DNA of 38,250 bases from Planctomycetota bacterium (GCA_036153155.1 JAYZMM010000010.1:1-38250), one strand, 5' to 3'. Shown: positions 1-38,250, numbered from the stretch's first letter. The notes: a model not told the origin generated them from the sequence alone. Program-made: numbers and translations.

Positions 1-709
1 GGCCAGGAGTCAGCGGGAGATGGGACGCGGATTCGCGCCGCAAGGCATGTATTCTTTCTCGCCCGCCCAAGGACTTGCGACACTCGGTTGGCTGCTTGAG
101 GAAGATGCAACGCAAACCGCGGTCATGCCGGCAAATTGGCCTGAGTGGTGGCAATACCATCCGCGAGCTGCTAAATCGGCCCTGTTCGCAAATCTTGTGC
201 AACTCGAAATTGGCCGCCAACCGATTAATACGTCAGATGTCGATGATGTGCCCACGCTCAGTCGTGCAAAAGTTGCGGAAACCCCGATTGCTGAGCGACC
301 GCGTCTGATTGAAGAATTTATAAGTGAACAGTTATCTCGTGTGCTAAGGATTGACGTCGATGAACTGGATATTCACCAGTCGCTTGGAAATTTGGGGATT
401 GATTCGTTGATGGCGGTCGAACTTCGCAACCATGTGCAGGCAAGTCTAGGTATCGTGATACCTGTTGCCCAGCTACTTCAGGATCCAAGCATTGCGCAAC
501 TTGCACAGGGGATACTCGATCAGTTAGCGGGCACATCTGCTTCGTTGGGCGAAGTAACAATCAATACAGACTCTTCCAGTGCGAATGATGCGGAATCACA
601 GCAGGGATTGCTCGCAGAACAGGCGTTAGAAAAGTTAGACACAATGTCGGACGAGGAAGTTGAGGCTATGTTGAGCCAGATGCTCGATGGTGAAAAGGGA
701 AATGCATGA
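1..709 (+). CDS. Type I polyketide synthase, C-terminal fragment (end of KR domain, ACP, C-terminal docking helix); 5'-truncated by the window edge
   Basis: Frame is open from base 2 (ARSQREM...). KR-tail-like segment GMYSFSPAQGLATLGWLL...VMPANW, ACP motif LGIDSLMAVELRN, acidic tail LDTMSDEEVEAML. The stop overlaps the next start (ATGA, 706-709). Confidence 0.9.
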   Translation, partial: ARSQREMGRGFAPQGMYSFSPAQGLATLGWLLEEDATQTAVMPANWPEWWQYHPRAAKSALFANLVQLEIGRQPINTSDVDDVPTLSRAKVAETPIAERPRLIEEFISEQLSRVLRIDVDELDIHQSLGNLGIDSLMAVELRNHVQASLGIVIPVAQLLQDPSIAQLAQGILDQLAGTSASLGEVTINTDSSSANDAESQQGLLAEQALEKLDTMSDEEVEAMLSQMLDGEKGNA

Positions 710-3700
710 GTGACGTAATGAAATCAAGTGAAAAACAATCCGCAGAGCAAAAGCGTGCACTGCTCGAAAAACTACTCAAAGAAAAAGCAGAGCAACAAAC
801 TAAAACAGGCTCGCTTTCCTATGGTCAACGCGCGCTTTGGTTTATGTATCAGATTGATCGCCATAGCTCTGCATACAACATTATGTATGCGGCTCACGTA
901 CGGTCGGATGTAGATATTCCAGCACTTGAGAATGCGTTCCAGAAACTTGTTGTGCGGCATCCGGTTCTGCGCACAACCTATCAGGCGGTTAATGGACTTC
1001 CTGTGCAAAAGGTGCATCCACACGTTGATGCCAAAATTGTGAGGGAGGATGCCCGGGATCTCGATTGGGAAGCACTTAATCGCGAAATTGAAGCCGAGGC
1101 AGATCGACCCTTTGATCTTGAAAAAGGTCCCGTCTTTCGCCTGCGAATTTATGAGCGGCGTGGCGACGGCCATGTTTTCCTGTTCACATCAGCGCATATA
1201 GCCAGTGACTTCTGGTCGTTTGATTTGTTATTTGATGAATTAGAAGTTCTTTATCGCGGTGAGATACAGAACACGAAGGTCGAACTGCCGGCCTTGCCTT
1301 ATGACTATTGGGGCTTTGTGCAATGGCAAGAGGAAATGCTTCAATCCGATCAAGGTCAAAAGCTTTGGGATTACTGGCATAAACAACTCGACGGGGATTT
1401 GCCAAATCTAGATTTGCCGACAGACCGCCCACGTCCGTCAGTGCAGACCTATCGCGGTAAAAGTCATACTTTCCAGCTTCCAGATCGCTTGGCAAATAGC
1501 CTGATGGAATTGACGCGACAGGAAGGCGCCACTCCCTTTATGACATTGCTGGCCGCCTATCAGATTCTGCTTTATCGATATTCGGGAGCGCAGGATATTT
1601 TGGTGGGTTCTCCCACCGCCGGTCGGAATCGGGCCGAGTTTGAACAAATCTTTGGGTATTTCTTGAATCCGATCGTTTTGCGTGCAAGGCTCGACCCCGA
1701 GATGACTTTTCGGGAATTCTTGGGGCAAGTAAAGGCCACCGTACTGGATGGTTTAACTTTTCAGGACTTCCCGTTTCCCATGCTCGTGGAGCGTTTGCAA
1801 CCCCCTCGCGATGCAAGTCGATCGCCGCTGTTTCAGGCATCTTTCGCTTGGGACAAACCACGGAAATTATTTCAGTACGAGCGTGGAGAGGGTAGTTTTG
1901 TTCCCCCGGATGACGTCTCTACATTGGGCCTGTTACCCTTTGCGTTGGGGCAGCAGGGGGCCGCATTTGATCTCACACTCATGATGCTCAGCATGGGAGA
2001 TTCACTTTCCGCAGCATTGCAATACAACTCCGATCTTTTCGATGAAGCAACGATCTCGCGCATGGTCGCCCATTTTGAAACGCTTCTTGAAGGTATCGTT
2101 GCAGATCCAGAAGAGAAACTTGCTGCCCTGCCATTGCTGGATCGTGAGGAAGAAACGAGCTTGCTTCGGCAGTGGAATCAGACCGCACTAGATTATCCCG
2201 AAGATGAATGCTTACATCAGATTTTTGAGCAGCGCGCCGCCGAGACGCCTGATGCGATCGCAGTTCGGTACGGAGAGGACGCGATAACCTATCGAGATCT
2301 GAATGCACGTGCTAATCAACTGGCACACTACATCGTGCAGCAGGGTGTCTGTGCCGAGACCTATGTGGCGATCTATCTGGAGCCCTCTCCCGAGATGCTC
2401 GTGGCTATTTTAGCGATTCACAAGGCGGGTGCCGCTTATGTGCCCCTCGCTCCGGGAACACCTTCCGAGCGGATTGGCATGATGCTTGATGAGAGCGCTG
2501 CCCCCATGATTCTCACACAAAAGATGCTGCAGGGTTCACTTCCCGAGACTTCCGCGGTGCGAGTTTGTCTTGATCAGCAGTGGGATTCGATCGAAAAAGA
2601 ATCCAAGAAAAATCTTGATCTTGGTGTCGAATCATCACAGCTTGCATACGTGATTTTTACTTCGGGTTCCACTGGGAAACCGAAGGGTGTTCAAATTGAA
2701 CACCGTAACGTCGTGAACTTTTTGGAATCGATGCGTAGCGAGCCTGGAATGAGTCCGCGGGACACCTTGCTTGCGGTGACAACTCTCTCATTTGATATTT
2801 CGGTTCTAGAAATTTATCTGCCCCTCACGACGGGTGCCACCGTCGCATTGGTGAGCCGAGAGATAACAAGCGACGGAAAACAATTGGCAAAGGTACTATC
2901 CGAAAGTGGGATCACAGTGATGCAAGCGACGCCCGCAACGTGGCGGTTGCTTATTGAAGCGGGATGGCAAGGTGATAAGAAACTTAAAATTCTTTGTGGT
3001 GGTGAGGCTATGCCCCGCGATTTGGCCGAGCAGTTACTAGAGCGTTCGGGTAGTTTGTGGAACATGTATGGCCCGACCGAGACGACTATTTGGTCTGCCG
3101 TCTTCCCGGTCGTTTCGGGTGAAGGATCGGTGCCAGTGGGTCGTCCGATTTCGAACACTCAAATTTACATTTTAGATGAGAGAATGCATCCAGTCCCGGT
3201 AGGTGTTCCGGGGCATTTGCATATCGGCGGCGATGGACTTGCCAGAGGTTACTTGAAACGACCTGAGCTCACGGCAGAAAAATTTGTTGATGATCCTTTC
3301 TCTGAGGCAAAGTCAGGAAAGATTTATAAAACTGGTGACTTGGCAAAATTCCGTCCTGATGGAGTGATTGAGTTTCTGGGACGACTTGATTTTCAGGTGA
3401 AAGTTCAGGGACATCGTATTGAACTTGGCGAGATTGAATCCCAGTTAAATCGTCACCCGAGCATCCGGCAATCGGTCGTCATGGCACGCCAAACCGGAAG
3501 CAAAATTGACGATAAGCAATTAGTTGCCTACACGGTTACCGACGGCGATTCGCCCAATGTAAGTGATCTAAGAGACTTCCTGCGGACGACGCTTCCCGAC
3601 TATATGCTCCCTTCAATTTTTATGCCCCTTGATGTTTTCCCGCTGAATCCGGCGGGCAAGGTGGATCGTAAATCGCTTCCTGAACCGGAGGCAATCCGGC

Positions 3701-6075
3701 CAGATCTTCGTGCGGAATACGTCGCGCCGAGGAATCCCGAAGAAGAAAAGATGGCAGAAATCTGGTCGTCCTCATTGGGTTTGGATCAGGTCGGTATAAA
3801 CGATAATTTCTTTGAATTGGGTGGCGCTTCCATTCAGAGTCTTGAAATTTCAGATCGCGCGATTGAAGAAGGGATGGATTTGACACCGGCAATGATCTTC
3901 CAATACCCCACGATTGCGGAGTTGGTTGAAGCTGCCGAGAAAATCGATCCACACGCCACGTCGGACATGGTTAGCAATGGTCATGCTGATTCGCCCGAGG
4001 TGAAAGCACCGCTGATACGGTCAGAAGCACAAAAGCAGACGCCAAAATCTGCTGATCATGCCAACACCATGATTGAAAGCCTTGGCGTTTATTTGCCGCC
4101 TGACGAGGTAACCACGAAGGATCTCATAAACGATTGCAAGAAGAAAATGTGGTTTCCGCTGGAATACATGACCGGAATCAAATCCCGTCGCATGGCCGGA
4201 AAAGATGAATTTAGTATCGATCTTGCAACGAAGGCGGTTAAAGAATGTTTGTCTTACTCAAAGTATGAGCCCGGTCATATTGATCTTATTGTATGTTGCA
4301 ATATCACTCGGAGCGATGCACACCTGCAGGTTACAATTGAACCTAACACTTCATTGCAATTGAAAAAGCGGTGTGGTTTCAGCAACGCTATTGCGTTTGA
4401 TGTTACGAATGCGTGCGCAGGAATGTTCACTGGCATGCAGATTGTGGACTCTTTTATCTCAGCCGGCATCATTCGTCGAGGCATGGTTGTCAGTGGCGAA
4501 TACATCACCGGAATCACCCGAACGGCGCAGCTTGAAATAACCGAGTTTCTGGACCCTCGTCTCGCATGTCTGACTGTCGGAGACGCTGGAGCTGCGATCA
4601 TTATGGAATCATCAGGGGGCACGGACGTTGGTTTTCATGAACTCGACATGTATACCCTCGGTAAATTTGCCTGGATGTGCATCGGCCGTTTGACGGAACA
4701 GCCTCACGGTGGCGCGATTATGCATGTCCCGGATCCAATGGAACATACTTCGGTAGCGGTTCGATACTCGGTGACCCATGCGAAGCATACTTTGGACAAT
4801 AGTCGCTATCGCCCAGATCAGATTCAGCGTCTGATTATGCATCAGACATCTGAAAGGTCGCTTCTTGATGGTGCGAAGGCGATCAATAAAGCTTTCAAGA
4901 AAAAAGTAAGCACAAAAGAAAATACGATCAATAATCTGGCCCATCGTGGCAATACAGCTAGCACAAGTCATATGGTCGCACTGTGGGACAATACCCTGAA
5001 CGGTACGATCCAATCAGGCGAAAATGTGGTGTTCGGGATTACCGGATCGGGCCAAACCATCGGAACAGCAATCTATACCTTCGATGATCTCCCCGATCGT
5101 TTAAGGGCAGCGAAAACGGACGGAAAGGTCCCTGAAAAATTAAGTGATGAAATTGCCTTGGCCCCACTCAAACCGCGTACTGTGCCAAGGGTACGCATCG
5201 CATCAGTGGGAATTTTCCCTGAGCAGGAACCGCTGTCTGATGACTCAGTCGATACGGCGGTGCGGGCTGCGGAAATTTGTCTCGCAAAAACATCTTACGA
5301 CCGCACCGATATCGAACTTTTGATCTTTGCCGGTATCACTCGAACTGCTTATGTATCGGAGCCCGCCTTAGCGGCAATGGTCACGGGCAAAATGAAAATG
5401 AATGATGTCATCGAGGATGAACTTGGTAAAAAGACCTTTGCATTTGACGTCTATAATGGTGCGATGGGTTTTCTGAACGCATGTCAAATTGCCACTGAAA
5501 TGATTCGTGCAGGCAAATATCGCACCGCCATGGTGGTAACGTCAGAGGTAGAACTAAATCGGGAGATGCACCCCGACAAACCATTGGGTCTTGTAGAAAC
5601 CGGATCAGCAGTGCTGCTTGATACAACGGCCGAGAATCGGACTGGATTCAGTAATTTCGCCTTTCACTACGATTGTGAGAAGATAGATTTGCGTCGAGCA
5701 ACAGGTGGCTATTTGGAAGGTAAGCCCTGCTTGGACCTCCGGATCGACGATCAACTGATCGATGCTTACCTCAAAATGATTCCCGCAGCGGTGGATAACG
5801 TGCTTGCGGAGGAAGGTCTCGATATTTCCGATATCGACTTTTTCCTTCCGCCCCAGATTTCCCCATCGATGAATAGCAAGCTGCCAAATTTGCTGGGTGT
5901 TGAGCCGCATCGTTTTGTTGATGTGTCGCGCGAAAACGCCGACTTATTCACTTCAGCGTTGCCTTATTCTTTGGAATATTTGCAGCGGGAGAAACGGACC
6001 CAACCTGGACAAATCGGCTTAGTCATTCATGCGGCATCGGGACTTCAGATAGGCTGTGCGGTTTACTATTTTTAA
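706..6075 (+). CDS. NRPS module C-A(Gly)-T fused to two tandem OleA/FabH-like (KS III) domains; no thioesterase
   Basis: C domain: LSYGQRALWF, RHPVLRT, AHIASDFWS. A domain: YVIFTSGSTGKPKG, NMYGPTETT, YKTGD, GKVDRK; specificity code read as DILQLGMIWK (glycine type). T domain: FFELGGAS (Ser at 3829). KS III-1 at about 4069-5080: FDVTNACAG, MHQTS, RGNTAS. KS III-2 at about 5188-6072: FDVYNGAMG, PPQ, ADL. Confidence 0.93.
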   Translation: MSDVMKSSEKQSAEQKRALLEKLLKEKAEQQTKTGSLSYGQRALWFMYQIDRHSSAYNIMYAAHVRSDVDIPALENAFQKLVVRHPVLRTTYQAVNGLPVQKVHPHVDAKIVREDARDLDWEALNREIEAEADRPFDLEKGPVFRLRIYERRGDGHVFLFTSAHIASDFWSFDLLFDELEVLYRGEIQNTKVELPALPYDYWGFVQWQEEMLQSDQGQKLWDYWHKQLDGDLPNLDLPTDRPRPSVQTYRGKSHTFQLPDRLANSLMELTRQEGATPFMTLLAAYQILLYRYSGAQDILVGSPTAGRNRAEFEQIFGYFLNPIVLRARLDPEMTFREFLGQVKATVLDGLTFQDFPFPMLVERLQPPRDASRSPLFQASFAWDKPRKLFQYERGEGSFVPPDDVSTLGLLPFALGQQGAAFDLTLMMLSMGDSLSAALQYNSDLFDEATISRMVAHFETLLEGIVADPEEKLAALPLLDREEETSLLRQWNQTALDYPEDECLHQIFEQRAAETPDAIAVRYGEDAITYRDLNARANQLAHYIVQQGVCAETYVAIYLEPSPEMLVAILAIHKAGAAYVPLAPGTPSERIGMMLDESAAPMILTQKMLQGSLPETSAVRVCLDQQWDSIEKESKKNLDLGVESSQLAYVIFTSGSTGKPKGVQIEHRNVVNFLESMRSEPGMSPRDTLLAVTTLSFDISVLEIYLPLTTGATVALVSREITSDGKQLAKVLSESGITVMQATPATWRLLIEAGWQGDKKLKILCGGEAMPRDLAEQLLERSGSLWNMYGPTETTIWSAVFPVVSGEGSVPVGRPISNTQIYILDERMHPVPVGVPGHLHIGGDGLARGYLKRPELTAEKFVDDPFSEAKSGKIYKTGDLAKFRPDGVIEFLGRLDFQVKVQGHRIELGEIESQLNRHPSIRQSVVMARQTGSKIDDKQLVAYTVTDGDSPNVSDLRDFLRTTLPDYMLPSIFMPLDVFPLNPAGKVDRKSLPEPEAIRPDLRAEYVAPRNPEEEKMAEIWSSSLGLDQVGINDNFFELGGASIQSLEISDRAIEEGMDLTPAMIFQYPTIAELVEAAEKIDPHATSDMVSNGHADSPEVKAPLIRSEAQKQTPKSADHANTMIESLGVYLPPDEVTTKDLINDCKKKMWFPLEYMTGIKSRRMAGKDEFSIDLATKAVKECLSYSKYEPGHIDLIVCCNITRSDAHLQVTIEPNTSLQLKKRCGFSNAIAFDVTNACAGMFTGMQIVDSFISAGIIRRGMVVSGEYITGITRTAQLEITEFLDPRLACLTVGDAGAAIIMESSGGTDVGFHELDMYTLGKFAWMCIGRLTEQPHGGAIMHVPDPMEHTSVAVRYSVTHAKHTLDNSRYRPDQIQRLIMHQTSERSLLDGAKAINKAFKKKVSTKENTINNLAHRGNTASTSHMVALWDNTLNGTIQSGENVVFGITGSGQTIGTAIYTFDDLPDRLRAAKTDGKVPEKLSDEIALAPLKPRTVPRVRIASVGIFPEQEPLSDDSVDTAVRAAEICLAKTSYDRTDIELLIFAGITRTAYVSEPALAAMVTGKMKMNDVIEDELGKKTFAFDVYNGAMGFLNACQIATEMIRAGKYRTAMVVTSEVELNREMHPDKPLGLVETGSAVLLDTTAENRTGFSNFAFHYDCEKIDLRRATGGYLEGKPCLDLRIDDQLIDAYLKMIPAAVDNVLAEEGLDISDIDFFLPPQISPSMNSKLPNLLGVEPHRFVDVSRENADLFTSALPYSLEYLQREKRTQPGQIGLVIHAASGLQIGCAVYYF

Positions 6076-6134
6076 CAATTACTTTTCAGCAATTACCGCT
6101 CCGCACGAACTATAAAATCTGTAAGCACCGTATC

Positions 6135-6566
6135 GTGAAATATTCCATAGCACATGCTTTCATACGCTATCATCGGGGACTTGGAAAAATGCCTCGGCGA
6201 TGGAAGCCTTGGCTAACGTCGCTCTTGATGTCCAATATGATTGTGCCATTGTTTTTTCTGGCCAATCACCAAGAGGCTTGGGTGGTCCTCGGAACTGCAC
6301 TCTTAACCGGGGCCACCTTCATCGGGTTGACTGCTTACAGCGGGTTTTCACGGTTACTCGGATTTGGGCATCTGCCTTGGATTCCGATGCTGGTCTATCT
6401 CATTTTGAGATTGCCCCAGGCGCAACAGCAATTTCCTGACACCTGGTTTCTGTTCTGGCTTCAGGCGGTGATCGTTCTTGATATCGGATCTCTGATTCTC
6501 GATACGGCGAATGTGTTGCGTTACTTCGCAGGCGATCGCGATGAGATGGTCAAAGGGCTTTCCTGA
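6135..6566 (+). CDS. Hypothetical integral membrane protein (about 4 TM helices) inside the PKS/NRPS cluster
   Basis: 143-aa ORF with four hydrophobic segments, co-oriented between the NRPS and the PPTase. Start is GTG 6135 or ATG 6189. Confidence 0.8.
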   Translation: MKYSIAHAFIRYHRGLGKMPRRWKPWLTSLLMSNMIVPLFFLANHQEAWVVLGTALLTGATFIGLTAYSGFSRLLGFGHLPWIPMLVYLILRLPQAQQQFPDTWFLFWLQAVIVLDIGSLILDTANVLRYFAGDRDEMVKGLS

Positions 6567-6602
6567 TTCGTCCGGTGGCTTGAAAAGAAGAGAGCGGATG
6601 CG

Positions 6603-7421
6603 ATGAAATTAGTTCCCGAAATCCCGCTTCATATGGTCGACATTTGGTATGCGTATGTCGATAAGCTCATCGCATGTGACTCGCTTGAAAATCATCTTCA
6701 GTTTCTAAGTAATGCTGAAAAAACGCAGCTTTCGCGATTTTCTTTAGCCCGCGTTCGGGAGGAATCGCTTGCTGCCCGACTTCTTTCCCGCCATGCACTT
6801 TCGTTTTACGGTGATGTTGCTCCATCGCGATGGCAGTTTGAAAAAGGGACGCGAGGTAAGCCTTACGTGGTAGCACCTTGGAAGGATTTTAGGGCATTCA
6901 ATTTAGCTCACTCTGCGAACCTGGTTGTGTTTGCAATTGCCCGGGAAGGACTTCTAGGGGTGGATGTCGAAAGTATGGATCGGTCGACCACTGGGATTCC
7001 TTTAGCTCGCCGATTTTTTGCGGTGCAGGAAGTAGATCAAATGCTTGCCATGCCATCTGAAATGCAAAGGGAATCGTTTTTGCAGTTTTGGACATTAAAA
7101 GAGGCCTATATCAAGGCAATCGGCGATGGGTTGGCGATGCCCTTGGATCAGTTCTTTTTTGATCTCACCGCTGCCGGACCCGCGCGACTACATGTTCGTA
7201 ATGTTGCTCAAGCCGGTTCTTCCTGGCTTTTTGCGCAGTTGCGATTGCCCTCGCGGCATCATATATCCCTGGGAATCACTCATTCGATGCTGATGGAAAA
7301 AGCGAACAAACAACAGATGCGCGTGCGGGTCCGCGAAATCAAATCAACACGTGCACCCATTCCAAGCGGAGATGTTTTGTGTACGGAAGAGAATGCATGG
7401 TATTTCCGCCCGGAATCTTAG
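6603..7421 (+). CDS. sfp: 4'-phosphopantetheinyl transferase, Sfp/HetI type
   Basis: Motifs RGKPYV, FNLAHS, GVDVE, FWTLKEAYIKAIGDGL; adjacent to carrier-protein-containing synthases. Confidence 0.93.
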   Translation: MKLVPEIPLHMVDIWYAYVDKLIACDSLENHLQFLSNAEKTQLSRFSLARVREESLAARLLSRHALSFYGDVAPSRWQFEKGTRGKPYVVAPWKDFRAFNLAHSANLVVFAIAREGLLGVDVESMDRSTTGIPLARRFFAVQEVDQMLAMPSEMQRESFLQFWTLKEAYIKAIGDGLAMPLDQFFFDLTAAGPARLHVRNVAQAGSSWLFAQLRLPSRHHISLGITHSMLMEKANKQQMRVRVREIKSTRAPIPSGDVLCTEENAWYFRPES

Positions 7422-7510
7422 CGAACACTGCGCGGGTAAAAATTAGGGACTTCGTTTCTAAAAGTAGCCCCGGGGGTTTTGCTCCGGCTCTCCCGAACCG
7501 ACCTGTCTCT

Positions 7511-7519
7511 TGCTATGAT
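7511..7519 (+). promoter_or_regulatory. Putative extended -10 promoter (TGcTATGAT) for the DUF1080-folD unit
   Basis: TGnTATGAT about 50 nt upstream of ATG 7572; no clear -35 element. Confidence 0.35.
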
Positions 7520-7571
7520 ACGACTGTTAGGTTTTGTCGCTTCCGGATCGAATTTGGGGAGATTTTTGAGA

Positions 7572-8234
7572 ATGACACAATTGCCGTTACACCGAACATT
7601 TCTTTTCCTGGCATTCCACTTTCTTTTTATCCCGACGCTCATTGCTGAGGAGCAATCGGGTGACACGAAAGCCGAAAGCGATGGCTCCTGGGCCTCTCTT
7701 TTTGATGGCAAAACACTCAAAGGCTGGAAGGCAAGTGAAAATAAAGATTCTTGTCGAGTGGAGGACGGGGCCATCTGCGTCAATGGTCCACGGAGTCATC
7801 TGTTTTATGTTGGAGATGTCAGCGACGGTAACTTTAAAAACTTTGAGTTGAAGTGCAGAGTCAAGACATTGCCGAATTCGAATTCGGGAATCTATTTCCA
7901 TACCGACTACCAGGATGAGGGTTGGCCGGCAAAAGGGTATGAAGCGCAGGTGAATAATACCGGAGGTGATCCTAAAAAAACGGGTGGACTGTATGCGGTG
8001 CAAGATGTATTTGAGGCACCCGCCAAAGATAACGAGTGGTTTGACTACCACATCATCGTTAATGGAAAACGGATTATCGTGAAGATCAACGGTGAGACTA
8101 CCGCAGATTACACCGAAGAAGATAATCTTGATCGCGAGGGTCGACGCCTTTCCAGTGGTACCTTTGCCCTTCAGGCGCATGATCCCGGAAGTAAAGTGCT
8201 TTACAAAGATGTTCGAGTAAAGGTCTTGCCGTGA
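7572..8234 (+). CDS. Secreted DUF1080 / 3-keto-disaccharide hydrolase family protein
   Basis: Signal-peptide-like N-terminus from M at 7572. Motifs WASLFDGKTLKGW, NFELK, NSNSGIYF, GYEAQV, TGGLY, GTFALQAHDPGSKVLYKDVRVK. Confidence 0.9.
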   Translation: MTQLPLHRTFLFLAFHFLFIPTLIAEEQSGDTKAESDGSWASLFDGKTLKGWKASENKDSCRVEDGAICVNGPRSHLFYVGDVSDGNFKNFELKCRVKTLPNSNSGIYFHTDYQDEGWPAKGYEAQVNNTGGDPKKTGGLYAVQDVFEAPAKDNEWFDYHIIVNGKRIIVKINGETTADYTEEDNLDREGRRLSSGTFALQAHDPGSKVLYKDVRVKVLP

Positions 8235-9097
8235 CCGCGATGCTTTTAGATGGTAAGGCGGTTGCCTCGAATATCCGATCGGAAATTGCGGATGCGACTT
8301 CCGATTTTATCGCAACGCACTCTGTTACGCCGAAGTTGGCGGCGGTGTTGGTGGGTGAGGATCCAGCCAGTCAGGTTTATGTCCGCAACAAACAGCGGGC
8401 TTGTGAGGCGGCTGGTATCGTCAGCGTGCTGCACCGGTTGCCGGCAGATTCGGATGAGACAACGCTGCTTCGCTTGGTTACCGATTTGAATCACGATGCG
8501 TCAGTTCATGGAATCCTGGTACAACTGCCACTTCCCGCGTCGATTGACGCGGATAAAATACTGCAGGCGATCGATCCGAGAAAAGATGTAGATGCATTCC
8601 ATCCTGAAAATGTCGGCCGGCTGGTTCAAGGCAAGCCGCGATTTCTTCCATGCACACCTCAGGGTATTCAGCAGCTACTCATTAGGCAGCGTATTGAAAC
8701 AGCGGGTCGCCGAGTCGTGGTCATCGGACGTAGTGATATCGTAGGAAAGCCCATGGCTTGCATGCTAGGCAATCGTGGGGTCGGCGGGGATGCGACGGTA
8801 ACACTATGCCATAGCAAAACAGTCGATCTGCATGCGATTGCCCGTCAGGCCGAAATTCTGATTGTGGCGATGGGACGCCCTAAATTTGTAGGGGCAGATA
8901 TGGTACAGCCTGGCGCGGTGGTGATTGACGTGGGAATCCATCGAACGGATGAAGGCTTGGTTGGCGATGTTGATTTTCACGCCGTTGCCCCTTTGGCAAG
9001 TGCAATCACTCCTGTTCCGGGAGGTGTTGGTCCTTTGACTGTAGCTATGCTTCTGCAGAACACTCTGCATGCTGCCCAATTGGCCGTTTCGTTGTAG
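8231..9097 (+). CDS. folD: Bifunctional methylenetetrahydrofolate dehydrogenase/cyclohydrolase
   Basis: VLVGEDPASQVYVRNK, GILVQLPLP, KDVDAFHP, PCTP, GRSDIVGKP, TPVPGGVGPLTVAML. Confidence 0.98.
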   Translation: MTAMLLDGKAVASNIRSEIADATSDFIATHSVTPKLAAVLVGEDPASQVYVRNKQRACEAAGIVSVLHRLPADSDETTLLRLVTDLNHDASVHGILVQLPLPASIDADKILQAIDPRKDVDAFHPENVGRLVQGKPRFLPCTPQGIQQLLIRQRIETAGRRVVVIGRSDIVGKPMACMLGNRGVGGDATVTLCHSKTVDLHAIARQAEILIVAMGRPKFVGADMVQPGAVVIDVGIHRTDEGLVGDVDFHAVAPLASAITPVPGGVGPLTVAMLLQNTLHAAQLAVSL

Positions 9098-9293
9098 CTG
9101 GCAGTGCTGGCATACGCATTTGGTTCAATAAAAACAAATGTTGTTTTGCAGAGCCACCTGTTATTGTTCCGATAGGCAATCTGAGGCGACCGTTTGCTTG
9201 CAGAAATGGTTCTTGTGTCGGAACTAAGAGGCGGAGTATCCAGCGATTTTATCTACTTGAGCGTAATCTCTCGATCTTTGAGTGACATCCAGA

Positions 9294-9716
9294 ATGAAAT
9301 ATGTCGGTAAAAATCTCTGCCTTGTTTTACTGTGCTTCGCGATGTGCGGTTGTGCTGCCACAGAAAATCGAAGGGCATTATCCACTCCAGCATCTTTCAA
9401 CCGCATGCGTCGGCAAACAGCGGATATCAATGTGGTGGAATCGAAGACAACAATCTGGGATCATATGCCCTGGGCAGCATCAAAAGATAGCGAGAGAAAA
9501 AAATCCGCGTCTTTTGTCTCTCAAGTACAAGTTTCCACTGACTCGCCCCGAAGCGATTGCGGCGATCAGAACGAGACAACAGAGCATGCCGCGGAACAAG
9601 CCGTGCAGCACGTAAATTGGGAGACCCGAATAGATCAAGCTGATCGTGCAATCATATCAGACCGCCAAAGCCACATCCCGGAGAGTCGTTTGCCTACGAG
9701 CAGTGTATGGCGTTAA
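9294..9716 (+). CDS. Hypothetical lipoprotein
   Basis: MKYVGKNLCLVLLCFAMCGC signal peptide with lipobox-like end, followed by a polar low-complexity region. Confidence 0.6.
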   Translation: MKYVGKNLCLVLLCFAMCGCAATENRRALSTPASFNRMRRQTADINVVESKTTIWDHMPWAASKDSERKKSASFVSQVQVSTDSPRSDCGDQNETTEHAAEQAVQHVNWETRIDQADRAIISDRQSHIPESRLPTSSVWR

Positions 9717-10564
9717 CTGCCGGGCGAAGATTCATTTTGTGGTGTCGGCTCCAGCGGCGTAAGTTCGCTCGGTAATTCCACGGCCGGTAGGGGGATGTCA
9801 GCTTCTGGAATTGGAATGGGATTGTCTCCAGCATCTAATTCTGGAGGCTGCGAGGGTATCGCAGGCCCACTTCCCAGCAGTCCCTCGGCCAGCGGTAACA
9901 GTGCTTGTCCCCAGCGATTTAGGTTCCTTCCATCCATCTCCCATCGCTGCCCTTCTCGCTCCACAAGAAATCGAGGCGGTCCGCCTGCATCACGGCGGAG
10001 CGTAATTTGAAAATTATTCGGCAAGTTTGATAAAAGCTTATCCAGGCCATTCCCGTTCCCAGCGCTTGCATCTCCGACGCCGGCCACAGGTGCAAGTTGA
10101 TTGAGCAAGGCTTGCAGCAGAGGACGCTCGGCTCTCGCTGCTTCCTGTGGCATTGGTTTTGCCGCCTGTCTACGTGTGACGGGTTGCACAAACACTTGAT
10201 GTCGTTGGCCCGCACGTAAAAATTCAATGGTAAGTCTCGGCTTGTTCGATTGACCGACCAACCGCGATAAATCTCGTGGCCTTGTGAGCACTCTGTTTTC
10301 GACCGTCAGGAGAAGATCGTCCTTACGCAAACCCGCATTTGCAGCTGGACTACCGGCTGCAACATTTCGCACGACAATTCCCTGATTTTTCGGCAGCAGA
10401 AGTTGCGCCCGCAACGCGGAACTCGCGGGATTTGTGCTGACGCCGATCCAACGACTGCCCTGACGCTGGATCGGCGAGTTGGTTTGTTGTGCCCGCAATG
10501 TGTTGGATGAAAGCAGCAGGATTATCAGCACGATTGTGCGAAGTGGTGAGCCGATACGATTCAT
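9713..10564 (-). CDS. Secreted PDZ-domain protein with a Pro/Glu-rich tail
   Basis: Signal peptide MNRIGSPLRTIVLIILLLSSNTLRA; PDZ motifs WIGV, GIVVRNVAAGSPAANAGLRKDDLLL, FLRAG. No protease domain. The ORF-track start at 10675 is probably too far upstream. Confidence 0.85.
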   Translation of the reverse strand: MNRIGSPLRTIVLIILLLSSNTLRAQQTNSPIQRQGSRWIGVSTNPASSALRAQLLLPKNQGIVVRNVAAGSPAANAGLRKDDLLLTVENRVLTRPRDLSRLVGQSNKPRLTIEFLRAGQRHQVFVQPVTRRQAAKPMPQEAARAERPLLQALLNQLAPVAGVGDASAGNGNGLDKLLSNLPNNFQITLRRDAGGPPRFLVEREGQRWEMDGRNLNRWGQALLPLAEGLLGSGPAIPSQPPELDAGDNPIPIPEADIPLPAVELPSELTPLEPTPQNESSPGS

Positions 10565-10680
10565 AGCAATAACCCTTTGTAAATTTCGAAACCGCTGCCA
10601 TCTTTTGCGGCAATTGAGGTGAGGTCTAATCGGAACGTAGTGCATTATTGTTAGCAGGTGAGACAAAGAGGTCAATCACT

Positions 10681-10721
10681 TGAGCGTCAATATGAGCGTC
10701 AATAGCATGAGCGTCTATAGC
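10681..10721. repeat. Three direct copies of TGAGCGTC(A/T)ATA
   Basis: Copies start at 10681, 10693 and 10708, in the ppk1-PDZ intergenic gap. Confidence 0.85.
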
Positions 10722-10729
10722 TAAACCGG

Positions 10730-12877
10730 TTAAATCTGAGTGGCCTCATTCCGCTGACGGGCTCGCTCCATGAGAACCTGCTGCACACCAATATTTGCAG
10801 GATCTTCGGGGTTATCTCCCGGGGAACGCTGGACATAGCTCCCGTCAGGGAGCATATCCCAGGCTTGTCGCTTGTCAGCAAGTGATAGCTGTAAAATGTC
10901 CCAAAGCCGTTCCCGAAACGCCCTCGATTCAACCGGTGTAATTGCTTCAACACGTGATTCCAAATTACGGACCATCCAGTCGGCAGACCCGGTGAAAAAG
11001 AGTCCATTCACCGGGTCATCGGCTCCATTTTGGAAGTAAAAAATTCTGGAGTGTTCCAGGAATCGTCCTATGACAGAAATCACACGAATGGTCGAACTTA
11101 ATTCAGGGACACCAGGACGCAGCACGCAAAAACCGCGGATGATAAGGTCTATCTCCAAGCCCGATTGTGACGCTCGATAGAGTGCCTCGCAAATATCAGG
11201 GTCTTGGATCTGATTCATTTTTGCGATAATCCGCGCCGGTTTACCCTGTTCATGGGCACGTTGCTCACCTTCGATCATCTCCAAGAACTTTTCTTTCATA
11301 TTGACCGGTGCGACGAGCAATTGCTCGTAATCGTATTTAATCGATCTTCCAGTGAGGGAGTGGAATAGCTCGACGACATCTTCCGTAATTTCCGGACGAC
11401 AGGTGAAGAGTCCGAGGTCGGTATAAAGCTTTGCGGTTTGCGGATTGTAATTGCCGCTTCCGATATGTGCGTAGCTTCGAAGTCCATCCGGTTCGCGGCG
11501 GACCACAATCATTGTTTTGCTGTGTGTTTTGACCCCCGCCAGTCCGTACACGACATGCACGCCAGCATCTTCCAAAGCGTTCGCCCAGCGAATGTTGCGA
11601 TGCTCATCAAAACGTGCTTTAAGCTCCACTAGGCAGGCCACTTGTTTACCGCGCTCAGCTGCTTGTATCAAAAGTGGTAGGAATGGACTGTCCTCGCTGG
11701 TACGATAAACGGCCATTTTGATTGCCAGCACATTTTCATCCTCGACCGCAGCTCGGACGAATCGGGAGACCGATGCATCAAAACTTTCGTAAGGATGATG
11801 CACCATGACATCTCCAGCCCGAATCAACGCAAATATGTCAGCATCGTCATCAACCAGTGGTGAGGGGACTGTGGGACTCCACGGAGTGTAGTGCAACTCG
11901 CGAATGTCAAGAGATGCAATCTGATTAAAATCAACATAGTCATAACTGTCCGGCATCTCATAGACTTGCTCGGGTGGCAGTTCCAACTGTTCGACCACGG
12001 TATCCAGCAACCAGCGATCATCTGTGGGGCTGTGTTCGAGACGAACGACACGTTGCAATCTTCGCTGTCGAACCTCCTCGGTAACTAGCTCTAGAAGATC
12101 ATCACTATCTTCGTCGTCGTAATCGATTTCAGCGCTTCGGGTGACGCGAAGGGTCATCACATTCTGGATCGTCATTCCAGGGAAAAGGAAGGACAGATTG
12201 TGAAAGATAATGGTTCGCAAGTCGATAAATCGCCGCACCGCCGTGGGGCCTGCTTCGAGTTCTATCCACTGAGGCAACAATTTTGGAACTTTAACCCGCG
12301 CAAAAAGTCGCTCCTCAGTGAAAGGGTTTTTAAGCCTTATGGCAAGCGAAACGGAAAGGTTCGACATAAAGGGAAACGGATGACTGTGGTCTACAGATTG
12401 GGGCGTGAGAATTGGAAAAACGTTATTCTGGAAATGTGTATTAGCCTGAGCTCGCTCGGTATCGGTTAAATCATCCCAGTCGAGTAGTTGAATATTGTTT
12501 TCTGCAAGTTGCGGCAGGATTTGGTCGCAAAGACACTTTGCGCGAACACTGACCATCGGCACCACCATGTCGTGAATTGCTTTCAACCGCTGCACGAGCG
12601 GTTCTCGGTCAACGTGTAGTTGGGTGTCTCTCTCTGATTGGCGGTGCATGACCGCGCCAATCCGCTTCATGAAAAATTCATCTAGGTTGGTCGTGAAAAT
12701 CCTTAGAAATTGAAGGCGCTCCAGAAGCGGCGTGCGCGAGTCGAGAGCTTCGTGCAGTACCCTTCGGTTGAATTCAAGCCAACTCAGATCGCGATCTACA
12801 TAACGCGCTACAGGTTGATTCATCGGAGCACTGACCTTTTTGGTCTGCTCACTCGCAATATGAAGGTCGTCTTTCAT
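10730..12877 (-). CDS. ppk1: Polyphosphate kinase 1
   Basis: RDLSWLEFNRRVL, NLDEFFMKR, HPFPF, VHHPYESF, ELKARFDE, KTHSK, GRFLEHSRI, SADWMVRN. Start placed at ATG 12877 (alternative 12823). Confidence 0.97.
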   Translation of the reverse strand: MKDDLHIASEQTKKVSAPMNQPVARYVDRDLSWLEFNRRVLHEALDSRTPLLERLQFLRIFTTNLDEFFMKRIGAVMHRQSERDTQLHVDREPLVQRLKAIHDMVVPMVSVRAKCLCDQILPQLAENNIQLLDWDDLTDTERAQANTHFQNNVFPILTPQSVDHSHPFPFMSNLSVSLAIRLKNPFTEERLFARVKVPKLLPQWIELEAGPTAVRRFIDLRTIIFHNLSFLFPGMTIQNVMTLRVTRSAEIDYDDEDSDDLLELVTEEVRQRRLQRVVRLEHSPTDDRWLLDTVVEQLELPPEQVYEMPDSYDYVDFNQIASLDIRELHYTPWSPTVPSPLVDDDADIFALIRAGDVMVHHPYESFDASVSRFVRAAVEDENVLAIKMAVYRTSEDSPFLPLLIQAAERGKQVACLVELKARFDEHRNIRWANALEDAGVHVVYGLAGVKTHSKTMIVVRREPDGLRSYAHIGSGNYNPQTAKLYTDLGLFTCRPEITEDVVELFHSLTGRSIKYDYEQLLVAPVNMKEKFLEMIEGEQRAHEQGKPARIIAKMNQIQDPDICEALYRASQSGLEIDLIIRGFCVLRPGVPELSSTIRVISVIGRFLEHSRIFYFQNGADDPVNGLFFTGSADWMVRNLESRVEAITPVESRAFRERLWDILQLSLADKRQAWDMLPDGSYVQRSPGDNPEDPANIGVQQVLMERARQRNEATQI

Positions 12878-13073
12878 CACCGTATTGTATACTATGCCGA
12901 GATCCAACCGCCTTTTGTGGTGGGGAAAGCGGAGAAATGTTGGGCGAATTTCTGCTTTTTTGGCTCGATTAGAAAAACTGCAACGGCTATATGGTTCCAC
13001 CACTCCGTGAATTACCAATTCTCAATGAGTGAGTGAATCGGATGGGAGTATTATAAGAATCCGCCAGATCTGG

Positions 13074-14357
13074 CTATCGGGGCCTGATTATTTCATGGCC
13101 GACATAACTGCGAAGGACTTCAGGAACTTGCACACTTCCGTCGGCCTGCTGGTAGTTTTCTAGAATTGCAATCATCGCACGGCTGATCGCAATTGCGGTG
13201 CCGTTGAGGGTGTGTACAAAGTGAGTACCTTTCTCACCCCTGTTCTTGAATCGGATACCAAGTCGACGAGCTTGATAGTCGGTGCAGTTTGAAGTGCTGG
13301 TAACCTCGCCGAATGTACCGCCATCTCCGCGACCTGGCATCCAAGCCTCAAGATCAAATTTTCGAAATGCTGGTCCTCCCAGATCGCCCGTTGCCGTATC
13401 GACAACCCGAAAGGGAATCCTTAGCGCGTCAAAAATGTCGCATTCCAAACTACAGAATTCGTCGAGAGTCTCTTCGCTGTCATCCGGATGCGTGAAGGCA
13501 AACATTTCTACTTTGGTGAATTGATGGACCCGATAAAGTCCACGCGATGCACGACCTGCTGCTCCTGCCTCCGTGCGGTAACAATGGCTAACCCCACACA
13601 ATCGTATCGGTAGTTGCTCACGTTCGAGAATCGTATCCGCATACATTCCACCCAAAGTAATTTCAGCTGTTGCGATCAGATTTAAGTCGCTCTCTGCGAT
13701 GCTATAGATTTGGGTCTCAGGCCCCCTGGGAATAAAACCGACCCCCTGAAGGATTTCAGTCCTCGCCAGGTCAGGCGTAATGATCGGGGTGAATCCGCGA
13801 TCGATCAGCATTCGCATTACAAACTGTTGTAGGGCTAACTCCAGGAGAACAGCTTCATTCTTCAGGTAGTAAAACCCGTGGCCGGCAACTTTCCCTCCCG
13901 CATCAAAATCGAAAAGATCTAGCGCATCGCCCAGTTCCACATGATCCTTCGGAGCAAAATCAAAAGAAGGGATTGGAGTATCGCCACGCTTCAGTTCAAG
14001 ATTCGCTGTATCGTCTGCACCGATCGGGGCCTTAGGGTGCGAGAGATTTGGAATTCTCGAATGAATTTCGCGAATCTGTAGCTCAAGTTTTTCTACTTCG
14101 GCATGCAGCGCATCTTTTTTATCGCGAAGTTTTCGGCCTTCTTCTTTGCGTTGCTCGCGCTCCGCGTCATTGGCAGCTTTTCCGATTGCTTTGCTTGCAG
14201 CATTTGCCTGTCGATTCGCTTCCTCAGCTTCCGTTTGCAGACTTCGTCGTTGTTGCTCGAGATCGACCAATTTCCGTACATCGACCACAACGCCCCGGTC
14301 ATGACAATTGGTTTCAACCTGTTCAATATTTTCGAGAATAAATTTGCGATCGAGCAT
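13074..14357 (-). CDS. serS: Serine--tRNA ligase
   Basis: N-terminal coiled coil, LIATAEI, YRTEAG, RGLYRVHQFTKVE, EVTSTSNCTDYQARRL, HTLNGT, ILENYQ. Confidence 0.98.
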   Translation of the reverse strand: MLDRKFILENIEQVETNCHDRGVVVDVRKLVDLEQQRRSLQTEAEEANRQANAASKAIGKAANDAEREQRKEEGRKLRDKKDALHAEVEKLELQIREIHSRIPNLSHPKAPIGADDTANLELKRGDTPIPSFDFAPKDHVELGDALDLFDFDAGGKVAGHGFYYLKNEAVLLELALQQFVMRMLIDRGFTPIITPDLARTEILQGVGFIPRGPETQIYSIAESDLNLIATAEITLGGMYADTILEREQLPIRLCGVSHCYRTEAGAAGRASRGLYRVHQFTKVEMFAFTHPDDSEETLDEFCSLECDIFDALRIPFRVVDTATGDLGGPAFRKFDLEAWMPGRGDGGTFGEVTSTSNCTDYQARRLGIRFKNRGEKGTHFVHTLNGTAIAISRAMIAILENYQQADGSVQVPEVLRSYVGHEIIRPR

Positions 14358-14382
14358 AGGGGAAAGTCATTTGCGTAAGTAT

Positions 14383-15759
14383 TTATGAGATGCCTGCAAT
14401 TTCAGCCCAGAGGCAGGCACTGGTCCGAATTCCACGATGGAAGTCAGCAAGATTAAATTTTTCGTTGGGGCTGTGCATATTATCGTCGTTTTGTCCCCAA
14501 CCGAGAAGAAGTGATTCAACTCCGAGTTTGTCGGCAAAGGTTGAAACAATCGGGATTGAACCTCCTTCGCGAATATAGACGGGAGCCGTTCCAAATCCAT
14601 GCTCAATGGCTTTGGCGGATGCCTCGATGTACGGACTATCGAGAGGAACTACAACGCCAGGTGCACCGTGAAAGTCTATCAATTCCATGCGAATGCCTGG
14701 GGGAACAATCGACTGCAAGAAAGTCTCAAGATTTCGCGTGATCTGTGCAGGGTCTTGATCCGGCACGAGACGAAAACTGAATTTTGCGCCTGCCTTCGCG
14801 GGAAGGACGGTTTTTGCACCCTCGCCCTGATATCCCCCCCACACCCCATTAATGTCAAAACTCGGGCGGGCACATCTGCGTTCCATCGTCGAAAACCCAG
14901 ACTCCCCGGTGGTGCCAGTAACGCCCACGAGGTCCTGGAATCGTTGCTCGCTGGAGAGCGCCTGAAATCCTTCGCGTTCTCGCGTTGTGAGCGGAATGAC
15001 ACTCTCATAAAAATCGGGAATTTGGATTTTTCCGTCAGCATCGATCAATTGTGCCAGCATGCCTGTGAGGGCGTTGGCGGGGTTCGTAACAGCCCCTCCG
15101 AACGTTCCAGAATGAAGGTCCTGAGAGGGTCCGAATAAACGCAGTTCGTAATAGGCAATTCCTCGCAAGCCATAAGTAATTGCCGGTTGCCCGGGGCCGT
15201 GCTGACTTGTATCACTAATCACAACACAATCGCATGCAATTTTCTCTGGATGTTCGGCGATGTATTTATCTAGGTTTTCACTGCCGACCTCTTCCTCTCC
15301 CTCAATAAGATAAATCAGATTGAGCGGCAGCTTGCCACATGTTTTGACCCATGCTTCTGCACTTTTGATATGGGTCAGCATCTGACCTTTGTCATCCGTT
15401 GCACCCCTGGCATAGACGTTACCGTCTCGGACCGCTGGCTCAAACGGCGGTGAGGTCCATTCGTCGAGGGGATCTGGTGGTTGGACGTCGTAGTGCCCGT
15501 AGACCAAAACCGTTGGGCTGTCTTCTTGGTAGGCCGAGCGGGCAAGCACAATCGGGTGTCCTGCAGTATCGATCTTTTCCGTGGTGAAACCGAGGTTTGT
15601 GAATTGATCGGCGACCCAATTTGCAGCCGCTGCAGTGTCTTTGTCGTGTTTGCTGTCCGCACTGACACTTGGAATTTTTAACAGCTCGAATAAATCAGCC
15701 TCGAACTCGGATCGATGGGCTTTAATGTATTGATCAACCTCGGTTGGCATTTTGCCCAT
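14383..15759 (-). CDS. M20 family metallo-dipeptidase (ArgE/DapE/CNDP-like)
   Basis: YGHYDVQP, ARGATDDKGQ, EGEEEVGS, DLHSG, GGSIP, HSPNE. Confidence 0.95.
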   Translation of the reverse strand: MGKMPTEVDQYIKAHRSEFEADLFELLKIPSVSADSKHDKDTAAAANWVADQFTNLGFTTEKIDTAGHPIVLARSAYQEDSPTVLVYGHYDVQPPDPLDEWTSPPFEPAVRDGNVYARGATDDKGQMLTHIKSAEAWVKTCGKLPLNLIYLIEGEEEVGSENLDKYIAEHPEKIACDCVVISDTSQHGPGQPAITYGLRGIAYYELRLFGPSQDLHSGTFGGAVTNPANALTGMLAQLIDADGKIQIPDFYESVIPLTTREREGFQALSSEQRFQDLVGVTGTTGESGFSTMERRCARPSFDINGVWGGYQGEGAKTVLPAKAGAKFSFRLVPDQDPAQITRNLETFLQSIVPPGIRMELIDFHGAPGVVVPLDSPYIEASAKAIEHGFGTAPVYIREGGSIPIVSTFADKLGVESLLLGWGQNDDNMHSPNEKFNLADFHRGIRTSACLWAEIAGIS

Positions 15760-15799
15760 GACAGGTCCAACTTTCCTAACGTTTTCGGGGACGCCTGAT

Positions 15800-15828
15800 T
15801 TTACAGCATAAAGAGTAACGAATATAAT
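15800..15828 (+). promoter_or_regulatory. Sigma70-type promoter for clpS-mtaB
   Basis: TTTACA (15800-15805), 17-nt spacer, TATAAT (15823-15828), 63 nt upstream of the clpS ATG. A divergent -10 TAAAAT (minus strand, 15798-15803) overlaps the -35. Confidence 0.65.
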
Positions 15829-15891
15829 CTTTCGAAGTCGCCTCGACTATTCCCATCCTCCAGCAGTCGATCGAAAAGAAGAAGCACGTAG

Positions 15892-16230
15892 ATGGACGAA
15901 ATTTGCTCGACGCTCGTACGGCCTGAGAAACAACGAAAGAACAAAGAACCGCGTGGCAAACGACAGCCTCGTTACCACGTGTTGCTTTGGAATGATGATT
16001 TTCACACCTTTGAATATGTGATTGCAATGCTCAAACAGATTTTCGGCCATCCGCTCGAACGCGGACTTCAATTGGCGGAAGAAGTCGATCGGCAGGGTCG
16101 TGCAATTCTCTTGACGACAACAATGGAGCATGCGGAGTTAAAGCGGGACCAGATTCACGCGTTTGGGAAAGATCCGTTTATTAAAGACTGTAAAGGTTCG
16201 ATGTCTGCTTCAATTGAGCCAGAGTCTTAA
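15892..16230 (+). CDS. clpS: ATP-dependent Clp protease adaptor ClpS
   Basis: PRYHVLLWNDDFHTFEYVIAMLKQIF, EVDRQGRA, EHAELKRDQI. Confidence 0.93.
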   Translation: MDEICSTLVRPEKQRKNKEPRGKRQPRYHVLLWNDDFHTFEYVIAMLKQIFGHPLERGLQLAEEVDRQGRAILLTTTMEHAELKRDQIHAFGKDPFIKDCKGSMSASIEPES

Positions 16231-16259
16231 ATAGACATTTTCGTTAGCGGAAGCCTCTT

Positions 16260-17570
16260 ATGTCACGTCCAGGTATTCGAACCGTCACGCTCGGTTGTAA
16301 AGTCAATCAGTACGAAACGGAATATGTTCGTGAAGGTTTGCTGAGTGCGGGATACGTGGATGCGGCCCAAGATCAGCCGGCTGATTTGTGTATTGTCAAC
16401 ACATGCACGGTCACTCAGAGTGGAGATGCGAAGAGCCGTCAGACAATCCGTCAGCTCGCGCGAAAAAATCGCGCGGCGCGTATTGTTGTGATGGGATGTT
16501 ATGCCACGCGGGCACCGGAGGAAGTATCTCAGCTACCCGGTGTTGTAGAGGTCGTGACGGACAAGCGCGAGTTGCCGGATCTTTTGGGACGGCATGGGGT
16601 TGTTGACATTCCGACCGGCGTTTCCGGACTGGCAGATCGACATCGGGCCTATTTAAAGGTGCAGGATGGATGTCTTCTTCGCTGCAGTTTTTGCATTATC
16701 CCCCAAGTACGACCCGAGATGTATAGTAGGCCGCTAGACGACATTGTCGCCGAAGCTAAACGTCTCATTGATCGTGGTTTTCGTGAACTGGTGCTCACGG
16801 GGATACATCTGGGGCATTATGGAGTCGACTTCAATCGTGGCAAACCGAAACATGAATGGACAAGGCTCTCACACCTGGTCCGATGTTTGGCAGAACTTCC
16901 TGGTGATTTTAGGATCCGTATTTCAAGCATCGAAGCAACGGAAGTGACGCACGAATTAATTGACGTACTCGCCAATTTTTCAGAAAAAGTTTGCCCTCAT
17001 TTGCATGTCTCAATGCAAAGCGGAAGTGACACGGTGCTGCGACGGATGCGACGACGCTGGGGAAGTTCTCGATTTATTGACCGTTGTCATCTGGTGCAGG
17101 AAGTACTTGATCTGCCCGCGCTGACGACCGACATTATTGTTGGGTTTCCTGGTGAGACAGATCATGAATTTATGGAGACCTGCAATGTGGCAAGGGAAGT
17201 TGGATTTTCAAAGATCCATATTTTCCCCTTCAGCGCTCGCAGGGGAACGGCGGCAGCGAAGATGTCAGGTCAGATCTCCCCGCAAGAAAAGCAGATCCGT
17301 AGCCGGCACCTGGCAGAAGTAGAGCAGGAAACGCGTCGGAAATATTTTGCAAGCCTGCAGGGCAAAAAGCTACAAGTCTTGTTTGAATCGATATCCACGG
17401 AGGGAGATAGTTTGACCGGTACTTCCTGTCGCTACGCACCGGTCGAGGTTGCTGCCAAACAAATGGGGGCAGTTCGAGATGCTTTGGGGAAACTTTGCAC
17501 GGTCGAGGCCAAGAATGTGGCCGATGATCGGATTCTCGCAACAACAGACCTGCACGTTTCCAAAGCATGA
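16260..17570 (+). CDS. mtaB: tRNA threonylcarbamoyladenosine methylthiotransferase
   Basis: TLGCKVNQYET, VNTCTVT, MGCYA, LKVQDGCLLRCSFCIIP, LTGIHLGHYG, TTDIIVGFPGET, HIFPFSAR. Confidence 0.93.
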   Translation: MSRPGIRTVTLGCKVNQYETEYVREGLLSAGYVDAAQDQPADLCIVNTCTVTQSGDAKSRQTIRQLARKNRAARIVVMGCYATRAPEEVSQLPGVVEVVTDKRELPDLLGRHGVVDIPTGVSGLADRHRAYLKVQDGCLLRCSFCIIPQVRPEMYSRPLDDIVAEAKRLIDRGFRELVLTGIHLGHYGVDFNRGKPKHEWTRLSHLVRCLAELPGDFRIRISSIEATEVTHELIDVLANFSEKVCPHLHVSMQSGSDTVLRRMRRRWGSSRFIDRCHLVQEVLDLPALTTDIIVGFPGETDHEFMETCNVAREVGFSKIHIFPFSARRGTAAAKMSGQISPQEKQIRSRHLAEVEQETRRKYFASLQGKKLQVLFESISTEGDSLTGTSCRYAPVEVAAKQMGAVRDALGKLCTVEAKNVADDRILATTDLHVSKA

Positions 17571-17591
17571 GCTAGGAGGTTCAAGCTTAGG

Positions 17592-17645
17592 AACTTTGTC
17601 ATGCTGGCGAGCTTTGTCATGCTGTCAAACTGTGTCATGCTGGCA
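17592..17645. repeat. 18-bp tandem repeat, three copies (core TGTCATGCTG)
   Basis: AACTTTGTCATGCTGGCG / AGCTTTGTCATGCTGTCA / AACTGTGTCATGCTGGCA, head to tail, 21 nt after the mtaB stop. Confidence 0.9.
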
Positions 17646-17996
17646 GTAGTGGTATCACTAGATCAAGCGTCGCTGCCAGGACGCTGACTACCCGCCGGTG
17701 CATGCGACGAAAGCGGAGTATCACACAGCGAATTCTTTTGCTTGCACCTCGCGTTGTATGAAGTCATTGCGTGCACTGCATGTGGTGACCTTTATAGTCA
17801 GAGAATTTATGATTCCTTGTCACCTAAAAATAGCAAAAAACCGATATCCAAATTGTATCCGTCTTGATTGGGGCAGTGGTGGTTTTCGTCTTCAGTGTTC
17901 GCCACGCCCAAATGTGAAATTCGATTTTTAATATTTTTCACTGTTAAGCCAAGGCAAGGGAGAAATAGGCGGTATCTATTTTGATCCGACGTGCCC

Positions 17997-19382
17997 ATGT
18001 TTATCTCAGTCACTCTTGGATTTGTCGTTATCGCCGCACTCAGTCTTTTGGCGGGCTTTATGCTGACTTGTCATGTCTGGGAACATCGGCGCTTTGTCCG
18101 TGGTGGATTTGGTATCGATCTAAGTTCACGATTTATTGGCAAAGTCGGAGTTATTGTGCCTTGCAAAGATGTAGATCTCAAACTGAAAGAAAATTTACGT
18201 TGTCTGTTTGATCAGACCTTCGCGAACTACGAGATTTACTTTGTTGTGGAGCAGGTGCAGGACCCCGCTTGGCGTGTGATCAGGAAACTTATCGATTCAG
18301 AAAAACATGTTGCGGCGAACCTAGTCGTTGCAGGGCAATCCTTTGAGCGAGGACAGAAGATTCACAATCTCCTGTGCGGATACAAAGCTTTGTCGCCGGA
18401 TATAGAAACCATCGTTTTTGCCGATTGCGACGTAGCGCCTGATCGCGACTGGATCTCGCGTCTAACAGCCCCGCTTCACTTAGTTCAAGTACACGCGGTA
18501 AGTAGTTATCGTTGGTTTTTACCGCTCAAAGGGACCTTCGTTAACTTCTTGCTCTCGAGTATTAATGCTGCAGCGATGGGGCTAACCGGTTCTCGTCGCG
18601 ACGCCATCATTTGGGGGGGGAGTTGGGCCATAACTCGTCGAGTATTTGATGGAGCAGAAATTCCAAGGCTATGGCAAAAGCTGATCTCTGATGACCTGTG
18701 CGCGACGCGTCGATTCAATCAACTGCGATTGAATATTCACTTTGAGCCACGTTGTATTGTAAAGACACCGATCGATTATTCTTTCAGCGGGATGTGGGAA
18801 TTTCTTCGTAGACAGTGTTTTATGGGGCGTCGGTATTTGCCGGGACGATGGCTTGCTGGTCTGGCCTATACTTCGGTGAACATGCTTGCTTTCTGGGGCG
18901 GGCTATTAGGAGGGATATCTTTGGCCATTGGCGGTCATCAGTGGGCGGGTGTCACTGGGGTTGCAGTGGCAGCTCTCCTTTGGATTTTGGGCGCCATCCG
19001 CGCTCATTGGCGGCATGGCGCAGCGATATTTTACATGAGAGGCGAATACAAGCAGCAGCAACGAGCACGCTGGTTTGACTTGTGTTCGTATCCTTTAACG
19101 CTCACCTTCCTGTGGTGTGCGCTATTGAGCGTTAGTGTCGCGCGTTGCATTCGGTGGCGGGGAATTCTCTATCACCTCGACAAGTCAGGCACCGTGCTTC
19201 GTGTACAGCGTGATGAACTTGCTGCCAACGGGCCGACGCCAGGGCTGATTACCTCGTCTGAAAATCAATCAGCACAAACCTCGGTTGAGTCAAAGTTCCC
19301 TCGTCTTAAACTCCATGTGTCGGATGCCGAGGAGGCAGTGGGCGATATCACCATGACTCCGCACAAGCAGCGTGCCGCGTAG
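17997..19382 (+). CDS. Membrane GT-A glycosyltransferase, GT2/GT21 (HpnI / ceramide-glucosyltransferase-like)
   Basis: N-terminal TM helix; VIVPCKD, GQKIHNL, FADCD (DxD), WGGSWAI, ISDD, RRQ; three C-terminal TM helices; IRWRGILY. Confidence 0.85.
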   Translation: MFISVTLGFVVIAALSLLAGFMLTCHVWEHRRFVRGGFGIDLSSRFIGKVGVIVPCKDVDLKLKENLRCLFDQTFANYEIYFVVEQVQDPAWRVIRKLIDSEKHVAANLVVAGQSFERGQKIHNLLCGYKALSPDIETIVFADCDVAPDRDWISRLTAPLHLVQVHAVSSYRWFLPLKGTFVNFLLSSINAAAMGLTGSRRDAIIWGGSWAITRRVFDGAEIPRLWQKLISDDLCATRRFNQLRLNIHFEPRCIVKTPIDYSFSGMWEFLRRQCFMGRRYLPGRWLAGLAYTSVNMLAFWGGLLGGISLAIGGHQWAGVTGVAVAALLWILGAIRAHWRHGAAIFYMRGEYKQQQRARWFDLCSYPLTLTFLWCALLSVSVARCIRWRGILYHLDKSGTVLRVQRDELAANGPTPGLITSSENQSAQTSVESKFPRLKLHVSDAEEAVGDITMTPHKQRAA

Positions 19383-19549
19383 CAGCGAAATCAATGCTTG
19401 CAGACTGCAGTCTGTTTTTTGAAAAAGAAGTCTACACAGTACGATTTCTTTGACTTGATGGCAAACTTTACCGATTAGGTAAAGATGGAGCCGTTTCTGC
19501 CGCGAACGTGGTAGATTCGTTGGAACATTCGTTTTCGATGAGGTTTTTA

Positions 19550-20932
19550 ATGATGCGGATCGTACTTTGGGACACTAATCACAATGCCGTGCAGAAAGAT
19601 TACGCAGGCGGCATGGGAACCGGACTATTTCGAGGTCGTCGCGATTTGCGTGATTGGCTTATCGCACGCGGTTATCGGCGCGATCGTCGGCCGGTCGCCC
19701 TGAATTTTGCCTACATGGGCGGTGTGTTTCGTCAGTTGGGACACTCGGTTCAATACGTTTGCGATGAGTTTCCGCCCGAAGCTGATCTTTATGTCTTCAA
19801 TCCGGCGCTGGTGAGTCTTGGATTTGAGCATCAGATGATGCAAAGGTTGCTCGCCGAACGACCCGAAGCACAGATTATCGTCACTGGTCCGATTGCCTAC
19901 GCCCTGCCCGAATCCTTTGCTGACTTATCGGTCAAAGTAGTTCGCGGAGAGGCGGAGATGTTGCTCTGGAAGTTGAACGAGGTGCTTTCGCACCCAGAGC
20001 AGGTTGTATCGGTCGGTTCAGTGAAAGACCTCGATACGCTTCCACAGCCTGATTGGTCGCTTTTTAATTACCAAAAATTTCGGATCAAATATGATTTTTG
20101 GAAATTCCCGACCGCGCTCGTTCAGCTAAGTCGAGGGTGTACATTTACCTGTAATTATTGCCCCTACATCATGGTCGAGAACCATACGCGCTTTCGGGAT
20201 CCGGAATGCGTCGTCGAAGAAATTCGCCATGGCGTAAAACAGTACGGATTTCGCTCTTTTAAATTTCGTGACCCACTTTTCGGTCTTGATCGCAAGCGGG
20301 TTTTATCGCTCGTCGAGAAAATCGGCAGTCTGCCCTTTAAGATTCAGTTTTCGATCGAAAGTCGCATTGATCTGATGCGACGTGAAACGCTTGTCGCCTT
20401 GAAGGAGGTCGGTTTGACGAGCATTACTGTAGGCATTGAGACACCCTCAGAAGAAACGCTGAGACGCTACAAAAGAGCACCAATTAAAGACGATCGACAA
20501 AGAGATTTTGTTCGTCTATGTCGCGATATGGGAATCCGCACGGTCGCCGGATTTATGGTTGGATTTCCTGAGGATACCGAGCAATCGATTCTAGGCGTGC
20601 TAAAATATGCACGCCAAGTCAACCCTACATATGCGAATTTCAATATTGTTACTCCTTATCCGGGGACTGAATTTTTCAATGATGTGAAAAATGATATCGA
20701 GAATTTTGATTTTTCACACTACAGCGTTTACGAGCCGATACTCAAATATAAAAATCTCACTCGCCAAAAAGTGGCAGAATTACATGCGCAGTGCATGCGG
20801 AAATTCTATTTCAATTCACGCTACTTTGCCGACAATGCGATGCTCATCTGGCCTTGGCTACGGAACTTTAAGAAATCAGATTCACGGGAAACACCAGTCA
20901 CCAGAGAAGCACCGATGCGTCGCGCGGCGTGA
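19550..20932 (+). CDS. B12-binding-domain radical SAM protein (HpnJ / class B-like)
   Basis: N-terminal cobalamin-binding-like motifs LNFAYMGGVFRQLGH, IIVTGP, VVRGEAE; SRGCTFTCNYC (CxxxCxxC); FRDPLF, GIET, FMVGFPEDT, TPYPGT. Start uncertain (19508-19553). Confidence 0.9.
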   Translation: MMRIVLWDTNHNAVQKDYAGGMGTGLFRGRRDLRDWLIARGYRRDRRPVALNFAYMGGVFRQLGHSVQYVCDEFPPEADLYVFNPALVSLGFEHQMMQRLLAERPEAQIIVTGPIAYALPESFADLSVKVVRGEAEMLLWKLNEVLSHPEQVVSVGSVKDLDTLPQPDWSLFNYQKFRIKYDFWKFPTALVQLSRGCTFTCNYCPYIMVENHTRFRDPECVVEEIRHGVKQYGFRSFKFRDPLFGLDRKRVLSLVEKIGSLPFKIQFSIESRIDLMRRETLVALKEVGLTSITVGIETPSEETLRRYKRAPIKDDRQRDFVRLCRDMGIRTVAGFMVGFPEDTEQSILGVLKYARQVNPTYANFNIVTPYPGTEFFNDVKNDIENFDFSHYSVYEPILKYKNLTRQKVAELHAQCMRKFYFNSRYFADNAMLIWPWLRNFKKSDSRETPVTREAPMRRAA

Positions 20933-20938
20933 GCGAAA

Positions 20939-21679
20939 TCACGATTCGCCGATTTGTTTGAGAATCTTATTGATGTTGGTGAAGACACTGTCAAACATCT
21001 CTTCAGTCAGTCTGCCGGTAAACGTATTTTGTTGACTCGGGTGGTAGCTGCCGACAAGTGTTAACTCGTTTGTGAGTTTTACCTCAGCTCCATGTCCGAA
21101 TTTTGGGCGTCGATCGTTACGCCAGCCCTCGGACTCGGCATATTTTAAGACCTGGCCCCACGCCAGCCCCCCAAGGGCAAGAATGACTCTTACGGGAACG
21201 ATTTTTAGGGTCTGCGCAAGCCATGGACGGCATTTTTGAATTTCTTCAGCAAGCGGTTTGTTCTGAGGAGGTGCGCAGTGGCAGGCGTTGGTGATCGCAC
21301 AATCTGTTAATTGGAGTCCGTCTTCAATCGTCGCCGACGTCGGTTGATTCGCAAATCCAGATTTTGCCAGTGCGCGATAGAGCCAATCGCCGCTGCGGTC
21401 TCCTGTAAACATTCGACCTGTACGATTTGCGCCATGTGCTCCTGGGGCCAAACCGACAATCAACAAACGCGCTTTTACATCACCGAAATTTGGAACAGGT
21501 TTTCCCCAATAGACTTGATCTTGATATGCTCGGCGCTTTTCGATTGCCACCTGCTTGCAATATTCGGTCAAACGCTTGCATGCTGTACAGGTGATAATTT
21601 TCTGATTAAGCGCGTCCCACGTAGCGATCGAGTCTTGTAACGACTTTTCCTGAATCGACTGGGTCTTCTTCCTGTGCAT
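20939..21679 (-). CDS. udgB: Uracil-DNA glycosylase, family 5 (Fe-S cluster type)
   Basis: CTAC...C...C cluster ligands; [22 protein letters not shown]; [15 protein letters not shown]. Confidence 0.92.
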
Positions 21680-21688
21680 GGGTGTTAT

Positions 21689-23530
21689 TTAGAGCATGTC
21701 GGTCAATTGATCAACAAGGTTGGCAAAGCGGTTGAGTGCGGCAACGATCGGCGATTTCACCGTCATGTCCACTCCCGCGTCCTTGAGTAACTCAAGCGGA
21801 TATTTACTTTGCCCCGATTTGAGAAAGTTCAAGTAATCGGTTAGTTCTTTGCGTCCGCCTGACGTTACCTTTTCGGCTAGCGCAATGGCAGCCGACATTC
21901 CGGTGGCATATTTGTAGACATAGAAAGCGCGATAAAAGTGTGGAATCCGCAGACACTCTAGTGGCGCATGGTGGTCTATCTCTAATTGTGGGCCGAGATA
22001 CTTGATTAACAGTCGGCGATACAAGTCTTGGAGTGACTCAAGGAGAATCGGTTCACCTGCCTCACACATTGCATGGGTTTCGCGTTCAAATTCTGCAAAC
22101 ATCACCTGTCGATAAATCGTTCCACGTATATTGTCAATCTCTCGGGCAATTAAAAGTTGCCGTTGTTTCTTGTTCCTGCAATTTGCAAGAAGGTGGCCGG
22201 AAAGTAATTGCTCATTGAACGTACTGGCCACCTCCGCCACAAAGATACGATAGTTGTAATCAGAGAACGATTGATGCTTGGCGGAGTAATAGCTATGCAT
22301 CGAATGCCCCGCCTCATGCGCGAGCGTAAAGACGTCGTTGAGAACGTTTTCTTGGAAATTCATCAGGATGTACGGGTCGCCATCGTAACTTCCGGCACTG
22401 AATGCGCCACTTGCCTTGCCAAGATTCGGATATCGATCACACCAGCCACCCTGTAGGCCGCTAGCCAAGGTCTTACGGTATTGAGCGCCTAATGGGGCAA
22501 TCGACTCAAGAACCACGTTGACTGCCTGAGTCCAGTTATGCGTAAAACGGACTTCCGGCAACAATGGCACGTATTGATCGTACAAATGAAATTTTTTCAG
22601 TCGAAGAGCTTTTGCCCGTAGTGCATAATAGGCATGCAGGGCTGGCAAATGCTCGCTGACGGTTTGTATGAGATTGTCATACAAACTGACCGGTACCCGA
22701 TCTGGAAAAAGGGCAGCCTCAAGGGCACTGCCATAGCCGCGCACTCGAGCATTGTAGACGTTCGTCTTAATGGATCCAGCAAGCGTTGAAGCCAGTGTGT
22801 GCTGATATTGAGAAAAGGTTCCGTAGTAGGAATCGTATGCCTTCCGGCGAACGCTTCGCTTGGGAGACTCCATGAACGATCCCAGGTTTCCGTGACCGAT
22901 TTCAACCTTCTCGCCTTTCTCGTTCGCGACCAAGCCAAACCGCATATCTGAATTGTGGAGTTGCTGGAACGTTTGCCCGGATGCGCTGTTCACTTCTCCC
23001 TGCATTGCAAGAATGCGCTCTTCACGTTGCGAAAGGGTATGTGGCTTATATCGCAATACACGTTCAAGTGCGGATTTCCAAGGCTTCACTGCTGGAGAAT
23101 CCAGCAGTTTTTTCATTTTCGCCGTCGAAATTGACAATAGTTCGGGCCGGATGTAACTGGCGAGCTCCTCTGCCTGCTGTGCCGCATTGCGAAACCGACC
23201 AAGCATGTTCTGGTAGGTGGTGTTAGTGGAGTCTTCTGCTGTCTTTAAAAATGCATAGTATTCGAGTCGCTCGGCGGCGCGTTCAATCTGATTGTCAAAT
23301 TCAAGACATGCTGCAACCGCTCGACCGCTTTTTGCAAGCGTTCCTCGAAACGTTGCATATTGTGGGATTTCTTTTTGCCAACGTTTGAACGCCTGTTCCC
23401 AGGCGGCATCGCTGGAAAAGAGACTACTGAGGTCCCAGCAGTCTTTTTGCTTCACCTTATTCCTTGCGGGAAGTTTTTTGATGCGAGGAGAAATTTTCTT
23501 CGTCTTCTTTTTTTTCACACGGGTTGTCAT
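21689..23530 (-). CDS. pepF: Oligoendopeptidase F (M3B)
   Basis: WDLSSLF, GKASGAFS, PYILMN, TLAHEAGHSMHS, FVAEVAS, RIPHFY, YVYKYATG. Confidence 0.97.
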   Translation of the reverse strand: MTTRVKKKKTKKISPRIKKLPARNKVKQKDCWDLSSLFSSDAAWEQAFKRWQKEIPQYATFRGTLAKSGRAVAACLEFDNQIERAAERLEYYAFLKTAEDSTNTTYQNMLGRFRNAAQQAEELASYIRPELLSISTAKMKKLLDSPAVKPWKSALERVLRYKPHTLSQREERILAMQGEVNSASGQTFQQLHNSDMRFGLVANEKGEKVEIGHGNLGSFMESPKRSVRRKAYDSYYGTFSQYQHTLASTLAGSIKTNVYNARVRGYGSALEAALFPDRVPVSLYDNLIQTVSEHLPALHAYYALRAKALRLKKFHLYDQYVPLLPEVRFTHNWTQAVNVVLESIAPLGAQYRKTLASGLQGGWCDRYPNLGKASGAFSAGSYDGDPYILMNFQENVLNDVFTLAHEAGHSMHSYYSAKHQSFSDYNYRIFVAEVASTFNEQLLSGHLLANCRNKKQRQLLIAREIDNIRGTIYRQVMFAEFERETHAMCEAGEPILLESLQDLYRRLLIKYLGPQLEIDHHAPLECLRIPHFYRAFYVYKYATGMSAAIALAEKVTSGGRKELTDYLNFLKSGQSKYPLELLKDAGVDMTVKSPIVAALNRFANLVDQLTDML

Positions 23531-23632
23531 GACAGGCTGATGATTCTTTTTTCAGGATGAATGAGAATTTCAATGCGCGGACCGCAACGGCGGTATCTTA
23601 GCGGAATGCGTGCGAAAGAGAACCCGCGCCGG

Positions 23633-24652
23633 CTACCAACTCAGTAATGCCGTACCCCATGCGAGTCCGCCGCCGAAGCCCGAGAGAATAATTCGGCTTC
23701 CCGGTTGAATTTTGCCTTCTCGAAAGGCTTCGTCGAGAGCCAACGGAATACTGCCGGCGGATGTGTTGCCGTAGCGGTCAACATTTACAATGACCTTTTC
23801 ACGATCAACATTCAGGTTTTCGGCTGCTGCATCGATAATCCGCGAGTTGGCTTGATGGAGGATAAAAAGATCAATGTCACTTACATCAAGTCCAGCTTCT
23901 CGCGTTACATCTCGGACTGTCGATTCGATAAGCCGAACGGCCCATTTGAATACCGGTCGACCTTCCATCCTCATAAACTGTTGACCCTGATTTGCCCCCG
24001 ATGCATTGACCGGATCGGCGGAACCACCCATTGGAATACAAAGCAAATCATGTCCGGATCCGTCAGCCCCGAGTGTATAGGCGAGAAGCCCCTGATCTGA
24101 ATTACCCGATTCGACGAGGACTGCACCTGCACCATCACCGAATAAAGGATATGTTTTTTTATCGTTTGGGTTGGCAACGCGGGAATTCGTATCGGCACCG
24201 ACCAATAGTGCAAGCTTGCTGGTGCCATTGGCTACGAATTGCATTCCGGTGATCATGCTGTAAATAAAGCCGGCGCACGCGGCCTGAATGTCGAACGCTG
24301 GAGCATTAATACCGAGCCGATCTTGAACCTGACAGGCCGTTGCAGGCATTGGTAAATCGGCGGTAAAGGTGCCCAATACCACCAAATCCACTTCCTCTGC
24401 TTGACGACCCGATTGCTCAAGGCAACGGGCTGCAGCAATTGTCGCCATGTCACTCGTCTTTATGTCGGCGCTCGCATGACGACGTTCTTGGATGCCGGTA
24501 CGTTGCACAATCCAGTCGGCATCGCAGCCAAGCGATGCTAAATCTTCATTAGCAACGATATGCTCAGGGACATAGCTGCCGGTTCCGATTACCCGGACAC
24601 CAGGTAAATGGAAAATGCGTGACTGACGGGTCTGTATCGATCTATCGGTCAT
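23633..24652 (-). CDS. fabH: 3-oxoacyl-ACP synthase III
   Basis: WIVQRTGIQERR, AACAGF (Cys), LFGDGAGA, HQAN (His), YGNTSAGSIP (Asn), GFGGGLAWG. Confidence 0.95.
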   Translation of the reverse strand: MTDRSIQTRQSRIFHLPGVRVIGTGSYVPEHIVANEDLASLGCDADWIVQRTGIQERRHASADIKTSDMATIAAARCLEQSGRQAEEVDLVVLGTFTADLPMPATACQVQDRLGINAPAFDIQAACAGFIYSMITGMQFVANGTSKLALLVGADTNSRVANPNDKKTYPLFGDGAGAVLVESGNSDQGLLAYTLGADGSGHDLLCIPMGGSADPVNASGANQGQQFMRMEGRPVFKWAVRLIESTVRDVTREAGLDVSDIDLFILHQANSRIIDAAAENLNVDREKVIVNVDRYGNTSAGSIPLALDEAFREGKIQPGSRIILSGFGGGLAWGTALLSW

Positions 24653-24743
24653 ACTCGCAGCGTCTCAATCGCCCTGTATGGTTCGTGGACTATCGTGCTG
24701 TGGATTCAAGAAGCCCACGTAGGCTACGCATTTCGAGTAGGAT

Positions 24744-25565
24744 TCACAAGCCCTGAATGGTGACAGGTCCCCGCGTATTGGCCGAGAGCACCGCTTCATT
24801 TTTTTGGGTCGGATCCGTTTTTGCCGTGATCGGATTTGCAGAAATACCTCGTCTCGATTTCCGCTTCTTTTTTCTTTTTACTAATTTTCTTCCACGTTTT
24901 CCGGGTCGTTCATAAAGGATCGCATTTCCTTGCTTTCCGACTTGATGGATCGCCCCTGTTTGACGCATGACATAAGCTATCCGCTGTGCCGTTTCTCTGC
25001 ACACTCCGAGCGATTCGGCCATCTGGCCCGTATGAAAAGGCCGCGGTAGCTTCAGATCGCCGAGCGGTTGCCAAAGATCCTCCACCTGACATAAACGTGT
25101 TGCGTCGTGAACGGCCAAGAGCTTTTGATCTTCGACAACAAAATCGTTTTTGCTCCACCGACGTCTTCTCCCATGTCCCGGATAGCGCCACTCTTCGACA
25201 TCGACCATGACGAATTCGATCACTAATCGTGGGTGAGGAAAAACGCTAGTGAAGTACAATAATTCATCAAAAATATCCAGCCAACGTGCGCGTTTCGGGC
25301 TTTTGCGACGACCGGCCACAGCACCTTTTTTCTTTTTGCGTTTAATGAGTTGCTTGGTGCGGAGGAGTGGCTTTACAACGAGCACCTGGTGAGATTTAAG
25401 GAGCGAGCTGACCTTATTGCGAATTGCGGATAAAGACCCATGCTGGATTTCAACAAGCCAATCACCTGCGAGCGCATCAATTCGATAATCGCCTAAAGGT
25501 ACCTCCAGGCAATTCCGGTCATCCGCATAGTGAGATTTCAGATCGCGATGCAATGATGTTTCCAT
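24744..25565 (-). CDS. Conserved hypothetical protein: PD-(D/E)XK-like nuclease fold plus C-terminal winged helix
   Basis: ETSLHRDLK, EV...YRIDA, LVEIQ; wHTH-like FHTGQMAESLGVCRETAQRIAYVMRQTGAIHQVGKQGNAILY; Lys/Arg tracts. Start placed at ATG 25565. Confidence 0.7.
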   Translation of the reverse strand: METSLHRDLKSHYADDRNCLEVPLGDYRIDALAGDWLVEIQHGSLSAIRNKVSSLLKSHQVLVVKPLLRTKQLIKRKKKKGAVAGRRKSPKRARWLDIFDELLYFTSVFPHPRLVIEFVMVDVEEWRYPGHGRRRRWSKNDFVVEDQKLLAVHDATRLCQVEDLWQPLGDLKLPRPFHTGQMAESLGVCRETAQRIAYVMRQTGAIHQVGKQGNAILYERPGKRGRKLVKRKKKRKSRRGISANPITAKTDPTQKNEAVLSANTRGPVTIQGL

Positions 25566-25680
25566 GCTCCGGCAATCTTGAAAAAGGAATGTGTGAAGTT
25601 CTGTTTTAGCGCCTTTGGTTTCATCGACTGCGCAAGCGGGTCGGCATGAGATTGAACCGATATCTTCCTCTCGGTTGGTC

Positions 25681-26241
25681 TCAGGAGGGTGTCTCTGCCG
25701 GTTCAATCCCGAAATCCTGAACCGTGAGCAAGCTTTTTAACCAGTATCCGCGCTCAAGAAATGCGGCTTCGCCCCCCTCAAGACGGTCAATGATTGCAAT
25801 CACTCCTTCAACTTCCAGGCCGAATTGCGTTGCCCGCTCGATGGCCAGCAAGGAAGACCCTCCTGTGGTAACCACGTCTTCCACGATCACAACGCGATCG
25901 CCCTCACGTACTGGACCTTCGATATAACGCTCTAGACCATGGCCTTTCGGCTCCTTGCGGACCATGAAGCCACGAAGAGGTAAAGTGCGACTGCCGGCTA
26001 GTGTTAATACTGCAGCAGTGATGGGGTCTGCCCCAATCGACATTCCACCCACCGCGTCAGGGAGCCGGTCACTCAAAAGTTCCAGAATCCCCTCACCCAC
26101 CAGGTGCGCCCCGGTCGCGTCGAGCGTGATCTGTTTTCCGTCCAAGTAATAGGACGCTTTCTTGCCCGATACGAGGGTGAATTCGCCAAATTGCAGTGCT
26201 TTTTCCCGAACAAGTGTCATCAAGGCGTTTTTATCGTACAC
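25681..26241 (-). CDS. pyrE: Orotate phosphoribosyltransferase
   Basis: GEFTLVSGKKASYYLD, VRKEPKGHG, VVIVEDVVTTGGS, IIDRLEGG. Start placed at GTG 26241, after GAGGA. Confidence 0.96.
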   Translation of the reverse strand: MYDKNALMTLVREKALQFGEFTLVSGKKASYYLDGKQITLDATGAHLVGEGILELLSDRLPDAVGGMSIGADPITAAVLTLAGSRTLPLRGFMVRKEPKGHGLERYIEGPVREGDRVVIVEDVVTTGGSSLLAIERATQFGLEVEGVIAIIDRLEGGEAAFLERGYWLKSLLTVQDFGIEPAETPS

Positions 26242-26466
26242 GGTGTATAGATTCCTCACGCATGAGTGCAGGTATTTTATCCAAAGATCCCTTTCGGGCA
26301 CCGAAGTGGCGTTTATTGTAACGGGCAGGCGGGCCGTGACCAGTCGCGAGGGCCAACCAGCAGCATGGACGCGGAAAAGATAGTTACGGTTGGGATTGGC
26401 GCTCCGTCGCTATCGTAGCGCTGTTCGACGCGGTTTGGCGACGTTCATCAAGCTGACATGCGTTAG

Positions 26467-27825
26467 TCAGCGTTGGATCGTTACCTTAGACCCTTGCGAA
26501 AGAATGTCATACAGATCATCTGCATCTTGCACCGAGACCCCCATTTGTCCCGGAATCGATCCCTGAGACACAGTCTCCGGCTGTTGCATTCCCGCAATGC
26601 CAATTTGCGGATCAGACGGCGGAGGACTGTTGGTTGTTCCAAATCCGGGAGTTAGTCGAATCCAAGGCTGGTTTCCACGTTCGGGATGCATTCGCGTTTT
26701 CTGGTGAACAACAAACGGTCCGACAATCGATTGGAACTCGGGGCCCATGACAAGTGGAAATCTTCCTGCATAGCGTCCACCTAACCAAAGCGTGAGTTCA
26801 TTTTTGGAACCATTTACGGTCGCGTTAAAAGGCCCGCGCACCACTTTGATTTTTTGCCCTGGCGTTAGATTCTGTGGGTTTTGAATGCCGTTGATTTTCA
26901 CCAATAGACCGGTGGGCACCCGATGTGCTTGAGCGATCTGTTGCAACGTTTCGCCTTGCCGTACGGTGTAGGCTGGTTCGATGAGGTGCTTGCGCGAATA
27001 GATCACTGAGCCAGATACTTGGTCGAGCAATTGGGTCAATTCGCTCTGTTGGGCTGGATTCAAACGGGGATCTTCATACCAGATGGAAAGGGTCAGCAAC
27101 GCGGTTGCAAGTTGCCCCTGTTCGAGTTGCATCTTTGCTGATTTCATTGCGGTCGTAAACGCAAGGTCTTGGCTGAGGTTCAATTTGTCTCCGATCGACA
27201 TTTCGGGGACTGCACCGACCGCAGCGGGAAGCGGTCCCGAAAGGCTATCCTTTGCCGAGAGGTTCCCGTCGCCGGAGGATGTAGTGGCAGTATTCGTTGT
27301 AGGTACGGTTGGCGAGGGTGATACGGTTGGAGGGGAAGTTACGATGCCGACGGGTCCGACGGACTGTTCGGTAACCGACTCGGAGGGTACGACCGTGGCG
27401 GGCTGCGGCATTGTGGATGTCGTTTGTTCATTGGCGCCAGTCATCGCCTGAACATCCGGATTTGCAGGATAGCGAGCTTGGGGCACACTCGCCGGGGGCA
27501 TCGAGACGGGCACCGGATTCGTTGATTCGGTCGATGGCATTATTGCTGAGGGTGGGGCAAAACTTGGATTACCGGGTGCATTACCGGCAGCAACGTTGTT
27601 CGCTACAGTATTTGTCGCACCCGGTTGTACGGGCATCGTCGGCTCGGTGATTTGTGGCGGTGTGACCTGAGGTATGCCATTTTCAGTTTGCATTTCTTGA
27701 CGCAGCCACTCTGGCGTTTCAGTCTGTAGGTTTTCAAATTGAAAGCCGTTATTTAGACCGACATACAGACCGTATCCGACCATTACCAGAACTGTCAGGA
27801 CAACCAATGTTTTCAACGTATTCAC
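26467..27825 (-). CDS. Membrane-anchored LysM protein with Pro/Thr linker and a degenerate YkuD (L,D-transpeptidase-like) domain
   Basis: AAGGAGG ribosome-binding site 6 nt before GTG 27825; N-terminal TM helix; P/T/S-rich linker; LysM YTVRQGETLQQIA...INGI...LTPGQKIKV; YkuD-like end DADDLYDILSQGSKVTI. Confidence 0.85.
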   Translation of the reverse strand: MNTLKTLVVLTVLVMVGYGLYVGLNNGFQFENLQTETPEWLRQEMQTENGIPQVTPPQITEPTMPVQPGATNTVANNVAAGNAPGNPSFAPPSAIMPSTESTNPVPVSMPPASVPQARYPANPDVQAMTGANEQTTSTMPQPATVVPSESVTEQSVGPVGIVTSPPTVSPSPTVPTTNTATTSSGDGNLSAKDSLSGPLPAAVGAVPEMSIGDKLNLSQDLAFTTAMKSAKMQLEQGQLATALLTLSIWYEDPRLNPAQQSELTQLLDQVSGSVIYSRKHLIEPAYTVRQGETLQQIAQAHRVPTGLLVKINGIQNPQNLTPGQKIKVVRGPFNATVNGSKNELTLWLGGRYAGRFPLVMGPEFQSIVGPFVVHQKTRMHPERGNQPWIRLTPGFGTTNSPPPSDPQIGIAGMQQPETVSQGSIPGQMGVSVQDADDLYDILSQGSKVTIQR

Positions 27826-27956
27826 ATTCGTCCTCCTTGACGAATTGTCGTATGATGCCACGCCGCTTTTTTATTCTGGCTCGGGCTGTTAAGGTGCAAA
27901 AATTCTAAGCGAGAGGCGACGTTCATAATCGTGCGACTGCAGGGAATACATCTCGG

Positions 27957-28211
27957 ATGATTGAATTTCAATACGCCGACGATTTGGGTGACGATGAGTA
28001 CCCTGATGAGGCGGACTGCTCCGATGACACGGGGGATGAATCCACGCAGACCACCTGGTGTCCGGAATGCGGCAGCGAGGTCTATGAGGACGCACCTCAG
28101 TGTCCGATATGCGGGTACTATATCACGGCTCATGATCGGTCGCGTCAAAGTTGGTGGTGGGCTGCTGTTGTCGTGTTGCTCATGATCAGCGTACTGCTTT
28201 GGCTACTATAA
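27957..28211 (+). CDS. Small zinc-ribbon protein with acidic N-terminus and C-terminal TM helix
   Basis: D/E-rich head, CPECG...CPICG, then WWWAAVVVLLMISVLLWLL. Confidence 0.85.
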   Translation: MIEFQYADDLGDDEYPDEADCSDDTGDESTQTTWCPECGSEVYEDAPQCPICGYYITAHDRSRQSWWWAAVVVLLMISVLLWLL

Positions 28212-28368
28212 CTTGACGCCAATTCAATTTATCAACCGATCAAGAGCGGGCGGCAATCATAGGAAAACTCTCACTCGACGGCTACATCAAGCTGCCGGAT
28301 AATAAAGCGGGGCAGTTGATGTCTTGCCAGCGTTGCCAGCAGGTTTTGGAAATTGCCGGAGAACGATT

Positions 28369-29772
28369 TCAGACGTTTGTTTTCGGGGAAGTGCTTGAAT
28401 CACCCTTGAATCGCAGCAATTTTTTTTTGTCGTCGGCCCACTCACTGCCACGACGGTTTTGAGAAGCTGCAATCGTATCTTGGTTGCGGCAGCTTGCTGA
28501 AGTGGTCTCTCCCGCCGAGGGCCACGTTGCTTGCCAGGTTGAAAAGCGACCGCCTTTCGCCAAAAACATCTGATCGGATTGAGATCTGTGGTTGTTTTGT
28601 CGCAGTACGACCAACTGTGGCATCGAAACCACTTTTTTGCCCGGCACCATGGTTTGCACACTTCGCGGCATCCTAATTTTTTTCCGTACTGGTACCATTT
28701 TGCATACTCGGACTGGCACTTCGCGGACGCGTTGTTCATACATCATCCTGGTGTATGTATAAGGCATTCGTCGCACTTCTTCTTCCCGGATGTAGCGACA
28801 AACGGGAATCTTAACCTGCTTCTCGACCCGTTCAATGACTTCACGACAGGTGGTGATCGGCACAACGCGGACACACTCTTCGGTTACCATTTTGCAAACG
28901 CAAACTGGCACCCGACGAATTTCCTCTTCGGTTACCCATTCGCTAATTTCTGTGGGTACCTTGATGTTGGTCACCACTTGCTCATAGGTCGTTTCGGGTA
29001 CCTCTACCGCAACTTGGTTCGCCTGCCACACTTGTTTGGAAACCATTTTGGTTTTTGGTTGTTTGACCCAAACAAAACCTGGTAGCTCATATCTCTTTTT
29101 CCCATTGGCCGGATCAACGCCCCAACCTCCGGGGGCCCATTTCAGAAAGCTGAACTGAAGCTTTCGCGGTTTTTCCACTTGTTGTGTTACATATTGTCCC
29201 TGGTCGACATACGTGGTTTTCATGCGAGTGACCGGCTGGTGTGACACTTGTGGAATTTCTTTTTCCACGGTGCGTGTGACACATCGCTGAACCTGTACCT
29301 TCTGTTCTCTGCACTCAGTTTCCATGACAGGTCGGCTGATGGTGTAGCGCTCTTCACATTCCTTGGTTTCGACAACTTGCCTTACAATATTGTAACTTCG
29401 GTCACTAATCTGAGTTTCCCAGACCGGTTTGATGGTGACACAGCGGATCTCGCGCTCGATGGTCTGCGTTTCAGGTCTTGCGATCGTGTAATGGCACGTA
29501 CGCATTTCTGTCTCCCACACCGGTTCGTAAGTTGTTATCCACTGCTCTTCAAAAAAGATATCGTTCTGTACATGGCAGGTATCGACCTGCTGCTGCTGGT
29601 AGATAATTTCGCAAGGACTGGTGGTGGGACCAACGCAGGGAATCGTGCCGAGATACTCTGCTTCCCCGAAGATCGCTTTCATGGGATTCTGATTCGCGGA
29701 GGCGGCCAAAGGAGGAAGGTTGACCACGACGATGAACACAAGAAAACGTACCCATGGAAGTTTGTACAACAT
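28369..29772 (-). CDS. Secreted Val/Thr/Glu/Cys-rich repeat protein (YTV-like, candidate planctomycete envelope protein)
   Basis: Signal peptide MLYKLPWVRFLVFIVVVNLPPLAASA; repeats such as YTIARP, YTISRP, PVWET, VPVxVCKMV with a 16-aa period. Confidence 0.8.
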   Translation of the reverse strand: MLYKLPWVRFLVFIVVVNLPPLAASANQNPMKAIFGEAEYLGTIPCVGPTTSPCEIIYQQQQVDTCHVQNDIFFEEQWITTYEPVWETEMRTCHYTIARPETQTIEREIRCVTIKPVWETQISDRSYNIVRQVVETKECEERYTISRPVMETECREQKVQVQRCVTRTVEKEIPQVSHQPVTRMKTTYVDQGQYVTQQVEKPRKLQFSFLKWAPGGWGVDPANGKKRYELPGFVWVKQPKTKMVSKQVWQANQVAVEVPETTYEQVVTNIKVPTEISEWVTEEEIRRVPVCVCKMVTEECVRVVPITTCREVIERVEKQVKIPVCRYIREEEVRRMPYTYTRMMYEQRVREVPVRVCKMVPVRKKIRMPRSVQTMVPGKKVVSMPQLVVLRQNNHRSQSDQMFLAKGGRFSTWQATWPSAGETTSASCRNQDTIAASQNRRGSEWADDKKKLLRFKGDSSTSPKTNV

Positions 29773-29989
29773 GGCATTTGTCCAAAAAACAGGAGAGGAT
29801 GCACCTTGGTTCGAGATGTTTTGCGCGGTTTGGTCGCAACACGTTTCCATCCCGCAACGGAGAAATCGGAGGCGGCTTATACATCAATTAGTGCAGATAC
29901 GAAAGATTGATTTCGTTTTTGTGATCCAAGCATGGATCGACGATGACGCGCGAGCAAGGCAATCGCTACCGATGCTAGCGGTGGGGCCA

Positions 29990-31045
29990 CTACTCACTGG
30001 AGGAACTGGCAGCGGGCACCGGATCCTGTAGAGACTGAATGGTCAATTCAGCTTCCATTTGGATTTGCGGATTTTTTTCTGTCGCTTGCAGCGTTTGAAT
30101 TGCTGGTTCGAGTGGTTGCAGATTGGTTTGAGGATTGTTTGCTCGTAATACTTGGGTTGCCCGCAGTGCGTTGAGCAGGATCCGCAACCGCTTCAATTCC
30201 CTTTCACTCGGATTTGATTCCTCAGACAAGGCCCGCTCATTGTTTGGGTCAAGCATTTCTTCTAGCGTTTCGAGACAAGCAGTGTTACCGAGGCGTGCCA
30301 GTCCAGTAGCCACATTATAGATGACATCGACGTGATGGGCCTCGGTGAGCATTTCTTCAAGGCGACTGGTCGCTTCGGGTTGTCCCGTAGCGGCAAGTGC
30401 CACCACCGCTCGCGAGGCAATTTTCCGATCATCGTTTTCGGAGTTTGCCAGAAGCAAAGCGAGTAATTCCGGAGAAACATCAGTGCCTGGCGTGTGGGTG
30501 TTCTCAACCAAAAGGGCAATCGCCTCGATTGCAGCGAGCCTAACCCGTAATTCATCGTCATCTGCATGATTTGAAGCTGCCCGAATCAAAACGGGGAGCA
30601 CGGTCTCGGGCACCAGAAATTCTCCAAGGGCCTTACAAAGAAATCCACGGCGGGCAATTTCCTGGCTTCGTGGACTGGTTCCCCCAAATCCATTTTCGCT
30701 CTTCGGTGGCAATGGTTGATCCAGCAGGTCGTTGAGAAACGCAGCAACTTCGTTGGCCAATTCCTGGTCCGTGCGATAGGTTTCATTCTGCCGGAGTTCT
30801 TCGGAGAAATTATAAGCCAGTTGCCAACTGTTCGCCTTGTTTTGTCGCATCTGTCGGACAATTTCTTCAGGCTGGGTGCCGCGATGAGCGAGCCAAGAAA
30901 ACCCGAGCCATAGCAACACGATCAGCAGCACAATCATACCGGGAATCACAAAGAGTTGGATGATAAATCCGGCAGATGGTTGTTCCACGGGAGGCAGAAC
31001 TTCGCGGTCTTGCGGGGCGTCAGCGGGTGGTGCAGGTTCGTTCAT
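29990..31045 (-). CDS. Single-TM HEAT/PBS-lyase repeat protein
   Basis: TM helix FIIQLFVIPGMIVLLIVLLWLGFSWL; helical repeats LCKALGEF, VRLAAIEAIALL, ASRAVVALAATG, IYNVATGLARLG. Confidence 0.85.
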   Translation of the reverse strand: MNEPAPPADAPQDREVLPPVEQPSAGFIIQLFVIPGMIVLLIVLLWLGFSWLAHRGTQPEEIVRQMRQNKANSWQLAYNFSEELRQNETYRTDQELANEVAAFLNDLLDQPLPPKSENGFGGTSPRSQEIARRGFLCKALGEFLVPETVLPVLIRAASNHADDDELRVRLAAIEAIALLVENTHTPGTDVSPELLALLLANSENDDRKIASRAVVALAATGQPEATSRLEEMLTEAHHVDVIYNVATGLARLGNTACLETLEEMLDPNNERALSEESNPSERELKRLRILLNALRATQVLRANNPQTNLQPLEPAIQTLQATEKNPQIQMEAELTIQSLQDPVPAASSSSE

Positions 31046-31283
31046 TAAATAACTTTAGCGCATCGGGGGGTCGGCGGGTAGGGTTGGTGATCAACTGCAC
31101 GCTGATGTAAGCAGAAATTCAAGCATCCCGCGATCTAGCTGACTCATCGACCGGCAAACTTCACATTTTTGCCATCCTGTGGATCAAACAGAGCCACGGA
31201 CGTACGATAGAGGCCTGTGGCGAGGTGCTTTTACCTCGCTGCACGCCAGTCTAGGCCCCAGGATGTGGATTGCAAGTCACGCT

Positions 31284-32006
31284 ATGAAACTGATTGAGAA
31301 AACATTTCATTCGGCGGAGGAAAACATTGCGTTTGATGAAGCCATGTTGCTCGCTGCCGAACGCGATAGTGAGGGAGGTGGATTTTTGCGCATTTGGGAG
31401 CCGGCCCAATGGTTTGTGGTAATTGGGAGGGGGTCCAGTCTTGAAACGGAAGTAGATCGGAGGCGTTGTTGTGAAGATGCCGTTCCTGTACTCCGACGGA
31501 GTAGCGGCGGTGCCGCGATCGTCGCCGGTCCCGGTTGCCTGTTTTATGCTGTCGTTCTTTCCTTAAAACAGTCTCCAGAGTTACGGTCGATTGATCGGGC
31601 GCATGCGTATGTTCTTTCGAAATTGATCGATGGACTGCGGAATATGGTCCCTGATATTGAGCGGCAAGGAACAAGTGACCTTGCAGTGGCGGGAAAAAAA
31701 GTTTCGGGCAATAGTCTACGTTGTCGAAAGGATTACTTGCTTTATCACGGAACATTGCTTTACGACATGCCGCTTGCGCCGATCACGGAATATCTGCGAT
31801 CACCACCTCGACAGCCCGAGTATCGTGAGAATCGATCCCATGCAGACTTTGTCACAAATCTGAATTTGCCGCGCGAACAAGTTGTTGAAGGGCTACTATC
31901 CGCGTGGGGATATCCGGAGCGTTTCACCGATTGGTCACATACCGACCTAGATCACCTCGTGCGAGAGAAGTATGCCACCGACGATTGGACGGCCCAAATT
32001 CCCTGA
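31284..32006 (+). CDS. Lipoate--protein ligase family (LplA/LipM-like, catalytic domain only)
   Basis: ENIAFDEAML, LRIWE, VLRRSSGGAA, SDL, KKVSGNS, LYHGTLL. Start placed at ATG 31284. Confidence 0.9.
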   Translation: MKLIEKTFHSAEENIAFDEAMLLAAERDSEGGGFLRIWEPAQWFVVIGRGSSLETEVDRRRCCEDAVPVLRRSSGGAAIVAGPGCLFYAVVLSLKQSPELRSIDRAHAYVLSKLIDGLRNMVPDIERQGTSDLAVAGKKVSGNSLRCRKDYLLYHGTLLYDMPLAPITEYLRSPPRQPEYRENRSHADFVTNLNLPREQVVEGLLSAWGYPERFTDWSHTDLDHLVREKYATDDWTAQIP

Positions 32007-32018
32007 TTCGAATCGACT

Positions 32019-34334
32019 TCAAACCAATCGCCACAATTTTCTAAGAAACCATTCGCTTCCGATCAGGCTGGTAAAAATTACCAACACATACCATTTGTCC
32101 CAGAAGCTGACGCTCACCTTGATCTTTTCTTCCATTTCTACGGGAGTAACGAGCAATTGCTCGACGAGACGATTCAATGTTTCCGGGGGGACCATCTTGC
32201 CTCCCACATCTTTGGTTTGATAAGTCATGCTCTGAAGTAGTGAGGCATCGCTCGTTGTGCCTGATAATTCCCGATCCTTGGTGTAAACAAAAAACTGTGC
32301 AGAATCACTCCGTGCGTTAGCCTCACCCTTCGTGCTCACGGTCAGCGTGTAATTTCCGAGTGTTTCGCAATCGCGAATGACACCCGAAAACTTGTCGCCG
32401 GTTCGCACCAAGGAGATCGATTCGCGGCGACCACCCGGGCCGAGGATCGACGCTTCGAGTTGTACATTTTCTGGATTACCGAATCGCTTTCTCTGGCCGG
32501 CTTCAAAGGTAATACGCTCACCGGGTGTGAATCGGCGGCGATCCAATTTGACCCAAATGTCATTGATGTTTTGTTCTTCCTTGCGTGCCAACCACAGAAC
32601 AACCTGCCTCCAGAATCGTTGATAGCTATTGCGAAACCCTTTCATTACCCATCGCCACGTGGAATCTCCGGCGAACGCTATTACCCGACCTCCCGGTTCT
32701 GCAGTGGCAAGGAGCGGATGTCCTTTACCGTCATCGGCCAGAACGCGGGCTCCAGACTTGATTCCCCGGAATCGGTTGGCCCCGGTCAAAGGGGGAAGCT
32801 GCAGCCACGCTGCGCGATTGTTTCCCGCAGAGGTAAGTTGCATGATCTCACTTTCCGCGCCCCAAGGGACGGTCGGTTGCATAACAAGTGGCCCCGGCAG
32901 ATGAAGGCTCTGATCAATCGGTGCGTCGAATTGCTGCATCACAAATCGATCAATTTGAGGATCCATTTGCACCGGACTGATTGTCGCCAGCGGTGTTCTG
33001 TGATAGCCGCCAGCTCGGAAGCTATGCCATCCTCCAAGCATCAATAGTCCCGCGCCGTCGAGAACATTTTGCCGGAGTAACTGAAGATCTCCTTGAGTCC
33101 GCTTGCTTGCATTGCCGGGGAGAAAAACGCGGGAGTCAACGTCACCGAGGATCGTCACGTCGAATGCGCCCGGCTCAAAATAAGAAGCAAGGTCGTTGCG
33201 CGGCCAACGCTGCCTGTCGCGTGGATTAAGCGTAAGTAGCGTTACGTCCATGTCAGGCGAACTTGCCAGCGCACGTCGGAGAAACCGCTGTTCGCGGCGA
33301 ATTTCACCCTCGACATAAAGAATTCGGATACCACCATCGAGTACAGTCAGCACTGCAGGTAACGCGTTATTGTCAGTGGTGATTTCTCCTGCTTGCGGTG
33401 GAACTTGTACAACGATTTTGTATTTACCGGGCTTGTCAGGAATGTAATCAAATTCAAATGGAATATCGCTGTCCTTTTCGCCTTGTGTTACCGATTGACT
33501 AGCGACCAGATCCTCACTGCCGTCCGCATCGATCAGAACCAATTCGAGTGGCAAATCTTTATTCGAGTAACCTGAGATCCGCAGAGTTCCCCGGATCGGC
33601 ACACGGTTTTTTGCAAATACGACAAAGTCATCCGGCATGGATGACACTTCGATATCTCGCACTTCTCCGCCCCCTTTGCGGTCTCCGAAAGGCACCGCAT
33701 ATAACGGGCAACCGAGGCGTTCGAGCATGCGGGCCACGCTATCGGGATCAATTTCTGTCATTCCAAGCGTCTGTTCTGCGCCATCGCCAAGAAGAATCAT
33801 ACCCAACAATCGCTTTCCATCCTCTCTTCGCAGAACGTCCTGCATGCTGACGCCGTATCCACTCTCACTCCCATCGGGAAGGGTGGAGGCTGACAAGATG
33901 CGATCCATATCAACCGGGTCTGCTTTTTTATCAAATGCATAAATGCTTACTTCAAAATCTTTTTCCTGTCGCAATCGCTCGAGTGGGCTCTTTACAGTCG
34001 ACAGTAATTTTTGCATCTGTTTCCATCGTGATTCGCCGCTTGGCGTGTCTTTTATTTGCATGCTGCGCGATTTGTCGACCAGCACCAGCAGGGTCGCCGA
34101 CTGTCTTTCACTTTCCGTTGTGATATGACTCGGGCGGAGGATTACGAATAAGAGAACAAAAATCATTGCGAAACGAAGAGCCGCCAGCACAATCTTCCGC
34201 TTCATCGGCAGCGGGGTAAACAGCAGCGATGCTGTCCAGGTTGCCAATAGCGCAACGGCAATCACGGCGAACACAAAATATGCTCCGCCGGAGAAATACT
34301 GTTCAGTAATGGGGCTAAGTCGCCAGTGCTGCAT
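32019..34334 (-). CDS. Membrane protein with vWA, Ig-like and GATase1-like (DUF1355) domains and a C-terminal TM helix
   Basis: Two N-terminal TM helices (LRF...LRP); MIDAS DKSRS; LGDG; EITTDNN; ILYVEG; GLLMLGGWHSF..GGY; DSTWRW; RFWRQ; EWFLRK. Confidence 0.85.
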   Translation of the reverse strand: MQHWRLSPITEQYFSGGAYFVFAVIAVALLATWTASLLFTPLPMKRKIVLAALRFAMIFVLLFVILRPSHITTESERQSATLLVLVDKSRSMQIKDTPSGESRWKQMQKLLSTVKSPLERLRQEKDFEVSIYAFDKKADPVDMDRILSASTLPDGSESGYGVSMQDVLRREDGKRLLGMILLGDGAEQTLGMTEIDPDSVARMLERLGCPLYAVPFGDRKGGGEVRDIEVSSMPDDFVVFAKNRVPIRGTLRISGYSNKDLPLELVLIDADGSEDLVASQSVTQGEKDSDIPFEFDYIPDKPGKYKIVVQVPPQAGEITTDNNALPAVLTVLDGGIRILYVEGEIRREQRFLRRALASSPDMDVTLLTLNPRDRQRWPRNDLASYFEPGAFDVTILGDVDSRVFLPGNASKRTQGDLQLLRQNVLDGAGLLMLGGWHSFRAGGYHRTPLATISPVQMDPQIDRFVMQQFDAPIDQSLHLPGPLVMQPTVPWGAESEIMQLTSAGNNRAAWLQLPPLTGANRFRGIKSGARVLADDGKGHPLLATAEPGGRVIAFAGDSTWRWVMKGFRNSYQRFWRQVVLWLARKEEQNINDIWVKLDRRRFTPGERITFEAGQRKRFGNPENVQLEASILGPGGRRESISLVRTGDKFSGVIRDCETLGNYTLTVSTKGEANARSDSAQFFVYTKDRELSGTTSDASLLQSMTYQTKDVGGKMVPPETLNRLVEQLLVTPVEMEEKIKVSVSFWDKWYVLVIFTSLIGSEWFLRKLWRLV

Positions 34335-34379
34335 GATCAGGTCAAAAATTATTGAACGTTATTGGTCAGGTATCATTTA

Positions 34380-36530
34380 TTAGGGTTTGGCTCGACGGTA
34401 GAAAAATGTGGCCAGCAGACCTTCGCTTGCCACTACGATACAGAGCGCGAGAAGCAACCAGGGAGCGGCTTCCCATTTGGTTTTTGCTTCGGCATCTTCG
34501 CGCAAGCGATTCAGTGAATCGGTTAAGGTATGGATCGGTAAACGGTCCGGAGGATATCGCTCTGCCCAGTCAACCTGATTTGCCCGCGAAAGATCAGTTT
34601 GTTGAGCGGGCAAGTTTACACTGAATCCATATTCGGTACCCTCATTACCTCCAGCGCCAATCCGGTAGTTTCCGGGAAATTCTGTGCTGCTAACCAAGAT
34701 CTGCTCACCCTGGTCGGTTGGTGCAATTCGCCGGCTTCCTGTTGGGGATTGCAGAAGATAAGAATCAATGCTGCGATCTTCCGCATAGATCGGCAACCGC
34801 GCTAGCTCACCAGTGCGGTAATTCAGTTGCGCATCAGTGCCACCCACGAGATATTCGGCCATCATGCCAACAAGCACAAAACCCGGCCAAGCCAATTCCC
34901 GTGGTGCCAATAGTTCATTCCAAGGTTTTCCGTTGCTTGTCGTAAGCGATGTGGTGAGTAGTAAGACACGACCCCTTCCTTGATCACGGGCGATTAGTGC
35001 CGGTTTGCCATTGTTATAGGGGATCAATATTCGTGCTTGCTCATACAGGGGGCCTACTTCCCAGATTTTAAATACAGGATTTTCCTGCCAAGGGATGCTC
35101 CCCTCGCGCGACTTAAACCGTTGCAGCACGGGGTGTTCAAGTTGCTGCGGAGACAAATATAGATCACCCCGCCACTGACGCAGAAGCGGCGCGGGCATGA
35201 TTTCAGGTGATGCGGTGGCATTGAACACCTCGGGTGTCATTCCCGCATTGCTCCCCAGTGCAATGGCCAGGCCGCTACCCCCGTCGACCAGTGTCAATAG
35301 TCGATTCCATTGTTCTGCCGAAAGTGGGGGTGGGTCCAAGAGCCAGACAGCGTCAAGTCCATCCAGATTCTGATTGGACAATGCAGCATAAGAAATCGAT
35401 TCCAACTCGTAGCGCGTCTCCCCCTGTTGGCTAAGTGTCGGAGGGGCAATCGCAGTTGATAAGGTACGGCTTTGTCGCTCCACTGGCTCGGGTGTTACGA
35501 GCAGTATCTGGTAAGGATCGCGAATAGAGATTGTAAAATACCGTCGGTTGTCAATCGGTAAATTATCTTGCCTGGAGAGTTCAACATATCCTTGTAGAAT
35601 TCCTTGGTCTCCGGCGCGAATCTGGAAATCGACCGGCAATCGATCGTTTGTCTCACAATCGAACCACTTTTCACCCTTCTTCTCCGGGTTACCGTTGGAA
35701 TCGAACACAAAGCACTCGACCAATTGTCGACCGGAACACCCGAGGCACCTCAATTCAGTCCGAATGCCAATCAGGTCTTTTTCCGATACGACCGTGCGGT
35801 CAAGACGAAGGTCGCCTAGCGAAACGTTCGTCGGATTTTCGGCACCGACGTCCAAAAGGGAAAAATGAATGTCAGGGTTTTTTTCGAGCCGCCGTTTCCA
35901 AGCGGCTTCGGCCGACTGGGAGTCCCAATCCACGGCACCAAAATCGGTCAGCAAATAAAGTTCTTTTCTTGGCTGCGGGCTTTTTTCCAACAGGGTGATG
36001 GCGTTGTCCACCAGCGTGTCTAGATCGGCCGTGCCATCGGCTTCTGCCAATTGGGAAATACGGTCGATTGACGCGCCTCGATCACGATCGAACTGGCTCC
36101 GAGGTCCGGTCGAGTCGAGTACGACGATCTGACTGCCTTTGGGCAGTTGTTCAATCACTTTGAGCCCGACGTCCCGCGCAAGTTGGAGGCGGGTTTTGTT
36201 CTCTCGGAGGTAATTCATTCTTGGTCGGGTGTCAAACGCGATTGCCGCGGCGACCGGTGCGGAACCGGCTGAAAAGAAACCCGATGAGTGAAAGACCGGC
36301 CGCGCTAATGCTATCGCCAGTAACAGGATGACCAAGCATCGAAGCAAGAGTAACAGAAGTTGACGTAGTTTCAGTCTCTTCCGATTCGATTCCCTACGAA
36401 TCTGAAGAAATCGGAGGGCGGGGAATTCAAGTTTTCGCGGCCTTTCGCGCATCGCTAGATGCAAGACGATCGGTATCGCCACCAGCAGGCTACCAACGAG
36501 CAACAACGGTGTAATGAAGGTCGGTAAGAT
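34380..36530 (-). CDS. BatA-domain / degenerate vWA membrane protein (MoxR-associated Bat type)
   Basis: BatA motif FITPLLLVGSLLVAIPIVLHL...FPALRFL...LLLLLRC...ALARP; vWA-like region with YLLTDF; DNRRY; FSVNLP; C-terminal TM helix. Start is ambiguous: TTG 36506 or non-canonical ATC 36530. Confidence 0.85.
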   Translation of the reverse strand: MLPTFITPLLLVGSLLVAIPIVLHLAMRERPRKLEFPALRFLQIRRESNRKRLKLRQLLLLLLRCLVILLLAIALARPVFHSSGFFSAGSAPVAAAIAFDTRPRMNYLRENKTRLQLARDVGLKVIEQLPKGSQIVVLDSTGPRSQFDRDRGASIDRISQLAEADGTADLDTLVDNAITLLEKSPQPRKELYLLTDFGAVDWDSQSAEAAWKRRLEKNPDIHFSLLDVGAENPTNVSLGDLRLDRTVVSEKDLIGIRTELRCLGCSGRQLVECFVFDSNGNPEKKGEKWFDCETNDRLPVDFQIRAGDQGILQGYVELSRQDNLPIDNRRYFTISIRDPYQILLVTPEPVERQSRTLSTAIAPPTLSQQGETRYELESISYAALSNQNLDGLDAVWLLDPPPLSAEQWNRLLTLVDGGSGLAIALGSNAGMTPEVFNATASPEIMPAPLLRQWRGDLYLSPQQLEHPVLQRFKSREGSIPWQENPVFKIWEVGPLYEQARILIPYNNGKPALIARDQGRGRVLLLTTSLTTSNGKPWNELLAPRELAWPGFVLVGMMAEYLVGGTDAQLNYRTGELARLPIYAEDRSIDSYLLQSPTGSRRIAPTDQGEQILVSSTEFPGNYRIGAGGNEGTEYGFSVNLPAQQTDLSRANQVDWAERYPPDRLPIHTLTDSLNRLREDAEAKTKWEAAPWLLLALCIVVASEGLLATFFYRRAKP

Positions 36531-36656
36531 ATGTAAGTTTCCTGATTGGATGGTGATGCGCAGCCAAACTGCCTACGGTTATTATCTCATCCTCTAAGCA
36601 TGAACCCTAGATCAGACGCCAAGTTTTTTGCTCCGCCCGGTTGAGGGCATCGCAGG

Positions 36657-37913
36657 TCAAACGCCACCGATCAGCTTTTCGATTTGATCTGCTGCCTCCT
36701 CCTGCGGCCGGCCGGCTTCGAAACGGGCAGCCACTTGCTTGCAGCGGACTGATATTTCCTCGCAACCAAGCAAATGCTCAAGCAAGGTTTTGACTTTTGT
36801 AACCTGAAATTCGTGGCGGAAAAGGCCTTCGCCCACACCGAGGCGATGCACGCGGTTTGCATTATCCGGCTGATCGAACGCCATTGCCATGATCAATTGA
36901 GGAATTCCGGCGGCGAGCGCCTGGGCTGTTGAGCCGATACCACCATGATGCACTAACGCTGCAGCTTGCGGCAGCAGTTGACTAAAGGGAACATAGGGGA
37001 AATGCATAATTCCGGCAGGCAAGTCTGTCGGAATATGCGATCTATATTGACTCAATAAAATGGCCCGCTGGTCCAGCTGATCGCTTGCGGCTACGGCAAC
37101 TTGGAAAAAATTTTTGCCATGTCGCATCTCGGACCCGGGGGTGAAGACAATCGGCGGAGCCCCTGCGTCAAGAAATTGCTGCAGCTGCGCGTCGTGGTGC
37201 GCTACAACGCTCTCATCCCACAGCGGAAAGCCCGTAAGGTGGCAGTTGGGTGGCCAGTCGATTTGTAACGGCGCGTACCAGTCGGGAAACAAACCGATTA
37301 CACAGTCGGGCGAGTGACACCAATGGTTCATAAAGCGATGGACTGGTCGTAATCCCAATTCAGCGCGAAATGCATTTGTTTCCCGGTTTAGCAGCGGATC
37401 AACTAGTATTCGATCGGCCAAATAGTATTGAAAACGTTTCAGCCAGTGTGGAACGCGCTCACCGGTGAGCATGGGCGGAATACTTGGGGTGTCATATACG
37501 CTACGAAAAACGACCGGTTGCAAATGTATTGTGGCTAAGGGAATGCCGAAACTTTCCTGGGCGATTCGCGCGCCAAATGCAGTTAGCGGAGCGGCAACCA
37601 CTGTCTGATCCGGAATATAAAGCTCGCGAAGTGTCTCGTAAATCGGACGAAGCGTGTGCACGATTGCCCATTTCACTAGCAATCGAACACCACGCACCCG
37701 ATGCCAGACATTAGGATCATCGGCCACGGCATCAAACTCTGCTGAAGTTCCGAGCGGTCGGAATTCAAAACCGAGCCGCCTGACGAGTGATTCGAAACGA
37801 GGATTCGTAAGAACGATTACCTCATGGTTTCGCCGAGCGAGTTCTTCCGCAACGCCCAATATAGGATGGACATCTCCGGAACTGCCAATTGCAATCAGGA
37901 TTATCCGCGCCAT
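36657..37913 (-). CDS. GT1-family glycosyltransferase, RhlB (rhamnosyltransferase)-like
   Basis: LIAIGSSGDVHP, DPNVW, GARIAQE, HSP..VIGLFPDWYAP.Q.DWP....TGFPL, VFTPGS, VHHGGIG, DQPDNA; GAGG upstream of ATG 37913. Confidence 0.9.
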   Translation of the reverse strand: MARIILIAIGSSGDVHPILGVAEELARRNHEVIVLTNPRFESLVRRLGFEFRPLGTSAEFDAVADDPNVWHRVRGVRLLVKWAIVHTLRPIYETLRELYIPDQTVVAAPLTAFGARIAQESFGIPLATIHLQPVVFRSVYDTPSIPPMLTGERVPHWLKRFQYYLADRILVDPLLNRETNAFRAELGLRPVHRFMNHWCHSPDCVIGLFPDWYAPLQIDWPPNCHLTGFPLWDESVVAHHDAQLQQFLDAGAPPIVFTPGSEMRHGKNFFQVAVAASDQLDQRAILLSQYRSHIPTDLPAGIMHFPYVPFSQLLPQAAALVHHGGIGSTAQALAAGIPQLIMAMAFDQPDNANRVHRLGVGEGLFRHEFQVTKVKTLLEHLLGCEEISVRCKQVAARFEAGRPQEEAADQIEKLIGGV

Positions 37914-37956
37914 GGTAAGCTTCCTCTCCCTCGATCCCTCACGTTGCAAGAAGCAC

Positions 37957-38250
37957 TTAGGACGCCCCGTCAATTTGCGTGTCGGCAAATTGCGCTGAAG
38001 AGATCAATATGCAAGATTCAGCGCGATTGCCCAATCTCGCGACTTCGTCCATCTGCTCGATGTGGGCGAATCCCAATTCTGAGACTAACTCTTCTTCGAG
38101 CCGACTGAGGAGAAATAGGTTGGCTTGTTCACGTGCGGTGAGCAAACGGGCAGCGGCAACCGCATCGACAGATTCTTCTCCGCGAATCGCATGGCTTGCA
38201 ACAGACAACTCCGCTTCATCAGCGAGTTGTCGGATTGCTGAATCCGAGGA
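37957..38250 (-). CDS. C-terminal fragment of a protein, possibly LarA/DUF2088 (lactate racemase-like) family; 5'-truncated by the window edge
   Basis: Frame is open to the window end. The tail NLFLLSRLEEELVSELGFAHIE...SCILISSAQFA resembles, from memory, LarA-like C-termini. Confidence 0.5.
   Translation of the reverse strand, partial: SSDSAIRQLADEAELSVASHAIRGEESVDAVAAARLLTAREQANLFLLSRLEEELVSELGFAHIEQMDEVARLGNRAESCILISSAQFADTQIDGAS

What the first reader, a model, noticed from the sequence alone, without database searches (positions are those of the whole stretch)
4069..6075. NRPS ending in a fused active/dead OleA-like KS III pseudo-dimer instead of a thioesterase
Seen: after the T domain there is no TE or reductase, but two thiolase-fold copies in one reading frame. 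Copy 1 has Glu1212 (IEP, nt 4339), Cys1237 (NAC, 4414), His1379 (HQTS, 4840) and Asn1416 (GNT, 4951). Copy 2 has Ala for Cys (NGAMG, 5461), Pro for His (PPQ, 5851) and Asp for Asn (ADL, 5941), lacks the N-terminal TGIxxRR segment, but keeps the Glu (SEP, Glu1552, nt 5359). Known: in Xanthomonas OleA, Glu117 is donated by the partner subunit to the Cys143/His285 site for non-decarboxylative Claisen condensation; the Glu-Cys and Cys-His spacings here (25 and 142 aa) are close to OleA's (26 and 142). Stand-alone active/inactive KS III heterodimers exist (LstA/LstB, PqsB/PqsC). Inference: copy 2 is an in-cis structural partner that supplies the general-base Glu, so a monomeric NRPS can carry a normally dimeric enzyme as its release unit. 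I do not know of a characterised NRPS with this terminus.
Basis: partly seen in the sequence, partly recalled or inferred. Interest (0 to 1): 0.92.

Follow-up and report, generated by a model that had tools for sequence, protein, structure and literature searches.

The report
NRPS ending in fused KS III pair
A lipopeptide assembly line ends not in the usual release enzyme but in two fused fatty-acid-synthase-like domains, one active and one dead that keeps a single key glutamate, and this unstudied ending turns out to be widespread across bacterial phyla.

Summary

The fusion is not an assembly artefact. I retrieved 380 homologs; 155 sit at the C-terminus of larger NRPS/PKS proteins and 171 are free-standing didomains of about 670 aa. 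They come from Planctomycetota, Ktedonobacteria, Bacteroidota, Lentisphaeria and Mycobacterium.

In 335 full didomains, copy 1 keeps Cys/His/Asn. Copy 2 never has the Cys, yet its Glu1552-Pro1553 is invariant (335/335) and aligns on OleA Glu117.

The two halves are predicted to pack as a KS III-like pseudo-dimer. The closest known system is the LstAB heterodimer, where LstB Glu60 is essential. In four Bacteroidota genomes the didomain lies beside OleB/C/D-like genes, and no canonical OleA was found there.

Best reading, at about 0.55: a covalently fused LstAB/OleA-type unit that releases N-acyl-glycyl-S-T by a non-decarboxylative Claisen condensation.

Unproven or unexplained: the chemistry, the product, the Glu1552-Cys1237 distance, and the near-invariance of Glu1212. 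Nine literature searches found no paper on this ending.

The parts
2..709 (+). 3' end of the upstream PKS gene (end of KR region plus terminal ACP). The gene is cut by the contig start and continues on contig C83 of the same genome.
   Evidence: PP-binding 107-169 of the 235-aa fragment. There is an exact 118-nt overlap with the end of contig C83, which carries FAAL-ACP-KS-AT-cMT-KR. The stop at 709 overlaps the NRPS start at 706.
706..6075 (+). NRPS gene, 1789 aa: C-A-T-KSIII(active)-KSIII(dead)
811..2166 (+). Condensation domain (aa 36-487)
   Evidence: Pfam PF00668, E 1.8e-96
2224..3660 (+). Adenylation domain (aa 507-985). The ten specificity-pocket residues read DILQLGMIWK, which I recall as a glycine-type code.
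   Evidence: Pfam PF00501 and PF13193. Pocket residues read from the sequence. The assignment to Gly is recalled and was not tested.
3748..3933 (+). Thiolation (carrier) domain (aa 1015-1076)
   Evidence: Pfam PF00550, E 2.8e-10
4057..5085 (+). KS III copy 1 (aa about 1118-1460), active: Glu1212 (4339-4341), Cys1237 (4414-4416), His1379 (4840-4842), Asn1416 (4951-4953)
   Evidence: PDB FabH hits down to 5.5e-22. Cys 334/335 (1 gap), His 335/335, Asn 335/335. Secondary-structure elements run from residue 11 to 348 of the model.
5086..5187 (+). Linker between the two KS III copies (aa about 1461-1494), modelled with two short helices
   Evidence: AF2 secondary structure H352-362 and H371-374; block pLDDT 91-98
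5188..6072 (+). KS III copy 2 (aa about 1495-1789), without a triad: Glu1552 (5359-5361) kept, Ala1586 (5461-5463) for Cys, Pro1716 (5851-5853) for His, Asp1746 (5941-5943) for Asn
   Evidence: PDB hits FabH 3.3e-10 and PqsC 7.1e-9. The N half matches OleA best, and SEP aligns on OleA's Glu117-Pro. Glu and Pro are 335/335, with no Cys at the Cys position in 335.
6135..6566 (+). Small hydrophobic protein of 143 aa and no known family. It follows the NRPS gene in 12 related planctomycete loci.
   Evidence: No Pfam hit. Labelled mem143 in 12 of 80 loci. The Atlas nearest clusters are all 'hypothetical protein'.
6603..7421 (+). Sfp-type 4'-phosphopantetheinyl transferase
   Evidence: Pfam ACPS 5.6e-18 and AASDHPPT_N 7.4e-10. 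A PPTase is present in 24 of 80 related loci.

Best explanation
The last 680 residues of this NRPS are a covalently fused KS III heterodimer. It is the single-chain equivalent of the lipstatin LstA/LstB pair or of an OleA homodimer.

Copy 1 (aa about 1118-1460) is the catalytic subunit, with Cys1237, His1379 and Asn1416. Copy 2 (aa about 1495-1789) has lost the triad and the TGIxxRR entrance segment. It packs against copy 1 through the usual KS III dimer interface and reaches across with Glu1552, the counterpart of OleA Glu117 and, by analogy only (not aligned here), of LstB Glu60.

Inferred pathway: a fatty acid is loaded by the FAAL, extended once, C-methylated and ketoreduced by the upstream PKS. 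The C domain joins it to glycine on the T domain. The didomain then takes N-(3-hydroxy-2-methylacyl)glycyl-S-T and forms a C-C bond with a second acyl thioester by a non-decarboxylative Claisen condensation. In that step the acyl group on Cys1237 is deprotonated by Glu1552, and its enolate is stabilised by His1379 and Asn1416.

Hydrolysis of the beta-ketoacyl-S-Cys would free the chain, so no thioesterase is needed. The product would be a branched beta-keto acid or, after loss of CO2, an N-acyl alpha-amino ketone.

Shown here: the domain order, the residues, their conservation, the predicted packing and the gene neighbourhoods. Inferred: the reaction type, which partner sits on Cys1237, and the identity of the second substrate and of the product.
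For: Architecture and residues.

Conservation. In 335 full didomains at 32-98% identity to the window, copy 1 has Cys in 334 (1 gap), His in 335 and Asn in 335. Copy 2 has Glu1552 in 335 and Pro1553 in 335. Its Cys position reads A 169, S 87, G 55, P 6, E 6, T 5, N 3, H 1 among the eight commonest residues listed, never Cys. Its His position is Pro in 316 and its Asn position is Asp in 305. The earlier 121-sequence set agrees.

Alignment. HMMER puts copy 2's S-E-P on the L-E-P of X. campestris OleA (Glu117, 26 residues before Cys143), and OleA is the best PDB match for that segment (2.3e-4). Copy 1's I-E-P falls on the M/F/Y-P position of FabHs. In a joint alignment both copies and two planctomycete OleA-type proteins have E-P, where the window's own FabH has M-P.

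Packing. The AF2 single-chain model has pLDDT 94.1 and pTM 0.95. The complex test gave score 0.95 with the best of 3 controls at 0.01. That mark was reached by 58 of 80 solved complexes and 2 of 110 mismatched pairs. The three runs agree in at least 92% of contacts and the partner's pLDDT is at least 89. The interface includes residues 97-104 (with Glu1212), 438-448 (with Glu1552), the flanks of Cys1237 and the Gly-rich loop 337-341. Because KS III homodimers are solved, this pass may reflect likeness to them.

Precedent, from passages read. LstA has C128/H271/N305, and the LstB E60A mutant is soluble but inactive (PMC12141560). OleA E117 enters the partner's active site and deprotonates the Cys143-bound chain, which is the Claisen nucleophile (PMC8180931). 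PpyS E105A abolishes pyrone formation (PMC4578411). NltAB is active only when co-expressed (bioRxiv 10.1101/856955).

Position. The didomain is at the extreme C-terminus in 155 of the 156 proteins where it is fused behind larger NRPS/PKS parts.

Context. In 4 of 8 Bacteroidota genomes examined, an OleC-like gene lies on the same contig 3.4-15.1 kb from the didomain. In two of these, Ferruginibacter and Flavihumibacter, OleB-, OleC- and OleD-like genes were identified. In 5 of 5 Bacteroidota genomes no gene reaches the cut-off of NCBIfam NF006720, the model that the planctomycete OleA-type gene matches at 442 bits. In each of those genomes the best match to that model is copy 1 of the didomain, at 120.6-136.1 bits.

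No other release enzyme. No TE or reductase is present in the window cluster, nor upstream of the PKS in a 93%-identical relative.
Against: No biochemical data exist for any member that I could find.

Copy 1 is closer to FabH than to OleA. NCBIfam gives FabH models 139.9 and 113.9 bits and NF006720 109.2 bits, all below their cut-offs. PDB phmmer and Foldseek agree. It also keeps the full Cys-His-Asn triad that decarboxylating FabH uses.

Glu1212 of the active copy, which in a pseudo-dimer would point into the dead copy, is also nearly invariant (328 E and 7 D of 335). The Glu-Pro could therefore be kept for the interface rather than for catalysis.

The published OleA motif [LIVYF]-E-P-x-x-[VIL] is not met literally by either copy (I-E-P-N-T-S and S-E-P-A-L-A). 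However, the OleA chain itself reads L-E-P-S-T-A, so I put little weight on the flanks.

Ole-like partners are absent from the window's own cluster and were not found in K. racemifer or a Mycobacterium genome at E<=1e-60.

The KR is conserved across the family. The resulting 3-hydroxyl could instead serve as the nucleophile in an ester-forming release.

I could not measure the Glu1552-Cys1237 distance, because no coordinates are given out.
Confidence: 0.55

Rival explanations
1. FabH-type decarboxylative release. Copy 1 takes the N-acyl-glycyl chain onto Cys1237 and condenses it with malonyl-CoA or malonyl-ACP. This gives a 4-(acylamino)-3-oxobutanoyl thioester that hydrolyses or cyclises, for example to an N-acyl tetramic acid. 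Copy 2 is only a structural partner.
For: Copy 1's best matches are FabHs: 5.5e-22 in the PDB, NCBIfam FabH models 139.9 and 113.9 bits, and Foldseek TM-scores normalised to the target of 0.87-0.91. It keeps the complete Cys-His-Asn triad. That assembly lines commonly extend an amino acid by malonate and close a pyrrolinone or tetramate ring is recalled knowledge.
Against: A decarboxylating KS III needs no general base. Yet a Glu-Pro that FabHs lack (M/F/Y-P) is invariant in the otherwise decayed copy 2 (335/335). OleB/C/D-like neighbours without a canonical OleA in four Bacteroidota genomes fit an OleA-type product better.
Confidence: 0.15
2. Acyl-transfer or ester-forming release. Copy 1 acts as a KS III-type acyltransferase. 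It passes the N-acyl-aminoacyl group from Cys1237 to water or to a hydroxyl, possibly the conserved 3-hydroxyl of a second chain. This would give a free lipoamino acid or a cyclic di-ester of the serratamolide type. Glu1552 would activate the O-nucleophile.
For: Both a KS and a KR label are present in 48 of 80 related loci, and the amino acid is mostly Gly or Ser. Every member would therefore make an N-(3-hydroxyacyl) amino acid. That KS-fold enzymes with acylating activity are known is mentioned in PMC4578411.
Against: Asn1416 is invariant (335/335). I recall, without testing, that KS III-like acyltransferases tend to replace this Asn. The Ole-like neighbours in Bacteroidota argue for a beta-keto acid product. 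In Ktedonobacteria a separate type II thioesterase gene follows the NRPS, so simple hydrolysis is available without a 680-residue didomain.
Confidence: 0.12
3. Copy 2 is a purely structural chaperone-like partner, as I recall PqsB being described. The conserved Glu-Pro in both copies serves interface packing, not catalysis.
For: Both copies keep the Glu, and both Glu-containing segments lie in the predicted interface. Copy 2 also hits PqsC chains (7.1e-9).
Against: Glu1552 is more strictly kept (335 E) than Glu1212 (328 E, 7 D). The equivalent Glu is catalytically essential in LstB, OleA and PpyS. FabH dimers form the same interface with hydrophobic residues at this position.
Confidence: 0.15
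4. The fusion is an assembly or annotation artefact, or a decaying pseudogene.
For: The window comes from a fragmented genome (136 contigs, 2.09 Mb), and the upstream PKS gene is split between two contigs.
Against: There is one uninterrupted 1789-codon frame. The same architecture at 46-98% identity appears in the 120 best of 479 hits. It is fused after a T domain in 59 of 80 loci, including complete genomes of isolates. Residue conservation is strong.
Confidence: 0.01

Closest known systems
LstA/LstB (lipstatin) and NltA/NltB (nocardiolactone) KAS-III heterodimers
   Same: One subunit carries the Cys-His-Asn triad and the other lacks activity alone but is needed. LstB Glu60 is essential. The condensation is non-decarboxylative and head-to-head, giving an alpha-branched beta-keto acid (passages read in PMC12141560, and bioRxiv 10.1101/856955). 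Here copy 1 has the triad and copy 2 has only the invariant Glu.
   Different: In LstAB the two subunits are separate proteins acting on acyl-CoAs. Here they are one polypeptide, which is often itself fused behind C-A-T, so one substrate is carrier-bound. The active copy here also keeps its own Glu. I made no sequence comparison with LstA/B, because no sequences were in hand.
OleA (X. campestris; PDB 3row, 4ku3, 5vxd and others)
   Same: KS III fold. A Glu-Pro lies 25-26 residues before the catalytic Cys and enters the partner subunit's site. Copy 2's Glu1552 aligns on Glu117. Ole-like downstream genes accompany the didomain in some Bacteroidota.
   Different: OleA is a homodimer with two active sites. 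Neither copy reaches the cut-off of the OleA-type NCBIfam model (109.2 and 71.2 bits against 285). Foldseek ranks FabHs above OleA. OleA's substrates are free acyl-CoAs.
PpyS/PyrS pyrone synthases
   Same: They are FabH-derived KS enzymes with a Glu (E105) that acts in trans as base for a head-to-head condensation (PMC4578411).
   Different: They are homodimers and release the product by pyrone lactonisation of a beta-ketoacyl partner.
FabH (KAS III of fatty acid synthesis)
   Same: It is the best overall sequence and fold match to copy 1, with the same triad.
   Different: FabHs have a hydrophobic residue where both copies have Glu. They are homodimers and use malonyl-ACP. The window has its own canonical FabH at 23633-24652.
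PqsB/PqsC (quinolone synthesis)
   Same: It is an active/inactive KS III heterodimer (recalled). PqsC chains are among the best PDB matches to copy 2 (7.1e-9).
   Different: The proteins are separate. I recall that PqsC lacks the Asn; that point was not tested. No Glu-in-trans mechanism is known to me.

Membership tests
KS III / FabH-like thiolase-fold condensing enzymes | Pfam ACP_syn_III and ACP_syn_III_C domains above the gathering score | tested here: met
   PF08545 62.5 bits (cut-off 24) and PF08541 79.4 bits (cut-off 26.6), two stretches each
KS III / FabH-like thiolase-fold condensing enzymes | Cys-His-Asn catalytic triad | tested here: met
   Met for copy 1 (Cys1237, His1379, Asn1416; 334, 335 and 335 of 335). 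Not met for copy 2 (Ala, Pro, Asp).
KS III / FabH-like thiolase-fold condensing enzymes | Dimer through the conserved interface | tested here: met
   This is a prediction only. AF2 gives pTM 0.95. The complex score is 0.95 against 0.01 for the best control, and the interface covers the strands next to both Cys positions.
OleA (head-to-head, non-decarboxylative thiolase) | Glu (Glu117) before a Pro, supplied to the partner's active site | tested here: met
   Met at sequence level. Copy 2's SEP aligns on OleA's LEP, and copy 1's IEP is at the same column. Reach into the active site could not be measured.
OleA (head-to-head, non-decarboxylative thiolase) | Score above the cut-off of the OleA-type NCBIfam model NF006720. 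I take it as OleA-type because the planctomycete gene near oleC/oleD scores 442 bits. | tested here: not met
   Copy 1 scores 109.2 bits and copy 2 scores 71.2 bits; the cut-off is 285.
OleA (head-to-head, non-decarboxylative thiolase) | Published motif [LIVYF]-E-P-x-x-[VIL] (PMC8180931) | tested here: not met
   Copy 1 reads I-E-P-N-T-S and copy 2 reads S-E-P-A-L-A. The OleA chain reads L-E-P-S-T-A, so the last position of the printed motif may not be reliable.
OleA (head-to-head, non-decarboxylative thiolase) | oleB/C/D genes beside it | tested here: not met
   Not met in the window cluster or upstream of the PKS in a close relative. It is met for the free-standing didomain in 4 of 8 Bacteroidota genomes.
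OleA (head-to-head, non-decarboxylative thiolase) | Condenses two acyl thioesters to a 2-alkyl-3-keto acid without decarboxylation | not testable with these tools
   Needs an enzyme assay.
LstAB/NltAB-type KAS-III heterodimer | One triad-bearing subunit plus one triad-less subunit with an essential Glu | tested here: met
   The residue pattern and its conservation fit. That the Glu is essential is inferred from LstB E60A.
LstAB/NltAB-type KAS-III heterodimer | Two separate, co-dependent polypeptides | tested here: not met
   It is a single chain in 334 of 380 homologs retrieved. The other 46 are partial, either fragments or possibly split forms, and this was not resolved.
Canonical NRPS termination (TE, reductase, terminal C) | A thioesterase, NAD-binding reductase or terminal condensation domain after the last T | tested here: not met
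   None of the 7 Pfam families found in the ORF is one of these. There is no TE gene in the window cluster.

The most novel reading that the evidence does not exclude
The FAAL-PKS / C-A-T / KS-KS clusters could be a thiotemplated, PLP-independent route to ceramide-like lipids. The didomain would join an N-acyl-seryl or N-acyl-glycyl thioester head-to-head with a second fatty acyl thioester. Hydrolysis and loss of CO2 would give an N-acyl 2-amino-3-keto-alkane. With serine, that is the skeleton of 3-keto-dihydroceramide. Clade-specific partners would then finish it: OleD/HpnA-like reductases, OleC/OleB-like enzymes and P450s. This would make it a widespread unrecognised membrane-lipid or signal class in Planctomycetota, Ktedonobacteria, Bacteroidota, Lentisphaeria and Mycobacterium. 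The fused dead/active KS III pair would count as a new general chain-release domain.
Probability: 0.12. Interest if true: 0.92.

Novelty: new variant of a known kind. Interest (0 to 1): 0.8.

Why it matters
Chain release decides the final chemistry of every NRPS/PKS product. The known release catalysts are few: TE, reductase, terminal C, Dieckmann cyclases and some KS-like cyclases.

Here a KS III pseudo-heterodimer sits in that position. It is not a single oddity. The pattern scan found 495 related stretches in the species-genome collection. The exhaustive search found 328 cluster representatives at E<=1e-30. The family spans at least five phyla, most of them poorly explored for natural products.

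The family also offers a natural experiment on how an obligate dimeric enzyme becomes a single chain with one active site plus one donated residue. It points to an unknown family of lipo-amino-acid-derived metabolites. Cultured strains carrying the cluster (Ktedonobacter racemifer, Thermosporothrix hazakensis, Flavihumibacter stibioxidans, Ferruginibacter paludis) make the question directly testable.

Genome-mining tools that look for TE or R domains would call these assembly lines incomplete.

Tried and rejected
(1) A link between the window's NRPS and the oleC/oleD-like genes of the same genome (contig C69). I rejected it. In relatives these genes sit on another contig together with FabF, ACP, carotenoid-desaturase-like genes and their own OleA-type KS III (442 bits to NF006720), so they form a separate cluster.

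(2) Measuring the Glu1552-Cys1237 distance. This was not possible, because structure prediction and complex prediction return no coordinates and none are laid in /data. Only interface residue lists were available.

(3) Literature. Nine full-text searches found no paper describing a C-A-T-KSIII-KSIII protein or a fused KS III didomain. The library lacks most subscription journals, and supplements are closed, so prior description cannot be excluded. For papers I saw only the following: search listings, plus passages of bioRxiv 10.1101/856955, PMC4578411, PMC12141560, PMC7064751 and PMC8180931.

(4) A phylogeny of the two copies against PpyS, DarB, PqsB/C/D, CorB/MxnB, LstA/B and tetronate FabH-likes. 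Only the window's FabH and two planctomycete OleA-type proteins were compared. Whether the pair arose by internal duplication is open; the copies share 26% identity over 150 residues.

(5) The 143-aa protein downstream. No family was found.

(6) Read-level check of the fusion (look-up of sequencing runs, read laying). Not run, and judged unnecessary given.

(7) Glycine and serine assignments of the A-domain pockets are recalled Stachelhaus-type codes. They were not tested with a predictor.

Full report
OBSERVATION

The window is the first 38,250 bases of contig C10 of a fragmented genome (136 contigs, 2.09 Mb). ORF 706-6075 (+) encodes 1789 residues.

Pfam finds Condensation (36-487), AMP-binding (507-850, with its C-terminal part at 909-985) and PP-binding (1015-1076). 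After these come ACP_syn_III and ACP_syn_III_C, each in two stretches. No thioesterase or reductase family is found, and NCBIfam FabH models also match twice.

Copy 2 lacks the roughly 30-residue stretch that carries TGIxxRR in copy 1, in the window's FabH and in OleA-type proteins.

By overall similarity copy 1 is a generic KS III that sits nearer FabH than OleA:
- PDB phmmer gives 5.5e-22 for FabH and 2.1e-8 for OleA.
- Foldseek TM-scores normalised to the target are 0.87-0.91 for FabH and 0.80-0.83 for OleA.
- NCBIfam gives 139.9 bits for a FabH model and 109.2 bits for NF006720, both below their cut-offs.

Copy 2 matches FabH (3.3e-10) and PqsC (7.1e-9).

SURROUNDINGS

The 5'-open ORF at 2-709 is the ACP end of a PKS. 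Its first 118 nt are identical to the end of contig C83. That contig carries the rest of the gene: FAAL-type AMP-binding, ACP, KS, AT, C-methyltransferase and KR. The PKS stop overlaps the NRPS start by four bases.

Downstream lie a 143-aa hydrophobic protein without a family and an Sfp-type PPTase. Unrelated genes follow. They include a 3-keto-disaccharide hydrolase-domain protein, peptidase M3, a radical SAM protein and a canonical FabH at 23633-24652.

In a relative whose didomain is 93% identical, the genes upstream of the PKS are a sulfatase, MscL and an EF-hand protein. The planctomycete cluster is therefore minimal: PKS, NRPS-KS-KS, the small protein and the PPTase. The didomain is the only candidate release catalyst.

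The A-domain pocket reads DILQLGMIWK.

DISTRIBUTION

Searching with residues 1100-1789 gave these results:
- Among proteins of similar length, 479 hits among 8000 scored candidates. The best 120 are 46-98% identical and nearly all are C-A-T-KS-KS.
- Among shorter proteins, 1022 hits. The top ones are free-standing proteins of about 670 aa that cover the whole didomain.
- In the exhaustive search of 1.84 billion cluster representatives, 4116 hits at E<=1e-3, 1121 at E<=1e-10 and 328 at E<=1e-30.

I classified the 380 homologs in hand:
- 156 carry the didomain behind larger NRPS/PKS parts, 155 of them at the very C-terminus.
- 7 are T-didomain proteins.
- 171 are free-standing.
- 46 are partial.

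In the species-genome collection, 517 stretches matched the scan patterns and 495 of them encode a relative. The 80 loci kept come from Planctomycetota, Ktedonobacteria and other Chloroflexota, Bacteroidota, Lentisphaeria, Opitutaceae, and Mycobacterium and other Actinomycetota. They include cultured strains and complete chromosomes.

In those 80 loci the didomain is fused after a T domain in 59 and stands alone in 20. A few of the 20 are cut by contig ends. One 2-kb contig could not be labelled.

The gene in front is almost always a FAAL/KS-AT-KR type PKS. The amino acid varies by clade. Pockets are Gly-type in Planctomycetota, DVWHxSLIDK (recalled as Ser) in Ktedonobacteria, and DPWHxSLIDK in most Mycobacterium loci. 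Among 150 A domains, 64 are Gly-type, 64 are DVWH-type and 22 are other.

CONSERVATION

I aligned 335 full didomains that are 32-98% identical to the window.
- Copy 1: Cys1237 in 334 (1 gap), His1379 in 335, Asn1416 in 335, and Glu1212 as E in 328 and D in 7.
- Copy 2: Glu1552 in 335 and Pro1553 in 335.
- Copy 2's Cys position is never Cys. The listed counts are A 169, S 87, G 55, P 6, E 6, T 5, N 3 and H 1.
- Copy 2's His position is Pro in 316, and its Asn position is Asp in 305.

So copy 2 lost its nucleophile throughout the family but keeps one Glu-Pro absolutely.

EQUIVALENCE OF THE GLU

For the N half of copy 2, the best PDB match is X. campestris OleA (2.3e-4). S-E-P is aligned on OleA's L-E-P, 26 residues before the Cys143 position, which in turn aligns with Ala1586.

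Copy 1's I-E-P aligns on the M/F/Y-P of FabHs. In a joint alignment both copies and two planctomycete OleA-type proteins (442 bits to NF006720) have E-P, where the window's FabH has M-P.

From passages read:
- OleA E117 enters the opposite subunit's Cys143/His285/Asn315 site and deprotonates the Cys-bound chain, which is the Claisen nucleophile (PMC8180931).
- PpyS E105A is inactive (PMC4578411).
- In the LstAB heterodimer, LstA holds the triad, and LstB E60A is soluble but dead (PMC12141560).
- NltAB works only when co-expressed (bioRxiv 10.1101/856955).

STRUCTURE

AF2 on an 85-row alignment gives mean pLDDT 94.1 and pTM 0.95 for the 679-residue didomain, with the linker also confident.

Folded as two chains, the halves scored 0.95, against 0.01 for the best of 3 controls. 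That mark was reached by 58 of 80 solved complexes and 2 of 110 mismatched pairs. The runs agree in at least 92% of contacts, and the partner's pLDDT is at least 89.

The interface holds 97-104 (with Glu1212), 438-448 (with Glu1552), the residues on both sides of Cys1237 and of Ala1586, and the Gly-rich loop 337-341.

KS III homodimers are solved, so this pass may be memory of them. It shows likeness of the interface, not binding. Coordinates are not released, so the Glu-to-Cys distance remains unmeasured.

CONTEXT THAT BEARS ON FUNCTION

Accessory genes differ by clade:
- Ktedonobacteria have a type II thioesterase.
- Mycobacterium has an HpnA/3-beta-HSD-like reductase, a BBE-type oxidase, an amidase and an acyl-CoA dehydrogenase.
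- Bacteroidota have a luciferase-like monooxygenase, a P450 and a PPTase.

In Ferruginibacter paludis, three genes stand directly before the free-standing didomain:
- an OleB-like hydrolase;
- an OleC-like ligase (629.8 bits to the olefin beta-lactone synthetase model, below its cut-off of 850);
- an OleD-like reductase (416.3 bits, cut-off 580).

In Flavihumibacter stibioxidans the same set lies just past the C-A-T gene.

I examined eight Bacteroidota genomes for an OleC-like gene:
- In four it lies on the didomain's contig, 3.4-15.1 kb away.
- In one it is 3.2 Mb away.
- In one its contig relation was not resolved.
- In two none was found at E<=1e-60.

In five of five Bacteroidota genomes nothing reaches the NF006720 cut-off. 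The best match in each is copy 1 of the didomain, at 120.6-136.1 bits. There the didomain is the only visible candidate for the OleA role.

MECHANISM

Most likely (about 0.55) the didomain is a fused LstAB/OleA-type condensing unit. An acyl group on Cys1237 is deprotonated by Glu1552 from copy 2, with the enolate held by His1379 and Asn1416. It then attacks a second thioester.

Whether the T-bound N-acyl-glycyl chain is the Cys-bound nucleophile or the incoming electrophile is open. In either case the chain leaves the carrier without a TE. After hydrolysis and loss of CO2, both routes give an N-acyl alpha-amino ketone skeleton.

The rivals are FabH-type malonyl extension (0.15), acyl transfer or ester-forming release using the conserved 3-hydroxyl (0.12), and a purely structural copy 2 (0.15).

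Points against my reading:
- Copy 1 is globally nearer FabH than OleA.
- Glu1212 is also conserved.
- The window's own cluster has no Ole-like partners.
- There are no experimental data.

The idea that fusion lets a monomeric NRPS carry a dimeric enzyme is weakened by the 171 free-standing didomains. The single-chain pseudo-dimer exists in its own right and acts in trans in Bacteroidota.

NOVELTY

Active/inactive KS III heterodimers and the trans-acting Glu are known. Two things appear undescribed: their covalent fusion, and its use as the terminal unit of PKS-NRPS lines across several phyla. This rests on nine searches of a library that lacks most subscription journals. I rate it a new variant of a known kind, of high interest.

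Noticed in passing
window 1-709 and locus L001 (G000 contig C83): The window starts inside a PKS gene. Contig C83 ends with the same 118 nt, so the assembly broke inside the gene. Read together, the gene is FAAL-ACP-KS-AT-cMT-KR-ACP, about 2.7 thousand residues.
   Followed up: yes
window 6135-6566: A 143-aa hydrophobic protein without any family follows the NRPS gene here and in 12 of 80 related loci, all planctomycete. Its role in the cluster is unknown.
   Followed up: partly
L082 (G000 contig C69) 771-4700; L090 (G001:C166): The same genome has an oleC-like and an oleD-like gene followed by a FabF-like KS and an ACP. In relatives the operon also holds two carotenoid-desaturase-like genes, and an OleA-type KS III lies about 6 kb away. 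This is an unusual ole-like cluster, separate from the NRPS.
   Followed up: partly
L036 4118-14206; L093 3470-9275; L043, L053, L055: Bacteroidota clusters combine FAAL, a luciferase-like monooxygenase, a PKS, C-A-T, the free-standing didomain, a P450, a PPTase, OleB/C/D-like genes, a DUF6629 protein and a conserved protein of about 490 aa with no Pfam family.
   Followed up: partly
L047, L054, L060, L063, L069, L075, L081 and other Mycobacterium/Actinomycetota loci: Environmental Mycobacterium genomes carry FAAL-ACP-KS-AT-KR plus C-A-T-KS-KS. Beside these lie an HpnA/3-beta-HSD-like reductase, a BBE-type FAD oxidase, an amidase, an acyl-CoA dehydrogenase and a second PKS.
   Followed up: partly
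A domains of the family (P0003-P0383; loci L002-L081): The amino acid pocket changes with the clade: Gly-type in Planctomycetota and Opitutaceae, DVWHxSLIDK in Ktedonobacteria and DPWHxSLIDK in Mycobacterium. Rarer codes also occur, so the didomain accepts different N-acyl amino acids.
   Followed up: partly
window aa 1263-1295 of the ORF (nt about 4492-4590): In the MAFFT alignment copy 1 has extra residues between the SGE strand and the GDAG motif, at the same place where OleA-type proteins have an insertion relative to FabH. This rests on one small alignment only.
   Followed up: no
copy 2, aa 1614, 1618, 1717, 1746 (nt 5545, 5557, 5854, 5941): Several residues of the 'dead' copy are themselves strongly conserved: Glu1614 in 328 of 335, Asn1618 in 301, Gln1717 in 288 and Asp1746 in 305. 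Together with the conserved Glu1212 that should point into it, this hints that its pocket has a use of its own.
   Followed up: no
P0364, P0375, P0378 and other partial hits: Some database proteins cover only copy 1 or only copy 2. They may be contig-end fragments or true split (two-gene) forms of the pair. This was not resolved.
   Followed up: no
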